A DNA stretch of 64,000 nt from the NCBI GenBank assembly GCA_963664115.2, contig CAXWPJ010000006.1:160001-224000 (forward strand). The letters run 5' to 3'. Numbering within the stretch: position 1 is the first letter of the stretch; each line of letters starts with the position of its first letter. The notes under the pieces were generated by a model that ran no database searches, was not told the DNA's origin, and saw only the letters and a list, made by a program, of their open reading frames with translations. This document shows, one piece after another, positions 1-64,000 of this stretch. A program made the translations under genes and the position numbers. The stretch comes from Terriglobia bacterium. Its GTDB lineage: Bacteria > Acidobacteriota > Terriglobia > 20CM-2-55-15.

Positions 1-1
1 C

Positions 2-1114
2 AGCGACATCCACCTGGAGCCCTATGACCGGGAATTCAGGCTGCGATTCAGGACTGATGGTCAGCTCGTGACGGTCATGAATTTACCGCTCACGATCAAG
101 GACGCTCTGACATCGCGGCTGAAGATCATGGCGCGTTTGGACATTGCGGAGAGAAGGATTCCACAGGACGGCCGGATCCGGCTCAATGTGCGTCTGGGTG
201 ATGGTGTAAAGGAAATGGACTTCCGCGTATCGATTCTACCCACGCTCTTTGGCGAGAAAATCGTGATGCGGTTGCTGGACAAGGGCAACCTCATGTTCGA
301 CATGGGTGGCCTCGGATTGGATCATGAATCTCTCGCTCGATTTCAAACGGCGATCCACAAACCGTTCGGGTTAATCCTGGTGACGGGTCCGACTGGAAGT
401 GGCAAGACCAACACCCTGTACTCGGCGATCTCGCAAATCAACCAGCCGAATGTGAACATCATGACGGCCGAGGATCCGGTCGAATTCACGATGAAGGGTG
501 TGAACCAGGTGCAGATCAATGAACGGGTTGGAATGAACTTTGCGGCTGCGCTTCGATCGTTCATGAGACAGGATCCGGACGTCGTTCTCATCGGGGAAAT
601 GCGAGACCGTGAGACCGCCGATATGGCTATCAAGGCCTCGCTCACAGGTCACCTGGTACTCAGCACCGTGCACACCAACAGTGCTCCTGCAGCAATTGAC
701 CGGCTCGTGAACATGGACATCGAACCCTTCCTGATCGCATCTTCGCTGCAGTTGATCTGCGCGCAACGCCTCGTCCGGCGCATCTGCAACTCCTGTAACG
801 AAACCGTTTCTGTCGAATCCTCTGTGCTGCGTCAGGCCGGATTTGCGAACCAAGAACTGGAGTCCATCAAGCCTCAGAAAGGGCGCGGTTGTGACGAGTG
901 TCGGGGTTCGGGCTACAAGGGCCGGGTCGGTCTCTATGAGGTCATGGAGATCAATGAGGACATCAGGAAGTTGATTCTTTCACGTGCGTCCGCCATCGAA
1001 ATCCGTGAAGCGGCCGAACGGAACGGGATGATCACGCTACGGGGTAGTGGGCTGCAGAAAGTGCGGGACGGCGTCACCTCGCTCGAACAGGTGATACAGG
1101 AAACCAGCATCTGA
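2..1114 (+). CDS. pilB: Type IV pilus / T2SS assembly ATPase (PilB/GspE family), 5' end outside window
   Basis: Frame is open from base 2 (SDIHLEPY...). Contains LDIAERRIPQDGRI, Walker A GPTGSGKT, AEDPVE, MRQDPDVVLIGEMRD, TGHLVLSTVHTN and a tetra-Cys zinc motif ending GCDECRGSGYKGR. Confidence 0.9.
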   Translation, partial: SDIHLEPYDREFRLRFRTDGQLVTVMNLPLTIKDALTSRLKIMARLDIAERRIPQDGRIRLNVRLGDGVKEMDFRVSILPTLFGEKIVMRLLDKGNLMFDMGGLGLDHESLARFQTAIHKPFGLILVTGPTGSGKTNTLYSAISQINQPNVNIMTAEDPVEFTMKGVNQVQINERVGMNFAAALRSFMRQDPDVVLIGEMRDRETADMAIKASLTGHLVLSTVHTNSAPAAIDRLVNMDIEPFLIASSLQLICAQRLVRRICNSCNETVSVESSVLRQAGFANQELESIKPQKGRGCDECRGSGYKGRVGLYEVMEINEDIRKLILSRASAIEIREAAERNGMITLRGSGLQKVRDGVTSLEQVIQETSI

Positions 1115-1237
1115 AGGTTTATGGCCAAGTTAATCAACGCTGACCGAAGCGATGCTTTGTCGGAGAAAGTTGATCAATCTGAATCCAAAGGCCGTCAATT
1201 TGATTCGAGGATGTTAAGTTGATAACGTCGCCCAGTC

Positions 1238-4200
1238 TCACCGTGCCGCTGTTGGGAAATTGATCTCCGCAGTTCCGGCTGGACTGTCGAAGCCAACCGT
1301 CACACGCCACTCGCCCGCCATGGGTAGGTCAATCGTGCCGCGCCACTGCCCGGGCTCGGCGGGCACCACATCTGCAGTCGCATGCATCGCCTGCATCGCT
1401 CCCATTGCCGGCATGAAGAGCTCGACGTTGACATTGGAAGCAGCGACCGGCTGGCCGGTTGCCGCGTCGAGGATCTGGAGGCCAAACGCATTGGCTCCAG
1501 AGCGGAACACGCCCGCTGGGTGCCGCAAGTAAATCTCGAATTCATTCTGCTGTTGTGTATGGATGATTGCGGCCGAAAGGACATCGTCGCCCGCGGGCCG
1601 GTTCATCCAGGCCAGGCCCAATGTTGTCGACAGAACCAAGACCGATGCACGCCCACTTCCGATTGTCGCCCACTTCCAACCCCCAGACACGGCGGGTTCC
1701 CTAGTCACGCCAATCGGTTCCGGCAGGGCCGGATGTGTCAGAATCGCCGACCAACCCTCCATCTCCACCCGCTTCCAGATCGCGAAGATCGCGGGATAAA
1801 TTGTCAATGTGAGGAGGAACGAGGTCACCAGCCCGCCAACCATCGGCGCGGCAACACGCTTCATAACATCGGCACCGATCTCGGTCGTACTGGTCCACAG
1901 GATTGGCATCAGTCCGATCATCGTTGTGCCCACCGCCATGACTTTCGGACGCACGCGCCGGACGGCACCTTCGTGTATCGCTTCTTTCAGGTCGACAAAG
2001 TTGCGCATCTGTCCCACAGCCTTCGCCTTCTCATACGCCAGGTCCAGGTACAGCAGCATGACGGCCCCGGTCTCTGCCGCCAGTCCCGCCAGGGCGATCA
2101 TCCCGACCCAGACAGCAATACTCAGGTTGTAGTCGAGCAGGTAAAGAAGCCAGAAACCGCCGATCAGGGAAAAGGGTATCGCCATCAGGAGCATCACAGT
2201 TTTTCGCCAGTCTCTAAAATTCATGTACAAGAGGAAGAACACGAGGAACAACGTCAGCGGGATGACGACTCCGAGCCTCTCCCGCATTCGCTGCAGATAC
2301 TGATACTGACCTGCCCACTCCAGCCGGTATCCTGCCGGGAGCGTGACCTCCCTGCTGATGATCTGCTGTGCCCGCTCGACATAGCCTTCGTAGTCGGGGT
2401 CACTCACGTCCACGAACACGTACCCGACTAGTTGCGCGTTCTCGTCCCGGATCATCGATGGGCCCGTGGTATAGGTGATGTCGGCCACGAGCGATATGGG
2501 AATCTGAGCGCCCGAGGGTGTAGGAACGAGCAGCTGTCCCAGGCGGTCGGGATCGTCCCGAAGCTCCCGGAGGTAACGGACGTTGATGGGGTATCGCTCC
2601 CTGCCCTCAATCGCGTACGACACATCCTTGCCGCCGACTGCGGTTTCAATGATGTCCTGAACATCCTGGACAGTAAGGCCGTAGCGTGCTGCCTCCCCAC
2701 GGCGTACCGTGAAGTCCAGGAAATATCCACCGGTTACGCGGTCCGCAAACGCGCTGCGCGTGCCTTCGACGTTGGCAAGCGCGTTCTCGATATCGAGTGC
2801 GACACTCTCGATGGTATTGAGGTCGCTGCCGAAGACTTTGATCCCCAGGTTGCTGCGGATCCCGGTATTGAGCATCTCGGTCCGTGTCTGTATCGGCATC
2901 CACCAGATATTGGTCATGCCGGGTACCTTTACTTGCGGGTCGAGCTCTGCTATCAGCTCGTCCCATGACATCGGCCGTTCTTCAGGCCACAGCCGGTTGA
3001 GCAGGGGCCGCAGCCAGTCCGGAGCACCTTCCGAGTACCAGCGGTCCTCCCTCACAGTGCGCCACTCGCTCTGGTCTTTCAGCAACACGGTTGTTTCCGC
3101 CATGCTCAGTGGCGCGGAATCGGTCGACGTGGTCGCTCGCCCGATCTTTCCAAACACTCGTTCGACTTCAGGTGCCTCGGCGAGAATCCGGTCCTGGATT
3201 TGAAGAATCCGTCCGGCTTCGGCGATCGGCATACCCGGAACTGCCGTCGGCATGAATAAAATTGAGCCCTCGTTCAAGGGAGGCATGAACTCGGATCCCA
3301 GACGCTGGAATACCGGAATGGTCGACAGGCCCAAAACTAAGGCCACTATGATGACCGTTTTGGGAAAGCGCACCACGAAGTTTAAGACCGGCGTATACAA
3401 CCAGAACAGAAATCTGCTGATCGGGTGCTTGTCTTCGGACCGAATGCGACCCCGGATCAGGAGGACCCCAAGGGCGGGAACCAAGGTGACTGCCAGAATG
3501 GCGGCGAAGGCCATTGAAAATGTTTTCGTGTAGGCGAGCGGTTTGAAGAGGCGGCCCTCCTGAGCCTGGAGCGTGAAAACCGGCAAGAAAGAAACGGTAA
3601 TCACAAGCAGCGCAAAGAAGATCGTTCGCCCCACTTCCTGAAAGGATGAGATCAAGACCTCAATTCGCTTGCCGGGCCGGCCCTCCCGTTCCCAGTGATT
3701 CAGTCTCTTGTGAGCGTTCTCGACCAGAACGATCGAGGCGTCGACCATCGCACCAATGGCAACGGCAATCCCTCCCAACGACATGATGCTGGCGGTCAGA
3801 CCCATGTAGTACATCGGGATGAACGACAGGGCAACGGCAATGGGGAGGACGATAATCGCCACCAGCGACGTGCCTAAATGGAGCAGGAACAAGATGATGA
3901 CGATGCTGACGACGACCATCTCTTGGGTCAGGGCGTTGCGAAGCGTATCGATCGCGCGCAGGATCAGTTCAGATCTGTCGTAGGTTGTGACGATTCGAAC
4001 ACCGGCGGGCAGCGTGGACTCGATTTCAGCCAGGCGTTGCTTGACGCCCCTGATCACGTCGATCGCGTCTTCGCCGTAACGCATCACGACAATACCGCCA
4101 ACTGCTTCACCGCGGCCATCGAGTTCGGCGACGCCACGGCGCATGGCGGGTCCGAGTTGCACGGTGCCCAGGTCCCGCACGAGGATGGGGGTTCCCGACG

Positions 4201-4954
4201 GACTCACATGGACCGGCACCTGTTCCAGATCCTGGGTCGAACTCACATAGCCGCGGCCACGCACCATGTACTCGGTCGTCGCGATTTCCAACGATCTGCC
4301 GCCCACGTCGCTGTTGCTGCGCCGAATCGCGTCGATGACCTGGCTGAGTGAGATGTTGTAGCCCAGGAGCTTATTCGGATCGACATTCACCTGGTACTGC
4401 TTCACGAACCCGCCGACGCTGGCCACCTCGGCGACGCCGTCCACGGCCTCCAGGGCGTAGCGCAGCGTCCAATCCTGAAAACTGCGCAGCTGCTGCAGGT
4501 CCATCTGGCCGGTCTCGTCCACCAGAGCGTACTGGAACACCCAACCGACAGCGGTGGCGTCAGGACCGAGTGCCGGATTGACGCCTTCGGGAAGCTGACC
4601 GCTAATCTTACTGAGGTATTCGATCACCCGGCTACGTGCCCAGTAAATGTCGGTTCCGTCCTCGAAGATGATGTATACGTAGGAAAAGCCAAAGTCGGAC
4701 AGACCCCGTACCAATTGGACCTCGGGCGCCGCGACCATCGAGCTGACGATGGGGTAGGTGATCTGATCTTCGACCAGATCCGGACTTTGTCCAGCCCACT
4801 CAGTAAAAACGATTACCTGCGTGTCGGACAGGTCGGGAACTGCATCGAGAGGGACGTTCACCAATGCCCAAAGCCCCCACGCGAGAGCGAACGCGACCAG
4901 TACGAAGACGAGGAAGCGCTGGCGGGCGCTGAAATCGATGAGACGCTCTATCAT
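1238..4954 (-). CDS. cusA: CusA/CzcA-family heavy-metal RND efflux pump with a C-terminal YtkA/FixH-like extension
   Basis: 1238 aa. Has LDAVPDLSDTQVIV, SEFMPPLNEG, APLSMAET and VRRVRPKVM. About 170 extra C-terminal residues contain a hydrophobic segment and MPAMGAMQAMH...MAGEWRVTV. Confidence 0.9.
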   Translation of the reverse strand: MIERLIDFSARQRFLVFVLVAFALAWGLWALVNVPLDAVPDLSDTQVIVFTEWAGQSPDLVEDQITYPIVSSMVAAPEVQLVRGLSDFGFSYVYIIFEDGTDIYWARSRVIEYLSKISGQLPEGVNPALGPDATAVGWVFQYALVDETGQMDLQQLRSFQDWTLRYALEAVDGVAEVASVGGFVKQYQVNVDPNKLLGYNISLSQVIDAIRRSNSDVGGRSLEIATTEYMVRGRGYVSSTQDLEQVPVHVSPSGTPILVRDLGTVQLGPAMRRGVAELDGRGEAVGGIVVMRYGEDAIDVIRGVKQRLAEIESTLPAGVRIVTTYDRSELILRAIDTLRNALTQEMVVVSIVIILFLLHLGTSLVAIIVLPIAVALSFIPMYYMGLTASIMSLGGIAVAIGAMVDASIVLVENAHKRLNHWEREGRPGKRIEVLISSFQEVGRTIFFALLVITVSFLPVFTLQAQEGRLFKPLAYTKTFSMAFAAILAVTLVPALGVLLIRGRIRSEDKHPISRFLFWLYTPVLNFVVRFPKTVIIVALVLGLSTIPVFQRLGSEFMPPLNEGSILFMPTAVPGMPIAEAGRILQIQDRILAEAPEVERVFGKIGRATTSTDSAPLSMAETTVLLKDQSEWRTVREDRWYSEGAPDWLRPLLNRLWPEERPMSWDELIAELDPQVKVPGMTNIWWMPIQTRTEMLNTGIRSNLGIKVFGSDLNTIESVALDIENALANVEGTRSAFADRVTGGYFLDFTVRRGEAARYGLTVQDVQDIIETAVGGKDVSYAIEGRERYPINVRYLRELRDDPDRLGQLLVPTPSGAQIPISLVADITYTTGPSMIRDENAQLVGYVFVDVSDPDYEGYVERAQQIISREVTLPAGYRLEWAGQYQYLQRMRERLGVVIPLTLFLVFFLLYMNFRDWRKTVMLLMAIPFSLIGGFWLLYLLDYNLSIAVWVGMIALAGLAAETGAVMLLYLDLAYEKAKAVGQMRNFVDLKEAIHEGAVRRVRPKVMAVGTTMIGLMPILWTSTTEIGADVMKRVAAPMVGGLVTSFLLTLTIYPAIFAIWKRVEMEGWSAILTHPALPEPIGVTREPAVSGGWKWATIGSGRASVLVLSTTLGLAWMNRPAGDDVLSAAIIHTQQQNEFEIYLRHPAGVFRSGANAFGLQILDAATGQPVAASNVNVELFMPAMGAMQAMHATADVVPAEPGQWRGTIDLPMAGEWRVTVGFDSPAGTAEINFPTAAR

Positions 4955-6417
4955 TGCGGGTTCTCGCCCTGCCAGACGGGCTCCGCCGCCTGCAACTTGC
5001 TTTCCGCGTCGATCAGGAAGTTACCGGAAGTCACGACAAGCTCGCCCTCGACGAGACCTCCAAGTATCTCGAAGTGATCACTGACCTTCGCTCCGAGTTG
5101 AACGTTCCGGATTTCCATGCGTCCCTCGCCGCGGTCGACGAAGACGATGTTCCGCAACCCGGTCGGCAACACCGCGGATTCGGGCACCATCAGCCGGCGT
5201 CCCATTGACGCACTTAACTCGACATCGGCGTACATTCCCGGCTTGAGCGTGAGATCGGCATTCGCGAACTCGACACGAAGCGTCAGCGTCCGCGTACGTT
5301 CGTTCACATGCGGATCGATGAAAGTTACGCGGCCCGCGAACTCGCGTCCCGGGAGAGCCTGGACTCGCATCACGGCGCGCAGTCCAGTCCGCACCCACGC
5401 GATGTCGTTTTCGTACACGTCCGCCTTGACCCAAACGACGGAGTGGTCCGCAATTTCATAGAGTTTCGTTTCCGGCGTGACGTGCTGGCCTGGGAAGGCA
5501 TTTCGGGTCATGACGTGACCCGTGAATGGTGAATAGATCGTCATTGTCCGGAATGGTTCCCGAGCTTCCTCAAGTTGCTCGATCTGTTCGGGAGTGATGT
5601 CCCACAGCTCCAGGCGCCGCCGCGCCGCCCGAACCAGGTCTTGGGCACCCAATGCCACGGACGGAAACCTGCTCTCGCCCAGCATGTCCAGACCCCGCAG
5701 GGCCAGCAGGTACTCCTCCTGTGTGGCAACGAGTTCGGGGCTGTACAACGTGAACAGAGCGTCGCCGTTCTGGACGTGCTGGTACTGGAAATCCACGAAA
5801 GACTCCTCGATCCAACCTGCGACCTTGGGATGCACTTCGCTCATTCGTGTCTCGTCGAGCGCCACGGTTCCGATCGTGCGCAGCGTCCGATCGAAGGTCT
5901 CATACCTTACCGGAGACGTCCGGACGCCTATAAATTGCTGGCGGCCCGAATCAACGAAAAACATCGCCTGGTCCTGATTCGGAGTGGGGACGGTGCCCTG
6001 GGTGGCCTCCCCCGAAATCGCAAACACCTGAATCGTGTTCTCTCCTGGGTTGGTGGCATCAAGTGTCTCTATCCGGAACTCGATGCCATCGTCAACCGTG
6101 AAGGCTTCGAGCTCTACGTCGTCAGACACAGGAAACGTCATCGTCATAGCGCCCATCAGACCCGGGATCTGCTCATGAGCAATTGCGAGCTGACGGTCGT
6201 CGATCTGGATGTCACGGATCACGCCCTGTCCGACGTAGGGGTCCTCGCGTGTCCCTCGAGGGGTGGAATCTCTCATCCCGGCATCCGCAGGCACGCCCGG
6301 CTCGGACGCGGCATCCCTCGAAAGATACTGACGATATAGATCGCGGTAGAGGTAGACGGATCCCACCGCCACCGCCACCACCGCCACCATTGCAGCCTTC
6401 AATAGAATGCGTTTCAT
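4951..6417 (-). CDS. cusB: CusB-type RND periplasmic adaptor with an N-terminal CusF-like copper-binding domain
   Basis: N-terminal membrane anchor; CusF-like IAHEQIPGLMGAMTMTF; membrane-fusion-protein motifs YSPELVATQEEYL, LKPGMYA and GNFLIDAES. Confidence 0.88.
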   Translation of the reverse strand: MKRILLKAAMVAVVAVAVGSVYLYRDLYRQYLSRDAASEPGVPADAGMRDSTPRGTREDPYVGQGVIRDIQIDDRQLAIAHEQIPGLMGAMTMTFPVSDDVELEAFTVDDGIEFRIETLDATNPGENTIQVFAISGEATQGTVPTPNQDQAMFFVDSGRQQFIGVRTSPVRYETFDRTLRTIGTVALDETRMSEVHPKVAGWIEESFVDFQYQHVQNGDALFTLYSPELVATQEEYLLALRGLDMLGESRFPSVALGAQDLVRAARRRLELWDITPEQIEQLEEAREPFRTMTIYSPFTGHVMTRNAFPGQHVTPETKLYEIADHSVVWVKADVYENDIAWVRTGLRAVMRVQALPGREFAGRVTFIDPHVNERTRTLTLRVEFANADLTLKPGMYADVELSASMGRRLMVPESAVLPTGLRNIVFVDRGEGRMEIRNVQLGAKVSDHFEILGGLVEGELVVTSGNFLIDAESKLQAAEPVWQGENPQ

Positions 6418-7136
6418 TGGATACTCCCCCGATAGGTCTGAATCTGAGGCTCGTAAACCTTGTTCCAGATGTGTTGGTATGTATCCCTGTTCAAGGGAAT
6501 CTTCAGATCGAAATGGAAGGTTTCCTCTCTGGTCGAGATCCGCAGATCGAATTCGTTAGTTGATGCAAACGATTCCACGTCGGCCAAGCGCCAGATGCGG
6601 GAATCGTTTGGATTGTCGGTGACGTAGATGATCCTGTTCTCCGTGACGTCAATGATCCCCTGACAGCCCCCGAAAAGATGGTCATGGCGGACTGGAAATT
6701 CTTGCACGACCTGGTCCGCCGCGGCCGCGAAAGTTCCACTTGAGCTATCAGTGTCGGAAGTGTTGCCGGGGATTATCCGAGTACGAATGGGTCGGAGACT
6801 GCGTGCTTCCAGATATGCGTACACATCCCCATCGAGGGAATCGTCGTTCAGGCGAAACGCGAAAGCTCTATCCCCCCAAAGTTTGAGAATCCCATCGCTT
6901 TCATAGGTGTGAATACGAATTTCGCTGGCCGAAACGATCTCGAACGACTCCACTTCTGGATAATTCCAATCACGCGCGTGATCATCGTTCGACGTTTCGT
7001 ATCTAATCGAATCTTCGGAGATAAGCAGTTGGCCCTCACACGCGCCAAACATGTGATCATGACGCACATCGAGAGTCCATCCAGGTGGTGTCGGGCCCGA
7101 CTGCGCCATCAACAGAAACAACAGAAACGCCGTCAT
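6414..7136 (-). CDS. Exported hypothetical protein with two internal repeats carrying an HDHxFGxC motif
   Basis: Signal-like N-terminus; repeats VRHDHMFGACEG and VRHDHLFGGCQG; 4-bp overlaps with both neighbours. Confidence 0.75.
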   Translation of the reverse strand: MTAFLLFLLMAQSGPTPPGWTLDVRHDHMFGACEGQLLISEDSIRYETSNDDHARDWNYPEVESFEIVSASEIRIHTYESDGILKLWGDRAFAFRLNDDSLDGDVYAYLEARSLRPIRTRIIPGNTSDTDSSSGTFAAAADQVVQEFPVRHDHLFGGCQGIIDVTENRIIYVTDNPNDSRIWRLADVESFASTNEFDLRISTREETFHFDLKIPLNRDTYQHIWNKVYEPQIQTYRGSIQ

Positions 7137-8386
7137 TCGGAACCTCCAGTCTGAAGCAACTCGAGACCCGTCAGTTCTTCGAGACCGGCCAGCGCCTTCT
7201 CGTGTTCGACGAGTTGCGCGTAGTATTCGACCTCGAAGTCCAACAGCGCCGACCAGTTGTCCAGGACACCGAGGAAATCGATGTCACCGACACGATAGGC
7301 AGTCAGCGACGACTCCAACGTCAACGATGCTTGAGGAATGACCGCTTCGCGATACAGGCTTTCCAGACGATCGGTCCTCTCAACCAGAAGGTACAGATCC
7401 CTCACCTGGCGGAAGAGCGCCTGGCCTGTCGCCTCGAACTCGTTTCGCGACATTTGAAGCGTCGATCCTGCCTGTTCGACCGCACGCCGTTCCTTTTGCC
7501 AGAAGAACAGCGGGATGTCGGTCGAGATCGATACCTCCCACATATCATCGAAAGCGCCCATGAACATGCGGCCGACCTTCACGTCGAAGTCTGGAAGATG
7601 TTCCTTCCGAGCCAACCGGAGAGCGCTGGCGTCGCGATCAATATTGAGCCGGCGCGAATCGAGAATGGGATTGGCTTCTTCGGCAACGGCGTAAAGCTGT
7701 TCAGACGAATAGTCGAGGATTGACGGGCTCAGTTCGCTAGCAGAGCGCACCAATGTATCCGGAGGCCGGTGCAATAGCTGATTGATGTGCGCCGCAAGCG
7801 AACCGGCCTGCTCGGTGAGGACAGCCATCCGGTCTTCCAGCAGCGTCTCTTCCACCTGCGCGCGCAGGACATCCTGCTGCAGTCCCGACCCAACCTCATA
7901 GCGGCTTCTTGCAACACTAACGAAACGGTTCAGGAGCACACGGCTCTGCTCGACGGTTTCGATCGACCGTTCCACGTGGTAGAGATCGAAGTACGCGCGC
8001 TTCAGTTCGCTCATGACCCGCAGCCTCACCGCGTCATACAGCCGGCCCTCACGGTCGGCTTCCGCCCGAGCGATTTCCCCTCGCAAGCCGAGTTTGCCAG
8101 GGAAAGGAAGACGCTGGGTGACCATGGGTTCTACGAAACTCATCGGATTCTCACCGAGAGATGTGCCGGGCAGCGGACTGCCGGAGTTCCAATATCCGAA
8201 GCTGACAATCGGATTCGGGAGCGCACGGGCCTGCGATGGTCGCGCCGTTGCTGCCTCCCAGCGCCGACTGGCAGCTTGAATCTCGGGGTTTTGCCGCAGC
8301 GCGATCCGTACCAAGTCATCGAGATCGTTGGACATCGGCGGCGAAAGCTGTGCAAACAGAATTAATAACGCAAAGAAACCAGGCAT
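7133..8386 (-). CDS. TolC/CusC-family outer-membrane efflux protein
   Basis: Signal peptide; QRLPFPGKLGLRGEIA, YEVGSGLQQDVLRAQVE and AYRVGDIDFLGVLD are typical of heavy-metal TolC proteins; sits in the cus operon. Confidence 0.88.
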   Translation of the reverse strand: MPGFFALLILFAQLSPPMSNDLDDLVRIALRQNPEIQAASRRWEAATARPSQARALPNPIVSFGYWNSGSPLPGTSLGENPMSFVEPMVTQRLPFPGKLGLRGEIARAEADREGRLYDAVRLRVMSELKRAYFDLYHVERSIETVEQSRVLLNRFVSVARSRYEVGSGLQQDVLRAQVEETLLEDRMAVLTEQAGSLAAHINQLLHRPPDTLVRSASELSPSILDYSSEQLYAVAEEANPILDSRRLNIDRDASALRLARKEHLPDFDVKVGRMFMGAFDDMWEVSISTDIPLFFWQKERRAVEQAGSTLQMSRNEFEATGQALFRQVRDLYLLVERTDRLESLYREAVIPQASLTLESSLTAYRVGDIDFLGVLDNWSALLDFEVEYYAQLVEHEKALAGLEELTGLELLQTGGSE

Positions 8387-8454
8387 AGGGCACCAACCTC
8401 ACTTCTTGAGACAGAAAGAGATTCGGAACAACAAGAGGGCAGTCAGTGCCTGTT

Positions 8455-8817
8455 CTAGATCAGGAAAGTACTATTCAGGAGAAAAACGGGCGGTGAAACT
8501 GTAGCTAAGACGAGTGGTAATTCCTCGTCGAACTCGAACGCCGGAATCTCATTCGAGAAGGAAACTGGGTTGGACGACGGGAGAATGGCAAGACCTATAG
8601 GAGCGCTGAGGCCGACGTTCGTCGGCAGGGTCGCGCTTTCGACACAAGCCAGGCAGCAGTCGTGATTCGAACCCAGCGCTGGCCCCTCGAAGTCCTCCAT
8701 TGGCATCGGGCAGGTCGGCATCCCCGGAGCCCCCATAACGCAGAGCGTCACAAATATGTTCACTCCCAGGAATCCCAGGAGAAGCATTCCGGCTATGGGC
8801 TTGGAGAGGATTTGCAT
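8455..8817 (-). CDS. Small Cys/Met-rich membrane-anchored protein, first gene of the metal-efflux operon
   Basis: Hydrophobic N-terminus, CVMGAPGMPTCPMPM, HDCCLAC and C-terminal SPPVFLLNSTFLI; same strand as and just upstream of tolC. Confidence 0.65.
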   Translation of the reverse strand: MQILSKPIAGMLLLGFLGVNIFVTLCVMGAPGMPTCPMPMEDFEGPALGSNHDCCLACVESATLPTNVGLSAPIGLAILPSSNPVSFSNEIPAFEFDEELPLVLATVSPPVFLLNSTFLI

Positions 8818-8893
8818 TACCAAAGAATCATATCATGGCAGGGTAAAGTTGAACTGTTCGGGGACTTGCTCGCAGCCCTCTACGGCCTCTAAG

Positions 8894-10225
8894 TCATTGA
8901 TTTCTGGTCTCAAAACCAGCAGTGCTCGTTCCTAAATAGGACTCAGCGGCGGGGGAACGGTTATTCAAGTAAGGTATGGTTTGTGGGCCCTGTGGCAGGA
9001 CACACAGAGTGGACCCGGCACCCGCATCTCTTAAGGCATTGTGAGTGGCTTTGGCGAGGTCGGTGACAGGTTCGAAATGTGCCGCCCGGATTGCGGAGTC
9101 CGACAGGCCGTCGGATTTCAAAAGAACCTTTGCCTTGAGCTGGATCTGAGCCTGGACCTGGACCTGCCACTGATCCGGTCGTCGATAACCGGTTGCGGTG
9201 ACCTTGTCCAGCATTCCCTGTGGGGATTGGCACGAGGCCAGGATCTCTCCGTAGGCGCCGTGGTCGGGGATACCGTCACGACACTCCGCCGCGCAGATGA
9301 TCGTCCCTCCCGGTTTTACAATCTTCGCTGCCGCGGACATGCCTTTGACCGATTGGTACAGGTTTTGATCGAGCGGATAGCCGGAGTTAGTCGTGACGAC
9401 CACATCGAAGAGGGCATCGACGGCTTGCATGGCATTAGACTGCGCCCAGCGGCATGCAGCGGCATGCTCGTCGAAAAGTTTCCCGGCAAAAACGGCCGTA
9501 ATTTCTTGTCGGCGATTGAGCGTGACGTCCAGAGCGAAATCGACGCCTGTCATTGCGGAAATCTCCCGAACGTCATCGTGTATGGGATTGCCCTCGGTGA
9601 TGCCCCACGTGGCGCTCGGATGCCCGATGCGGGAGGCGTCATGGAGGTGGAGCACGGTTTCCAGTCCCGCCAGACCCGGCGCCACCATCTTGGGTCCACC
9701 GCTGAATCCCGCGAAGAAGTGCGGTTCGACGAAGCCGGTGGTGATCCTGAAATCGGCCTCCAGCCAATGCCGGTTCAACAATACCGGAACACCGGACTCT
9801 GTTTCTCCGGCACGAATCAGGGCCGAATCGTCCCGGGCATTGTGGCAGACGATGCGATAGTTTGCAGCGATCTCCGCCCCAAGCATTGCGACGAGTTCAT
9901 CCTGAGTGTTGGCCCGATGGGTTCCGGTGGCTATGAACAGCGTGATGTCTTCAGGCCGGGTTCCGGGCATTTCGGAAAACAAAGCTTCCAGCATCAGTTG
10001 CCGCGGCTGCGCCCGCGTGATGTCGCAGACGGAAATACCGACCTGCTGACCTGCTTGCACAAGTTCCGAAAGAGCGGTACCGGCGACCGGTGTTCGGATG
10101 GCGTCGATTAATAAATCGGTTGGATGGGCCGCCCCGGGCCGATCTTGCGGTTCGATGACGGTGCACCGTTCATCGGGAAGTTCGACCTTCAAGCCCGCTG
10201 TGCCGTAGTCCAGGTTGAGTATCAA
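8894..10225 (-). CDS. larA: LarA-family nickel-pincer-dependent racemase/epimerase
   Basis: CDITR, ATGTHR, EPHFFAGFSGGPK, GYPLDQNLYQSVKG and PDQWQ motifs. Confidence 0.88.
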   Translation of the reverse strand: MILNLDYGTAGLKVELPDERCTVIEPQDRPGAAHPTDLLIDAIRTPVAGTALSELVQAGQQVGISVCDITRAQPRQLMLEALFSEMPGTRPEDITLFIATGTHRANTQDELVAMLGAEIAANYRIVCHNARDDSALIRAGETESGVPVLLNRHWLEADFRITTGFVEPHFFAGFSGGPKMVAPGLAGLETVLHLHDASRIGHPSATWGITEGNPIHDDVREISAMTGVDFALDVTLNRRQEITAVFAGKLFDEHAAACRWAQSNAMQAVDALFDVVVTTNSGYPLDQNLYQSVKGMSAAAKIVKPGGTIICAAECRDGIPDHGAYGEILASCQSPQGMLDKVTATGYRRPDQWQVQVQAQIQLKAKVLLKSDGLSDSAIRAAHFEPVTDLAKATHNALRDAGAGSTLCVLPQGPQTIPYLNNRSPAAESYLGTSTAGFETRNQ

Positions 10226-10334
10226 GCGTCAGTCCCTAAGTGTGGGGGACAGCCCACCCAATCCCATGTCTTTCCGTCCAGCTCGAGGTTCGGCGGTCTG
10301 TCCCAACATTCAATATCAAGAGTCCATCTGCAGC

Positions 10335-11747
10335 CTAGAAAACACCGACGAGGGGCGCGATAAGCGTCATAGCCGCCGTCATCACGATCACCCAGATGAT
10401 GCTGATGATGGCCCCGGGCAGGAACATATCCGTCATCTTGTAGTAACCCTTGCTGTATGTGATCAGGGGCACGGCATCCAGCGGGAGAAGAAACGAGCAC
10501 GAGGCCGTGAACGCAACCGGAAGCGCGTAGAGCGCGGGATTCGCTCCGGCAGCTTCTGCGAGGAGCATGATCGGAGGAATCATCACCACTATAATGACGG
10601 GATTGATCGGCAGCATCAGGTGAATGACAACGGTGAACGCACTGATCAGTAGGAGAATCCAGAGTGTGGGGAGGTCGGCCAGTCCGCCGAGGACCGAATC
10701 GACGAGCCACCGCGCCAGGCCGCTGCTCGACGACGCTCCTCCCAGTGTGGTCACACCGCCTAACATGACCAGGATGCCCCAACCCACTGCATCTTGAGCT
10801 TCCTGCCAGGAAAACAAGCGTATGCCGGGTAAGAACATTGCGCATCCGCCGCACATTGCGACCAGGGTGACGTCGAGGGCCGGTACCCAGGTGCTCAGAA
10901 TCCACAAAACCATCAAGGTCCCCACAATAGCCACAACCTTCCATTCGCCCGGACTGATGGGTCCCAGTTGGCGACGTTCTTCCTCTATTTCGTCATGGGT
11001 TCCAATAGACGCGATCTCGGGCGGGAAGAACTTGCCCAGGATCCAGGCGGCGATCGGCAACAATATGACGGCCATGGGGATCCCGATGGCCATCCAGGAA
11101 AGGAAGGGTATGCGCGGCCCACCGTTCTGTTCGATCATCACGAGACCCAGGATATTGATCGAACTGCCGGCCGGAGTGCCGATGCCTCCAATCAGCGCGC
11201 CGATAGGGATGCCCAGCATGACGGATTTAGCAAACTGAGATCCCGGTTTCAATTCCAGTTTCGCGAAGATGCCCAGCGCGATGGCCATAAACACAGCCGC
11301 GCTCGGTACGTCCGACATGGTCAAAGATATTGCGCCACTGCCGATCACGAATACATATAGAACCCGTTTCGATTCTGTACCCGCTTTAGAGATCATCCAA
11401 AGCGCGAACCTTTGCGCGAGTCCTGTCTTAACCCAGGCCAGGGAGATCAGAAACATGACCAGCACGAAGAAGAAAACAGGACTTATGAAGTTGCCGAAAG
11501 CCACGCCGAGCGTGCTTAATCCGAAGATCGGCTGGAAGATCAGGGCCAGCAGTGCCGTTACGGCAATGGGTAACGCTTCGGTCGCCCACAAGACCAGAAT
11601 TCCGGCGAGCAGGGCCGCGAGTCGCTGGCCCTCCACGGGTAAGCCCTCCGGGTTGGGCAGGATCAAGACCACCGCCGTGGCAGCGATCGCCCCTAGGATT
11701 CCCCAAGCGGCCGAATTACTTTTCGCAGTGCCCGAGCTTTGCGCCAT
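10335..11747 (-). CDS. SLC13/DASS-family anion (di/tricarboxylate) transporter
   Basis: Many TM helices; LWATEALPIAVTAL, GGIGTPAGSSIN and SCSFLLPLD. Confidence 0.88.
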   Translation of the reverse strand: MAQSSGTAKSNSAAWGILGAIAATAVVLILPNPEGLPVEGQRLAALLAGILVLWATEALPIAVTALLALIFQPIFGLSTLGVAFGNFISPVFFFVLVMFLISLAWVKTGLAQRFALWMISKAGTESKRVLYVFVIGSGAISLTMSDVPSAAVFMAIALGIFAKLELKPGSQFAKSVMLGIPIGALIGGIGTPAGSSINILGLVMIEQNGGPRIPFLSWMAIGIPMAVILLPIAAWILGKFFPPEIASIGTHDEIEEERRQLGPISPGEWKVVAIVGTLMVLWILSTWVPALDVTLVAMCGGCAMFLPGIRLFSWQEAQDAVGWGILVMLGGVTTLGGASSSSGLARWLVDSVLGGLADLPTLWILLLISAFTVVIHLMLPINPVIIVVMIPPIMLLAEAAGANPALYALPVAFTASCSFLLPLDAVPLITYSKGYYKMTDMFLPGAIISIIWVIVMTAAMTLIAPLVGVF

Positions 11748-11750
11748 CCG

Positions 11751-12149
11751 TCACTCCTTGGCGTCTTCGAAGACGGCAGTGATTTCACATTGAACGCGGT
11801 AATTCTGAGGGAGGTCCTGATTCTGAAACGTATGGCGGACAGGCCGTGATTCGACGTCGGGGAACATCGCGAGCCATTCTTTGTTGAGGTGGGTCTTATC
11901 GTCACCTTCGAGCCAGACCGACAGCTTGATAATGTCGTCGATGGACCCGCCGGCGGCTTCCATGATGCGTGGCAGGTTGGCGAACATCAACGCGCATTCG
12001 CTTTCAAGGTCAACCCCTGTCTCGCCGGTCTCCGGATCCTTTCCCGAGATGGGCCCGGTCACGAGCAGTGAACCCATGCGTGTCGCCAACGGGATCGGGT
12101 GCATATGTTCGAGACCCGGCACCTTAAGAACGATTCGCTTGTGCGTCAT
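11751..12149 (-). CDS. RidA/YjgF/UK114-family imine/enamine deaminase
   Basis: 132 aa; EAAGGSIDDIIK and FPDVESRPVRHT with the catalytic-type Arg. Confidence 0.8.
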   Translation of the reverse strand: MTHKRIVLKVPGLEHMHPIPLATRMGSLLVTGPISGKDPETGETGVDLESECALMFANLPRIMEAAGGSIDDIIKLSVWLEGDDKTHLNKEWLAMFPDVESRPVRHTFQNQDLPQNYRVQCEITAVFEDAKE

Positions 12150-12343
12150 ATCCTGCTCGGTGAATGTATTTCACGGTGTCCACTGCGGTGCTCCCGTTTC
12201 GAAAACCCGCTATCAACGCCGTAAAGGCTCTCGTTACCCCGCCATCAGGGCGCCATTGTAGCCTGATGATCTCTCCCGACCAAGGTCAGGGCACTTCCAG
12301 TTGGATTCGCCCCGGACTGCTACACTTGACCGGGAGGCGTTTC

Positions 12344-13747
12344 ATGATCTGTTGTCGATCGATAACAGCAGTCGGTTTTCTCCTGCTCTGCCTCGGGGTG
12401 ATGCCTTTGCGAGGCGCCGCACAATCGGGCCCTGCTGATCCGAATGTGTTGGATGTCTGCGATTCCATCGCGGAATTGTTGGAGGCCGAACACGGATTCC
12501 AAAACCTCGTGAACCCGGTGATACGAAACCGGGTTGAGGTTGAAGCCAGGGTGAGCGACTACAGAGAGATGCTGTCCTGCCTCGATTCGGTGGCGGTGTC
12601 GGCAAGCTCTCTGGGCTGGGTCCGCAACCTGAGGTACCACCTTCGATTGTTCCTTTCCTTCGCTGCTCCATCCGAAGTAAACACTCGAGGCTCCGTGCTG
12701 CGGTTGGTCGATCTTCAGGCGAGTGAGGATCCTGCGATACGCCGGTTGGTCCAAGAGCTCGGACTCGCTTCGCCCGAAGGGTCGGTTCTGGTTCGATATT
12801 TCCGGAGCCGTGAACAGATGCCGGAGAACATCCAGCGGGCATTCGAGAGTCCTCAGACTCAGGCCGTGACGATGTCGTCACGATATATTGCCGTCCTGAC
12901 ATCGCCTTCCAGGAGTTTCGGACAGGGAGGGATCGGGGGTGGGGCCTCGGCGGCGACATTGTCCCACGAACTCGTCCACGCGTTCCTTAGCGCGCGGCTG
13001 AATACCGAGCTTTCGCCTGAAGGGTTTCCCCGCTGGTTTCACGAAGGAATGGCGATTCACTATAGCGATCGCGGCCGGGCGCATATCAGTGTCGATCCCG
13101 TTTCCGGTGACCTCCTGCGTATCGAGCCGACACCGCAGTACGAGCAATACGAAAGGGTGTTTCGCTTCCTGGAATCCGAACTGGGAGTCGATCGATTCAG
13201 ACAGGAAGTGCGACGTTCAGTGGAGGACGTCGATCCGTCGATTCTGTATCGAACGATGGATTTTCCGTCTTATGAAGAGCTCGCGCTCAATGCCGAACTC
13301 TGGTGGCGTTGGTGGCCTCTCCCCCTCGTGTTCGTCCGCGATGGAAACGCTGGGTGGTTTGCTGGGCTCATGGTTATCCTGGGCGCCGGAGCCATGTTTG
13401 CCTGGCGCCGCTGGCAGCCTGCCGTTCCCGGATCTGCCCTGGAGGTTGGCGTTGATAGGGATCTGATTGCGGCTGTCAAGACGGGCGACATCACCAGCAT
13501 GGCTTACTTGATTCGTTCGGGAGCGAATCCCGATTCCCGCGACGATGGTGGCTGGTCAGCCCTCGCGTGGGCGGTTTGGGCCGACAATGCCCAGGCCGTG
13601 GAACTGCTCCTCAACGGTGGAGCGGATGTGAGCTCCCAAATCCGAGCCCTTGCGGAATCTCGCGATTGTTCTCCAGGAGTAATCTGTGTGCTGGCCGATG
13701 CTGTGACGCGTGAGGATGACGACTCGGTCGCAATGGACCGGAGCTGA
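12344..13747 (+). CDS. Exported gluzincin (peptidase MA-like) domain, then a TM helix, then ankyrin repeats
   Basis: GGGAGG RBS before ATG 12344; signal peptide; HELVHA...PRWFHEGMA; TM WFAGLMVILGAGAMFAW; ankyrin motifs GANPDSRDDGGWSALAWA and LLLNGGADV. Confidence 0.75.
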   Translation: MICCRSITAVGFLLLCLGVMPLRGAAQSGPADPNVLDVCDSIAELLEAEHGFQNLVNPVIRNRVEVEARVSDYREMLSCLDSVAVSASSLGWVRNLRYHLRLFLSFAAPSEVNTRGSVLRLVDLQASEDPAIRRLVQELGLASPEGSVLVRYFRSREQMPENIQRAFESPQTQAVTMSSRYIAVLTSPSRSFGQGGIGGGASAATLSHELVHAFLSARLNTELSPEGFPRWFHEGMAIHYSDRGRAHISVDPVSGDLLRIEPTPQYEQYERVFRFLESELGVDRFRQEVRRSVEDVDPSILYRTMDFPSYEELALNAELWWRWWPLPLVFVRDGNAGWFAGLMVILGAGAMFAWRRWQPAVPGSALEVGVDRDLIAAVKTGDITSMAYLIRSGANPDSRDDGGWSALAWAVWADNAQAVELLLNGGADVSSQIRALAESRDCSPGVICVLADAVTREDDDSVAMDRS

Positions 13748-13978
13748 GGCAAGGGGTTCCGCTATAGTCGTTTGAGTTAGGCGTAGATCCGAACGCGGGC
13801 TGCGGGGCGGATCAGTTCAGAGGCCCTGTCGGGCGCTTTCCTGCCGTATGATTGAAGACTTAGAGCAGAGCCGGACCGCGACAACCCGCATTTTGCTAAC
13901 ACTTCGAATGCAGTCGAGGGAAAAATTGTCCATCCCCTTGTGCGTGACGCTCCGGCATAAACCTGGAGGACTCCAAGA

Positions 13979-15334
13979 ATGAACAAGGCAGCCCAATCCG
14001 AACTGGATAAATTCATGAAGGGCTTGATTCGGCGCAATCCGGGTGAGCCTGAGTTTCACCAGGCCGTCCAGGAGGTTGCCGAAAGTCTGGCGCCGTTCAT
14101 CCTGGAGCACCCTGAATATCGTGACGCGCAGATCGTGGAACGCATGACCGAGCCGGATCGGATAATCATCTTTCGCGTGACCTGGCAGGATGACGCAGGA
14201 TGTATTCGTGCGAACCGTGGGTGGCGCGTTCAGTTCAATAATGCGATTGGCCCATACAAAGGCGGGCTCCGTTTTCATCCTTCGGTGACCTTGAGCGTTC
14301 TTAAGTTCCTTGGATTCGAACAGGTGTTCAAGAACAGTCTGACCGGTCTGCCAATGGGGGGCGCCAAGGGCGGTTCGAACTTCAACCCCAAGGACAAGAG
14401 TGACGGAGAGGTCATGCGATTCTGCCAGTCTCTGATGACGGAGCTCCACCGCTACATCGGAGAAGACACCGACGTTCCGGCCGGGGATATCGGTGTCGGC
14501 CCACGGGAGATCAGCTACCTCTTCGGCCAGTACAAGCGTCTCGAGAATCGATTTGCAGGCGTTCTGACCGGGAAGGGTCTGAGTTTTGGGGGGAGTTTTA
14601 TTCGACAGGAAGCGACCGGATACGGATGTATATATTTTGTAGAGCAAATGATGGAGAATCGCGGAGAAAGTGTGGAGGGGAAGACCTGTGTAGTTTCCGG
14701 CTCCGGTAATGTGTCGCTATATGCCATCGAAAAGCTGATCGAGCGGGGAGCGAGGCCCGTGACTGCGTCCGATTCAGGTGGATTCATTCACGACCCTGAT
14801 GGGATTGACGGCGACAAGCTTGAATGGCTCAAAGGACTGAAGGAGATCCGCCGCGGTCGGATTGGCGAGTACGCCGAGCAGTTTCCTCGAGCGACCTTCT
14901 ATGAAAAGCGCCGGCCATGGGGCGTGCCGGCGGATATTGCGATTCCATGTGCGACACAGAACGAACTGGACGGGGACGACGCCCGGGTCTTGATTGGAAA
15001 CGGCTTGCAGGCGATTGCCGAGGGCGCCAACATGCCCTGTACCCGGGAAGCGATTGAAGCGTTTGTCGGGGCGAAAATCCCGATTGCACCCGGAAAGGCA
15101 GCAAACGCAGGAGGCGTCGCCGTGTCCGGCCTCGAGCAAAGCCAGAATGCGCTACGGATCTCCTGGAGCCGCGAAGACGTCGATCAGCGTTTACAGGACA
15201 TCATGCGCAATATCCACGCACGGTCGGCCCGGTTCGGATACGAAAAAGACGGCTACATCAATTATGTCAACGGGGCGAACATCGCAGGGTTCGTCAAGGT
15301 TGCCGATGCCATGATCGCGTATGGCGTTGTTTAA
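13979..15334 (+). CDS. gdhA: NADP-specific glutamate dehydrogenase
   Basis: GPYKGGLRFHP, GGAKGGSNF, DVPAGDIGVG, SGSGNV and AANAGGVAVS; GGAGGA RBS. Confidence 0.95.
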   Translation: MNKAAQSELDKFMKGLIRRNPGEPEFHQAVQEVAESLAPFILEHPEYRDAQIVERMTEPDRIIIFRVTWQDDAGCIRANRGWRVQFNNAIGPYKGGLRFHPSVTLSVLKFLGFEQVFKNSLTGLPMGGAKGGSNFNPKDKSDGEVMRFCQSLMTELHRYIGEDTDVPAGDIGVGPREISYLFGQYKRLENRFAGVLTGKGLSFGGSFIRQEATGYGCIYFVEQMMENRGESVEGKTCVVSGSGNVSLYAIEKLIERGARPVTASDSGGFIHDPDGIDGDKLEWLKGLKEIRRGRIGEYAEQFPRATFYEKRRPWGVPADIAIPCATQNELDGDDARVLIGNGLQAIAEGANMPCTREAIEAFVGAKIPIAPGKAANAGGVAVSGLEQSQNALRISWSREDVDQRLQDIMRNIHARSARFGYEKDGYINYVNGANIAGFVKVADAMIAYGVV

Positions 15335-15574
15335 CCGGCACTTTCCCCGCTGGCTGGAAAACCCTGCCGATTTAATTGCCAAGTGGAGGAGTTATTTTGA
15401 TTGTCGCTGACCACCGATGGACCTATTCTTCACCGTGGACTCCTTGTCACGATCGGGCTGCTCGACGAGAGTCCACTTTCGCTTTCGCAATGCAATGCCG
15501 TTTGGGTCTGCATTTGGCGAGAAGGGTGAGTTCGGGTTAACAATTTTCAATTCAAAATCAGGCTGGAGGTTTCT

Positions 15575-16855
15575 ATGCGCCGTGTGACGTGCATCGCGGG
15601 TCTAATTTCGATCACTCTATTTTTAGTTGGGGCGTGTTCAGCGCCAACACCGGTGGAAGCCCCACAGACGGACGACGTCACCGTGTTCGAAGGGGCGCGG
15701 CTCATTGTCGGTGACGGGAGCGGGCCGATTGAGGATGCCGCATTCGTTGTCGTGAACGATCGATTCACCCAGGTGGGTCAAACGGGGCAGCTCAACGTGC
15801 CGGCAGGGGCCAATCGTGTGGATCTGACCGGCAAGACTGTCATGCCGGCGATTGTCGACGCACATAAGCACATCTCGAGCGACCGAGACGAGATGGTCGA
15901 ACAACTGCAGCGCCTGGCGTACTACGGCGTTGGCATGGTGACGAGTCTGGGTCAGGATCAGGGTGATGTGGCGTTGCAGGTACGGGAAAATCCGATTCCG
16001 AATGCCGCGCTGCTGCGCACGGCGGGACGGGGGATCACCGCGCCAGAGCCGGGGCGCTCCGAGGTCCCCTACTGGGTCACTACAGAAGATGAAGCCCGAA
16101 CGGCCATACAGGAACTGGCCGCGAGACAGGTTGACATGGTCAAGCTCTGGGTTGACGACCGGAACGGCATGTATGAAAAATTAAGTCCTGCCCTCTATGG
16201 CGCCGCTATCGACGAGGCTCACAGTGCCAATCTTCGCGTGACAGCCCATCTCTTTACGCTCGAAGACGCGAAAGGCCTTCTCAGGGCAGGTCTCGATGCC
16301 TTCGCCCACGGAATCCGGGACCGCGATATCGACGACGAGGTCGTTGAGCTGTTCCAGGAACGGCCTGATTTTTTCCTTGTGCCGAATATGCCCGACAGAG
16401 GAGTCGCTGTGGATATGAGCTGGCTGAGTGGAACGCTGCCCGCCGAAGAGGTCGAGCGGCTCCAGGCAGCGTCCACGGACCGGCCCGAGGCTCAAGAGTT
16501 CTGGGGAATTCAGGCCCGCAATCTGGACAGGCTGAACGCGGCGGGTGTGCGGATCGCCTTGGGGACCGACGGCAGCACGGACTGGGCACCGCATGTTGAA
16601 ATGGTTGACATGGTAGCGGCGGGGATGACGCCCGCTGAGGTTATAGTAGCCGCCACGAGCAATGCGGCTGAGCTGATGCAAGTCGACGACGTTGGTATGG
16701 TGGAAACGGGCAGGAGTGCGGACTTCATCGTTCTGAACGCCAATCCTCTCGATGACATCACCAACACGCGGCAAATCGACTCGGTCTATCTCCGCGGCAG
16801 TGCACTTGACCGGGCGGCTATGAGCGCCCAATGGACCAGTCAGGCATCGCAGTGA
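15575..16855 (+). CDS. Amidohydrolase-family lipoprotein
   Basis: Lipobox LVGAC; DLTGKTVMPAIVDAHKH, TAH, IALGTDG and ADFIVLNANPLDDI. Confidence 0.85.
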   Translation: MRRVTCIAGLISITLFLVGACSAPTPVEAPQTDDVTVFEGARLIVGDGSGPIEDAAFVVVNDRFTQVGQTGQLNVPAGANRVDLTGKTVMPAIVDAHKHISSDRDEMVEQLQRLAYYGVGMVTSLGQDQGDVALQVRENPIPNAALLRTAGRGITAPEPGRSEVPYWVTTEDEARTAIQELAARQVDMVKLWVDDRNGMYEKLSPALYGAAIDEAHSANLRVTAHLFTLEDAKGLLRAGLDAFAHGIRDRDIDDEVVELFQERPDFFLVPNMPDRGVAVDMSWLSGTLPAEEVERLQAASTDRPEAQEFWGIQARNLDRLNAAGVRIALGTDGSTDWAPHVEMVDMVAAGMTPAEVIVAATSNAAELMQVDDVGMVETGRSADFIVLNANPLDDITNTRQIDSVYLRGSALDRAAMSAQWTSQASQ

Positions 16856-17197
16856 AACCGAAAGGTTCGCGATTCGAAGAGAGCGTTTCGAATTCGTGAA
16901 CGTCGAGTGGCTGAGTTGGACCTGTCCACTGTTTCAGGGCGCATGGCCTGGGACAGTGGACCTCACCGACTGAGCCGATAGCCCAGCCAGATTCCGGCGA
17001 TTCCGCCGACGAACGACAACCCGACTCCCGACATCGACAGCCCGCTTCCGCCCCAGAGCGCAGGCAGGTAACCCCCGAGGGCCGATCCCACAAAGAATCC
17101 ACCCCAGATGAACTTTTTAGTCATGTGCTGGGCCCACTGTGTAATGCGGTCTTCCCGGAATCAACACCTTCTCAATTTCTAATCGCGTATTGTGTTA

Positions 17198-17495
17198 GCA
17201 GCCCGTGGCAGAAGTCTCGAGGACCGCGCGCAGGGGTCTTCGAGTTGCGGGCGCGAAGTGAGGAGCGGGCACCGAGGTCTGAAACCGAGGCCGCTGGCGC
17301 CGTCTTTACATCGTGACCGACGAGAGACAAAGCCTGCGGCCCGAACCCCCCTGCGCCCACAGGGTTACGGCGAAACGGGGCTGTCTTCGTTGTCGCCGAC
17401 TCCTCCCAATGAATGAGCATTGTCTCGTCGTCGTCTCCTAAAATCCAGCCCCGTTTGGCCGTAACGCGGCCCTCGAGACTTCTGCCACGGGCTGC
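17198..17495. mobile_element. MITE-like non-autonomous element (~300 bp) with long terminal inverted repeats
   Basis: Left end gcagcccgtggcagaagtctcgaggaccgcg is the inverse of right end cgcggccctcgagacttctgccacgggctgc with one mismatch. TA flanks both sides. Two long internal stems; no credible ORF. Confidence 0.8.
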
Positions 17496-17498
17496 TAG

Positions 17499-18966
17499 TA
17501 CTACTGTGTTACAAACGAAGCGGCCCACAGAGCGGACAGCACGGGAGTTGCTGGATGAGGAATCGTGCGATGCGAATGCGAAGTGAGGCGATCGAGCACG
17601 GATTATGTCGCTCGGGCCGGATCCGGGGCTCCGCGGGGTTTGAAGTGTCTGGGGAGTTGGGGGACGGATAGTCCAACATGCGTGACAAATGCAGAGGGGG
17701 AAAAACGGTTCCGCTCAGCGACCAGGAACCCATAAGCTGCGATGCATAAAGCGCCATGGTGGTGAAATCCACGCCAGCCGCGACCTTCGTAATGGCCCAG
17801 TCCGAGTTCCTGCTTGAGTTCCTGATAGTCGCGTTCGATGATCCAGCGATGCTTGGCCCGATAGACCAGATTTGAAAGAGAGGTATTGGTCCCGAGACTG
17901 GAGAGCCAGTATTGAACCGGTTCGGATTCGGTCTTGGGCCATTCGATCAACAACCATTCTTCCGGATGGGGCTCGTGGCGCTCATGATCGCGATGAGCCG
18001 TGCGAATCCGGATTGCGGCGAAGCGGGAGCGCAACGTGTCGGCCGTGCCTTCGCGCCAGGACACGTTCTTCCATTTTTGTCGAGGCAAGGAGAGAGCCAG
18101 TTGTTTGACCGAAACAGGACGATGCTTCTTGTGACGCCTCAACAGCGTCGGCGGGCGCCCCTGGCCGGTCCACGACTTCTTGGGCAGGGGTTGCCGACCG
18201 GGCTCCCAGACCGAGGTCGAGGATTGGATGCCAACCACATAAGGCAGCCCCAGTGCGGTAATCGTCGCGCGAAACTTACTGTCGTTGCCGTAGGCGGCAT
18301 CGGCCAACACGGGAGCCGTCCCCACACCGTCCGCAATCGCCTGTCGGATTTGGTCCAGAGCAATCGCAATCTTGGTCTGGAATCCAACCGCGTCGGGGAC
18401 ACCGGTCTTCTTGCGGCGTTCGGCATCGTTCGCCCAAAGCTTCGGCAGGTACAGCCGCCATGCCACGGGCAGACTCGATTTCGCCGTCGCTACCGACAGA
18501 CTGACCGCCACCCGGCAGTTCTCCTGCTTGCCGACCTGTCCACAGTATTGCCGGGCCACACCTACCGAGTGGGTCCCCTTCTTCACGAATCCGGTGTCGT
18601 CGACAATCCACGATTCAATCGGACCGTGCGCTTCCATCCCCGGCAACGTCGACTCCCGGACTTGTCGCAATATGGCCGCATCCTCCCAGGGGGCATCCGC
18701 CACCAGGTGATGCAGCGACTGATGCATTTGGCGCACATTATCCGGAGCCAATCGCGCCGCCATCGGTTCCACGCTCTTGCGCTTGATTGGCAGCAGCAAT
18801 CCCTTGCAGTACCACTTCAGCGGTTCATGACGGTCGGCGTGTCCGGCGGCCGACGCCAGGCGTTCCATATAGGCCGCAAAACGTTCTTCCTGAGTGCCTG
18901 GCGCCTTCGTTTTGGCGCTCATGTGCAAATGCTAACACAAGCTCGTCATTTTGTAACACAGTAGTA
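17499..18966 (-). mobile_element. IS701-family insertion sequence, copy 1
   Basis: Perfect 17-bp IR tactactgtgttacaaa / tttgtaacacagtagta; CTAG on both flanks (17495-17498, 18967-18970). Confidence 0.93.
17603..18922 (-). CDS. IS701-family DDE transposase
   Basis: IVDDTGFVKKGTHSVGVARQYCG, LADAAYG and RWIIERDYQELKQELGLGHYEGRGWRGFHHH. Confidence 0.93.
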   Translation of the reverse strand: MSAKTKAPGTQEERFAAYMERLASAAGHADRHEPLKWYCKGLLLPIKRKSVEPMAARLAPDNVRQMHQSLHHLVADAPWEDAAILRQVRESTLPGMEAHGPIESWIVDDTGFVKKGTHSVGVARQYCGQVGKQENCRVAVSLSVATAKSSLPVAWRLYLPKLWANDAERRKKTGVPDAVGFQTKIAIALDQIRQAIADGVGTAPVLADAAYGNDSKFRATITALGLPYVVGIQSSTSVWEPGRQPLPKKSWTGQGRPPTLLRRHKKHRPVSVKQLALSLPRQKWKNVSWREGTADTLRSRFAAIRIRTAHRDHERHEPHPEEWLLIEWPKTESEPVQYWLSSLGTNTSLSNLVYRAKHRWIIERDYQELKQELGLGHYEGRGWRGFHHHGALCIAAYGFLVAERNRFSPSAFVTHVGLSVPQLPRHFKPRGAPDPARAT

Positions 18967-19014
18967 CTAGAGGGGAGCTGATCACCCAGCTCTGGTCACA
19001 ACACTGAACGTGGA

Positions 19015-20025
19015 TCAAGGGACTTGGGACGCTCTGAGGGATTTGAGGTGACGCCACCCGACCAACTCGCGTCGCTTCTCATCCCATAGGTGCAGGGAGA
19101 GCGCTCTCAAACTGGTCCATAGCGTAATCGGGGTGATGCTTCTAAATAGGGGGTTCTCGTCGTAGCACTTTTTCAGGAAATAGTTTGGAACCCGAGGCCC
19201 GAGGTGATGGATGTGGTGAAAACCGATGTTGCCAGTGAACCATCGGAGTACGCTCGGCAGTTTGTAGAACGAAGAGCCTTCCAGCGCTGCGGTCAGGTAA
19301 TCCCAGTTTCCATGCCGCTCCCAATAGACCCCTTCAAATTGATGTTGGATATAGAACATCCACACCCCGGCTGAAGAGCTGATCATGAGTATCGGCAACT
19401 GGATCAAGAGATATTCTTTAACGCCGATTACGGAGCTGATCAAAGCTGCAAGTCCGATTATTGCGACATTCGTTCGAATCACGCTTCGCCGTTGGCGCCT
19501 GACGGCGTTGCTGGGCGGAAGGCGGTATCCAATCAGGAAAAGAAGCACCGGTCCCACAGCGAAGAGGACTATGGGATTGCGATAGAAACGGTACCGCATC
19601 CGCTTCCAGATGGGCGCACGCAGATACTCATCCACCGTCCATGTCTTGATGTCCCCGACGCTGCGTCGGTCGAGATCACCGGATGTTGCGTGGTGGATTG
19701 AGTGTTCGTATGTCCAGGAGTGATATGGAGTGAACGTCAGCACACCAATGATGCTGCCCAGGAAATTGTTGGCCTTCTGAGATCTGAAAAACGAACCGTG
19801 CCCGCAATCGTGAAGAATTACAAAACTGCGAATTAGAAAGCCGGCGGTGAGGAAGGCCAGTCCCAGTGTGAGCAGGTAGGACACTTCCAGGCTCAGATAC
19901 ATCAGGTACCAAAGTGCGGCGAATGGAACGAGCGTGTTGGCCGTTTGCCACGCGCTTCTCCATAAAACTGGAGTCTCATAGGGATCCATGGCCTTCCGCC
20001 AGGTCAGTTTCTCGGCATCTCTCAT
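19015..20025 (-). CDS. Membrane fatty acid desaturase (Bacillus Des-like)
   Basis: Three His boxes (HDCGH, HSIHH, HHIHH) plus YIQHQFE; TM segments. Confidence 0.9.
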   Translation of the reverse strand: MRDAEKLTWRKAMDPYETPVLWRSAWQTANTLVPFAALWYLMYLSLEVSYLLTLGLAFLTAGFLIRSFVILHDCGHGSFFRSQKANNFLGSIIGVLTFTPYHSWTYEHSIHHATSGDLDRRSVGDIKTWTVDEYLRAPIWKRMRYRFYRNPIVLFAVGPVLLFLIGYRLPPSNAVRRQRRSVIRTNVAIIGLAALISSVIGVKEYLLIQLPILMISSSAGVWMFYIQHQFEGVYWERHGNWDYLTAALEGSSFYKLPSVLRWFTGNIGFHHIHHLGPRVPNYFLKKCYDENPLFRSITPITLWTSLRALSLHLWDEKRRELVGWRHLKSLRASQVP

Positions 20026-20463
20026 AGTTTAAATGCTCAACACGCTCGGATCAGTCATATGTCTTGGGCGTCATGGCTTACCTATGGACCCCGATGGCTT
20101 CGGGTCGTTTGACATCGACACCGACGATCCCGACCGAGCGCTCCACAGATCCCGGTAGCTGGCACGTCGCTGCGCCAGAATTCTAACAGACAGTCTCATG
20201 GCGCCGGATTTCATCGGTTCCGGGTTGGGATTGATACGGTTGATTTGGGATGTCCCGCAGTCAAGGCAGTCGCTTTCTTTTCCTTACGCTTTCCTATTCC
20301 TTGTCTCTTGTTTCCACCTACTTGGTGGATCGAGCGCTCCCTATGCTACACCATCAACATTCATAGATTCTAGGATTTAGATGTTGTTTGAAACTCTGGT
20401 CCCGTTCTTGCAGTGCCTTAGGCATTGGCAGGCGAACAGCTTCGATATTGCCAGGAGGTGACC

Positions 20464-21102
20464 ATGCCGTCTTCTGAGGATGAAGGGAATTTGGGGGCGT
20501 TATTTTCAGGCGGCACGGGAAAAGACCTGAATCAGGTGACAAACGAGTTCAGGGCAAAGCTGGACCGGGCAGAGAGCGAGCAGAGGCGAGCCGAGGGAAA
20601 ACTCACAGCCGCAACTGTTTCCTGGGAACGGGAACGGCGGCAACTGCGTGATCAAATTGATAGGTTTCGTCAGGCCTTGGCCCGCTCATCGGCCGATGTC
20701 AAAGAGACGGATGGGCTCGGGCGGCGTCTTGAAGAAACCATTCGTTACAGTCAGCAGCTTGAACTCAAATGTCAGGAGCAAGCAGTGGCAAAGGAGTCCG
20801 AGCAAAAAGACTTCCAATCCCGCATCGAAGATTTGGAGAACCAGATCGTAGAGTGGATAGCCCGCTCCCACAACACACACCGGAGGGTGCAGTCCGGGGA
20901 GTGAAGAATGGAAACCGAACTTGCATCCCGCAAGAGGGTTGTCGAGATCGAGTTCGAGAGAAAGCTGCTCTCCGAACAGGTCCGGTGGCAGAAGACCCAG
21001 CGTGTTCTGGAGGGCGAGATTGCAAGCCTCAGGAAAGAGTTGGCCGCCGCCTCCGTCGATAAGCCATCGGTGATCCGACGTTTTTTCAGTGCCCGCCGTT
21101 AG
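20464..21102 (+). pseudogene. Coiled-coil protein interrupted by one in-frame TGA (20902-20904), or two tightly coupled ORFs
   Basis: AGGAGG RBS before ATG 20464; the E/R/Q/L-rich helical sequence continues in the same frame after the TGA to 21102. Confidence 0.55.
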
Positions 21103-21193
21103 ACAGAATCCCCGCGCTCCAAGCCAAAAGATCGCTATAATAGCAGCCCTGCTAAGGTCGCAGCAGACGGTGTAGGAGCACTTTCCCTAAACA

Positions 21194-22204
21194 GTGAGGA
21201 CGCGAGTGGAAGAATCTGTACTGGAAATCAAGGAAGAGCAAATAGCGGAGTTTCAGGCCGAATTTCAAAAGGTCAAGTCAGAGATCTCCAAAGTGATTGT
21301 CGGCTACGAGGAGATCATTGAGGGAGTGTTGATTACGATCCTCGCTCGCGGCCATGCCATATTGGAAGGTGTCCCCGGGGTCGGAAAGACGTGTCTGGTA
21401 CTGACTCTGTGTGATGTCCTTCACCTGTCGTCTTCACGAATCCAGTTCACTCCTGACCTCATGCCTGCCGACATCGTCGGTACAAATGTCGTTCAGGAGA
21501 GTGACAGTGGTGAGAAGTTCCTCAAATTTCAGGCGGGACCAGTATTCGCTAACGTAGTATTGGCCGACGAGATCAACCGCGCCACTCCCAAGACACAATC
21601 GGCTCTGTTGGAAGCCATGCAGGAGAAGACCGTGACGGTGGGCAATCAGACCTATTCCCTGGATCTGCCGTTCGTCGTACTCGCAACACTGAACCCCTTG
21701 GAGTTGGAGGCAACCTATCCTTTGCCTGAAGCCCAGGTAGACCGGTTCTTCATGAAGTTGAAAATGGGATTTCCGGACATGGATAGTATTCACGAAATTC
21801 TGGACCGTACGACGCAGGCGGAAGCTCCTGTAGTAGAACGGATCTGGGATGGACCGAAGATCATCGAGATGCGGGAAATTGCTCTTGAGGTGCCAATTCC
21901 CGATTCGGTGCAGGATTATGCGATACGGGTCGTCATGGCCACCCAACCCTCCACCGAATACGCTCACAAACTGACCAAGCAATACCTGCGTTATGGCGCG
22001 AGTCCCAGAGGTTCACAGGCTTTGGTGGTCGGGGGAAAGATACGCGCCTTGTTGGCCGGACGGAAAGAGGTGATGGTCGAGGACGTTCGCGCCGTCATAC
22101 TTCCTGCCCTGCGGCACCGGATTATCCTGAACTTTGAAGGCGAGGCCGAGAGGATCGATCCTGATACGGTGCTCCAGGCGATCATCGACAGCGTTCCTGT
22201 CTAG
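21194..22204 (+). CDS. MoxR-family AAA+ ATPase
   Basis: EGVPGVGKT, RIQFTPDLMPADI, LADEINRATPKTQSALLEAMQE, YPLPEAQVDRF and GASPR. Confidence 0.93.
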   Translation: MRTRVEESVLEIKEEQIAEFQAEFQKVKSEISKVIVGYEEIIEGVLITILARGHAILEGVPGVGKTCLVLTLCDVLHLSSSRIQFTPDLMPADIVGTNVVQESDSGEKFLKFQAGPVFANVVLADEINRATPKTQSALLEAMQEKTVTVGNQTYSLDLPFVVLATLNPLELEATYPLPEAQVDRFFMKLKMGFPDMDSIHEILDRTTQAEAPVVERIWDGPKIIEMREIALEVPIPDSVQDYAIRVVMATQPSTEYAHKLTKQYLRYGASPRGSQALVVGGKIRALLAGRKEVMVEDVRAVILPALRHRIILNFEGEAERIDPDTVLQAIIDSVPV

Positions 22205-22238
22205 CTGTTTCCGGTCTCCCACACAATCTGTGACCTAG

Positions 22239-23706
22239 TACTACTGTGTTACAAACGAAGCGGCCCACAGAGCGGACAGCACGGGAGTTGCTGGATGAGG
22301 AATCGTGCGATGCGAATGCGAAGTGAGGCGATCGAGCACGGATTATGTCGCTCGGGCCGGATCCGGGGCTCCGCGGGGTTTGAAGTGTCTGGGGAGTTGG
22401 GGGACGGATAGTCCAACATGCGTGACAAATGCAGAGGGGGAAAAACGGTTCCGCTCAGCGACCAGGAACCCATAAGCTGCGATGCATAAAGCGCCATGGT
22501 GGTGAAATCCACGCCAGCCGCGACCTTCGTAATGGCCCAGTCCGAGTTCCTGCTTGAGTTCCTGATAGTCGCGTTCGATGATCCAGCGATGCTTGGCCCG
22601 ATAGACCAGATTTGAAAGAGAGGTATTGGTCCCGAGACTGGAGAGCCAGTATTGAACCGGTTCGGATTCGGTCTTGGGCCATTCGATCAACAACCATTCT
22701 TCCGGATGGGGCTCGTGGCGCTCATGATCGCGATGAGCCGTGCGAATCCGGATTGCGGCGAAGCGGGAGCGCAACGTGTCGGCCGTGCCTTCGCGCCAGG
22801 ACACGTTCTTCCATTTTTGTCGAGGCAAGGAGAGAGCCAGTTGTTTGACCGAAACAGGACGATGCTTCTTGTGACGCCTCAACAGCGTCGGCGGGCGCCC
22901 CTGGCCGGTCCACGACTTCTTGGGCAGGGGTTGCCGACCGGGCTCCCAGACCGAGGTCGAGGATTGGATGCCAACCACATAAGGCAGCCCCAGTGCGGTA
23001 ATCGTCGCGCGAAACTTACTGTCGTTGCCGTAGGCGGCATCGGCCAACACGGGAGCCGTCCCCACACCGTCCGCAATCGCCTGTCGGATTTGGTCCAGAG
23101 CAATCGCGATTTTGGTCTGGAATCCAACCGCGTCGGGGACACCGGTCTTCTTGCGGCGTTCGGCATCGTTCGCCCAAAGCTTCGGCAGGTACAGCCGCCA
23201 TGCCACGGGCAGACTCGATTTCGCCGTCGCTACCGACAGACTGACCGCCACCCGGCAGTTCTCCTGCTTGCCGACCTGTCCACAGTATTGCCGGGCCACA
23301 CCTACCGAGTGGGTCCCCTTCTTCACGAATCCGGTGTCGTCGACAATCCACGATTCAATCGGACCGTGCGCTTCCATCCCCGGCAACGTCGACTCCCGGA
23401 CTTGTCGCAATATGGCCGCATCCTCCCAGGGGGCATCCGCCACCAGGTGATGCAACGACTGATGCATTCGGCGCACATTATCCGGAGCCAATCGCGCCGC
23501 CATCGGCTCCACGCTCTTGCGCTTGATTGGCAGCAGCAATCCCTTGCAGTACCACTTCAGCGGTTCATGACGGTCGGCGTGTCCGGCGGCCGACGCCAGG
23601 CGTTCCATATAGGCCGCAAAACGTTCTTCCTGAGTGCCTGGCGCCTTCGTTTTGGCGCTCATGTGCCAATGCTAACACAAGCTCGTCATTTTGTAACACA
23701 GTAGTA
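22239..23706 (-). mobile_element. IS701-family insertion sequence, copy 2 (direct repeat of copy 1, offset 4740 bp)
   Basis: Same IRs as copy 1; CTAG flanks at 22235-22238 and 23707-23710; differs from copy 1 at only about six positions seen by eye. Confidence 0.93.
22343..23662 (-). CDS. IS701-family DDE transposase
   Basis: Same protein as 17603-18922 except NVRQM to NVRRM. Confidence 0.93.
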   Translation of the reverse strand: MSAKTKAPGTQEERFAAYMERLASAAGHADRHEPLKWYCKGLLLPIKRKSVEPMAARLAPDNVRRMHQSLHHLVADAPWEDAAILRQVRESTLPGMEAHGPIESWIVDDTGFVKKGTHSVGVARQYCGQVGKQENCRVAVSLSVATAKSSLPVAWRLYLPKLWANDAERRKKTGVPDAVGFQTKIAIALDQIRQAIADGVGTAPVLADAAYGNDSKFRATITALGLPYVVGIQSSTSVWEPGRQPLPKKSWTGQGRPPTLLRRHKKHRPVSVKQLALSLPRQKWKNVSWREGTADTLRSRFAAIRIRTAHRDHERHEPHPEEWLLIEWPKTESEPVQYWLSSLGTNTSLSNLVYRAKHRWIIERDYQELKQELGLGHYEGRGWRGFHHHGALCIAAYGFLVAERNRFSPSAFVTHVGLSVPQLPRHFKPRGAPDPARAT

Positions 23707-23709
23707 CTA

Positions 23710-24014
23710 GCAGCCCGTGGCTAAAGTCGGCCGAGCGATCATCGTGCTCGGTTAGATAATTTTCTTACACTGACGCCTCGGCTCCGCCTCTTTACTATGA
23801 AAGCTGTCCACCCGCACCGGGGGGCCGGTGCGGGTCCTCCAGTGCCTGCTTCAAAATGTCGTTCAGCCCTTTAGGCCTCGCAGTCAGGACGATTGCGAGG
23901 GTCGGCGGTCGTTCAGACAGGATGTCTGAATGAACGATCGAGCGAAATCTTCTCCCAGCAGCGAACCGTTCGCATCACCTAGCACAGCCGGATTCGACTT
24001 TGACCTCCGACTCC
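23710..24014 (-). mobile_element. MITE-like element (~300 bp) carrying copy A of the structured repeat
   Basis: Left end ctagcagcccgtggctaaagtcg resembles the 17.2-kb MITE end. The right end read inward, ctaggagtcggaggtcaaagtcg, matches it at 17 of 23 positions. The right CTAG contains the argR stop codon. Confidence 0.6.
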
Positions 24015-24457
24015 TAGGACCGCAGATCTTCAGTTCGCTTCAGGGTTTCTTTGAGATCACCGGCTGAGCGGCAGAGGACGAAGATGGTGTCGTCCCCCGC
24101 AATCGTGCCGACGATTTCCCTCCAGCCTGCGTTGTCCACAGCGTCGGCAACGGTGGAGGCGCTGCCGGTCGTGGTCCTGATCACGAGCAGCGGCGCTACG
24201 CTGTCGATTGCGACCACATAATCTCTTAAGACGCGACGCAGGGTTTGCTTTGAAGTGCGGCGGGCCTCGGGCCGCCCCACGACATAAGCGCTGCCCGCCT
24301 TGACCAGCCCGAGTTCCTTAATATCCCGTGACAAAGTGGCCTGGGAGACCTCGATGCCGTTTCGGTGCAGCGCGTTGGCCAGAACGTGTTGGCTTCCGAT
24401 GCGATTTTCCCGAACCAGTTCTAAAATAGAGTTTTGGCGGTCTCGTTTGCTCCTCAT
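24014..24457 (-). CDS. argR: Arginine repressor
   Basis: VSQATLSRDIKELGLVK and IVGTIAGDDTIFV. Confidence 0.95.
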   Translation of the reverse strand: MRSKRDRQNSILELVRENRIGSQHVLANALHRNGIEVSQATLSRDIKELGLVKAGSAYVVGRPEARRTSKQTLRRVLRDYVVAIDSVAPLLVIRTTTGSASTVADAVDNAGWREIVGTIAGDDTIFVLCRSAGDLKETLKRTEDLRS

Positions 24458-24485
24458 CGTTGCGACAAATTATATAGCAAAAGGC

Positions 24486-24544
24486 TTGACTTCATAGAAG
24501 TCCAAAGTGCATAATTATTCATTCGTATAGGATGAATATTCATT
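24486..24544 (+). promoter_or_regulatory. Sigma70-type promoter overlapped by tandem ARG boxes
   Basis: TTGACT (24486-24491), 18 bp, CATAAT (24510-24515). The 18-mers AGTGCATAATTATTCATT (24506-24523) and ATAGGATGAATATTCATT (24527-24544) are 3 bp apart and resemble WNTGAATWWWWATTCANW; they lie between divergent argR and argB. Confidence 0.8.
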
Positions 24545-24564
24545 TTGGTGTGTGAAGCAGGACT

Positions 24565-25485
24565 ATGAAGAGATCTCCGACAACTGCAGCGTGGCCCGTT
24601 CTGGATAAATATCGCGATACGTGTTTCGTAGTGAAGCTCGGCGGCCAGCCGCTGACCGACCCGGAGGCACTCAACAGTCTCGCCTTCGATCTATCCATTC
24701 TCCGTCAGGCTGGGGTCCGTGTCGTCGTCGTTCATGGCGGCGGTCCGCAGTTGTCGGAGATGTCTGAGCGGCTTGGCCTGGAAACTAAGAAAATCGACGG
24801 TCGCCGGATTACGGATAACAACACCCTGAAGCTGGCGAAAATGGTTTTTGCCGGCGAGATCTCGACGGATATCGTAGCCGCTCTCCGCCGCCACGGAGTG
24901 TCCGGTATCGGGTTGAGTGGTGTTGATGGTGAGTTGGTCGACGCCGAGCGTCGGGCTCCGGTTTGGCGGACTAATCCGGAAACAGGCGAGGAAGAATTGA
25001 TCGACTTCGATCATGTGGGTGATATCCGTCAGGTGAACCCGTTCGTATTGAACGTATTGCTCGACCAGGGTTTTGTCCCTGTCGTTGCTTCTCTTGGATC
25101 GGATAAAGCCGGTTCCGTCCTCAACATCAATGCCGATACCGTTGCCGCTGAAATTGCGATAGCCATCGGGGCAGAGAAACTGGTTGTGATGTCTGATGTT
25201 CCCGGATTGTTACGCGACGTCGGCGATCGCAATAGCCGGATTCCAGATATTACAGTCGATGCTGTCCGAGAACTCAAACAGACCGGCAGCGTTTCGGGTG
25301 GGATGCTCCCGAAGCTTGAGAGCATCATCCGCACTATCGAATCCGGTACGGAGCAGATCCACATCCTGGATGGGCATACGCCGCACGCCCTTCTGGAGGA
25401 ACTCAGCGGACCCGGTACCCACGGTACTTTCATTTCCTCAGCCAGGCACGCCGGGGGTGTCTCGATCGGGCACGAGCCGGCCTGA
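24565..25485 (+). CDS. argB: Acetyl(acyl)glutamate kinase
   Basis: VVKLGG, VVVHGGGPQ, GRRITD, NINADTVA and GGMLPKL. Confidence 0.93.
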   Translation: MKRSPTTAAWPVLDKYRDTCFVVKLGGQPLTDPEALNSLAFDLSILRQAGVRVVVVHGGGPQLSEMSERLGLETKKIDGRRITDNNTLKLAKMVFAGEISTDIVAALRRHGVSGIGLSGVDGELVDAERRAPVWRTNPETGEEELIDFDHVGDIRQVNPFVLNVLLDQGFVPVVASLGSDKAGSVLNINADTVAAEIAIAIGAEKLVVMSDVPGLLRDVGDRNSRIPDITVDAVRELKQTGSVSGGMLPKLESIIRTIESGTEQIHILDGHTPHALLEELSGPGTHGTFISSARHAGGVSIGHEPA

Positions 25486-26912
25486 TGCGCGCCGCTCGGT
25501 TTGCGGCGCCTATGAATCCTCACTTTCGCGCCCTCAACGCCAGTATTGGTTTCGATAAACGTTTGCTCCACGAGGACATCGACGGGAGCCGTGCGTGGGT
25601 TCGTGCGCTCTCCGGTTCCGGGCTTCTCTCCGATGAGGAGGCACAAAAAATCGATGAAGGCCTGGAAGGAGTGCGGAAGGGGATTGAGTCAGGCGAACTT
25701 CCCTTGTCGGAAGAACTCGAAGACATTCACATGAATGTGGAGGCCTTGCTTGCCGATGCGGTGGGTCCTGTGGCTGGCAAACTTCACACGGGCCGCAGTC
25801 GCAACGAGCAGGTAGCGACGGATTTGAGGCTCTACCTGCGTGATCGCTCTCGGCGGATCGCAGCCGATCTGTTGTCCCTCGTTACCACGCTCGCTGAGAC
25901 GGCCGAGCGGAACTACGACGTAGTCATACCGGCCTATACACATTTGCAGCGGGCGCAGCCGGTCCTGTTCGCTCACCATTTCCTTGCGTACGCGGAAATG
26001 TTTCTCAGAGATCACGAGCGGCTGCTCTGGGCAGCGAATCAAGCCGATGCCTGTGTGCTTGGAGCGGGTGCCTGCGTCGGCAATCAGTTTGGCATCGACC
26101 GGGAATACTTACGTGAAAACCTCGGTTTTTCACGTCTCACGCATAACTCTCTCGACGCTGTAAGCGACCGGGATTTTGTATGTGACTTTCTGCACGCGGC
26201 GGTCATGTTTCTGGTCCATGTGTCCCGCTTGAGCGAGGACATCATCCTCTGGTCGTCCAGCGAATTCGGGTTCGTCGAACTGGATGAATCCGTGTCTTCG
26301 GGCAGTTCGATGCTTCCGCAAAAGAAGAATCCGGATGCGTGTGAGCTGGGGCGCGCGAAGTGCGGGCGTGTGCTTGGACATCTGGTGGCTTCGGTTTCGA
26401 TGTTGAAAGGTCTGCCGTTGTCCTACAACAAGGATCTCCAGGAGGACAAGGAAGGTACGTTCGACGCGGTGGATACCATAGCGGCGCTGATACCGGTCTT
26501 CGAGGTCGTCGTGGGCAAGTTAAGCGTCAATCGCGAACGGGCGGGGTCCGCCCTTCGAGGAGGATATCTGGAGGCCATTTCGGTTGCCGACTACTTCACA
26601 CGCAAGGGAATGCCTTTTCGTGAAGCGCACTCGGTTGCGGGCAAACTTGTCCGCCTGGCCGAAGAGCGTGTCGTGTCGTTATCGGAGCTGTCGATCGAGG
26701 ACTATCGGGAGCTTGCCGGTGACATGGCCGACAGCGTAGACGAAGACCTGTTCGAAGCCATCACGCTGGAGGCTGCTTTGGAGAGCAAGGACGTCGTCGG
26801 TGGTACCGCGCCCAGACGTGTGGCCGAGGAAATTGATCGCGTTAAGAAGCTTGTCGAACAGCTTCGGAAACATCAGATCCCGGGTAATCGCGAGGTGACT
26901 CTTGGCGGATAA
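25485..26912 (+). CDS. argH: Argininosuccinate lyase
   Basis: EDIHMNVE, LHTGRSRNEQ, YTHLQRAQP, GSSMLPQKKNPD and YNKDLQEDKE. Confidence 0.95.
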   Translation: MRAARFAAPMNPHFRALNASIGFDKRLLHEDIDGSRAWVRALSGSGLLSDEEAQKIDEGLEGVRKGIESGELPLSEELEDIHMNVEALLADAVGPVAGKLHTGRSRNEQVATDLRLYLRDRSRRIAADLLSLVTTLAETAERNYDVVIPAYTHLQRAQPVLFAHHFLAYAEMFLRDHERLLWAANQADACVLGAGACVGNQFGIDREYLRENLGFSRLTHNSLDAVSDRDFVCDFLHAAVMFLVHVSRLSEDIILWSSSEFGFVELDESVSSGSSMLPQKKNPDACELGRAKCGRVLGHLVASVSMLKGLPLSYNKDLQEDKEGTFDAVDTIAALIPVFEVVVGKLSVNRERAGSALRGGYLEAISVADYFTRKGMPFREAHSVAGKLVRLAEERVVSLSELSIEDYRELAGDMADSVDEDLFEAITLEAALESKDVVGGTAPRRVAEEIDRVKKLVEQLRKHQIPGNREVTLGG

Positions 26913-28110
26913 GAAGAAAGTCGTCCTGGCGTATTCAGGAGGGTTGGATACTTCGTATTGTGTCCTGCATCTCCAGGAACAGGGATTCGAGGTGATTACG
27001 CTCACCGTCGATACCGGTGGTTTTTCCGCGTCCGAGCTCAGTGAAATGGAGGCGCGAGCCAAGCAGCTCGGGGCGGCGGAACATCACACTGTCGATGCGC
27101 GGGCACAGGTGTTCGACGAGTACGTCAGCTACCAGATCAAAGGAAATATTCTGCGGGGACAGGTATACCCCCTGGCGGTTGCGGCCGAGCGTGTCGTGCA
27201 GGCGTCGGTGGTAGCCGACTATGCCATCCGCGTGGGCGCCGCCGCCGTTGCCCACGGGTCCACAGGCGCTGGTAACGATCAGGTTCGTTTCGACGTCGTC
27301 TTCCAGGTGCTTTGTCCGGCACTGGAAATCATTTCGCCGGTCCGTGACGAAACGCTGACCCGGGAGGAAGAGTATTCGAAACTGGCCGAACGAGGAGTCA
27401 AGATTCCTGATTCGACACGGAAGTATTCGATCAACACAGGCCTTTGGGGTGGGACGATCGGGGGCGGGGAAACACACGACTCTTGGGCAGAGATTCCGGA
27501 CCATGTATACGATCTGGTTCTCGACAGTGAGCAGGAGATTGAATCCGAGCACCTTACGATTGAATTTGAAAAAGGTATTCCAACAAAAATCGACGACACC
27601 GCATATGCCGGTCCGGAACTGATTTCTGTGCTTGGGAACAAGTGCCGCGGCCATCGTGTGGGTCTGGATGTTCATATCGGTGACACGGTCCTGGGGATCA
27701 AGGGACGTATCGCATTTGAGGCCGGCGCCGCTATCGTGCTGATTAAAGCGCACAGGGAACTGGAGAAGATCACAACCACGTCGTGGCAGCGTTTCTGGAA
27801 AGACCAGATGGCAGAGTTCTACGGAAAGCTGTTGCACGAGGGCCTGGCCTTTGAGCCGGCCCTGCGGGATATCGAAGCGCTGATCGACAGCTCCCAGGAG
27901 CGTGTGTCCGGTGAGGCGCGCGTCCGGCTGGACCGCGGCCATTTCACTGTAACCGGTGTCCGCAGCCCGCACAGCATGATGGACTCCGGCAGCGGGGTGT
28001 ACGGTGAAATGCCGAAGCTCTGGGACGGTTCCGACACGCGTGGGTACGGCAAAATTGTTGCGGTGCCGGCTCGACTTCATCGAAGCGCCGCCGGTAAAGG
28101 ATCCGAGTAG
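26902..28110 (+). CDS. argG: Argininosuccinate synthase
   Basis: VLAYSGGLDTS, AHGSTGAGNDQVRF and GDTVLGIKGRIAFEA. Confidence 0.95.
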   Translation: MADKKKVVLAYSGGLDTSYCVLHLQEQGFEVITLTVDTGGFSASELSEMEARAKQLGAAEHHTVDARAQVFDEYVSYQIKGNILRGQVYPLAVAAERVVQASVVADYAIRVGAAAVAHGSTGAGNDQVRFDVVFQVLCPALEIISPVRDETLTREEEYSKLAERGVKIPDSTRKYSINTGLWGGTIGGGETHDSWAEIPDHVYDLVLDSEQEIESEHLTIEFEKGIPTKIDDTAYAGPELISVLGNKCRGHRVGLDVHIGDTVLGIKGRIAFEAGAAIVLIKAHRELEKITTTSWQRFWKDQMAEFYGKLLHEGLAFEPALRDIEALIDSSQERVSGEARVRLDRGHFTVTGVRSPHSMMDSGSGVYGEMPKLWDGSDTRGYGKIVAVPARLHRSAAGKGSE

Positions 28111-28139
28111 TTTTTTGTAATTCGATACAGTAGAGAAAG

Positions 28140-29195
28140 ATGGCCGAGACTATTCAGTTAGATAAAATCGCATCAGTGGTGAGTCGCGTCGGCTTGCCCC
28201 GAACTGTATCGATTACTTCCAAGCTCGAGTCGACTTCCGGAAACGCGATCGTAGTTCGCGTTTTGCCCGACGGTAGGGCCAGACAAGAACTCGAACTGTC
28301 GGACGGCCGAATGATCCGAATGTTCGGCGATGATGTTATCGTCGGCGCCCTTGGACGCCGCCGGGCGCTGAGGGGACACGTGGGCGACGTCCCGTCGAGC
28401 GTGAGAGTTGGAGACCGGTTGGCCATATTGAACCGCGGGGGCGTGGTGGGTACTTCGGCCTCCTCCGATCCGGAGCCGGAAGGCCCGCTGGCATGCGAAG
28501 TTCTGGGAATGCCCATCATCGACGGACGGATTCCCAACATTCGCGACAATGCCATCAAGAACGTATCAAGTCTTGTCGGGATGGCTATCCCTCCGATCGT
28601 GATCGTATCCGGCACCTCGATGGCGAGCGGGAAAACGAGTTTGCTGACGGAACTGGTTCAGGTTTTGTCTAAAAAAGGCATTCGTGTGGCCGCGGGCAAG
28701 CTGACCGGAGTTGCATGTTTGAGAGATCTGCTGTCAATGGAAGATAACGGCGCTGTCGAGACCGCTTCGTTCCTGGATGCGGGTTACCCATCGACGGCGG
28801 GTCTGGAAGCGGCGGTCCTGATCGATACCGCGAAGGCCGTGATCGCCGAGCTGGCGGCGGGCAACCCCGAGGTCATGCTTCTGGAATTGGGCGATGGTAT
28901 CGTGGGCGATTACGGTGTGATCGATGTCCTGGTTGATCCTGAGATTCGTGATGTCGTTCATGTGCACGCATTTTGTGCGAATGACCTGGCCGGTGCGTGG
29001 GGAGGTCTTCGATTTGCCCAGGAGCATGGACTCGATATCGATCTGTTTGCGGGGCCTGCGACAGACAACCTTGTGGGTGTCGAATACCTGGAGTCGGAGT
29101 TCAACCGTCCCGCGATCAACGCTTGTAAACATCCCGCCCGAATGGCGGAAGTCGTTTTGACTCTCCTGAAGCTGAAGAAGCGCAAGGTTTCCTGA
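28140..29195 (+). CDS. DUF1611/DgcN-like P-loop protein of unknown function inside the arg cluster
   Basis: GTSMASGKT, AAGKLTGVACLRD, FLDAGYPST and LELGDGI, preceded by an N-terminal beta domain (IVGALGRRRA). Confidence 0.7.
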   Translation: MAETIQLDKIASVVSRVGLPRTVSITSKLESTSGNAIVVRVLPDGRARQELELSDGRMIRMFGDDVIVGALGRRRALRGHVGDVPSSVRVGDRLAILNRGGVVGTSASSDPEPEGPLACEVLGMPIIDGRIPNIRDNAIKNVSSLVGMAIPPIVIVSGTSMASGKTSLLTELVQVLSKKGIRVAAGKLTGVACLRDLLSMEDNGAVETASFLDAGYPSTAGLEAAVLIDTAKAVIAELAAGNPEVMLLELGDGIVGDYGVIDVLVDPEIRDVVHVHAFCANDLAGAWGGLRFAQEHGLDIDLFAGPATDNLVGVEYLESEFNRPAINACKHPARMAEVVLTLLKLKKRKVS

Positions 29196-29236
29196 TTTGT
29201 CGGTTCTGGTGTCTTCGGTCTAACGTCCACGAGCTG

Positions 29237-29342
29237 AGATTTCGCTCGGTCGTTGATGCGGTTCTTTAAACAAACCCGCAGCGTTCCTCGCTGCGGGTGG
29301 ACAACGAGGCGGTCGCCGAGGCGTCAGAGTAAATAGGATGAT
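29237..29342 (+). repeat. Structured repeat, copy B (internally deleted)
   Basis: agatttcgctcggtcgtt is joined directly to gatgcggttc...aaacccgcagcgttcctcgctgcgggtggacaacgaggcggtcgccgaggcgtcagagtaa; nearly identical to blocks of copy C. Confidence 0.85.
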
Positions 29343-29425
29343 CGGATGGGAAGAGAACAGCGTTGTGAAGCACCGATCTTCTCACCGACGGCTCTAACGA
29401 CCCGTCAACCGTTCCAAGAAACAAC

Positions 29426-30472
29426 ATGGCTAAGGCTAGGGACAATATCGGTGTCGGCGTTCTCGGTGCCTCAGGATACATAGGTGCGGAGTTGATGCGC
29501 TATGTTGCGCTGCATCCTCGTCTGTCGCTTCGATGGGCAACGGCCAACCGGGACGCGGGTCGGCCCGTTGGCGACGTGTTTCCGAACCTCCAGGGCTTCG
29601 TGAATCAAAGTTTTCTTAAGGCGGAAGAGGTCGAGACCCGGTTTGGCGAAGTCGCAGCCGTATTCCTGGCTCTCCCGCACCATGAATCCCAGGAAGTCTT
29701 ACCTTCACTGGTAGATGCTTATCCGGAAACGGTTTTCATCGATCTTGCAGGAGATTTCCGGACTCCCGATGCTGAAGGTTATCGCCGCTATTACGGACGT
29801 GATCATCAGGCTCCTGAATTGTTGGAGCGTTTTGTCTATGGCTTTACCGAGGTTCAGCGCAAAGCGCTGGCGGGTGCGCGCCTGATCGCCAATCCGGGTT
29901 GTTTCGCAACTGGAATGCTTCTGCTCTTGTATCCCCTGGCCCAAAGCGGTCTCTTGTCGGAACCCGTGTGTCTGACCGGTATCACGGGATCTTCCGGTTC
30001 CGGGCGTCAAGCTATCACGACGACCCATCACCCGGAACGTGCGCAGAACGTCCGGGCTTACAGGTCGCTGGTGCACCAGCATCTACTGGAAGTCGAGTGG
30101 TTTCTCAACAGAGGTTCCGGACCGGACATCCGACTCCAGTTCGTGTCACAGTCGGCCCCGATCGTGCGTGGAATATTCACAACACTGTTTCTGCCAGCTC
30201 AGGAAGCCGCTGCGGTACGCGAGGTGTATGAGGGGTTTTACGGCGCCGAGGCCCTCATCGACGTCGTTGAGGGGTCGCCCGATCTAAGGTCCGTACAGAC
30301 GACGCCCCGGTCTGTCGTCGGAGTCGATGGCGCAGCCGGGAGAGGTGCAGTTGTCTTCTCGACGATCGACAACCTGGGCAAGGGTGCGGCCGGCCAGGCT
30401 ATACAGAATCTCAACTGCGCACTCGGGCTTGGCGAAACGGAGGGTTTGGATTGGCCAGGAGGTTTTGTTTGA
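29426..30472 (+). CDS. argC: N-acetyl(acyl)-gamma-glutamyl-phosphate reductase
   Basis: GASGYIGAEL, IDLAGDFR, IANPGCFAT and IDNLGKGAAGQAIQN. Confidence 0.95.
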   Translation: MAKARDNIGVGVLGASGYIGAELMRYVALHPRLSLRWATANRDAGRPVGDVFPNLQGFVNQSFLKAEEVETRFGEVAAVFLALPHHESQEVLPSLVDAYPETVFIDLAGDFRTPDAEGYRRYYGRDHQAPELLERFVYGFTEVQRKALAGARLIANPGCFATGMLLLLYPLAQSGLLSEPVCLTGITGSSGSGRQAITTTHHPERAQNVRAYRSLVHQHLLEVEWFLNRGSGPDIRLQFVSQSAPIVRGIFTTLFLPAQEAAAVREVYEGFYGAEALIDVVEGSPDLRSVQTTPRSVVGVDGAAGRGAVVFSTIDNLGKGAAGQAIQNLNCALGLGETEGLDWPGGFV

Positions 30473-31647
30473 AGAACGCGCAGTCCATCCCCCAATTGGA
30501 AGACGCCTATACCTTGCCGGTCTATAGCAACATACGCTTGCCCTTGACGATCGTGAAAGGCAAGGGCAACTGCGTCTACGATGACGATGGAAACGAATAT
30601 CTCGATTTGTATGGCGGACACGCGGTCTGCAGCATCGGTCACTCGCATCCAGACTGGGTTCACGACATGCAGCGACAGATTGAGACGCTGACGTTCTATT
30701 CCAACGCAGTGTACAACCCGGTGCGTGCTGAGGCTGCGGAGGTGCTGGTCACACACAGCTACCCGTCCATGCACTCGGTCTTTTTCTGTAATTCGGGTGC
30801 CGAGGCTAACGAGACGGCGATGAAGATTGCACGGAAGGCAACCGGCCGCGGGCTAGTCGTGTCAATGCAGCGTGGGTTCCACGGCAGAACGATCGGGGCA
30901 CTGAGCGCGACGGGCTTCCCGGCGATGCGTGAGCGTTTTCCGGAAAATATCGAAGCCTGGAGTCGGTTCTTCGAGTTTGGCTCGGCGGACATTTTCGATA
31001 TGGAAGATCCCGACGAGGTCTCAGCGATTATTGTAGAGCCCATTCAGAGTGTGGCCGGAGTGTACATGGCGGAGCCGGACTACTACCGGCGATTGAGAGA
31101 GTTCTCGAGCGACCATGGGATCTGCCTCATTTTCGATGAGGTGCAGACTGGATCGGGACGAACAGGCGCGTGGTATGCAGGCACGCACTGGGGCGTGGAG
31201 CCAGACATCGTCACCACAGCCAAAGGTGTTGCAGGTGGCATGCCGGCCGGCGTTGTCATCGCAAATGAGTTTGTGGCCGGGACCGTCGAGCCCGGTGATC
31301 AGGCGACTACGTTCGGAGGCAATCCACTGGCGGCGGCGGCGATATGTGCGACGTACCGGGTAATCGAGAAAGGCAAACTTGTCGATCGGGTCCGGGACCA
31401 TTCGTCCCAGGTCATTTCGCGACTGCTGGAGCTCGAGGCTGTCCGTGAGGTCCGGGGCTTGGGATATTTGCTCGGTGTCGAGTGTTCCGTGTCTGCGAAA
31501 GAGCTGTCGGGCCGTTTGCTCAAGGAGCGGATTCTGGTGGGCACGTGCGCCCAGGGGGAAACCATCCGCTTGCTGCCTCCGTTGACCATGAACATGGATG
31601 AATGGGAACACTTTCTGGAAGTATTTGGGAAGGTGGTTAAGGGTTGA
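30469..31647 (+). CDS. argD: Acetyl(acyl)ornithine aminotransferase (class III PLP enzyme)
   Basis: FFCNSGAEANE, FHGRT, IFDEVQTG and DIVTTAKG; probable TTG start overlapping the argC stop. Confidence 0.9.
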   Translation: MKNAQSIPQLEDAYTLPVYSNIRLPLTIVKGKGNCVYDDDGNEYLDLYGGHAVCSIGHSHPDWVHDMQRQIETLTFYSNAVYNPVRAEAAEVLVTHSYPSMHSVFFCNSGAEANETAMKIARKATGRGLVVSMQRGFHGRTIGALSATGFPAMRERFPENIEAWSRFFEFGSADIFDMEDPDEVSAIIVEPIQSVAGVYMAEPDYYRRLREFSSDHGICLIFDEVQTGSGRTGAWYAGTHWGVEPDIVTTAKGVAGGMPAGVVIANEFVAGTVEPGDQATTFGGNPLAAAAICATYRVIEKGKLVDRVRDHSSQVISRLLELEAVREVRGLGYLLGVECSVSAKELSGRLLKERILVGTCAQGETIRLLPPLTMNMDEWEHFLEVFGKVVKG

Positions 31648-31729
31648 GAGGGAGTTAGTAGTTGTGAGTACCGATTCTCAGCTCATGACCTTGCCCTCTA
31701 ACTGGTGCCCTTGGGTGAAACATCGCGAC

Positions 31730-31939
31730 AGAAGATTTCGCTCGGTCGTTCAACCGGCCGACCATCTCTGTCGCGATTCACGCGTGGGCCGAACGAGGGG
31801 CGACCCTCACCATCATCCTGATGGCGAGGCTTATTGGGGACAAAGAAACGTTGATGCAGTTCCCCAACAAAACCCGCAGCGTTCCTCGCTGCGAATGGAC
31901 AACGAGGCGGTAGCCGAGGCGTCAGAGTAATAGGATGAT
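31730..31939 (+). repeat. Structured repeat, copy C (full length)
   Basis: Shares ordered blocks agaagatttcgctcg, gaacga, cgaccctc...tcctga...gaggc, cccgca...tgcg, tggaca and gaggcgg...gccgaggcgtcag with 23765-23953 on the minus strand. Confidence 0.85.
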
Positions 31940-32006
31940 TTGTTCGGATCCGAACGAAACTTTGAATCAACGAACTTCTAATCCAACTATCTAGCAACTT
32001 CACGCC

Positions 32007-33005
32007 ATGAACCACTTTTACAATCTCGCCGACCTTTCCGTAGAAGCCGTCGAATCCCTTCTCGACGATGCGGCCCAATTCAAAAAGCAGCCCTTAGGAA
32101 AGGATCTGGACGGTCTCCAGTTTGCGCTCCTGTTCCTCGCCCCCTCACTCCGGACACGCTGTTCTTTTGAAGTCGGCATACGCCAGTTGGGTGGAGGTGT
32201 GTCGACGCTGGAACCTTCCATGTTCTATGGGCTCGAGACGCGCGATGGAGTGCGGATGGACGGAGATAGTGCGGAGCACATCAAGGAGGCTGTGCCCGTC
32301 CTTTCTGGGTTTTACTCCGGTCTGGGTCTGAGAGTGATGGCGGCAGGGAAGTCTGCCGATGAGGATTTGGGTGATCGGATGTTCGAGGCGTTTCGGAGAC
32401 ACGCGAAAGTCCCGGTCTTCAACATGGAGTCGGCACTTTACCATCCATGCCAGGCGCTGGCGGACATGCTCACCATTCGCGAACTCCTGGGATCTCACAA
32501 GGGGCGCCGCCTGACACTGACCTGGGCGCCGCACCCACGCCCTCTACCCACGGCAGTTCCCAATTCGCTCCTTCTGGCTGCCGCACAGTTGGGGATGGAC
32601 GTGACCGTCACCCATCCGGAGGGTTTTGATCTGCCTGAATCGATCACGACGAAAGCGGCCGAACTGTCGCAGGCTGCGGGTGGACGGATACGCACCTCAC
32701 ATGACCAGAAAGCCGCTTTCAAAGACGCGGAGATCGTTTACGCGAAGTCCTGGGGCGCGCTGTCCCGATACGATTCTGCTGATGGGGAACAGGAATTGAG
32801 ACAGTCCCATTCCAAGTGGACGGTCGACGGGGCTCTGATGAACGATTCTGCGAACGCCTACTTCATGCATTGTCTGCCCGTCCGGCGCAACGTCGTTGTG
32901 ACGGATGAAGTGATCGACCATCCACGGTCCGCCGTCCTCGGGCAGGCAGAAAACCGGCTTCACGCCCAGAAAGCAGTCCTCAAATCGCTTTACGCCGGCC
33001 AGTAA
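32007..33005 (+). CDS. argF: N-acyl-ornithine carbamoyltransferase (ArgF', AOTCase/SOTCase family)
   Basis: SLRT carbamoyl-phosphate motif, MDGDSAEHIKE, HPCQALAD, proline-rich TWAPHPRPLP loop, YAKSW and HCLPVRRNV; no SMG loop as in canonical OTCase. Confidence 0.9.
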   Translation: MNHFYNLADLSVEAVESLLDDAAQFKKQPLGKDLDGLQFALLFLAPSLRTRCSFEVGIRQLGGGVSTLEPSMFYGLETRDGVRMDGDSAEHIKEAVPVLSGFYSGLGLRVMAAGKSADEDLGDRMFEAFRRHAKVPVFNMESALYHPCQALADMLTIRELLGSHKGRRLTLTWAPHPRPLPTAVPNSLLLAAAQLGMDVTVTHPEGFDLPESITTKAAELSQAAGGRIRTSHDQKAAFKDAEIVYAKSWGALSRYDSADGEQELRQSHSKWTVDGALMNDSANAYFMHCLPVRRNVVVTDEVIDHPRSAVLGQAENRLHAQKAVLKSLYAGQ

Positions 33006-33148
33006 TCATCGAAATTCTAGTCCGACAAGCTCAGAGAAACTCTGTTTCCCGCCTGCGCTTCACATTTGTTCTGTCTATCAAGTTTATTGCTTTCTTCAAG
33101 TTCATGGATGGCACTCCCCTTGCATAGAGAGAGGGCAGGAGGTGCAAC

Positions 33149-33373
33149 ATGGCGCAACAGGGAACATCACAGGTGAGAACGAGAACATTCATGGACGTAT
33201 CGACCGCAGCCCGTTTGGCAGGCTTTTCTATTCGCCATTTCCGCAGAATCATTGAGGAAGACGAGATTCCGATCATGCAGGTCGGCCGTAAGTTCTTCAT
33301 TGTCGCATCGAATTTTGAGGCCTGGAAGGCGAGCCAGGGGCAGAAACGAGTCGGAACCTGTCTACAAAATTGA
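33149..33373 (+). CDS. Small excisionase-like helix-turn-helix DNA-binding protein
   Basis: 74 aa; MDVSTAARLAGFSIRHFRRII...IPIMQVGRKFFI; AGGAGG RBS. Confidence 0.7.
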   Translation: MAQQGTSQVRTRTFMDVSTAARLAGFSIRHFRRIIEEDEIPIMQVGRKFFIVASNFEAWKASQGQKRVGTCLQN

Positions 33374-33506
33374 TGGACTCCTACGTAGTTTGTCTACAAA
33401 GTTGACAGGTCGGAGTGTTCCACTCCGGAAATCCGGATGAGAGTCGGACACGGCAACGTTTGAACTTCTGGGCTTGGTTTCCGACGACGGGACAGTCTTT
33501 CGAGAA

Positions 33507-34307
33507 TCATATGTCGATTGTGCCCTCGAGGTAGCAGACGGCATTGCCGGCGATGGACACGCGGTTCTCGAGCAGCTCGCAGAATAGCTCCCCGCCTCTT
33601 GCCGACACTTGCTGGGCGTGGAGGCTTTCCTTCCCCAATCGGCCAGCCCAGTACGGCGCCAGAACGCAATGAGTAGAGCCGGTCACAGGATCTTCATCGA
33701 TACCAAAGCTCGGGGCGAAACATCGGGATACGAAATCCGCCTTCTCCCCCGGGGCCGTGACGATGACGATCATCGGGCCGAGTTGAGCCAACATAGAGAA
33801 ATCTGGAACGAGCCTGCGGACCTCTTCTTCGGATTGAAACACGGCAAGGTAATAGCCTGAGCCTTCGGTTTCTCCAAACGCCAGAAATTGTTCCGTTGTC
33901 CGGCCGAGGCCGTGCACAAGCTCAGATGGCGGCGTGAGGCAGCGTTCAGGCGTGCGCATGGGGAAATTCATGGCGAGCAGGTCATCCCGCCGTTCCACCG
34001 TCAGCGGGCCGCTTCGGGTACTGAAACGGATTGTTTCGGGCGCGTCTTCGAGGTAGTTGAAGATAACGTAGCCCGAGGCCAGGGTCGCATGACCGCAGAG
34101 TTCGACTTCCGTCGTTGGTGTGAACCACCGGAGGTCGTAACCTTCCTTCGTGGGTACGAAGAACGCCGTTTCCGACAGGTTGTTTTCCCTGGCAATCGCC
34201 TGCATCCGGCTCGCCTCCAGCCAGTCCTCAAGTGGACAGACCGCTGCGGGGTTTCCAGCAAATACATCTGTGGTGAATGCGTCGATCTGGAAGATGCGAA
34301 GCTTCAA
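33507..34307 (-). CDS. PhzF-family epimerase-like protein
   Basis: DAFT...GNPAAV, ENNLSETAF, EVELCGHATLA and EDPVTGS. Confidence 0.92.
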   Translation of the reverse strand: MKLRIFQIDAFTTDVFAGNPAAVCPLEDWLEASRMQAIARENNLSETAFFVPTKEGYDLRWFTPTTEVELCGHATLASGYVIFNYLEDAPETIRFSTRSGPLTVERRDDLLAMNFPMRTPERCLTPPSELVHGLGRTTEQFLAFGETEGSGYYLAVFQSEEEVRRLVPDFSMLAQLGPMIVIVTAPGEKADFVSRCFAPSFGIDEDPVTGSTHCVLAPYWAGRLGKESLHAQQVSARGGELFCELLENRVSIAGNAVCYLEGTIDI

Positions 34308-34390
34308 AGTGTCCTGCCTTTTGGTTCAAAAAAATCGACAGGGGTCCGAACTCTTTCGATCCGCTTCAAAATGATTCAGCAGGATCTAGC

Positions 34391-35749
34391 TTACTCCGGC
34401 CGGAGTACGTCGGTTCGCATCATTGACTGCAGAACGGCTGGAACCTTCACCGACCCGTCTTCCTGCTGGTAGTTGTCGAGGATGGCGATCAACATGCGAC
34501 CCATGGCGCAGCCGGTATCGTTTACCGTGTGACAGTAATGGAGATTGCCGTCTGTCCCACGATAGCGGATATTGAGGCGTCGGGACTGGTATTCCGATGC
34601 GTTCGTGTCGGTCATGACCTCCATGAACTCCCTGGATCCGGACATCCAGACCTCCACGTCCCGTTGCCGGTAGCTGGCCAAATAACCGGCATCACCGGTG
34701 CACTTGTCGACGATGCGATAGGGTAGTTCCAACTGCTGCATCAGCCACTGGTTGATTTGTCCGAACTCTTCGTAAATCTGTCCCGAGTGTTCCGGTGTGC
34801 ATACCGCATTCAATTCGATTTTGTCGAACTGATGTACGCGTTTGATGCCCTTGACATCTTTGCCCCATGAGCCGGCCTCTGAACGAAAACAGGGAGTCGC
34901 CGCGAAGACCTTTCTTGGCAGAGCGTCTTCTTCCAGCGTCCGGTCCATGAAGTAACTGAAATTGGCCGGCTCGGAAGAGCCCACGAGAAAGAGCGGAAAG
35001 GGCTCTTCGACGTTGTCCGTCTTGATTTCGTAAACCTGATCGCGGCCCTCGGGGAATTGTGACGTGCCATACAGGGAACGTTCCCGCACCAGAAGCGGTG
35101 GCACGATCGGTTGATAGCTCCGATTGAGCAGTTCGTCGGTCAGGAGCCGATGAATCGCCATTTGCAGGACGGCAATGTCTCCCAGTATGTATGCGAAACG
35201 CGAGCCCGAGACTTTCCCGCCCTGGAGCGTATCGACCCCACCGAGTCTTTCGCCCAACTCCGTGTAGTGCATGGGCTTGAACGAGTTTTTACCACCGTGA
35301 ACGGGTGTTTGTGGCATGAACTCCGCGGAGTGATTTGCCCTTCCCAACTGCTTTGGATCGAGGTAGCCCTGCCCGGGAATCCACCCGCACTCCTCGACGT
35401 TGTCGTCTTCGCCCGCACCTTCCGGCATTTCGGGATCGATCCAGTTGGGAAACCATTCCATGCACGCAGTCCATTGAGTCGTGATCTCGGTGAACTGCGA
35501 TTCCAGATTCCTGGATTGTTCGCGCAACTCCTGTCCCCGGGCCCGTGCCGCGGTCGGATCGGTCTTGCCCAGCGACGCGATTTTCTTCTTCTCCGCGTTC
35601 AGCTTGTCGATTTCGGTCTGGAGTGCCCGGCGCTTTGTGTCGAGTTCCAGCCAGCGGTCGACATCGGCGTTGGTCGGGTCGACCTTTCGCAGGCGAATGA
35701 TTTCCTTGAGTCGGTCGGGATTCGAGCGCACTTGTTTGGGATCTATCAT
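34391..35749 (-). CDS. serS: Seryl-tRNA synthetase
   Basis: N-terminal coiled coil; CFRSEAGSWGKDVKGIKRVHQFDKIE, YQSRRLNIRY and HTVNDTGCAMGR. Confidence 0.92.
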   Translation of the reverse strand: MIDPKQVRSNPDRLKEIIRLRKVDPTNADVDRWLELDTKRRALQTEIDKLNAEKKKIASLGKTDPTAARARGQELREQSRNLESQFTEITTQWTACMEWFPNWIDPEMPEGAGEDDNVEECGWIPGQGYLDPKQLGRANHSAEFMPQTPVHGGKNSFKPMHYTELGERLGGVDTLQGGKVSGSRFAYILGDIAVLQMAIHRLLTDELLNRSYQPIVPPLLVRERSLYGTSQFPEGRDQVYEIKTDNVEEPFPLFLVGSSEPANFSYFMDRTLEEDALPRKVFAATPCFRSEAGSWGKDVKGIKRVHQFDKIELNAVCTPEHSGQIYEEFGQINQWLMQQLELPYRIVDKCTGDAGYLASYRQRDVEVWMSGSREFMEVMTDTNASEYQSRRLNIRYRGTDGNLHYCHTVNDTGCAMGRMLIAILDNYQQEDGSVKVPAVLQSMMRTDVLRPE

Positions 35750-35751
35750 TC

Positions 35752-37662
35752 TTAGACGTTGTCTTGCATCAGCTTAGTGAGGGCCTGGGTGAACCTCTTG
35801 GTGTCGGTGAGCGCGGAGCCTTCTGCAATCAAGGCGGAGCCCAGCAGTAGTTCGGCGTAGTCGTCGATCAGCGGATCGTCTTTGTCCGCCTGAACCCTTG
35901 ACTGCATCTTCTGGACGATTTCATGAGCCGGGTTCAATTCCATGATTCGCTTTTGCTTTTCCGTCCGGCCCTGTTGTACGCGCAATATCCGATCGAGTTG
36001 GGGGCTGAAGTCTTCTTCGGAAACGACCAGACAGGCTGGAGAGTCTGTCAGGCGGTTTGTCAGCCGGACCTCTGTGATATGAGCTCCCAGTTTCTTCTTG
36101 AGAAGGCCCATCAGATCCACGTATTCAACCTGCTTGGCATTGAGGTCTTTTCGAGCTTTGTTCTGCTCCTCATCGCTTCCCAGCGCGACCGTTCCTTTCC
36201 CAATTGATTTCAGCTTTTTTTCGTCGAATTCGGTCAGTGCCTGGACCATCAGTTCATCAACCGGATCGTTCAGGAACAGCACTTCCACATCCCGTTCTTT
36301 GAAAGCTTCCAGATGGGGTGAGTTTGCAATGGATTCGCGGGACTCCCCGGTCAGATAGAAGATCTCCTTCTGGTCCGACTTCATCCGCATCACGTACTCA
36401 TTGAGCGTCGTTTTCTTTTCGGGGTCATGCGAGGAATCGAACAGGATCAAGGGCGTAAGCCGGTCTTTGTTTTCAAAGTCAAAGCTGACGCCTTCCTTTA
36501 GGACCCGTCCGAAATGTTCCCAGAACGTGTCGTAGGCTCCCTTGTTGTTTTTGGAAAGATCCGCAAGCGCATCGATGACCTTGCGCGTGAGCCATTTCCT
36601 GATTTGTGCGATGTGCCGATCTTCCTGCAATCTCTGCCGCGAGATGTTCAGCGGTAGGTCGGAAGAGTCAACCATGCCTTTGACGAAGCGGAGGTACCGC
36701 GGCAGCAGATCCTCGCAGTTCTCCATGATCAGGACATTTCGAACGTAGAGTTGAAGACCAAATTTTCCCGTTTCGAAGAAGATGTCCATCGGTGCTTGGG
36801 ACGGAAGATAGAGCAAAGCCTGATATTCGATACGGCCCTCTGCCTTAAACGACAGGTGTTTCAACGGATCGTTCCAATCGCGGCTGATATGTTTGTAGAA
36901 CTCTTTGTATTCATCTTCAGTGACCTCTGAGGCTGGCCGCGTCCAAATCGGTTTCATGGAGTTGATCGGGCCTGAATCGGGTGTATCCTTCTTTTTGTCC
37001 GCTTCCTTGCCGGTCGGACGATAGTGGATCGGGTAAGTCACGAAGTCGGAGTACTGCTTCACGATTCGCTTGATGACCCAGTCCTCGGCGAAGTCCTCAA
37101 CTCCGCTTTCTGCATCGACCGGTTTGAGATGAAGTGTGACCGTGGTGCCGCGGCGAAATTTTTCGGATTCCGAAAGACTGTACTGCCCATCCCCGGAAGA
37201 TTCCCACAATGTGGCCTTGTCCTCTCCGGCCCGGCGCGTCACAAGCGACACACTATCGGCCACCATAAAAGACGAATAGAACCCGACACCAAACTGTCCG
37301 ATGAGTTTGTCGGTGAGTTCACTGGTCCCGCCCTTCAGGCTTTCCAGTAGTTCCCGCGTTCCCGATTTCGCGATCGTTCCAATATTCTGGACGACCTCGT
37401 CCCTGCTCATGCCGATGCCGCTGTCGTGGATGGTGAGCGTCCGGGCTTCCTTGTCGGATTCGATAATGATTTCGAAGAGTTCATCCTTGCCGAGCAGGTT
37501 CGGTTGCGTTAGAGCATCGACTCGAAGCCGGTCCAGAGCGTCCGATGCATTCGAAATGAGTTCTCTTAGAAAGATTTCCTTGTTCGTATAAAGGGAGTGG
37601 ATCATCAGATCGAGGACTTGCTTCGCCTCGGCCTGAAATTGCATTGTTTCCACCGTACTCAT
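35752..37662 (-). CDS. htpG: Hsp90 chaperone
   Basis: YTNKEIFLRELISNASDA, IGQFGVGFYS and DLPLNISR. Confidence 0.96.
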   Translation of the reverse strand: MSTVETMQFQAEAKQVLDLMIHSLYTNKEIFLRELISNASDALDRLRVDALTQPNLLGKDELFEIIIESDKEARTLTIHDSGIGMSRDEVVQNIGTIAKSGTRELLESLKGGTSELTDKLIGQFGVGFYSSFMVADSVSLVTRRAGEDKATLWESSGDGQYSLSESEKFRRGTTVTLHLKPVDAESGVEDFAEDWVIKRIVKQYSDFVTYPIHYRPTGKEADKKKDTPDSGPINSMKPIWTRPASEVTEDEYKEFYKHISRDWNDPLKHLSFKAEGRIEYQALLYLPSQAPMDIFFETGKFGLQLYVRNVLIMENCEDLLPRYLRFVKGMVDSSDLPLNISRQRLQEDRHIAQIRKWLTRKVIDALADLSKNNKGAYDTFWEHFGRVLKEGVSFDFENKDRLTPLILFDSSHDPEKKTTLNEYVMRMKSDQKEIFYLTGESRESIANSPHLEAFKERDVEVLFLNDPVDELMVQALTEFDEKKLKSIGKGTVALGSDEEQNKARKDLNAKQVEYVDLMGLLKKKLGAHITEVRLTNRLTDSPACLVVSEEDFSPQLDRILRVQQGRTEKQKRIMELNPAHEIVQKMQSRVQADKDDPLIDDYAELLLGSALIAEGSALTDTKRFTQALTKLMQDNV

Positions 37663-37751
37663 GCTTTGGGTCCTCCAATGTTCAACTCACTATTGTAGTC
37701 GCTTAGTGTCGGCGCGGTCCATGGGGGCCAAGGCACCGCAGGTCTCTACCA

Positions 37752-37817
37752 AACGAGAGGCGCAAAAACGTAGAGCTGGGTTTATTGCGTCCTTTTGCGT
37801 CACAGCGTCTTTGCGTT
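37752..37817. repeat. Degenerate palindromic CGCAAAG/CTTTGCG-type intergenic repeat
   Basis: gaggcgcaaaaacgtagag faces ttttgcgtcacagcgtctttgcg. Confidence 0.5.
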
Positions 37818-37875
37818 GCGTCTTTGGACGCGCGGATAGAATGTCCATTCTGAAGCCGGTGTATACTGCCCGGAA

Positions 37876-38796
37876 ATGATCGCCTTCCTTGTTAGACGAC
37901 TCCTACTCACCATCCCCGTCGTCTGGATTGTCGTCACCCTGGTATTCATGCTCGTGCACCTTGTCCCGGGGGATCCCGTGGCTCAGATGCTGGGTGAAGG
38001 TGCGGCAGTCACCGAAGTGGAACGGTTGCGCCAGGAATTGGGACTGGACCGTCCGATTCCGGAGCAGTACATTTCTTATATGTCGGGGATTTTTCGGGGT
38101 GACCTGGGAGTGTCGTTCAGAAATCAGGAAACGGTCGTGGAATCCATTGCCGAGCGGTATCCAGCGACAATTCAGCTGGCTCTGACAGCGGTTCTCTTTT
38201 CCTTTCTGATTGCCGCGCCTCTGGGCGTGCTGGCTGCCGTTCGTCGCGGGGGGATTGCCGACCGTTCGATCAGCATGTTCACGCTCATCGGCTTGTCGCT
38301 TCCCAATTTTGTCCTGGGTCCCCTGATGATCCTGTTGTTCTCGATCGAACTCGGATGGTTACCCGTTTCCGGTCGAGAGAGCCTGGCACATTTGATCCTG
38401 CCGGCATTTACGATGGGAGGTGTCATGGCTGCCATAACGACCCGGATGGTCAGGGCGTCGATGCTGGAAGAAATCCATCAGGACTACGTGCGGACCGCCA
38501 GAGCAAAGGGGCTATCCGAAACACGTGTGATGTTTAAACACGCACTTCAGAACGGCCTCATCCCTGTATTGACCGTAATGGGACTCCAACTGGGGAACCT
38601 GCTGGCGGGTGCCATCATCATCGAGACAATATTTTCCTGGCCGGGTATAGGCCAGCTGCTGTTTCAAGCTATAAGTGCGCGCGACTATCCCTTGGTGCAG
38701 GGCTCGATTCTCACGATCGCCCTTACTTACATCGTTATCAATCGTCTGACAGACCTTGCTTATTCTCTTGTGGATCCGCGAATCCGTTATGAGTGA
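37876..38796 (+). CDS. Peptide/nickel ABC transporter permease (DppB-like)
   Basis: PGDPV, GDLGVSF, DYVRTARAKGL, ETIFSWPGIG and DPRIR. Confidence 0.93.
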   Translation: MIAFLVRRLLLTIPVVWIVVTLVFMLVHLVPGDPVAQMLGEGAAVTEVERLRQELGLDRPIPEQYISYMSGIFRGDLGVSFRNQETVVESIAERYPATIQLALTAVLFSFLIAAPLGVLAAVRRGGIADRSISMFTLIGLSLPNFVLGPLMILLFSIELGWLPVSGRESLAHLILPAFTMGGVMAAITTRMVRASMLEEIHQDYVRTARAKGLSETRVMFKHALQNGLIPVLTVMGLQLGNLLAGAIIIETIFSWPGIGQLLFQAISARDYPLVQGSILTIALTYIVINRLTDLAYSLVDPRIRYE

Positions 38797-39634
38797 TCTT
38801 CTCCGTCGGAATAAGCTGGCGTTTGCGGGACTGGTGATTGTCGTGCTGATCTCTCTGACGGCGATTTTCGCGCCCTGGTTTGTTCCCTACGATCCCGGTT
38901 TGCAGCAGCTTCCGGACCGCCTGATGGGTCCGTCCCGCACTCACTTGTTTGGAACGGACGAACTGGGCCGGGATATTTTCTCACGTGTCCTGTTGGGTAC
39001 ACGTGTCAGCATGCGGGTGGGCGCAACTGTTGTGCTGTTATCCAGCCTGATTGGAGTTTTGATCGGGGGTGTGGCGGGCTTCCTTGGCGGCCGTTTCGAT
39101 GCATTCATCACGTCCATCGTAATCGATTCGTTTCTGGCGTTCCCTGGGATCCTCCTTGCCATAGCACTGGTTGCGTTTTTGGGGCCCGGATTGGACAGGA
39201 TCATTCTGGCGCTGGTTGCCATGGGATGGGTTGGATTCGCCCGGCTCGCCCGGGGACAAGTCCTCAAGGTGAAGACATTGGATTTCGTCGAAGCCGCCCG
39301 TGCGCTCGGTGCTTCGGGGCCCCGCGTCTTCTTTCTGCATGTCTTGCCCAATATCATTCAGCCTGTCATGGTCCAGGTCAGTGTCGGTATGGCGGTCGCC
39401 ATACTGGCCGAAGCGTCGCTGAGTTTTCTTGGTCTGGGCATTGCGCCCCCGACTCCCAGCTGGGGCGCCATGTTAAACGAGGGCCGCAATCATCTGTTTG
39501 AGGCGCCCCACATGATTGTTTTCCCATCCATCCTGCTGATGGCGACGGTCCTGTCGCTCAACCTGTTGGGTGACGGCATCCGTGACTGGCTGGACCCCAA
39601 AACCCTCTCCACGAACCCGACCACAGATCGCTAG
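38789..39634 (+). CDS. Peptide/nickel ABC transporter permease (DppC-like)
   Basis: HLFGTDELGRDI, FVEAARALGA, EASLSFLGLG and LGDGIRDWLDP. Confidence 0.93.
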   Translation: MSDLLRRNKLAFAGLVIVVLISLTAIFAPWFVPYDPGLQQLPDRLMGPSRTHLFGTDELGRDIFSRVLLGTRVSMRVGATVVLLSSLIGVLIGGVAGFLGGRFDAFITSIVIDSFLAFPGILLAIALVAFLGPGLDRIILALVAMGWVGFARLARGQVLKVKTLDFVEAARALGASGPRVFFLHVLPNIIQPVMVQVSVGMAVAILAEASLSFLGLGIAPPTPSWGAMLNEGRNHLFEAPHMIVFPSILLMATVLSLNLLGDGIRDWLDPKTLSTNPTTDR

Positions 39635-39644
39635 TTCGTTATTA

Positions 39645-39782
39645 ACCGCAAAGGCGCAAAGAAAAAAGTAAGAAATAAGAGAAGGGATAGGTCCGTTACT
39701 GGGGAGCTGACTGGATTCCAACGAAAGAGCTTTGGCAACCCATTCTGCCTTCTCTTCCTTTGCGTCTTAGCGCCTTGGCGGT
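39645..39782. repeat. Palindromic CGCAAAG/CTTTGCG-type intergenic repeat
   Basis: accgcaaaggcgcaaag (39645-39661) is inverted to ctttgcgtcttagcgccttggcggt (39758-39782), with 9-bp subunit periodicity. Confidence 0.7.
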
Positions 39783-39797
39783 GAAAAAATCCGAATC

Positions 39798-40064
39798 TTA
39801 AGTGCCGGTGGCGAGAAATTTGTCGTGGCACTCTTCGGAACAAAAATGGAAGGTTTCGGATCCGCGGGTCATGGTGAGAGATTGATCCTGGCTGACGTAA
39901 GTACCGCAGACGGGATCTTTTACGAGTTTGCCGGTCTTGCTCGCGCCAGAGCTTCCTCCTGTGGTTGATTTCTGCCCGGAGGCCGGTCCAAACATACCGC
40001 GCAGCGCTGAAATCGCGGCCATGACGATGACGAAGACCACTGCGACTCGGATGAGGAATCTCAT
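39798..40064 (-). CDS. Membrane-anchored YHS/TRASH-domain protein
   Basis: N-terminal TM; KDPVCGTYV...FHFCSEECHDKF. Confidence 0.85.
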   Translation of the reverse strand: MRFLIRVAVVFVIVMAAISALRGMFGPASGQKSTTGGSSGASKTGKLVKDPVCGTYVSQDQSLTMTRGSETFHFCSEECHDKFLATGT

Positions 40065-40072
40065 AAGCCCAC

Positions 40073-40666
40073 CTATTGAGTAACTGGATTGCCCCCGGCG
40101 GCTGCTATTCGCTCGCGGATCGAAGCGATTCCGGCATAGGTGGGCTCGATCAGTTCAATTTGCCGCAGCGCAGTCTGTGCTGAAACCACATCGTTTCTGC
40201 CATCGAGATAGGCCAGCGCAAGATTGTGAAGGGCCAGTGCATAGGTCGGGTCGGATTCGAGCGCCCTTTGAAATTCAAGTATCGCATCTTCGACACGTCC
40301 GGAACCGTACAGTGCAGTTGCCATTGCCGTTCGAACCGCCACATCTTCTGGAGTGATCTCCAGCGCTTGACTGAAGATCTCTGACGATTCCGTGTATCGA
40401 CCGAGGTCGAATAGATAATCCCCATAGCGGCTGAGGAGTTCGGGGTTGTTTGGATTGGCTGCGAGTGCTTCGGCGAAGAAGGCGAGCATGGTCTGGTCCG
40501 TGATTTCCGGATGGTCGGGGGCGACCCCCGCCCTCGGCGAACCGGCCAGGGTTTCCGCTTCCAGCTGCCGTCGGGATTCGAGCCGGTAACTGCCATATAC
40601 GTAAGCGAATGCAGAACCGAGGATGATTCCGAGCAGTGCGATGTGGATGTTCTTTGAGTTGAGCAT
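40073..40666 (-). CDS. Membrane-anchored TPR protein
   Basis: ATG 40666 chosen because the longer ORF overlaps the upstream gene; TM, PDHP motif, then TPRs. Confidence 0.8.
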   Translation of the reverse strand: MLNSKNIHIALLGIILGSAFAYVYGSYRLESRRQLEAETLAGSPRAGVAPDHPEITDQTMLAFFAEALAANPNNPELLSRYGDYLFDLGRYTESSEIFSQALEITPEDVAVRTAMATALYGSGRVEDAILEFQRALESDPTYALALHNLALAYLDGRNDVVSAQTALRQIELIEPTYAGIASIRERIAAAGGNPVTQ

Positions 40667-40727
40667 TGAAGGTGGATGGAGGGAAGGGTTCAAAGCCCTT
40701 CCCTCAAGAATGTTCAGTCGGTGCCGG

Positions 40728-41684
40728 CTACTGACCCGCCGAAGCTTGGGCCGCGGCGAGCAAGCCGCTGGCCGCCTCGGCATTGGGGCCGTCAGGTGCC
40801 AGTTCCAGGTATTTCTCGAAAGCCGGAATGGCATCTGGAATCGTAGTGGCGGCGCCGAAGTAGGCAATTCCCATCTGGTAGTAGGCCTCTGCGTTCGTCG
40901 GGTCCAGGGTGACGGCCCGCTCATAAGCCGCCGCAGCGTCTGCCATCCGTCCGGTATTGGTCAGCAGGACGCCCAGGTTGTAATAGGCGTCGCCACCGAT
41001 TTCAGGCCTCAACTGCGCGGCCTGATCCAGCGCTTCGATCGCCTCGTCGATCTGGCCGGCGTTTCCGTAGGCCACACCCAGATTGTTGTAGTATCCCGCT
41101 TCGGCTGGAGCCAGAAGAATGGCTTTCTGATAGGCATCGGCGGCATCGGTATGTCGACCCGCGCCCGCGAGAGCACCCGCCAGGTTCGCAAAGATGACGT
41201 GCTGCGTGTCGTCGTTTTCCACCGCAAGGGTGAATTGTTCGATTGCCTCTTCAAAATTGCCTGCATCGAGAGCCGCCCGGCCTACGTCGAACGCCGCCGA
41301 CGTGGCTTCGGCGCGTGCCCGCGCCTCCATCGCCGCCCGCGCTTCTGGTGTGTCGGCCAATTCCGGCAAGTTAAAGTCCGTTTCTTCTTCCTCACCAGAA
41401 TCGATGCTCAGACCATCCACGAACGTCAGGTTGGAACCGTTAACCTGCAGGGTGACCCTGTAGCTTCCCCTCGGGACGGCAATCCTGTATCGGCCGTCCG
41501 GCCCGGTTTCCGTTTCGAATTCTTGATTGATGTCCTGGCGTTCGATCAGCATAACGGCGCCAACCAGTGGCGAACCGTCAAAATCGATCACCTCACCTAA
41601 AATGGTGCCGGTCTGCGCTTGCGATGGGAGCGCAAAGGCCAGGACAAGCAGCGCCAGTGGCAAGACACGACAAGCAATTTTCAT
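40728..41684 (-). CDS. Exported TPR protein with an N-terminal carboxypeptidase-regulatory-like beta domain
   Basis: GGAGG RBS; signal peptide; GTILGEVIDFDGSPLVGA; several TPRs ending KYLELAPDG. Confidence 0.85.
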   Translation of the reverse strand: MKIACRVLPLALLVLAFALPSQAQTGTILGEVIDFDGSPLVGAVMLIERQDINQEFETETGPDGRYRIAVPRGSYRVTLQVNGSNLTFVDGLSIDSGEEEETDFNLPELADTPEARAAMEARARAEATSAAFDVGRAALDAGNFEEAIEQFTLAVENDDTQHVIFANLAGALAGAGRHTDAADAYQKAILLAPAEAGYYNNLGVAYGNAGQIDEAIEALDQAAQLRPEIGGDAYYNLGVLLTNTGRMADAAAAYERAVTLDPTNAEAYYQMGIAYFGAATTIPDAIPAFEKYLELAPDGPNAEAASGLLAAAQASAGQ

Positions 41685-41699
41685 AAGTACCTCCATCTG

Positions 41700-42416
41700 T
41701 TATACACCTGCAAACTGGGGTTTCGCCTCATACGGGATCGGGTCTGCCATGTCTGCTTCGTGAAAAGCCCGGAGCCGGAGCATGCAGCTGTCGCATGTGC
41801 CGCACGCGGCGCTCTCATGACCATAACAAGACCAGGTTTTATCCAAAGGCGCCCCAAGCTCGAAACCTTTACTAATAATATCTGATTTCCCCATGCGGAT
41901 CAGCGGTGCCACGACTTCGATCGTCGTCGCGGGCCGTGTGCCGATATCAATGAGAGCATTCATCGCGTCGTAGTACTCAGGACGGCAATCCGGGTACCCG
42001 GAACTATCCTCCGCAACGGCTCCGATGAAAATCTTTGCCGCACCAATCACCTCTGCCCACGAGACCGCGACTGAGAGAAAGTGGGCGTTTCTGAACGGAA
42101 CATAAGTATTGGGTATATTGCGATTCTCGAGATCTCCCTCCGGAATAGCGATCTCAGAGTCCGTCAAACTCGACCCGCCGATCGCTCCAAGATAACCCAG
42201 GTCAACGATCAACCGTCCTTCGATAGCGAAATAATCTGCTTGAGCCTCAAACGCTTCAAGTTCCCGCTGTTCGGTTCTTTGCCCGTAATTAGCGTGTAAT
42301 CCGAAGAGCTGATGGTCTGAGCGGGCGATCGCGGTCGTGACACAACTGTCGAGTCCTCCACTCATGAGAACCACGGCCCTTCGAGGACCGGATAAGGTCT
42401 GACTTGTTCCTGTCAT
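41700..42416 (-). CDS. queC: 7-cyano-7-deazaguanine synthase
   Basis: SGGLDS, TYVPFRN, GYPDCRP and TWSCY...CGTCDSC. Confidence 0.95.
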   Translation of the reverse strand: MTGTSQTLSGPRRAVVLMSGGLDSCVTTAIARSDHQLFGLHANYGQRTEQRELEAFEAQADYFAIEGRLIVDLGYLGAIGGSSLTDSEIAIPEGDLENRNIPNTYVPFRNAHFLSVAVSWAEVIGAAKIFIGAVAEDSSGYPDCRPEYYDAMNALIDIGTRPATTIEVVAPLIRMGKSDIISKGFELGAPLDKTWSCYGHESAACGTCDSCMLRLRAFHEADMADPIPYEAKPQFAGV

Positions 42417-42539
42417 ATGGATTTAGACCAACCCTCCTCAGTTTAGTTTTCCAGGGCCTCCAAAGTCAAAGCATTAGAAGGCTTGCTGTAGCACTGCCCG
42501 GCAATCGTAAACCTAGAGGAACGCGTGACTTACTCGGAC

Positions 42540-43199
42540 TTAAACACCTCTCAGGCCTGCGCCCCAAATGTACTTGTGGATTTGCAATTGGATACGGACA
42601 TCGAGACCGTCTGAGAGAACCCACTGGGAAAGCTCCTGAGCCGGCAGCAGGTCGTGCGCCGGTGAGAACAGCACGGTGTTGGGCTTGTGGGTGAGATGTT
42701 GCCGGTAGAATTCGCACGACCATTCATAGTCTTGACGCGACGAAATCACGAACTTAAATTCATCGTGGCTCGTTACCGATTCGAGGTTCCGTCCGTCAAA
42801 AGTTCCGCCTTCGCTGCTGTCGGGGCACTTTACGTCGATGATCTTGATTACTTTGCTGGGAACGAGAGCCAAAGCGACGTGACCCCCGGTTTCCAACATC
42901 ACGGTATAGCCCGCCTCAAGGAAGGAGTGCATCAGCGGATACACGCCGGCCTGTTCCATGGGCTCGCCACCGGTGATTTCAACCAGCCGGGTTGGATGTC
43001 GGGAAGCTTCGGTGAGAATTTGGCCAATGGTCATCTCTCGTCCGCCGCCGAACGCATACACCGTGTCGCAGTACGTACAACGAAGGCTGCAACCTGTCAG
43101 ACGGACGAATACACAGGGCTTTCCCGCATGGGATGACTCGCCCTGGATCGAATGGAAGATTTCCGTGACCTGCACGGTGTTGGCCGGTGAAGCCATCAT
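42540..43199 (-). CDS. queE: 7-carboxy-7-deazaguanine synthase (radical SAM)
   Basis: EIFHSIQGE, CSLRCTYCDT, TGGEP and QIHKYIW. Confidence 0.93.
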   Translation of the reverse strand: MMASPANTVQVTEIFHSIQGESSHAGKPCVFVRLTGCSLRCTYCDTVYAFGGGREMTIGQILTEASRHPTRLVEITGGEPMEQAGVYPLMHSFLEAGYTVMLETGGHVALALVPSKVIKIIDVKCPDSSEGGTFDGRNLESVTSHDEFKFVISSRQDYEWSCEFYRQHLTHKPNTVLFSPAHDLLPAQELSQWVLSDGLDVRIQLQIHKYIWGAGLRGV

Positions 43200-45100
43200 A
43201 GGTGTGTTTCTTCTACTGTGGCCGACTCTCCGCCGGAAAGAAATTTTTCCAGCTCTTCCACACGATCGACGATCAAGTAATCGGGAAGGCTGGCCAGAAA
43301 CAATTTGCCATACCCTTTGGTCCTCAAGCGGCTATCGAGGATGGCGAGAATACCGCGGTCTGTACGCGAACGGATCAGGCGTCCGAAGCCCTGCTTCAAT
43401 CTCAGTATTGCTGCCGGAACCTGATAGTCCGAGAAGGCGTTCCCGCCGTCGGCCTCAACTTGACGAATTCGAGCCTGTACAAGAGGGTCTGAGGGAACCT
43501 GAAAAGGCAATTTGTCGACGATGACGCAACTGAGCGCATCCCCCTTGACGTCGATTCCCTGCCAGAAACTCGAGGTCGCAAATAATACGGCGTTTTCCTT
43601 GCTGCGGAACTGTTCGAGTAAACGGCTCCGGCTTGTCTTCCCTTGTAGCAGGGTCGGGTAGGGAAGTCTTGGAGCCAGTATTTTGTAACAGGCCTGCATT
43701 TGCTGGTAGCTCGTGAAGAGAACGAATGCGCGTCCCCCAGAGACCGCAAGAACGCTCTCAATTTCGTCAGATGCTCTGCCCAGATATTCCGAGCTTCTGT
43801 AATCGGGAAGATCGGTGGGTATATAGAGTGCTGCCTGTTTCTGAAAGTCGAATTCGGTAGACAGGGTTTCCCCCTGGACGTCTCGAAGCCCGAGGCGAGA
43901 CTGCAGGTAAGCCGTCGATCCCCCGACTGTCAGCGTGGCTGATGTCAGGACGCATGTGGGAATTTTTTCGAAGAGACTCTCCCGAAGAAGAGGGGCCACG
44001 TCGATCGGGCATGCTTCCAGAAAGACGCCCCGCCCCCTCCGGTCGAGCCACGACACATAGTTGTCCGGATTGCCGTTTTTGAACACTTCCAGTTCGGAGG
44101 ATATTTCTCCAGACCGACGTGAAAGATTTTCCCACTCGCCACTCACATCCAATTGTTTCTTGAAACAGCGGCGGACGTCGGAGAGTGCGTCAATCAGCGG
44201 ATCGATTTCGTCCAATTCGGGCAGGGGATGTCGTCCATCTCGCAGAAGCATAAAGCGGCCGAAGAAGTGATCCGAGGCTCGGCCTAGTGCGTTGAGGGGG
44301 CCCTCTATCTGAACTTCCACTTGTTGGGCCAGAGACCTTGCATCGAAAACCAGTTCCTGGAGGCGGTAGTTGCTGACATGAAAACCAAAATAGCCGGTCG
44401 CTATATCTTCGAGTTCGTGGGCTTCGTCGAAGATGACGGCGGTGTAATCGGGCAGAATCTGTGCCATCTCCGACTCGCGTATCGCAAGGTCGGCGAAGAA
44501 CAGATGATGGTTCACGACGACGATGTCCGATTCCATGGCCTTTTGCCGCATCCGCGTCAAGAAGCAGCTTTCGAATTCTTCGCAGCGGCTGCCGAGGCAG
44601 CGGTCCCGCCGTGCGTCAAGCCGCGCCCAGAGCTCATCGTCATCCGAGATCCCATCGAGTTCGGCCCGATCGCCCGTTTCGGTCTTCTGCGCCCAGGCCT
44701 TGATTTCGCCAAATTTGTCCAGTTCCACCGGAGTGAAGAGTCCGTCCTCGGAAGAGGTATGCAGTTTTAACTTACAAAGGTAGTTGTTCCGGCCCTTCAA
44801 GTATGCGGCCCGAATCTCCCTGTCCAGGATCCGCTCGAGCAGCGGAATGTCCTTGTAGAATATCTGGTCCTGAAGCGCTTTCGTCCCGGTGGAGACCATG
44901 AGTCTCTGTCCATGCATCAGAGCGGGAGCCAGATAGGCCAATGTCTTGCCCGTCCCTGTCCCGGCTTCGACAATGGCGTGGTGGGAACCTTCGAGCGCCT
45001 GGGTAACGATTTTCGCCATCCGCTCCTGGGACGGCCGGGGTTCGTAGTCTTCGAGCTTTTCGGAGAGTAGACCGTTTGGTGAAAAGAAATCCTTCATCAA
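43196..45100 (-). CDS. DinG/YoaA-family ATP-dependent DNA helicase
   Basis: EAGTGTGKT, KGRNNYLC, Fe-S cysteines, FDEAH, TSATL and QGFGRLIR. Confidence 0.93.
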   Translation of the reverse strand: MMKDFFSPNGLLSEKLEDYEPRPSQERMAKIVTQALEGSHHAIVEAGTGTGKTLAYLAPALMHGQRLMVSTGTKALQDQIFYKDIPLLERILDREIRAAYLKGRNNYLCKLKLHTSSEDGLFTPVELDKFGEIKAWAQKTETGDRAELDGISDDDELWARLDARRDRCLGSRCEEFESCFLTRMRQKAMESDIVVVNHHLFFADLAIRESEMAQILPDYTAVIFDEAHELEDIATGYFGFHVSNYRLQELVFDARSLAQQVEVQIEGPLNALGRASDHFFGRFMLLRDGRHPLPELDEIDPLIDALSDVRRCFKKQLDVSGEWENLSRRSGEISSELEVFKNGNPDNYVSWLDRRGRGVFLEACPIDVAPLLRESLFEKIPTCVLTSATLTVGGSTAYLQSRLGLRDVQGETLSTEFDFQKQAALYIPTDLPDYRSSEYLGRASDEIESVLAVSGGRAFVLFTSYQQMQACYKILAPRLPYPTLLQGKTSRSRLLEQFRSKENAVLFATSSFWQGIDVKGDALSCVIVDKLPFQVPSDPLVQARIRQVEADGGNAFSDYQVPAAILRLKQGFGRLIRSRTDRGILAILDSRLRTKGYGKLFLASLPDYLIVDRVEELEKFLSGGESATVEETHL

Positions 45101-45295
45101 AGCTAAGTGTATACTCGCGAGGCAGGTTCGGGACGGTCACTTCGTCCGGCGGACTGAAAGCCGTCGTTTCTTTAAAGAGATGCAAAATCAAGTAACCGTG
45201 CCCAACCACTCCCCGGTTGGCTTGGGCGGAAATACCGTTTATCATGCATTTCTTTTGCTGAGAGGTCGTGTGCGAATGGCTGGTGGGCCGGTTTA

Positions 45296-45715
45296 ATGCT
45301 TCGAATTCCAGAAGGTGTAATGGCTCAGATCCATGCGCACATGGAAGAGACCTATCCCCACGAATGTTGCGGCTTGGTTATCGGTACAATAGATTCCCGG
45401 ATGAGACGTGCGGCCACATCCCGCAGGTGCGGGAACCTCAACACCGAGCGGGCCGTGGATCGCTACGAACTGGATCCCAGGGACATGTTGGCTGCCCAGA
45501 AGGAATTTGAAGACGGACCGCTGGATATTATCGGAATCTATCATTCACATCCAGACCATCCATCCCAGCCTTCCCAGTTCGACACCGATCACGCATGGCC
45601 GGGTTGGTCGTATATGATTGGGTCGGTGGAGAAGGGGAAGATCGGTCCGGTTCAGAGTTGGGAATTAAACGAATCCGAACACCGATTCGACGAAGAACGG
45701 ATGGAGATTGAATAG
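45296..45715 (+). CDS. JAB/Mov34 (M67) metallopeptidase, Mec-like
   Basis: YPHECCG and the JAMM motif YHSHPDHPSQPSQFD. Confidence 0.9.
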   Translation: MLRIPEGVMAQIHAHMEETYPHECCGLVIGTIDSRMRRAATSRRCGNLNTERAVDRYELDPRDMLAAQKEFEDGPLDIIGIYHSHPDHPSQPSQFDTDHAWPGWSYMIGSVEKGKIGPVQSWELNESEHRFDEERMEIE

Positions 45716-45739
45716 ATCGAGCAGGAGGACGCCCAGAGG

Positions 45740-46018
45740 ATGAGTGTGAACGTTAAGATACCTACGCCCTTGAGAACATTGACGGCCGGAAAGGCAGTGG
45801 TTTCCGTCGAGGCCGCAACCGTTGAAGAGGCTCTTACCAAACTCAACGATGAATTCGCCGGGCTGGGTGAGAGGATTTTTGATGGGAGCGGACAGATCCG
45901 CCGTTTCATTAACGTATACGTGAACGAAGACAATATTAAGGACAAGAATGACCTGGCCACCGAAATTGGACCGGGAGACACCATCTCAATCCTTCCCTCG
46001 ATCGCCGGTGGCTGCTAG
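45740..46018 (+). CDS. MoaD/ThiS/CysO-type ubiquitin-like sulfur carrier
   Basis: IPTPLR, RRFINVYVNE and C-terminal SIAGGC. Confidence 0.9.
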   Translation: MSVNVKIPTPLRTLTAGKAVVSVEAATVEEALTKLNDEFAGLGERIFDGSGQIRRFINVYVNEDNIKDKNDLATEIGPGDTISILPSIAGGC

Positions 46019-46101
46019 AGCCCTCTGTTCGCCGGTACTTCTACCTCATCGAATCTGACCCATGACGTGTGGGCAGAGGGCCCCTGTTCCTTGAGTTGAG
46101 T

Positions 46102-47454
46102 ATGCCCAAGCCTTCCGAAATCGCTACCCCGGACAAGCCTGTCATACCTCTTGTAGCTGTTGTCGGCCGCCCCAACGTTGGAAAGTCGACGATATTTAAT
46201 CGGCTGATCGGCCGCCGCCGGTCAATCGTTTCCGATGAGCCGGGCATGACTCGGGATCGAATCTACGGTTCGCTCGATTGGAACGGAGTGTCTTTCGAGG
46301 TCGTCGATACCGGAGGCATCGTTGGAGGCGAAGAGTCCGAAATTCCGCAGAAAATTTTCGAACAGGCGCAAGTAGCGATCGAAGCAGCGTCTCTTTTGCT
46401 GTTTGTCGTCGATGGCCGGGCGGGCCGAACGGGTGCGGACGAAAATCTGGCGGAGCTGCTCCGGAAGGTGGGACGTCCGGTAATGTTGCTCGTCAACAAA
46501 GTGGATTCGGACAAGCAGGAAGCCGATGTTGGGGAGTTTGCTCGCCTTGGCTTTGACAAGACCTTTCCACTGTCCGCCGAACACGGCCGCGGATTTACCG
46601 AGCTCCTGGATGATATTGCCGGAATTTTGCCCAAGACGCCCGAAGCTCCGGAAGAAATCGGTGAGATCCGCATTGCGATCATTGGACGTCCGAACGCGGG
46701 GAAATCGACTTTGCTGAACGCACTTGTTGAGGAAGAGCGGGCCATGGTGTCTCCCATCGCAGGAACCACGCGGGACGCGATCGATAGTGTCATCGAGAAG
46801 GATGGTCAGATATTCAGGTTTGTCGATACCGCGGGAATCCGTCAGCGGTCCCGTACCCGACAGACTGCAGATCGATTGAGCATCATCATGGCCCGGAAGC
46901 ATCTGGAGTTGAGCGACGTCGCCATTCTTCTCGTCGACGGCATTGAGCCCCTTGCCGCGATCGACGCGACTATCGGGGGATACGCGCACGAGTCCGGCCG
47001 CAGTGTGATCATTGCCGTAAACAAATGGGACGTCGTGGAGAAAAATGCGTCTATCACCGCCGATTTTGAACGTAAGATTCGGGAGAGATTCAAGTTTCTG
47101 GACTATGCGCCCATCGTTTTCGTTTCAGCAAAGACGGGCCAACGTGTCGGACGTTTCTACGGGCTCATAACTGAAATATTCGAACAGCGCCGACGGCGGA
47201 TTCCAACCGCAGAACTGAATCAGTTTTTGAAAGAAGTGAAGCTCGAACGCGGAGGATTGCCATCGGAAGTCAAAGTCCGTTATATTTCTCAGGTTCGGAC
47301 AGCTCCGCCGACTTTCGCGGTTTTTGCGAATACCTCACACAAATTACACTTCTCATTCGAGCGTTTTCTCATAAATCGTATCCGTGATCGATTCGCATTC
47401 CGGGGAACCCCGATTATAATTAAGCAACGCGGGAGCAGAAGGAGTGGCGCTTGA
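46102..47454 (+). CDS. der: Ribosome biogenesis GTPase Der
   Basis: Tandem G domains [16 protein letters not shown] and [16 protein letters not shown], then a KH-like C-terminus. Confidence 0.95.
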
Positions 47455-47792
47455 GCAAGCCTGAAATTCCGGACAAGCTGTATTTCAAGATTGGCGAGGT
47501 CGCCGACATTGTCGGTGTTGAGGCCTACGTATTGCGTTTTTGGGAATCCGAGTTTCCCGCACTCTCACCGAAAAAAGCGGATTCTGGTCACCGTGTATAT
47601 CGGAAGAAGGACGTTCAGACCGTTGTGGCGATCAAGGAACTCCTCTACGAGAAAGGTTATACGATTGCCGGCGCCCGCAAACGGTTGCGGTCACGGAACA
47701 GTGAGCCCGCGGAGGCACTACCCGAAGACGCCCTCCGAGAGGTGAGTCAGGGGCTCGAAGACATCTTGACATTGCTCGACGGCAAAACTTAA
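47451..47792 (+). CDS. MerR-family HTH regulator
   Basis: [12 protein letters not shown]...[10 protein letters not shown]...GYTIAGAR. Confidence 0.9.
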
Positions 47793-47802
47793 TGTAGCCG
47801 AA

Positions 47803-47876
47803 CGGGACGTGGCGCAGCTTGGTAGCGCGCACCCTTGGGGTGGGTGAGGTCGGAGGTTCAAATCCTCTCGTCCCGA
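47803..47876 (+). tRNA. tRNA-Pro(GGG)
   Basis: Acceptor stem CGGGACG/CGTCCCG, anticodon arm CACCC-TTGGGGT-GGGTG, T-arm GGTTCAAATCC; CCA not encoded. Confidence 0.95.
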
Positions 47877-47944
47877 TTATCCCTTCAGTATCCGATTCCT
47901 TCCGGTTCGACGTCTTTCGGTTCGACCGAATTCGTGCCGACTTT

Positions 47945-48727
47945 ATGGCTAAACGCATCCTCATTACGAATGACGACGGCATTGCTTCACCTGCGCTGGG
48001 TGAACTGGAACGTGCGTTGGGAAATCTGGGGCGTACGACGGTCGTGGCACCGGAGCGCGAAAGGAGCGCGACGAGTCACTCAATCACGCTCAACCGCCCG
48101 CTCAGGTATCACAGGCACGGCGGCGACCGGTTTGCCGTTGACGGAACACCTGCAGACTGCGTGATTCTGGCCTGCCTCCGGATCCTTAAGTCGGATCCCG
48201 ACCTCCTTGTTTCAGGAATCAACCGCGGAATGAACGTGGGCGATGGCGTGCTTTATTCGGGAACGCTTGCGGCCGCGTTTGAGGGTGCTCTGCAGGGAAT
48301 TCCTTCAATTGCCGTGTCGCTCGAGTACAGCGATGATATCGATTACGCGGCAACTGCGGACTATACCGCCGTTCTTGCGCACAAGGTTCTCGACGAGGGT
48401 TTGCCCCCGGGTGTCATCCTGAACCTGAACGTGCCCACCCGATGGAATGGTGGAGTGGTCCTGACCCGGCAGGGCGAAAAGGTGGGGAAGACCGTGCTCG
48501 TCGAACATGTGGACCCTTGAGGCGAAGAGTACTTCTGGTTGCACGAGGAATTACACGATCACTCCGATATCGAGGCCGAGGATTTCCCCTCAGACATCGA
48601 CGTCATGGCTGAAGGGTATGCATCTCTGACGCCACTACAGCTGGATCGGACCGCATTTCGATACTTCAAGCCCTTATCGACGTGGACGGACATTGTTGGT
48701 GCGGCGACGTTCAAGCCGAAGAGCTGA
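47945..48727 (+). pseudogene. surE: 5'/3'-nucleotidase SurE with an in-frame TGA at 48518-48520
   Basis: ILITNDDG, GTPADCV, SGINRG and YSGT. The frame reads DP*GEEYFW where SurE has DPRG..Y.W, then continues to SLTPLQLD. Confidence 0.88.
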
Positions 48728-48772
48728 ATCACATGGAAGGGGAAACCCCTATGCTAAAATGAACTGTTTTTG

Positions 48773-48846
48773 CGGGACGTGGCTCAGTCTGGTAGAGCAC
48801 CCGGTTCGGGGCCGGGGGGTCGGAGGTTCAAATCCTCTCGTCCCGA
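48773..48846 (+). tRNA. tRNA-Pro(CGG)
   Basis: Acceptor stem CGGGACG/CGTCCCG, anticodon arm CCCGG-TTCGGGG-CCGGG, T-arm GGTTCAAATCC. Confidence 0.95.
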
Positions 48847-48860
48847 CTTTTAGAATTAAT

Positions 48861-49654
48861 GGTTCTGTCAAGTTGATCGTCAAAGCCCGAGAAGGAGGCC
48901 GGTCCTTATCGGTCGGTCAACCTACCGTAACCGAATTCCAGGTCGCAAAAGAACGTTCTCGGAGCATCCTATGGCGCGCCGCTTTCAGCCGGTGCCGAGA
49001 GAGTCGGAAAAGATTCAGAATGAGACCGTGAACAGAGAGGAATCGCTGACTCTGCGCTGGCGACTTGAACCTTCTCATCTGCCGTTCTCGTTGTCTGGTC
49101 GGTTGGTGTGAGACTTCCGCTCGATTGTTCGCGTACTGGCCGGTATCATGGTTGACTGAAGGCATGATCGTCCGGATCGCCGCGCCATAACTCTTTAACT
49201 TGTCTGTAACGAGGCGAAACGGAACCTTCTCCTGGCCCTTCAAGAGCTTGAGAAAGAAGCGTTCCGCCGCGCGTCGGTTACGCCGGGATTGGACGAGGAT
49301 ATCGATCAGATCTCCGTCTTGATCGACCGCACGCCAGAGATATTGCCGCTTGCCGTTGATCGTGATGAACACTTCGTCCAGGAACCACGTGTCGCCGAGA
49401 CGGCCTTGTCGTCGCTTCAGTTTCCGTGCGTATTCCGGACCGAACTTCAGACACCATTGCCGGATAGTTTCGTAGGTCACGATGATCCCGCGTTTCGCGA
49501 GGAGATCTTCTACATCGCGAAAGCTCATGCAAAACCGATAGTAATGCCAGACCGCGTGGCTAATGATTTCGGGCGGGAATCGGTGTCCATGATAGGGGGA
49601 TCGAGAGCATTTCATGGGTTCAGTCTGCCATCGGCAGGCCAACTTGACAATTCC
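48861..49654 (-). mobile_element. IS6-family insertion sequence
   Basis: IRs ggttctgtcaagttg / caacttgacaattcc; 794 bp; no flanking direct repeat. Confidence 0.88.
48917..49615 (-). CDS. IS6-family transposase
   Basis: HRFPPEII, SFRDVEDLL, WFLDEVF, YLWRAVDQDG, VTDKL and NNRAEVSHQP; start set at ATG 49615, inside the IR-defined element. Confidence 0.92.
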   Translation of the reverse strand: MKCSRSPYHGHRFPPEIISHAVWHYYRFCMSFRDVEDLLAKRGIIVTYETIRQWCLKFGPEYARKLKRRQGRLGDTWFLDEVFITINGKRQYLWRAVDQDGDLIDILVQSRRNRRAAERFFLKLLKGQEKVPFRLVTDKLKSYGAAIRTIMPSVNHDTGQYANNRAEVSHQPTRQRERQMRRFKSPAQSQRFLSVHGLILNLFRLSRHRLKAARHRMLRERSFATWNSVTVG

Positions 49655-50167
49655 GTACGGAGGGATCCGAGGTCTCAGCTTGATGAGATTAACTGTTGAT
49701 CTCACGGGAGGGCGTACCAGTTCAATATGTTTCCGACAGTATTGACAGCTCAAACGGTCGATGCAACAAGCGTCAATTTGCTCTGCTGGAGTTTCGAACT
49801 CCAAGGTCTTGGGTGACCGTTCCTTTAACTGAGGTGTCGCCTCTAACTCGAGCAAACGGGATTTCTAAATATTCCCGAAGATCCTGCTAGGACAAAGACG
49901 AAACACAGAGGATTTGTTCCGCGGTCGGACCCCGCTTCGATGTAGGTCTAGGCCCCGCGCCGGTCGGCGATTGAACCCCCGACTTTCGTGATACCATCTG
50001 TGCGTTTTGATCCGGAGACTTACTTGCTCTGGGGCTGATGCGTTGATGGGAAAGCGTTTACCGGAAACAGAATTCCACTTTCGAATTCCAGGCGACACAG
50101 AGAAGATGTTGGGTTGCAGGGACATTTGCAGGATTGTTTCCGGCGGTAAACCGAAACGGACCGTGAA

Positions 50168-51517
50168 GTGAAGCTTAATGTTTCCGATCTTATCGACAAT
50201 AGCCGTATAGGCACTTTTCAGACACGGCTATTCGTTCTTTGTGCGTTGTGCCTGATCTTTGCGGGTTTCGACGTTCAGGCGATGGGATACGTCGCGCCGG
50301 TTCTCAGTCCGGAGCTGGGCATAGAGAGGGGTCAGATGGGCGCGATTCTGGGCTCAGCTAGCTTCGGAGTATTGCTTGGCTCCCTGCTGTTCACAATGGC
50401 TGGCGATCGCTTCGGACGTCGTCCCATCCTTGTAATCTCAACCATCATCTTTGGGGTCCTGACGATACTGACGGCGCGCGCCACCTCCGTTGGGGACTTG
50501 CTGACGCTCCGTTTCCTGGCTGGTGTGGGCATGGGTTCGATTGTTCCCAACGCGACGGCCCTGATCGGCGAGTACAGCCCGAAGCGTCAGCGGATCACCT
50601 TGATCATGTGCATTACTGCGGGTTTTACCGCTGGAGCCGCTGTAGGCGGTTTTGTTTCGGCTGCGCTGATACCGATGTTCGGTTGGAGATCTGTTTTCTA
50701 TATTGGCGGCATAGCGCCCTTGTGTCTCGCTCTGGCGATGTTTTTCTGGTTGCCCGAGTCCTTGCAATTTTTGGTGCTCCGGGGAAACCGGACCGAACAG
50801 CTTGGCCGATGGCTCAGAGGCGTAGACCCGTCCACGGTGATCACTTCCGAGACGGAATACGTCGTTCGGGAAGAGAAGAAACGCGGCGTGCCGCTCGGAC
50901 ACCTGTTCAGTGAAGGTCGCGGCAAAGTGACGATCCTGTTGTGGATTGTCAATTTCATGAACCTGTTGAATCTGTTCTTCCTGGCGGGTTGGTTGCCGAC
51001 CGTACTCAGCGAAGCGGGCCACTCCACCCAGACTGCAGTCCTGGTGGGGACACTATTGCAGGTCGGCGGGGTGATCGGGACGTTCGGTTTGGCATGGTTG
51101 ATCGCGAAGACCAATTTCATTCCGATTCTGATCGGCACATTCGCCCTCGCCACGCTGAGCATAGCCTTGATCGGCACACAGTCGGTTTTGTTGGTTGTGC
51201 CGCTTTTGACTGTTGTTGTTTTCGTCTCGGGCTGGTGTGTGGTCGGTGGACAACCAGCTCTGAACGCAATGGCCGCGACATTCTATCCGACTTACATGCG
51301 GTCAACCGGCGTTGGCTGGTGTCTGGGAATCGGACGTGTTGGTGCAATCGTAGGTCCGGTAGTCGGCGGTCAGCTCATGGCAATGCAGTGGTCCAGTGAG
51401 CAAATCTTTTTTGCGGCAGCGATGGCGGCCCTGATATCGACTTTTCTCATGTTAATTCTGCGCTGGGTGTTCAAATCGTACCCAACGATTGACATGGTCC
51501 AGAAACCGACGGGCTAG
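50168..51517 (+). CDS. MFS aromatic acid:H+ symporter (PcaK/BenK-like)
   Basis: GFDVQAMGY, GDRFGRRP, WLPESLQFL and FYPTYMRSTGVGW. Confidence 0.88.
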   Translation: MKLNVSDLIDNSRIGTFQTRLFVLCALCLIFAGFDVQAMGYVAPVLSPELGIERGQMGAILGSASFGVLLGSLLFTMAGDRFGRRPILVISTIIFGVLTILTARATSVGDLLTLRFLAGVGMGSIVPNATALIGEYSPKRQRITLIMCITAGFTAGAAVGGFVSAALIPMFGWRSVFYIGGIAPLCLALAMFFWLPESLQFLVLRGNRTEQLGRWLRGVDPSTVITSETEYVVREEKKRGVPLGHLFSEGRGKVTILLWIVNFMNLLNLFFLAGWLPTVLSEAGHSTQTAVLVGTLLQVGGVIGTFGLAWLIAKTNFIPILIGTFALATLSIALIGTQSVLLVVPLLTVVVFVSGWCVVGGQPALNAMAATFYPTYMRSTGVGWCLGIGRVGAIVGPVVGGQLMAMQWSSEQIFFAAAMAALISTFLMLILRWVFKSYPTIDMVQKPTG

Positions 51518-51620
51518 CCTGGGGCTCGACGGTTCAGACCCTCTCCTCTCGATTCGAAGACGGCATTCCCAGGACATTGGCTTCCGCTGTTTCGGGAGAT
51601 GTCTCCATGAAAAACCTGTG

Positions 51621-52229
51621 ATGCGTTACGAATTCGCACAGTATCGTGCGGGCCGCGGACGGTATATCGGCATGGTTCTCGGCCTGATCGGGCTCGGGAC
51701 CGCTCTGGTACCGCTTTACTATCTTGTTGTTGAAGGATTTGTCCATCGCGACTGGTATGTGCCCTACCTGTTCGTAGGTTTTGGCGCTTGTTTTGCTCCC
51801 TTCGGATCGTTCTTTGCCTTTTCGAAAACCGGGTCCGTGATTGATCCTCTCGAGATGAGCGTCGTGACCTGGTCTCGGTTTCTGAGAAGAAAAGAACAGT
51901 CCCATCGACTGGGTGACTATTCGCGGGTGTGTGTAACCAAAGAATACGCCTCGGCCGAGGACGACATTGTGACTTGTTACGTCGTGCGCCTGGAAGGGGA
52001 CCGTGCGGAAGGCTCTCTACGAAATCAATATCAGAATTCGCGCGTACTCGCTCTCGCTCAGACCGTTGCTGGAATGGCCGGCAAGGCCGACCGCTTCAGT
52101 CGATGGGCGTCCATGAACATGGCCACGCTTGCACAGTTTGACAGCCACCAGCTCGCAACGGCGCGACACGAGGCCGCACGGATCGCCAAGCTGATCGACT
52201 ATCCTGTGGTCGAAGATCTCGATGAATGA
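51621..52229 (+). CDS. Hypothetical protein with two N-terminal TM helices
   Basis: Two hydrophobic segments, then a soluble beta-rich region; fills the gap between same-strand genes; start uncertain. Confidence 0.55.
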   Translation: MRYEFAQYRAGRGRYIGMVLGLIGLGTALVPLYYLVVEGFVHRDWYVPYLFVGFGACFAPFGSFFAFSKTGSVIDPLEMSVVTWSRFLRRKEQSHRLGDYSRVCVTKEYASAEDDIVTCYVVRLEGDRAEGSLRNQYQNSRVLALAQTVAGMAGKADRFSRWASMNMATLAQFDSHQLATARHEAARIAKLIDYPVVEDLDE

Positions 52230-52316
52230 CCAGTCAGTAGTCGATCTTTGGATCGGGGCTCGTCTCATCGGACATCTGAATTTCTCTCTGTTATCTTTCT
52301 GGTAGTTATGATTTCT

Positions 52317-53330
52317 ATGGATGATCTGAAGACGCTCTTCGAACAGAGGTTTTCTTCGCCCGTCAAGCGAGTGGAACAGATCGAAGGGGGCCTCGGTGCG
52401 TCGGCCCGGAAAATCGTTCGGCTTGTTTCGGACGGAACAAGCGCGATCGGCGTTTCCTACGATGTGCGTGAAGAGAATGTCGCGTTTGTGGAGTTCTCCA
52501 GGCACTTTCGCACCCACGGCTTGCCGGTCCCGGAAATTTACGCGGAAGATCTGGAAAAGAACGTCTATCTCGAAGAAGATCTGGGAGACACGACGCTATT
52601 CGAGTTCCTGTCCGAGAATCGCGCGGGTGAGGACCTTGCACCCGAAGTGGTTGATGTCTATCACAAGGTCACGGCGATATTGCCGCGTTTTCAGGTTGAG
52701 GCGGGCCGTGATCTTGACTACGGCGTATGCTATCCGCGGGACAGCTTCGATCGCCAGTCCATGACCTGGGACCTGAACTACTTCAAGTATCATTTTCTGA
52801 AGCTCGCCGGCATTGGATTCAACGAGCAGGCGCTGGAAGATGATTTCGACCGCCTTACGGATTTCCTGCTGGAGGCGGATCGAGACTATTTTCTTTACCG
52901 GGACTTCCAATCCCGAAACATCATGATTCGGGATGGGAATCCATTCTTTGTCGACTACCAGGGCGGTCGCAAGGGTGCGTTGCAGTATGACATCGCCTCT
53001 CTTCTCTACGATGCCAAGGCGGATCTGCCCGAGCCTCTCCGCGGACGCTTGCTCGCGGGCTATCTCGATGCGCTTTCCGGTTTCATTGAACTCGACCGCA
53101 GGGCGTTCATGCGCCACTACTACGCCTACGTTTACGTCCGGATCATGCAGGCATTGGGTGCCTACGGTTTCCGCGGCTTTTTCGAGCGTAAGCCTCTTTT
53201 TCTGGAGAGCGTCCCGTATGCCCTCAAGAACATTCGCTGGTTGCTCGACAATGTTGAGCTCCCGATCGATACACCCGCCCTGACAGACACGTTCGAGAAA
53301 ATGTCCACGTCCGAACGATTGAACCCATGA
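52317..53330 (+). CDS. APH-family phosphotransferase, AmgK-like anomeric sugar kinase
   Basis: EEDLGD, YRDFQSRNIM, DYQG, YDIASLL and QALGAYGF; coupled to a nucleotidyltransferase gene. Confidence 0.8.
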   Translation: MDDLKTLFEQRFSSPVKRVEQIEGGLGASARKIVRLVSDGTSAIGVSYDVREENVAFVEFSRHFRTHGLPVPEIYAEDLEKNVYLEEDLGDTTLFEFLSENRAGEDLAPEVVDVYHKVTAILPRFQVEAGRDLDYGVCYPRDSFDRQSMTWDLNYFKYHFLKLAGIGFNEQALEDDFDRLTDFLLEADRDYFLYRDFQSRNIMIRDGNPFFVDYQGGRKGALQYDIASLLYDAKADLPEPLRGRLLAGYLDALSGFIELDRRAFMRHYYAYVYVRIMQALGAYGFRGFFERKPLFLESVPYALKNIRWLLDNVELPIDTPALTDTFEKMSTSERLNP

Positions 53331-54097
53331 CAGCAGCGAAAGCGACGAAAGCGAAGAGAGCAATGATTCTGGCCGCCGGCCTCGGCACCCGGCTGCGGCC
53401 TTTAACGGAGAACCGGCCCAAGGCACTGGTTGAAGTGTCGGGTCGCACCCTGCTCGAGATCGCGCTGGAACGCCTGCGGCAATGCGGAGTCGACGAGGTG
53501 ATTGTCAACGTGCATCACTTCGCGGGGATGATTGCCGATTATCTCGAAGCGAACGAGAATTTTGGCATGCGTGTCGCACTGTCTCGCGAGGAAGTCCTGC
53601 TGGATACTGGGGGTGGCCTCAAAAAAGCGGCGTGGTTTTTTCTCGACGACACGGACCGGCTGGACGAACCGTTTATTCTCCACAACGTGGACATCCTCAG
53701 CACCATTGACCTTGAGCGGGTTGTCCAATTTCACATAGAGAATCAGGCGCTTGCCACGCTGGCTGTTCAGCGTCACGAATCGTCCCGATACCTGCTTTTC
53801 GACGAACACGATGAGCTTTGCGGGTGGAGGTCCGTCGCCGACGGACGAGAAAAGCGTGTTCGATCTGTCGAGCATCCGCAGGCATTCGGTTTCACGGGCA
53901 TCCACGTCGTCTCACCCCGCCTGCTTTCGATGATGACTGAAGAGGGTGCGTTCTCCATAAGAGACACGTATCTGAATCTCGCTTCCCGTAACTGCAGGAT
54001 AGTTGCCTACCGGGCCGACGCATACTCCTGGCAGGATGTCGGGAGTCCGGAAAGTCTGAGAAACGCTTCCAGTGCCTTCAAAGATACGCGCAGCTGA
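53327..54097 (+). CDS. MurU-like sugar-1-phosphate nucleotidyltransferase
   Basis: AMILAAGLGTRLRPLT, PKALV, LLDTGGGL and WQDVGSPE. Confidence 0.85.
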   Translation: MTAAKATKAKRAMILAAGLGTRLRPLTENRPKALVEVSGRTLLEIALERLRQCGVDEVIVNVHHFAGMIADYLEANENFGMRVALSREEVLLDTGGGLKKAAWFFLDDTDRLDEPFILHNVDILSTIDLERVVQFHIENQALATLAVQRHESSRYLLFDEHDELCGWRSVADGREKRVRSVEHPQAFGFTGIHVVSPRLLSMMTEEGAFSIRDTYLNLASRNCRIVAYRADAYSWQDVGSPESLRNASSAFKDTRS

Positions 54098-54217
54098 TGA
54101 CCGGCGTTCTTCAGACGGTAGCGTCCCAGCCTGTAGCAAAAGTCTTGAGGGCCGCCTTACGGCGCAGCAGTTCAGTCTGAGCGTGTCCGCTCACAAAGTA
54201 TCCATCGAAGAATCGTA

Positions 54218-56405
54218 TTAATTACAGTAGTCGCTCATAGACCCGCTCACGCCGTCAGCGGGTGGCAGGCTATTAACGATGGTGGTGTTTGCGGGCGAGA
54301 GAAATTCCAGCCAGCAGATCGCGTAGGGCGCCTGCTCGCCCGGGTGCTCGGCCAGGTAGGTAGCGCCGTTGCTTGCGGCGTTCATCGATCGCAGATCGTA
54401 GATACCCCAGTCGAAAAATACATTTCCGGCCCCCCCCTATTTCTGTGGCGAGGATTTCTCCGGCGCGGACCGTCTGGCCCGGTGCGAGATTCGTGGTTTG
54501 GCTTTGCCCTTCCATAGCCTGAGGCAGCAAGTTGGCAATAGCTTGAAGGCGTGAACTGAGTACACGAAAATGATCAAATCGGTACATGATTCCGCAGGGG
54601 TTCACGAAGTCGAAAAGGTATTGCACAGCACCCCCTTCCAGATACCGTGAAGCGCGAAAGAGTTCGGCGTCGAGCGGAGCGAAGACCTGGACATCGTTGC
54701 CCTGCCCGTTGCCGTCGAAACGGAACCCGCCATGGGCCTTGTAATTTCCGCCACGGGACTGACCTGGGTAAAGAATCGATGTGGCTCCCGATAGTGACAT
54801 CGGGACCGGCAACACCAAGGGGCTTTCGCAATTCGGTGGTGTAGAGGAAGCCGACCAGGAGGTCGGGTTCTTTTGCCAGGTGATATTGTCCGGATTAAAA
54901 GGCGTTAGGGGCAGGTCCAGTGCGGCTCCCGAGTTTGACCAGAACCCGAGAGTGCCGATCATGGCTTGATCGGTGGAACCGCTGAGCTGGATGAACTGCG
55001 TCGTAAAACCGCTCCCATCAACCAGGTGGGGATAGAAGCGATCTTCAGTCACGTCCGCATTCGCTTCGTTGACAAGCGGAGTCGTCGTAATCAGAAACTC
55101 GGTCCGTTCGTTCGTCCGAATCCGCAGGCCGACGACGGCGATTTGTCTGGCTGGGTCCACTGTCGATATACGGAGGACACCCTCAAAAGGGGTTGCCAGT
55201 GCTTCCATCCCTTCGATCTGATTGACGAACAATGCTTGCTGCCCGTTGCCCGCAATCGTCGTTGTGCCGGTCAGTCCGGTCGAGCCGCCGCCTGGGGTCA
55301 GCAGTTCGAAGTTGACGGCGACGCTGTCCCCCGACGGATTCGTGATCGCGATTCCCGTCTGAATGGAACCGGCATCTTCCCCGGTTACTTCCGCAAAAAG
55401 GCGGAATGCTTGGCCTACCGAAGCAGCCGATACTCCGGTTTCGCTCACCGTTGCCGTTCCATTGCGGTAGGAAATTACGGACAGGCCCTCAGGTTTTCCG
55501 GTATTGGCTGAAGGCGACACCCGTACAGAGCCTACCTGGGTGGTGGCGCCTGCGCCGTCGGTCTGGAGCTTCTGAGAGCTGCGGCCCGGTATCGAATAGC
55601 TGAATGTTGAAGCCGTTTGATCGTTGACAGTCAAGGAGAGCGGTTGCGCTGCGACCGATCCGCTCCCCGGTTCGAAGAACTGAACCGTGCCTGCAATCGA
55701 TTCGTCGGTGGGATTGACCAGGATGACTTCGGTGATCCATCCCTCTCCGTCCGCAAAATGCGGGAAGTAAACGATTGCGTCTGTTCTGGTTGTGAGCGGG
55801 CTTACCGGAAGCGTTGTCATCAGAAATTCCGAGCGGCCATTGGTGAGTCCGCGTAGCGCGACCGCAGCCACCGGCACGTTCGAGCTGAAGGTGAAAGTCC
55901 CGCTGATTGGTGATTCTGCGTTGAACGGTTCTTCGTTGAGAAACGCTGCGATGTGACCACCTGCCGGTATGGTTGTTTGGTTTTCTCCAAAGCTGGCGCG
56001 GGTCTCGTCGGAAAAATAATACGTGATGATCGCTTCCTGGGCGTTGGGGTTCGCCATGGCCAGCCCCGTGTTGATCGGCCCGTTCACCTCCGCATAGATG
56101 CGGCCCGACAGAATCGGAGCCGATGCGGGAACGCCAGCCTCGCTGATCAGAACACCGCTTTGCCGGAGTCCGAAGATGGCCACACCGGACGGAGTTGCAT
56201 TTAGAGCATCCGGTTCGATTGCGGCATAGCCTACCGAGACCGATGCGTCGTTTCCGGCCGTCGCTATAGATCCGGCGCCTCCGCCCCCGACGGTGAACGG
56301 CACCGAAGAGGATTGAGCGGCGAGGTCATTTGAGTCGATCCCTTGGAACGTGAATAGAAGTAATCCCGCAAGCCCTGCTCGATATAGATATGCGTATGGT
56401 CTCAA
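54218..56405 (-). CDS. Exported multidomain protein (repeated beta-sandwich units plus an M23-like C-terminal domain), frameshifted at a G8 run
   Basis: Signal peptide; duplicated TG(L/I)A..NP and YFPHFADG/FYPHLVDG units. Removing one G at 54430-54437 gives GNVFFDWGIYDLR...SDYCN* ending at 54218. Confidence 0.7.
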
Positions 56406-56754
56406 GTCAAACGTGCCTCATTACCAGTTGAAGTCCCGGACGTCCTCGATCGCAAGTCAAAAAGGACATCACGGTCCTGTTTTCTGTCAGTTGCAAACTC
56501 GCCCACGACCGGAATATTGATCAGAGCGTAGATAGCTTCGCGAGTTTTCAAGTTTTCATGAATACCTTCAGAGGTCGGACAGGGGTGTCCTGCGCTATGC
56601 TCTGGGCGATGGCTTTTCATGAAGCCCGGGGCGATCGTATTTCTCTTCGTGACGGACACTCGAAGGCCCTTCAAATGGTTTCCGGCGGGGTATGGATCCG
56701 GGCGAAGAGATCAACTGAGATGAAAATAATGACGCGTTCAGGGGTAATCAAACC

Positions 56755-57597
56755 GTGAAGACCTTGCTTACAGTTTGGCTCTGCTTGATGCTGACGCCCG
56801 CGCTGGGATTCCCGCAGCAGGATGGAGGCGGTATTGACGTTGAGTTGGTCCGTGCTGCCAGGGCGGGAGAGGCCTCACTTGTCGGCGACTTGCTCGGCAG
56901 GGGAGCTCGGGTTAATGCAAGGGTCCTGTTCGGTAACGGTTTGGGAACCGCGATATCTGAAGCAGCCGCTGGAGATTTCAGCAACATCCTTCAAATGTTG
57001 GTCAGCGCCGGTGCCGCGGTAAACCTGATCGATAACAACGGTTGGACGGCTTTGATGTCCGCTAACAATAGGGACGTTATACGGGTCCTCGTGGATGCCG
57101 GAGCAGACCTGGATGCGATGGACGTCAACGGTTGGACTGCCCTCATGCTCTTGGACGACCTCGATCTCGTCGCAGTCCTCCTGGCAGAGGGCGCCGGAAT
57201 CGATAAGGAAAACTCCTATGGCTGGACGGCGCTGATGTGGGCGGCGTTCAATGGTTTTGCGGAAAAGGTGAAGCTCCTCCTGGGGGCCAGCGCCGACGTG
57301 GAGTTTCGGGACAATCAAGGCCGCACGGCGTTGTTGCTTGCTTACAGAGGCAACCGCAACGCTGTGGAAGTGCTGATCGAAGCTGGAGCCGACCCGAACG
57401 CTAAAGACGAGACCGGGTCTACGGCTTTGATGGCCGCAGCACTGGGCGTGGATTCCGGGAAAATTCAGTTCCTGATCGACGCCGGAGCGGACGTAAACGC
57501 CATGGACGAGGAGGGAACGACGGCGTTGATGCTCGCCGATTCACTGAGTCATACCGACGTTGCCAGCGTGCTCCGTGGGGCCGGAGCCGAGGAGTAA
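56755..57597 (+). CDS. Exported ankyrin-repeat protein
   Basis: Signal peptide; about seven G(W/R/S/T)TALM...GAD repeats. Confidence 0.9.
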   Translation: MKTLLTVWLCLMLTPALGFPQQDGGGIDVELVRAARAGEASLVGDLLGRGARVNARVLFGNGLGTAISEAAAGDFSNILQMLVSAGAAVNLIDNNGWTALMSANNRDVIRVLVDAGADLDAMDVNGWTALMLLDDLDLVAVLLAEGAGIDKENSYGWTALMWAAFNGFAEKVKLLLGASADVEFRDNQGRTALLLAYRGNRNAVEVLIEAGADPNAKDETGSTALMAAALGVDSGKIQFLIDAGADVNAMDEEGTTALMLADSLSHTDVASVLRGAGAEE

Positions 57598-57720
57598 CTT
57601 TCCCGGCTGTCTGCCACGGACTCCTTGTCCTCTCTTAGCTTTACGATTTATGAAAAATATTTAGTGTTTTTGAGCTTTTGAAACAGGCTTGACAAGAGCC
57701 ACTTGAGAGGCGATAAAAGG

Positions 57721-57880
57721 CGCGTGGGGAGCGACGATGCAGTGCCGTCGAAACACTTTCGGTACTGTGACCAGGTTTTCGTTATTTACGATAGCCATCC
57801 CTCGTCGCTCACCCACGCCAACCTGCCATCCCTTACGGACGCTCCCTAGTAGGTAGCGAACCGTATAGCTGTCTTTCACA
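57721..57880 (+). ncRNA. Candidate structured small RNA (family not recognised)
   Basis: 16-bp closing stem, two inner hairpins with G-U pairs favouring the + strand, a further 3' hairpin, and upstream TTGACA, all between convergent genes. Confidence 0.45.
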
Positions 57881-57915
57881 AAAAGAGAGCCCGACCATTG
57901 CCGGGCTCTCTATTT
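57880..57915 (-). terminator. Intrinsic terminator (T-tract on the minus strand; possibly bidirectional)
   Basis: Stem agagagcccg (57884-57893) / cgggctctct (57902-57911) with an A-tract on the left, about 20 bp after the TPR gene stop. Confidence 0.75.
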
Positions 57916-57930
57916 GACTTGCACGAAATA

Positions 57931-59124
57931 TTATCGATTGAGTTCCTCTCCCTGGCTTTGAATGAACGCTTCCATGCCGGTGAGGCCGTCGTTTCTTGCT
58001 TCGTAGATTTGTTCAAGCAACTCGCGGGCCTGATCGGGGCCGTTCAGAAATATCGAACGGGCCAGCGCTTCCATCGCATCCTCGGCTTCCTCGTCCCGCG
58101 CATACGCCATTCCCAGACGTAAGTACGCGACGGCGTCCGTGGGTACCGATTCGAGGGCCTCTTCGAACTCGTCCTGGGCGTCTCCCCATTCTTCCTGGTT
58201 CAAGTACACCGTGCCGAGTGTGACATGAGCGCCTGAGAGGAGGTCCGCTCGTTGTTCGGCACCAATCTGCCCTCCTGCGGTGTCCAGGAAGTGTTCCAGA
58301 ACGTCGAGCGCCTGCTCGGCGTATTCTTCCGCGGACTCGAAGTGCTCTTCGCGTTGGCTTTCGTCCTCAGGCGGCCGCTCCGCCAGGACCGAGGAAATCG
58401 TTATCAGCGTTGCAAGGCTCTGCGGATCAATATTGAGTGCCCTTTCCGCATACTCTATCGTCTTTTCCGCGTTGTTCGCGCCCTGGTACGCGGACATGAC
58501 ATTCTGGAGGAAGAAGAGTTGAGCCTGATTCCGGCGTTGGTCCGCTTCCTGATACTCGGGACTACCGACTTCCATGGCCTGGGACTGTATGTCCCAGGTT
58601 TGGCTCGCCGCATCGAAGGCAAGATCACCGTATCTTGCGGCTTCATCAACCCTGTTGAGCCCACTATTCGCGGTCATCATGGATTGGAAGGCGTACGTCA
58701 TGTTCTGGAAGTGATGGATTTGAAATTCTGTAAAGCCATCCGTGTCATCGGGGTCGTCGATGCTAATGACTTTGGCAAGAAAGAATTCGTTTTCGGCGGC
58801 TATAAAGGCCTCGCCGGCGGTCAGCATTCCCTGGTTGTTTTCCAGGTTGACGTAAGTCTGTAGCCGATACCTCAGGACGTCATGCGTCATTTCGCTTTCG
58901 GGATACTCTGTCAGGAAGGCATCGGATAACGTCAAACGGTTGATGACGCTCTCTTCAGCTTCGATTGCATTGACGGCGTCGAATTCCGCTTCGGACCCGG
59001 CCATGGCCACGAGTCTATCGTCATACTCAATCTCCTCCTCCTGGGCTGAGGCCGGTAAGGCTACCAATGCAATCAGCAATAAGATTGAAGTCATGTGTGG
59101 CACCAGGGCTCCTTTCATACTCAT
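57931..59124 (-). CDS. Exported, strongly acidic TPR protein
   Basis: GGAGG RBS; signal peptide; TPR motifs such as AHVTLGTVYLNQEEW and AYLRLGMAY. Confidence 0.8.
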   Translation of the reverse strand: MSMKGALVPHMTSILLLIALVALPASAQEEEIEYDDRLVAMAGSEAEFDAVNAIEAEESVINRLTLSDAFLTEYPESEMTHDVLRYRLQTYVNLENNQGMLTAGEAFIAAENEFFLAKVISIDDPDDTDGFTEFQIHHFQNMTYAFQSMMTANSGLNRVDEAARYGDLAFDAASQTWDIQSQAMEVGSPEYQEADQRRNQAQLFFLQNVMSAYQGANNAEKTIEYAERALNIDPQSLATLITISSVLAERPPEDESQREEHFESAEEYAEQALDVLEHFLDTAGGQIGAEQRADLLSGAHVTLGTVYLNQEEWGDAQDEFEEALESVPTDAVAYLRLGMAYARDEEAEDAMEALARSIFLNGPDQARELLEQIYEARNDGLTGMEAFIQSQGEELNR

Positions 59125-59249
59125 GACGCTTTATTTCCTCCAGTACTTGTATTGACCAAGCGCACAGATTAGATGTCCCCGAAGGCAACTGTCAAGTGTC
59201 CACGGCTTTCTTAAAGTAGTCGTCCTCTAGTTCGTTTAAATCGATTTAA

Positions 59250-60344
59250 CTAGGGACCGGACACTTGCCCTTCGAGCTGTGCTTTGGCCTGTTCGATGGC
59301 TTCTCTCTGTGGGCTGTCGGGATATGACTCAAGGTAAGTCGAGAGTTGATCCAACGCTGCCTCGTAGTCGCGCTGGCCAAGGTAGACGTTGTACAGCATG
59401 ATCCGCACATCATGGAACTGTCTGTTCAACCCCAATGCCCGGTTCAATCTCTCCAAGGCGTCATCGAGCGCACCGGCTCTGTAGTGTGCGGCGCCCAGAT
59501 AATATTGAGCAAACTCCGAAAGTGGGTCGCGTTCGACGGCGTCTACCAGATAGTTAAACGCATGGTCGAGACTCGCTCTACCTTCTTCCAGCTGTCCAGC
59601 AGCATTCTGAACGTCGTTGTCCCGGAGGTAGATTGCGCCGAGGCTTACGAGGGGCGCGGCCGAATTCGGGCTTAAGTCTTTTGCGATCAGAAAATGACGG
59701 ATCGCATCGTCCGTGCGGCCGAGCCTCTCGTACTCAACGCCAAGTGTGTTCTGTGCCTGATAATATTCAGGCGCAATTTCTATGGCTTCTTCGAGACGTT
59801 CGGCGGCCTTTTCGTGGTCATCCTGTTCCGATTCTTCTTCTGCTTGTTCGAATAATTCAACCGCCTCATCAGGAATGACTGCGAGCAACTCGCTCAAATC
59901 GATCGCATTCGGATTGCCGGGCGAATCTTCATCGGAGTCCTCAGCTTCCAGAACGATGACTGTGACTCCCATAGCAAAGGAGCCCGTCATCACCTCGACT
60001 ATGCCGGGCTTGAAACCAGGTTCGTTTATCGATACCTCAAAAACAGGGGCCCCCCTGGGTTGATCGAACACGAAATTTCCGTTGCCGTCGGTATAGACCG
60101 TGTCGGTGACCACTCCCCGAGTCATCATGTTCACTGCGATCGGGTGTTCTATTCGACGGTTGCCGTCCGAAATGACTTGCCCCGAGATGCTTCCTCCCCT
60201 TGGCCGAGCGTCTCGGCGTGATGCGCCGACAGAGCGTGACCCGCCCTCCCTGCCGCCGGGACCCTGGCCAGCGTGTGAAAGAGACGGGGCCGGGAGTGCA
60301 AGGCAAAGGACACACAGGAGCGTGATGATGTGAGTTCTCTGCAT
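59250..60344 (-). CDS. Exported TPR protein with an N-terminal carboxypeptidase-regulatory-like domain
   Basis: Start moved to ATG 60344, where a signal peptide begins; SISGQV...YTDGNGNFVF followed by TPRs. Confidence 0.8.
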   Translation of the reverse strand: MQRTHIITLLCVLCLALPAPSLSHAGQGPGGREGGSRSVGASRRDARPRGGSISGQVISDGNRRIEHPIAVNMMTRGVVTDTVYTDGNGNFVFDQPRGAPVFEVSINEPGFKPGIVEVMTGSFAMGVTVIVLEAEDSDEDSPGNPNAIDLSELLAVIPDEAVELFEQAEEESEQDDHEKAAERLEEAIEIAPEYYQAQNTLGVEYERLGRTDDAIRHFLIAKDLSPNSAAPLVSLGAIYLRDNDVQNAAGQLEEGRASLDHAFNYLVDAVERDPLSEFAQYYLGAAHYRAGALDDALERLNRALGLNRQFHDVRIMLYNVYLGQRDYEAALDQLSTYLESYPDSPQREAIEQAKAQLEGQVSGP

Positions 60345-61197
60345 GAGGAGATCCTCAGTGGTTTTCACAGCCGAAACGAACTCTCGTATTTTACTACCCG
60401 ATGCGCCTTCGAGGTCAAGGGAGTCCGCTTGTACCCTCGACCCTTTACCGAACGGTAAAGTTCTGTCGTGGTGACACTGACAGAACAATGGCGAGCGGTG
60501 GGACGACTGCCGTTCAAAGTCTGTCTTCAGCTCTCCGTTCCGAAGTTTTCCCGGTATTCCGATGAGATCCGTCGAAAGCCGACCCCGTGTCAGTGCGCGT
60601 CCGAGTCCCGCCCCGGCCAGAAATTCCACGCTTGAGCAGCGGGTTGCGGCTCCGATAGACCTCCAGAGGGGAAACCACGCTTGTCGAGCCATCTGACTCT
60701 TTAAATGCCTGATGTAAATTGGTTTAAGCCTGTGGTAAAGGGAAGGCTGCAGACCGGCGTGAGCTCGTGCGAAGCCCGGTGATTCATAGGCAATCCACCG
60801 CTATCATCGTCTTCGCCTAATACACATAAGCAAGAGTAAAGCTACGGTCGAGGTCCCGTGCCGAAGCCCCTTTTCGATCAGTGCTGTTCAGTTAAGTGTT
60901 TACGGTTCTCTGGCGGGAGCATGATTGCTTGCGAAATTGACCGTCCAGGGTGCGTCAGATGCCTACTTTATTTTCTGCTTTCCTGTCCAGTATTATTTGC
61001 CCACGCGACGCCGAAAATAGTTTGGATATAGTGACATATGACTTGACCTAAGTCCCGTCTGTGTAACAAAATAGCTCCGAGCAATACTAAATTATTGAGA
61101 CTCGATCAATGTGCCCGATCTATCGAGGATCTGAGGCGTCTCGGGTTTCAGAGATTGACCCGTTTAGGTGAGCAGGGAGTTTAGGAGGTTTTTGTCG

Positions 61198-63663
61198 ATG
61201 AAAGGGAAAGCTCTGGTCTTGGTGTTGGCATGCTGCGCCGTAGTTTTCGTCGCAACTTCGGGCCAGCAGGATTTGACGGCTGCACCACAACAATCGTCGG
61301 CAGAAACAGTGGCCGGGTACGCCCAGTTGATGGACACCTATTGCGCCGCCTGTCACAGTGGCGGGCTTGCCAACCAAACGAGCTTAGTGCCGGTGCCGCA
61401 GTTGATGGACGAAGTGGAAACCGATTTTTCGAATGTTGCCGCGGAAGCGGAAGTCTGGGAAAAGGTCATCAGAAAGCTCGGCGGACGTATGATGCCACCC
61501 CCGGGAATGCCTGCGCCCAACGACGCTGACCTGGAAGCCCTTGTGGGCTTTCTGAGCGACGAACTGGATCGTGCGGCCGCTCGGAATCCAAATCCCGGAA
61601 CCAAGGCTCTGCATCGTATCAACAGAGCGGAGTATGGAAACGCGGTTCGCGACTTGCTCGGCCTGGATATCGATGTAGCGGAATTTTTGCCTCCGGACGT
61701 CGACGCTTTCGGTTTCGATAACATTGCCGAAGTGATGGGTACGTCCCCTGCGTTGATGGACCGCTACCTCTCGACAGCGTGGAAGATAACGGGAGCGGCG
61801 ATTGGAGACGTCTCGATGAGTCCGACATTTTTCACTTCCGTGAATTCGTCCGACCTGTCTCAAAACGACCATATCGAAGGACTACCCATCGGTACCCGCG
61901 GGGGGATGTACATCGAGTACAACTTCCCGGTGGATGGCGAATACGTGATCAAGTCGGTATTGTTTGAAAACACGGTTGACGTGACGCGCGGTCTGGAGCA
62001 AGAGCACGATTTCGAGGTGACATTTGACGGCGAGCGCGTGAAACTGGTCCGCTTCGGAGGTTTCCAGGATGAGGAACCCGCCTACCTGCGACCGGCTTTG
62101 ACGGCTGCCGAAATCTATAAACGTTTCGAAACGCGGATACAGGTTGAAGCGGGTCCCCATCGAGTGGGCGTCGCTTTCCTCAAGAAGAGTTCGGCGGTCA
62201 CGCAGAACGTGCTCCAGCCATTTTTCCGGGAACATATCGATCCGATTTCGCCCGTGGGACTCCCGGCGCTTGAATCGGTCACGATTGAAGGGCCTTTCAA
62301 TATCACGGGCCCCGGAAGTTCGCCAAGCCGCCAGACGATTTTTACGTGTTATCCGAATGCGGAGACCGAAGCGGCGGCGTGTGCTCGAGACATTCTGACC
62401 TCAATAGCGCGAAAGGCATACCGTCGACCCTTGAGCCAGCAGGAAACCGACACGGTGATGGGGTTCTATCGGGCTGAGATCGATAAGGGCGCAACCTTTG
62501 ACACCTCCATCCAGACCGCCATCGCCTATATCCTGGTCAGCCCTCAGTTCCTGTTCCGTTTCGAACGGGACCCCGAAGGGGTGGAGCCGGGTTCGATTTA
62601 CCGGATCAGCGATCTGGAGATGGCCTCCCGACTGTCCTTCTTTCTGTGGAGCAGCATCCCCGACGATGAGTTGATCGATCTTGCAATGACCGGACGCCTT
62701 CAGGAGCCGGAGGTTCTTGAACAGCAGGTGCGTCGCATGCTCGTGGATGATCGTTCGGCGGCGCTGGGTGCGAATTTTGCCGGTCAGTGGCTCTATTTGA
62801 GAAACGTTAGAAGTACCTCCCCGGATGCGGACATCTTTCCTGATTTTGACGACAACCTCCGCAGATCGCTCCTGCGCGAAACCGAGATGCTCTTTGAAAG
62901 CATGGTCCGGGAAGACCGGCCGATAGTGGAGTTGCTCACCTCGGACTATACGTTCTTGAATGAGCGCCTGGCTAAACACTATGGGGTTGAGGGCATCTAC
63001 GGTGACCAGATGCGTCGCGTGCCGGTGACCCAGGAATACCGGAAGGGATTGTTGGGGCAGGGCAGCATCCAGTTGATCAATGCGAATGCCAACCGGACTA
63101 ATCCGGTGACACGTGGCAAGTATGTCCTGACAAACATCCTCGGAACCCCGCCCCCACCCCCACCGCCGAACGTCCCGGTGCTGGACGAGGAACCGGGTGT
63201 GCCACTGTCCATGCGTGAACGCATGGAACAGCACCGGTCGAACCCGGCCTGTTTCGGGTGTCATGCCTATATGGACCCGATCGGCCTTGCGCTCGAAAAC
63301 TTCGATGCGATCGGGCGCTGGCGAACCGACGACGGTGGAGTGGAGATTGATCCATCGGGCCTGATCCCTGTGTTCCGGGGGCTTGGAACCATCGATGGTC
63401 CGGTGGCGCTGCGGGATGCCATCGTGAGCCGTTCCGAACAGTTTGTCCGAACGGGTGTCGAAATGTTGATGACTTACGGCTTGGGTCGAGGGCTTGAGGC
63501 AAGTGATATGCCGATCGTCCGTTCCGTTGTCAGGGATGCGGCTAGGGAGGACTACCGGATCTCTTCATTAGTCATGGGTATCGTGAACAGTGCACCTTTT
63601 CAGATGCGCGTAGCCCAGTCCGAAGGTAACGAAGCCATTGCTGAAAACGCTGACCTTAACTAA
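61198..63663 (+). CDS. DUF1592-family c-type cytochrome protein (DUF1587/1595/1592/1588/1585 architecture)
   Basis: AGGAGG RBS; signal peptide; two CxxCH motifs (CAACH, CFGCH); HRINRAEYGNAVRDLL, ASRLSFFLWSSIPDDEL and LENFDAIGRWR. Confidence 0.9.
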   Translation: MKGKALVLVLACCAVVFVATSGQQDLTAAPQQSSAETVAGYAQLMDTYCAACHSGGLANQTSLVPVPQLMDEVETDFSNVAAEAEVWEKVIRKLGGRMMPPPGMPAPNDADLEALVGFLSDELDRAAARNPNPGTKALHRINRAEYGNAVRDLLGLDIDVAEFLPPDVDAFGFDNIAEVMGTSPALMDRYLSTAWKITGAAIGDVSMSPTFFTSVNSSDLSQNDHIEGLPIGTRGGMYIEYNFPVDGEYVIKSVLFENTVDVTRGLEQEHDFEVTFDGERVKLVRFGGFQDEEPAYLRPALTAAEIYKRFETRIQVEAGPHRVGVAFLKKSSAVTQNVLQPFFREHIDPISPVGLPALESVTIEGPFNITGPGSSPSRQTIFTCYPNAETEAAACARDILTSIARKAYRRPLSQQETDTVMGFYRAEIDKGATFDTSIQTAIAYILVSPQFLFRFERDPEGVEPGSIYRISDLEMASRLSFFLWSSIPDDELIDLAMTGRLQEPEVLEQQVRRMLVDDRSAALGANFAGQWLYLRNVRSTSPDADIFPDFDDNLRRSLLRETEMLFESMVREDRPIVELLTSDYTFLNERLAKHYGVEGIYGDQMRRVPVTQEYRKGLLGQGSIQLINANANRTNPVTRGKYVLTNILGTPPPPPPPNVPVLDEEPGVPLSMRERMEQHRSNPACFGCHAYMDPIGLALENFDAIGRWRTDDGGVEIDPSGLIPVFRGLGTIDGPVALRDAIVSRSEQFVRTGVEMLMTYGLGRGLEASDMPIVRSVVRDAAREDYRISSLVMGIVNSAPFQMRVAQSEGNEAIAENADLN

Positions 63664-63690
63664 CTAAGCAAGATAGAGGAGGAGTATCTA

Positions 63691-64000
63691 ATGTTCATTA
63701 CGAAGAAGCATCTTTCGCGCCGCACCTTCCTTCGCGGCATGGGTGCGACGGTAGCTCTGCCATTCCTGGGAGCCATGGTTCCGGCTCGGACGGCACTGGG
63801 ACAGACGGCTGCGGCTATACCGCACCGCTTTGGCTTCGTGTATGTCCCGATGGGGACGGTGATGAAGGAATGGATGCCTGCGCAAGTGGGTCAAGACTTC
63901 GAGTTCTCCCCCATCCTTAAATCGCTGGAGCCCTTCAGGGACAAGGTGAACGTTATATCAGGATTGCGTAATCTTGGAGCCAACGGACACTCTCCCAGCA
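63691..64000 (+). CDS. DUF1552-family Tat-exported protein (runs off the window)
   Basis: AGGAGG RBS; MFITKKHLSRRTFLRGMGATVALPFLGAM...FVYVPMG; the usual partner of DUF1592. Confidence 0.85.
   Translation, partial: MFITKKHLSRRTFLRGMGATVALPFLGAMVPARTALGQTAAAIPHRFGFVYVPMGTVMKEWMPAQVGQDFEFSPILKSLEPFRDKVNVISGLRNLGANGHSPS

Follow-up and report, generated by a model that had tools for sequence, protein, structure and literature searches.

A short, multicopy, non-coding element that stands three times around the arg cluster of a Terriglobia bacterium is an IS630-type MITE: it has no transposase gene, lies at TA sites, and shares its terminal repeats with an IS630-family transposon. Its interior carries three covarying hairpins (H1, H2 and H3) with GGA in the loops, and we regard it as evenly balanced whether these are bound by the host CsrA when the GGA strand is transcribed, the binding itself being predicted. 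The three copies lie in the window (the whole 64,000-nucleotide stretch of DNA that was analysed; Table 1) and are flanked by argR, argC, argD and an N-acetylornithine carbamoyltransferase gene. A sequence-only reading had described all three at the places where they were found, and the stems it named, the tcgttc/gaacga inserts of differing length, the near-invariant 3' block and the CGTT junction of copy B are all present. It had also read the element on the strand that is sense to the arg transcripts, which is correct; we call this the first-read strand and its opposite, which bears GGA in the loops, the GGA strand.

Table 1. Features of the three window copies and of the adjacent insertion sequence (first-read strand given for whole copies and tail blocks, GGA strand for hairpins)
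Feature	Positions	Strand	Remarks
IS701-family transposase gene	22343..23662	-	NF033540 above cut-off; separate IS, abuts CTAG at the end of A
Copy A, whole MITE, TA to TA	23708..23981	-	GGA strand is window +; nhmmer E 6e-55
Copy A, ends	23708..23729		decayed terminal repeat; CTAG at 23707 and 23979
A conserved tail block	23770..23790	-	
A hairpin H3	23811..23834	+	loop GGA lost in copy A
A hairpin H2	23876..23900	+	loop CAGGACG on window +
A hairpin H1, short type	23908..23939	+	loop CAGGATG on window +
Copy B, internally deleted MITE	29207..29396	+	decayed repeats 29207-29228, 29375-29396
B hairpin H3	29275..29297	-	loop GAGGAAC on window -
B conserved tail block	29306..29327	+	
Copy C, whole MITE	31703..31993	+	decayed repeats 31703-31724, 31972-31993
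C hairpin H1, long type	31744..31798	-	tip loop without GGA in copy C
C hairpin H2	31805..31829	-	loop CAGGATG on window -; one G-U pair there
C hairpin H3	31873..31893	-	loop GAGGAAC on window -
C conserved tail block	31904..31925	+	

The extent and kinship of the copies required revision. The element of about 200 nt proposed by the reading is real, but A and C measure about 275-290 bp, and the MITE-type ends that it noted on A are borne by B and C too; the terminal repeat at the other end of A is unrecognisable at 10 mismatches. Copy B lost H1 and H2 at the CGTT junction (29251-29254); its description as C with a deletion was not confirmed, as several other copies match B at least as well as C does and B has its own full-length orthologous copy in a sister species (G002). 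Nor are there only three copies: nhmmer returned 74 hits in this genome (G000), 43 of them at E<1e-40, and the near-full copies, 43 in number, stand beside unrelated genes (gene calls for G000 came from a dicodon script).

The full element is about 280-300 bp. In G002 its length ranges from 263 to 305 bp, and 19/19 of the copies listed there have a repeat at each end. The same 20-base terminal repeat bounds complete elements of 1.14-1.17 kb with one IS630 transposase (NF033545 above cut-off), by which the MITE would have been mobilised in trans, and it bounds 41 other short elements in other lineages, many with palindromic interiors. Of the 91 G002 pieces compared, 65 were syntenic with G000, where 48 sites were empty and 17 occupied; a filled site has two TA and an empty site one. 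Among the 17 empty sites whose ends could be located, 10 show a clean single TA, the others being too diverged. A search of five genomes of the genus gave no IS630 transposase with the ends of the element, and the G000 copies are therefore likely stranded; the best IS630 proteins in these genomes (G000-G004) share at most about 50% identity with the parent transposase that has such ends. Identity of the ends to the IS repeat was 0.59/0.62 for 41 G000 copies and 0.76/0.78 for 56 unshared G002 copies, against 0.44 at random. While the ends decay, core columns remain about 90-100% conserved, a figure inflated by the location of G000 copies through a search with the core. Two possible partners were rejected, the IS701 beside copy A (CTAG at 22235 and 23707) and the abundant resident IS630: the ends of both differ from those of the element, with only the CTAG target in common. 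Ribozyme, retron and bridge-RNA look-alikes were dropped once the ends had matched IS630. Plasmids, phages and viral contigs gave no match to the element.

The sequence-only reading had offered the element as a cis-regulator recruited to arginine genes or a mobile RNA with variable, possibly guide-like loops. The regulator is refuted by the test that the reading itself had set, since the copies are many and dispersed, and we now consider an arginine-responsive regulator or riboswitch, or a guide-bearing mobile RNA, extremely improbable. Three copies do share one arg cluster, and sites B and C are filled in G002 too. However, the 40 other copies adjoin unrelated genes, a triplet within 8.3 kb arose in 45% of random placements, G004 and G022 (a relative) have no copies at the arg sites, site B is bridged without the element in a related strain (run X13), and copy B has lost two of three hairpins. 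By the criteria for a cis-regulator, no tie to one gene class or to 5' leaders was found, and no nuclease or RT gene was tied to the family. The loops that were taken for guides are the conserved part; what varies is stems and recurring modules, the inserts being of a few recurring types. The arg-cluster copies are ordinary insertions. The data do support the broader proposal that the element is mobile and structured, with selection acting on its fold as RNA or ssDNA.

Covariation of the stems, as the reading had described it, was strong. Across 66 copies, 95.1% of cells were paired, and two-sided change occurred in 125 cells versus 41 in shuffled data, with 0/500 shuffles as high (kinship of the copies being uncorrected). 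On the GGA strand, GGA is kept in 110/121 H2 loops, 93/98 short H1 loops and 75/98 H3 loops, followed by one base and then the closing base in all but two. Loop types are CAGGATG, CAGGAAG and CAGGACG, with CAAGGATG and CACGGATG rare. H1 and H2 are 99.3% paired on this strand, and wobble cells of inner H1 and H2 favour it by 26 vs 3, whereas those of H3 do not (10 vs 12 in one count, 4 vs 14 in another); if each distinct type of pair is counted once, the asymmetry over all hairpins falls to 20 vs 14 (p 0.39). The elements hold 55 of the 60 intergenic AGGAT-loop hairpins of the genome. RNAalifold on 41 copies did not predict H1 and H2 on a common basal stem.

These loop types match the CsrB repeat CAGGA(U/A/C)G and the ANGGAN loop as given in the available part of PMC7652899. 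Like the element, the sponges CsrB, CsrC, RsmY and RsmZ each display several CAGGA(U/A/C)G motifs in the loops of hairpins; unlike them, the element has three sites rather than 20, is dispersed mobile DNA with no promoter or terminator found, and resides in a host that uses FliW. In excerpts available to us, B. subtilis CsrA retains activity with a five-base loop trimmed 5' of GGA (PMC13443453), and CsrA ligands from SELEX prefer shorter stems than those of the element. In the host, csrA adjoins fliW, there is a second csrA, and flagellin leaders contain CA(C/A)GGA motifs in 4/6 cases. The H1-H2 module occurs in 6/141 genomes, all six with csrA, and within genus g3 only G022 has both; this co-occurrence is nearly uninformative, since csrA is found in 17/19 genomes of the family and most csrA-positive relatives lack the element. 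Covariance-model hits were confined to the family (f1), and a search of 400 other genomes of the phylum for the H2 pattern gave three matches, once each, none a hairpin. No convincing dedicated CsrB-like gene appeared among the top windows of a GGA-density scan. Partially available sources report that fliW is anti-correlated with Csr sRNA circuitry, and according to a review no species is yet known in which FliW and sponge RNAs work jointly.

In G000 and G002 combined, the GGA strand is antisense to the message in 51/64 co-directional gaps. The bias is carried mainly by G002 (37/41, p 1e-7); G000 gave 14/23 (p 0.40), and a first count on G000 by itself gave 7 vs 9, no bias. Other congeners had the GGA strand antisense in 5/5 such gaps. 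The strand bias noted by the sequence-only reading is real, but it is genome-wide instead of specific to arg genes; in G000 orientation showed no link to GC skew. CsrA binding of the GGA strand would account for its usual absence from operon messages, and GGA-sense insertions upstream of ribosome-binding sites would be counter-selected. Under CsrA binding, the copies in convergent gaps might act through 3' read-through as a distributed CsrA sponge, or the cassette might be selfish and no more than tolerated by the host. Strand avoidance by itself does not select for retention of GGA. The operon is transcribed against the GGA strand at arg sites B and C, and one fresh copy gave no match to a sigma-70 promoter or a terminator, so that GGA conservation there needs conversion or another cause. 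Two RNA runs yielded sparse contigs (0.09 and 0.05 of words), which are not evidence of expression and, being only contigs, give neither strand nor level.

Orientation also bears on the proposal that the functional RNA is made from the first-read strand. It would form a stable structure of the Correia/ERIC kind, at 3' ends or between cistrons, that alters the decay of mRNA and whose sense orientation is tolerated or favoured. The same 51/64 gaps would fit it, as would the placement of 31/60 copies between convergent genes (189/1197 among long gaps), and effects of ERIC and NEMIS depend on orientation according to the available text of PMC2229807. Nevertheless, folding z-scores of the first-read strand are no better than those of its opposite (-2.2, -1.4 vs -2.3, -2.1), H1 and H2 mismatches are A-C on that strand, and such a structure gives no reason for a fixed loop register. 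We judge this explanation improbable.

At shared sites the inner modules differ, and they appear to have been exchanged between copies. Over 12 shared sites, the best match of the outer flanks is the orthologue 8 and 7 times, that of the inner parts only 1-3 times, and H1 type differs at 7/12; two loops are inverted in place. In two of these pairs H3 was parsed wrongly, and one pair may represent different sites. Some shared sites could be repeat insertions at one CTAG, two exact-site cases being inverted. Recombination between copies would refresh the interior.

Such swapping is also expected if the cargo consists of captured REP-like palindromes, kept by an ssDNA enzyme (RAYT/HUH type) which recognises TCC in the loops of the first-read strand and copies modules between sites, the opposite GGA being a by-product purged from messages as a mimic of a CsrA or ribosome-binding site. 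This is possible, if on balance unlikely. The H3-tail module of G022 has no IS ends and forms tandem arrays as well as inverted doublets, and some units begin with GTAG (3/18 by strict pattern; 4/11 in metagenome contigs). Group 3 TnpA-REP enzymes read loop bases (PMC8266576, as far as available), H3 wobbles lean to the first-read strand, and the 41 other short elements with these IS630 ends, many palindromic inside, are in keeping with capture. As in REP/BIME/REPIN systems with RAYT, there are palindromic modules and compensatory variants. Against this, GTAG directly precedes H3 in 0/30 G000 and 0/37 G002 copies; in the genus the modules lack the tag and sit inside DDE-transposon ends; no RAYT above cut-off was found in five genomes, and none linked to the modules. 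The Y1 genes found are not flanked by the module, the one exception being a broken gene in G004 with decayed module pieces some 500 bp away, and H1 and H2 wobbles favour the GGA strand. Returning to CsrA binding, it leaves the invariant tail and 5' blocks unexplained.

Contrary to the view that no known family could be assigned, the element fits a known kind, the closest being IS630 MITEs and TwoAYGGAY repeats. It shares with RUP of Streptococcus pneumoniae and Correia/NEMIS of Neisseria, both IS630-derived, a short, non-coding, intergenic form, terminal repeats in common with IS630, TA target duplication, filled and empty sites, and other IS at the ends. It differs in being longer (280-300 bp) and G+C-rich, with a modular interior of covarying GGA-loop hairpins that bears no relation to the parent IS and is conserved better than the ends are. 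An Rfam scan, as the reading had suggested, found no match to the element: families including riboswitches, ribozymes and HEARO-type RNAs, as well as TwoAYGGAY (RF01731), gave none in the window at gathering and none at E<=5 in 16 loci. A search of five genomes with RF01731 was likewise empty, but its positive control gave no match either.

TwoAYGGAY repeats, proposed as CsrA sites (PMC4333381), are multicopy and doublet-forming, and their link between mobility and regulation was left unresolved (bioRxiv 10.64898/2026.09.22.753630, in the part available). Like them, the element is dispersed and multicopy, with adjacent covarying GGA-loop hairpins and, in a relative, doublets. Its mobility is explained by IS630 ends, unreported for TwoAYGGAY in the sources at hand. 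Nothing sets it apart as a MITE, but it makes two open points testable in one defined element: the vehicle of its GGA-loop cassette is named, its filled and empty sites are dated, its strand rule is strong, and its host has both FliW and CsrA. A literature search, with most subscription journals outside it, found no paper joining MITEs or REPs with CsrA loops. A bolder and rather doubtful extension is that of a transposon-borne CsrA sponge, in which IS630 ends would have carried a CsrA-binding RNA cassette of three sites to the ends of dozens of genes, in a bacterium that has FliW and CsrA but is no proteobacterium, and the host would have kept it intact by copy exchange after the ends died; for TwoAYGGAY and other GGA-loop repeats this would connect mobility with Csr regulation, a link so far missing. 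In contrast to TwoAYGGAY, the element has no predicted basal stem that joins H1 and H2, its loops are mostly five-base AGGAN and only 1/121 H2 loops is CACGGATG; the AYGGAY loop itself is present in one G022 homologue of H1.

The three copies were recovered at the positions given by the sequence-only reading, after argR, before argC and before an N-acetylornithine carbamoyltransferase gene, along with every stem it had named. The element is a real feature, but the gene link proposed for it is wrong. In the window's own genome (G000), nhmmer gave 74 matches to the element, 43 with E<1e-40, and the genes beside the 40 other full copies were unrelated housekeeping genes (77 ORFs scanned). In 5000 trials that scattered 58 loci at random over intergenic CTAG sites, 45% produced a triplet spanning no more than 8.3 kb. 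With dispersed copies, unrelated neighbours and so frequent a chance triplet, the element is not one that belongs to arginine genes. In the first sample the genus was represented by four further genomes, and each of them held the family. Within the arg cluster, sites B and C were both filled in the sister species (G002), congener G001 had at most a remnant at site B, and neither congener G004 nor G022, a relative from another genus, had a copy at these sites. Among close strains, the 5′ end of B varied and one contig spanned site B without the element. Copy B lacks interior hairpins H1 and H2, with the break at a CGTT junction; this loss is real, but B is a separate insertion and not, as had been proposed, a deletion derivative of C. 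An ORF within the arg operon had no Pfam or NCBIfam matches, was kept in four relatives, and had DUF1611-like Atlas neighbours.

The element is almost certainly an IS630-type MITE. Decayed inverted repeats border its core, and in a search of one genome per species the same 20-base repeat bounded 10 elements of 1.14–1.17 kb, of which those translated encoded an IS630 transposase, as well as 41 short elements with unrelated interiors. Copies in G002 were 263–305 bp long with the repeat at both ends. Of 91 G002 pieces compared with G000, representing part of that species' copies, 26 were unplaceable and 65 syntenic; of the latter, G000 lacked a copy at 48, had one in matching orientation at 14 and one in reversed orientation at 3. 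A single TA stood in G000 where the filled site has two at 10 of 17 empty sites with locatable ends (20 examined). These properties place the element among IS630 MITEs as characterized in PMC2817692 and PMC2229807. No transposase more than ~50% identical to that of the parent IS (the complete IS630 element with the same end repeats) was found in G000–G004, so mobilisation by a cognate IS630-type enzyme is presumed. The 41 short elements (L078–L186) came from several phyla and had differing palindromic interiors, some nested within further inverted repeats; judging from sequence, the IS630 lineage with these ends seems often to capture hairpin repeats. A resident IS630 (362 aa, ~26 identical-scoring copies in G000) was inserted at the CTAG end of 4/43 elements.

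The vehicle is of a known kind; the cargo is unusual. Its interior was unlike the parent IS in sequence and has outlived the ends: G000 end repeats had 0.59–0.62 identity to the IS repeat (random 0.44), against conservation of ~90–100% in the core columns, with a variable H2–H3 linker amid the conserved core. Five genomes supplied 66 copies for a pairing count; 95.1% of the cells in stems were paired, as opposed to 30–46% in slid-register controls, and two-sided changes numbered 125 stem cells against 41 in shuffles, kinship being ignored. DNA-level palindrome processes can yield compensatory changes without selection, and two loops inverted between their stem arms show that such processes also act here. 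Where both species hold a copy at one site (12 cases), the outer flanks pointed to the orthologue in 8/12 and 7/12 and inner parts in 1–3/12, while H1 was long in one species and short in the other at 7/12. Since inner parts do not track the orthologue and H1 type is switched, we infer that copies have probably exchanged modules; some of the shared-site pairs may have come from repeated insertion into a single CTAG. Two pairs with opposite orientations at one CTAG reflect either in-place inversion or repeat insertion.

A REP origin of the module is plausible. In G022, H3 and the conserved tail beyond it occur as inverted doublets that have no IS ends; some carry GTAG, and the loop motif is the same in nearly all of them. 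RAYT enzymes are able to read loop bases, according to PMC8266576. However, a search for a RAYT linked to the module found none, and the invariant tail is accounted for by none of the readings. Twenty-four metagenome stretches held more module variants, some with IS ends and some without. G022, where the REP-like doublets occur (L016, L022, L253–L268, L298), is a high-G+C relative without flagellin that retains a single csrA; two congeners of it, when searched, had neither csrA nor the H3–tail module.

In the MITE cargo, the strand opposite to that of the sequence-only reading (the GGA strand) carried GGA in the loops of 110/121 H2, 93/98 short H1 and 75/98 H3, and in 9/20 long-type H1 tips. 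The register was GGA, one base, then the closing base, and the loops vary in the same ways as the CsrB repeat and ANGGAN loop presented in PMC7652899. H1 and H2 paired best on this strand; H3 had no such preference. The host is likely one of the Acidobacteriota, judging from a TIGR03436 match above cut-off and its nearest Atlas clusters. The host csrA adjoins fliW, a second csrA lacks the C-terminal part of the domain, and CsrA-type motifs occurred in 4/6 flagellin leaders. All 6 genomes with the H1–H2 module (141 searched) had csrA, yet so did 17/19 of the family. We judge the chances evenly balanced that CsrA reads the cargo, and a useful CsrA sponge unlikely. In its working the element would be analogous to TwoAYGGAY as described in PMC2864571, PMC4333381 and bioRxiv 10.64898/2026.09.22.753630, but it does not qualify as a member of that family.

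Copies were enriched in convergent gaps (31/60 versus 189/1197 gaps). In co-directional gaps the GGA strand was antisense in 37/41 cases in G002, 14/23 in G000 and 5/5 in others, sets partly dependent through shared sites. The sense orientation noted earlier for the arg copies therefore holds as a family rule; by this rule B and C put no GGA on the arg message. The bias is consistent with operon messages having been purged of CsrA sites and, equally, with a preference for the strand of the sequence-only reading.

G000 has six flagellin genes, not counting flgL, and 38 GGACT-loop hairpins in intergenic DNA outside the MITE family, which probably belong to a different repeat or to the end of some IS. 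Short csrA-like matches similar to the second csrA occurred in most family genomes.

Coordinates of the features discussed (C numbers, G000 contigs; L numbers, stretches of relatives, other genomes or G000)
Feature	Location	Remarks
ORF in arg operon	window 28140-29195	351 aa
IS701, first copy	window 17603-18928	ORFs of the two copies 99.6% identical
IS701, second copy	window 22343-23662	between CTAG sites 22235 and 23707, abutting end of copy A
Resident IS630 at element's CTAG end	G000:C2:407380, C9:830966, C7:77189, C9:547820	L037, L047, L050, L051
Opposite-orientation pairs	G000:C2:787880, C11:101798	versus L312 and L342
Second csrA	G000:C9:507307-507534	only Pfam model positions 1-43 matched
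Predicted near-consensus CsrA hairpin	G000:C9:38526 (-)	CAAGGACG; upstream of flgM
Predicted near-consensus CsrA hairpin	G000:C9:633041	CACGGATG; upstream of flagellin
Flank ORF	L062:1810-2592	subclass B3 metallo-beta-lactamase-like fold; scores under all family cut-offs

Follow-up and report, generated by a model that had tools for sequence, protein, structure and literature searches.

The 351-residue P-loop protein encoded within the arginine operon of this Terriglobia bacterium, for which we use the working label X, probably catalyses the first step of arginine biosynthesis; to judge from the sequences of the operon's products, it is likely to succinylate L-glutamate at its amino group, giving N-succinyl-L-glutamate. 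The assignment to this step draws on arg-operon context, the mutual exclusion of X with ArgJ and ArgA, and one fusion to an ArgB-like kinase. The same role has already been predicted in print for the family, of which X is a further member. The features of the region, numbered within the window (the whole 64,000-nucleotide stretch that was analysed), are as follows.

24014..24457, minus strand: argR, divergent (TIGR01529 over cut-off)
24506..24544: tandem ARG-box-like sites, 3 bp apart (best genome match to what we take to be the consensus)
24565..25485, plus strand: argB, N-acylglutamate kinase (TIGR00761 over cut-off)
25485..26912, plus strand: argH, argininosuccinate lyase (TIGR00838 over cut-off)
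26902..28110, plus strand: argG, argininosuccinate synthase (TIGR00032 over cut-off)
28140..29195, plus strand: X, 351 residues and stop
28140..28553, plus strand: N-terminal domain of X, residues 1-138, almost all-beta, with invariant E52 and R74 (AlphaFold2, pLDDT 90.1, and conservation)
28566..29186, plus strand: SIMIBI-class P-loop domain of X, about residues 143-349 (VIA Z 14.9-16.8; conservation in 241 members)
29426..30472, plus strand: argC, N-acyl-glutamyl-phosphate reductase (TIGR01850 over cut-off)
30451..31647, plus strand: argD-type class III aminotransferase (best match TIGR00707, 357.5 bits, below the cut-off of 410)
32007..33005, plus strand: argF', N-acylornithine carbamoyltransferase with succinyl-type residues A89, P181 and V297 (NF003384, 388.9 bits, cut-off 288)

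NCBIfam and Pfam profiles place argR on the minus strand, divergent from the series argB-argH-argG-X-argC-argD-argF'. X starts 29 bp beyond the end of argG (28110 to 28140) and carries the motifs GTSMASGKT (residues 158-166), GKLTGVACLRD (186-196), DAGYPST (213-219) and ELGDG (249-253), all as the initial annotation of this DNA had described. That annotation had also linked the cluster to ARG boxes, and this is borne out: scored against a sequence that we assume to be the ARG-box consensus, the 18-mers at 24506-24523 and 24527-24544 have one and three mismatches respectively, they form the sole tandem pair with five or fewer mismatches in the 4.89-Mb genome, and the only single site genome-wide with at most one mismatch falls within this pair.

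It had further been noted that the cluster lacks argA and argJ, and the statement extends to the genome, which is 96.96% complete. Profile searches of it returned no ArgJ and no classical ArgA, the sole match to the latter being argB itself through its kinase part; nothing passed the cut-off for short ArgA, with GNAT matches that were weak. A search with the DUF619/NAT profile (PF04768) gave no match, but the positive controls were equally silent. A LysW-type pathway was considered, some carriers of X having short kinases, and was set aside: the two kinases tested score best as ArgB, and nothing in this genome exceeds the cut-off for LysX/ArgX. X itself is present in a single copy, and argF' and one other enzyme are the only transcarbamylases of the genome. 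The arg cluster is also without argE, a point that the initial annotation did not record. The best ArgE-like M20 peptidase of the genome scores 135 bits against a cut-off of 298 and sits in a dapE-dapB-dapA-dapD operon, so that formally two steps of the pathway, not one, are without an assigned enzyme, a point against the proposed role; this M20 enzyme may double as an N-succinylcitrulline desuccinylase. The dap operon (contig C2, 124815-128317, of this genome, G000; locus L154), in which the DapE-like M20 gene occupies 127345-128295, is of the succinylase type, with a DapD of the succinyltransferase type.

X belongs to a widespread family that is without a family name. Of the 8000 candidates scored, 877 have an E of 0.001 or lower, and 503 clusters at 50% identity reach 1e-30 or lower; no Pfam domain was found in 120 relatives among the matches listed. 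The named relatives are mostly metagenome-assembled genomes (MAGs) of Acidobacteriota and Planctomycetota, the nearest (86%) being from a Terriglobia MAG, and the clusters matched in the ESM Atlas are mostly unnamed, with one named automatically as DUF1611 and one carrying PF07755 on 16% of its members, a link that we treat as no more than a lead. The 80 loci kept out of 586 found, many of them cut by contig ends, all have an arg neighbour (argG, argC, argH, argB or argF'): argC is present at 75, argG at 74, argD at 67, argF' at 59, argR at 57, argB at 54 and argH at 51. An M20 gene occurs at five, and none was seen in the fetched stretch of the other 75. Five operons (L094, L164, L166, L169 and L171), which were picked by hand and not sampled, encode ArgD, ArgF', ArgB, an ArgE/DapE-like M20, ArgH, ArgG and ArgC together with X, leaving X as the sole gene without an assigned step; such full operons, in which every step but the first is accounted for, point to step 1. 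The three M20 proteins of X operons that were typed by profile (L094, L006 and L061) are ArgE/DapE-like.

The distribution of X across the phylum points the same way. In a sample of 201 genomes a strong match was found in 52, including this one, the sister clade alone in seven and a fragment in one; the unpublished genome G023 (counted in the 52 of 201 and in the DUF1611 tallies) and the fragment G052 were omitted from the follow-ups, leaving 50 carriers. The anticorrelation with argJ that the initial annotation had proposed as a check is seen, ArgJ being present in none of the 50 carriers and in 51 of the 148 non-carriers (24 of 80 plus 27 of 68). Co-occurrence with ArgA, its other genomic check, is not: both classical and short ArgA exceed the cut-off in none of the 50, short ArgA giving one weak match, and the search profiles include no model for the divergent short GNAT types of Bacteroides and Corynebacterium. 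Counted against the role are the 97 of 148 non-carriers that likewise are without ArgJ. Among 37 near relatives ArgJ was found in none of eight carriers and in 23 of 29 non-carriers, one being a contig-end fragment. Related genomes are not independent, and these distributions are therefore read as patterns and not as P-values.

Further support comes from the downstream half of the pathway, which is not uniform among carriers. ArgF' is present in 39 of the 50, and the other 11 have an ordinary OTCase elsewhere (over cut-off in the two checked), with X inside an X-argC-argD-argB module. That X accompanies both the ArgF' route and the ordinary OTCase route indicates that the common step lies upstream. 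The carriers of the OTCase type are G032, G048, G060, G084, G096, G108, G141, G151, G161, G170 and G188 (loci L081-L091), and no deacylase was seen in their modules.

In P0162, a 626-residue metagenomic protein, X is fused to a kinase domain that resembles ArgB (PF00696, E 5e-33). The arrangement is like that of known synthase-kinase fusions and counts for a role in step 1; an amino-acid-kinase domain is likewise part of ArgA and NAGS-K. The kinase part scores 127 bits with TIGR00761, below the cut-off of 151, and its usual KxGG and NAD motifs, as we take them to be, read KIAD and ASD. By analogy with classical ArgA, this domain may be regulatory and inactive. P0162 is one single-member metagenomic cluster seen on four contigs, and a metagenome scan found no locus for it. 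A search for X fusions of 661-2000 residues found none, which is weak evidence, and long open frames in six genomes proved not to be fusions.

The initial annotation had proposed that X supplies the missing first step with a non-GNAT fold, as a member of the DUF1611/DgcN family. The proposed role is well supported by context, exclusion and fusion, and the family label fails. X scores 13.3 bits with PF07755 (E 0.056) against a cut-off of 25, no protein of this genome matches that profile, and PDB sequence searches, whether with X alone or with a 107-sequence profile, return neither DgcN nor any other DUF1611 protein. When the X profile is compared with 28 DUF1611 proteins the probability is 11% (E 0.0027), over the P-loop domain only. 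The motifs also differ: DUF1611 proteins have GTD..GK[RM]TT at the P-loop (28 of 28, this being the motif by which they were picked) and EGQG (24 of 28), whereas the X family has GT[CS]M..GKT and ELGDG, and the lysine at X position 187 has no counterpart in the DUF1611 profile. True DUF1611 genes are present separately in 3 of the 50 carriers. A sister protein, more distant from X, scores barely over the PF07755 cut-off (26.2 bits), which links the two families. Loci of the X sister clade (L096-L100; E 1e-36 to 1e-48) have arg genes at none of five, and their neighbours are mixed, including an M20 peptidase, a YheC/D ATP-grasp protein and an ABC exporter.

Structural comparison, which the initial annotation had suggested be made with DgcN, gave a divided answer: the P-loop domain does match DgcN, but it matches BioD equally. 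In Foldseek searches with X the SRP GTPases come out on top, 2obn ranks 17th and 7xrj (DgcN) 45th, the DUF1611 structures having E values of 2.3e-5 and 7e-5, the latter that of 7xrj with an rmsd of 5.5. VIA Z scores of the P-loop domain are 16.8 for the DUF1611 structure 2g0t (rmsd 3.1, 177 residues aligned), 15.4 for 2obn and 14.9 for 7xrj (rmsd 3.5, 183 aligned), set against 16.4, 16.1 and 15.6 for BioD chains, 15.3 for CTP synthase and 13.3 for formyl-THF synthetase. The structural match of X to DUF1611 and DgcN is thus confined to the SIMIBI P-loop C-terminal domain. The N-terminal domain of DUF1611 proteins is Rossmann-like. That of X, whose full-length AlphaFold model has a mean pLDDT of 93.6, is nearly all beta when modelled alone (pLDDT 90.1). 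Foldseek matched it to nothing at E up to 0.001, and its best VIA Z, 3.7, is to LexA/signal-peptidase beta domains, with DUF1611 chains absent among 34 rows; these searches establish neither that the fold is new nor that it differs from the one in DUF1611. In addition DgcN is a catabolic enzyme with D-Glu as its substrate, as stated in the accessible text of two papers (PMC13759103, PMC12363236). ArgA, GNAT and ArgJ profiles of Pfam and NCBIfam give no match to X at E up to 0.1, and X differs in fold from classical ArgA, short GNAT ArgA, NAGS-kinase and ArgJ, while likely serving the same step.

Conservation across 241 core members, a redundant set, identifies the candidate working parts of the protein. 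G164, K165 and T166 of the Walker A motif and a second lysine, K187, are invariant (241 of 241), and D196, E249 (Walker-B-like), D252, D282, E52 and R74 are conserved at about 100%. BioD likewise has an intact Walker A, a second lysine and a Walker B glutamate, and K187 pairs with the lysine of the BioD motif in a profile search of the PDB, although the alignment is weak (E 0.12). Identity to BioD and the SIMIBI ligases is 12-19%, and the all-beta N-terminal domain and the arg-operon context belong to X. BioD, CobB/CobQ and formyl-THF synthetase are SIMIBI ligases that act through an acyl-phosphate. By analogy with these enzymes X would activate its acid substrate with Mg-ATP as an acyl-phosphate, and the all-beta domain, with E52 and R74, would help to bind the amino-acid substrate. 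Such a route is slightly favoured over a DgcN-like transfer from succinyl-CoA. The intact Walker A, second lysine and Walker B glutamate speak for ATP ligation, as does the fact that BioD matches the structure equally well; kinship with DgcN makes succinyl-CoA transfer nearly as likely. The full proposal, in which X would act as a succinate:L-glutamate ligase driven by ATP without need of CoA and would use a beta domain that has no clear solved relative, is correspondingly tentative, and we would put it at somewhat under an even chance. To our knowledge BioD-type acyl-phosphate chemistry is not known for the first step of arginine synthesis.

On either chemistry, X would make N-succinyl-L-glutamate for ArgB, and ArgB, ArgC and ArgD would carry the succinylated intermediate to N-succinylornithine, which ArgF' would carbamoylate. 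Succinate would then be removed by an M20 hydrolase whose gene lies apart from the cluster, leaving ArgG and ArgH to complete the synthesis of arginine; in this genome the hydrolase may be the DapE-like one from the dap operon.

The identity of the acyl group is read from ArgF', and the initial annotation, which had allowed either N-acetyl- or N-succinyl-L-glutamate as the product, can be narrowed to this extent: residue identities in ArgF' favour succinyl over acetyl. By alignment A89, P181 and V297 of ArgF' correspond to E92, N185 and K302 of the Xanthomonas AOTCase (in a numbering that includes a 20-residue tag), and the available part of the relevant study gives the succinyl-type residues at the three positions as A/S/P/V/Q, P and V/I/E (PMC4581275). 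Among 61 neighbouring ArgF' proteins none has the acetyl-type E92, N185 or K302. Position 92 is T in 47, A in 7, S in 5, Q in 1 and P in 1; position 185 is P in 59 and A in 2; and position 302 is I in 42, V in 14 and E in 5. Threonine, the commonest residue at position 92, lies outside the succinyl-type list in that part of the study (PMC4581275). That X performs the same step with N-acetyl-L-glutamate as its product is hence quite unlikely, both because the three succinyl-type residues are all present in the genome's sole N-acylornithine carbamoyltransferase and because the acetyl-type residues are missing from the 61 neighbouring ArgF' proteins. What speaks for an acetyl product is that DgcN, the nearest characterised relative in fold, is titled an N-acetyltransferase in the PDB (7xrj), and that the 11 of 50 carriers with an ordinary OTCase offer no ArgF' from which to infer the acyl group.

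Other functions would place X elsewhere in the scheme. As an accessory NTPase (an activator, chaperone or regulator of ArgB or ArgC) it would leave the making of acylglutamate to a divergent GNAT encoded elsewhere, and the SIMIBI switches and chaperones ApbC, HypB, UreG and the SRP GTPases do crowd the lists of structural matches, argC is near X at 75 of 80 loci, and the genome has weak GNAT matches. We nevertheless consider this unlikely, as exclusion of ArgJ and ArgA is not expected of an accessory factor and amide-forming ligases are among the top structural matches. X could also act as a functional analogue of ArgJ, returning the succinyl group of N-succinylcitrulline or N-succinylornithine to glutamate and so filling the gaps left by ArgA and ArgE at once. 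Strict exclusion with ArgJ would suit such an enzyme, as would the 75 of 80 loci whose fetched stretch is free of M20 genes and the location of this genome's best M20 in a dap operon. It is made very unlikely by the dedicated ArgE/DapE-like M20 beside X in several operons, by the lack of an invariant cysteine in the 241 core members (positions 160, 193 and 279), and by the intact Walker A, for which transacylation would seem to have no obvious use. The most improbable of these functions is that of an alternative deacylase in the role of ArgE: argE is indeed lacking both in this cluster and at most loci, but X co-occurs with an in-operon M20, its fold is that of a P-loop protein, and step 1 would be left unexplained in all 50 carriers. 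Synthesis of N-succinyl-L-glutamate thus remains the preferred function of X.

The initial annotation had suspected that comparative genomics might already have arrived at this role, and so it has, for ACG33_RS14135 of Steroidobacter. In its accessible text, the 2026 GapMind study predicts this protein to be an alternative ArgA, on the grounds of arg-operon context and exclusion with the Pseudomonas-type ArgA (109 versus 970 genera), and further of ArgF' position 92 and of a weak similarity to 7XRJ in Foldseek (PMC13759103). A table there has 'no' for ACG33_RS14135 where complemented enzymes have 'yes', and the plasmids deposited include separate constructs for the Steroidobacter gene and for E. 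coli argA, neither an argA strain nor a result being listed in that text (PMC13759103). Literature searches, whose coverage mostly excluded subscription papers, found no biochemical or genetic result for any member of the X family. The insert of the published plasmid, inspected by eye, carries the X-family motifs (PMC13759103, in the part available). Four proteins named Steroidobacteraceae, together with P0137, show 37% identity to X along 96-98% of its length; these five proxies, which were chosen by the motifs from the published plasmid and stand in for the exact sequence of A0A127FCT3, score about 197 of 712 bits, or about 0.28 of their self score. X and ACG33_RS14135 are alike in length (351 and 357 residues), short motifs, arg context and succinyl-type ArgF', and equally in their weak match to 7XRJ (rmsd 5.5 for X and, in the accessible text, 5.6 for ACG33_RS14135; PMC13759103). 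They differ in lineage, the nearest named relative of X being from a Terriglobia MAG. The scope of the analyses differs too: exclusion in the accessible text was tested against the Pseudomonas-type ArgA only, and the neighbours described were of the ArgF' type only (PMC13759103). Absent from the S1B Text of that study, as far as it was available, are the exclusion of ArgJ, the fusion to an ArgB-like kinase, the conserved residues that hint at an ATP-dependent ligase, and the carriers whose OTCase is an ordinary one (PMC13759103).

As this role had been predicted in print beforehand, its assignment to X is of limited surprise. If confirmed, it would close the first-step gap in roughly one in four genomes of the phylum sample (52 of 201), as well as in the 109 genera that GapMind counts in its accessible text (PMC13759103), and would add a further unrelated solution to the N-acylation of glutamate beside GNAT ArgA, ArgJ and LysW/ArgX. 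Should the ATP-ligase reading be true, arginine synthesis would have a BioD-type start in many Acidobacteriota, Planctomycetota and Steroidobacteraceae. A succinyl-specific X could fail to rescue an E. coli argA mutant.

Several other features of the region and of related loci were observed. X and argC are separated by a 230-bp gap, not remarked on in the initial annotation, that contains a genome-wide repeat. This short intergenic element, with a hairpin core (CCCGCAGCG...CGCTGCGGG), occurs at 29250-29345 after X and at 31730-31940 after argD; the genome contains 38 further matches to the first copy. Folding of the whole element gives a z of -1.9, and the element is REP- or MITE-like. In 19 of the loci of relatives there is a gene for a 123-residue protein with a tRNA-binding domain (PF01588), as at 10179-10547 of L009, between argC and argD. 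Directly to the left of argR, two near-identical IS701-family transposases (17603-18928 and 22343-23662, both minus strand; NF033540, 419 bits each) flank a DesA-like fatty-acid desaturase and a second ORF, presumably a MoxR-type ATPase, in an arrangement that resembles a composite transposon.
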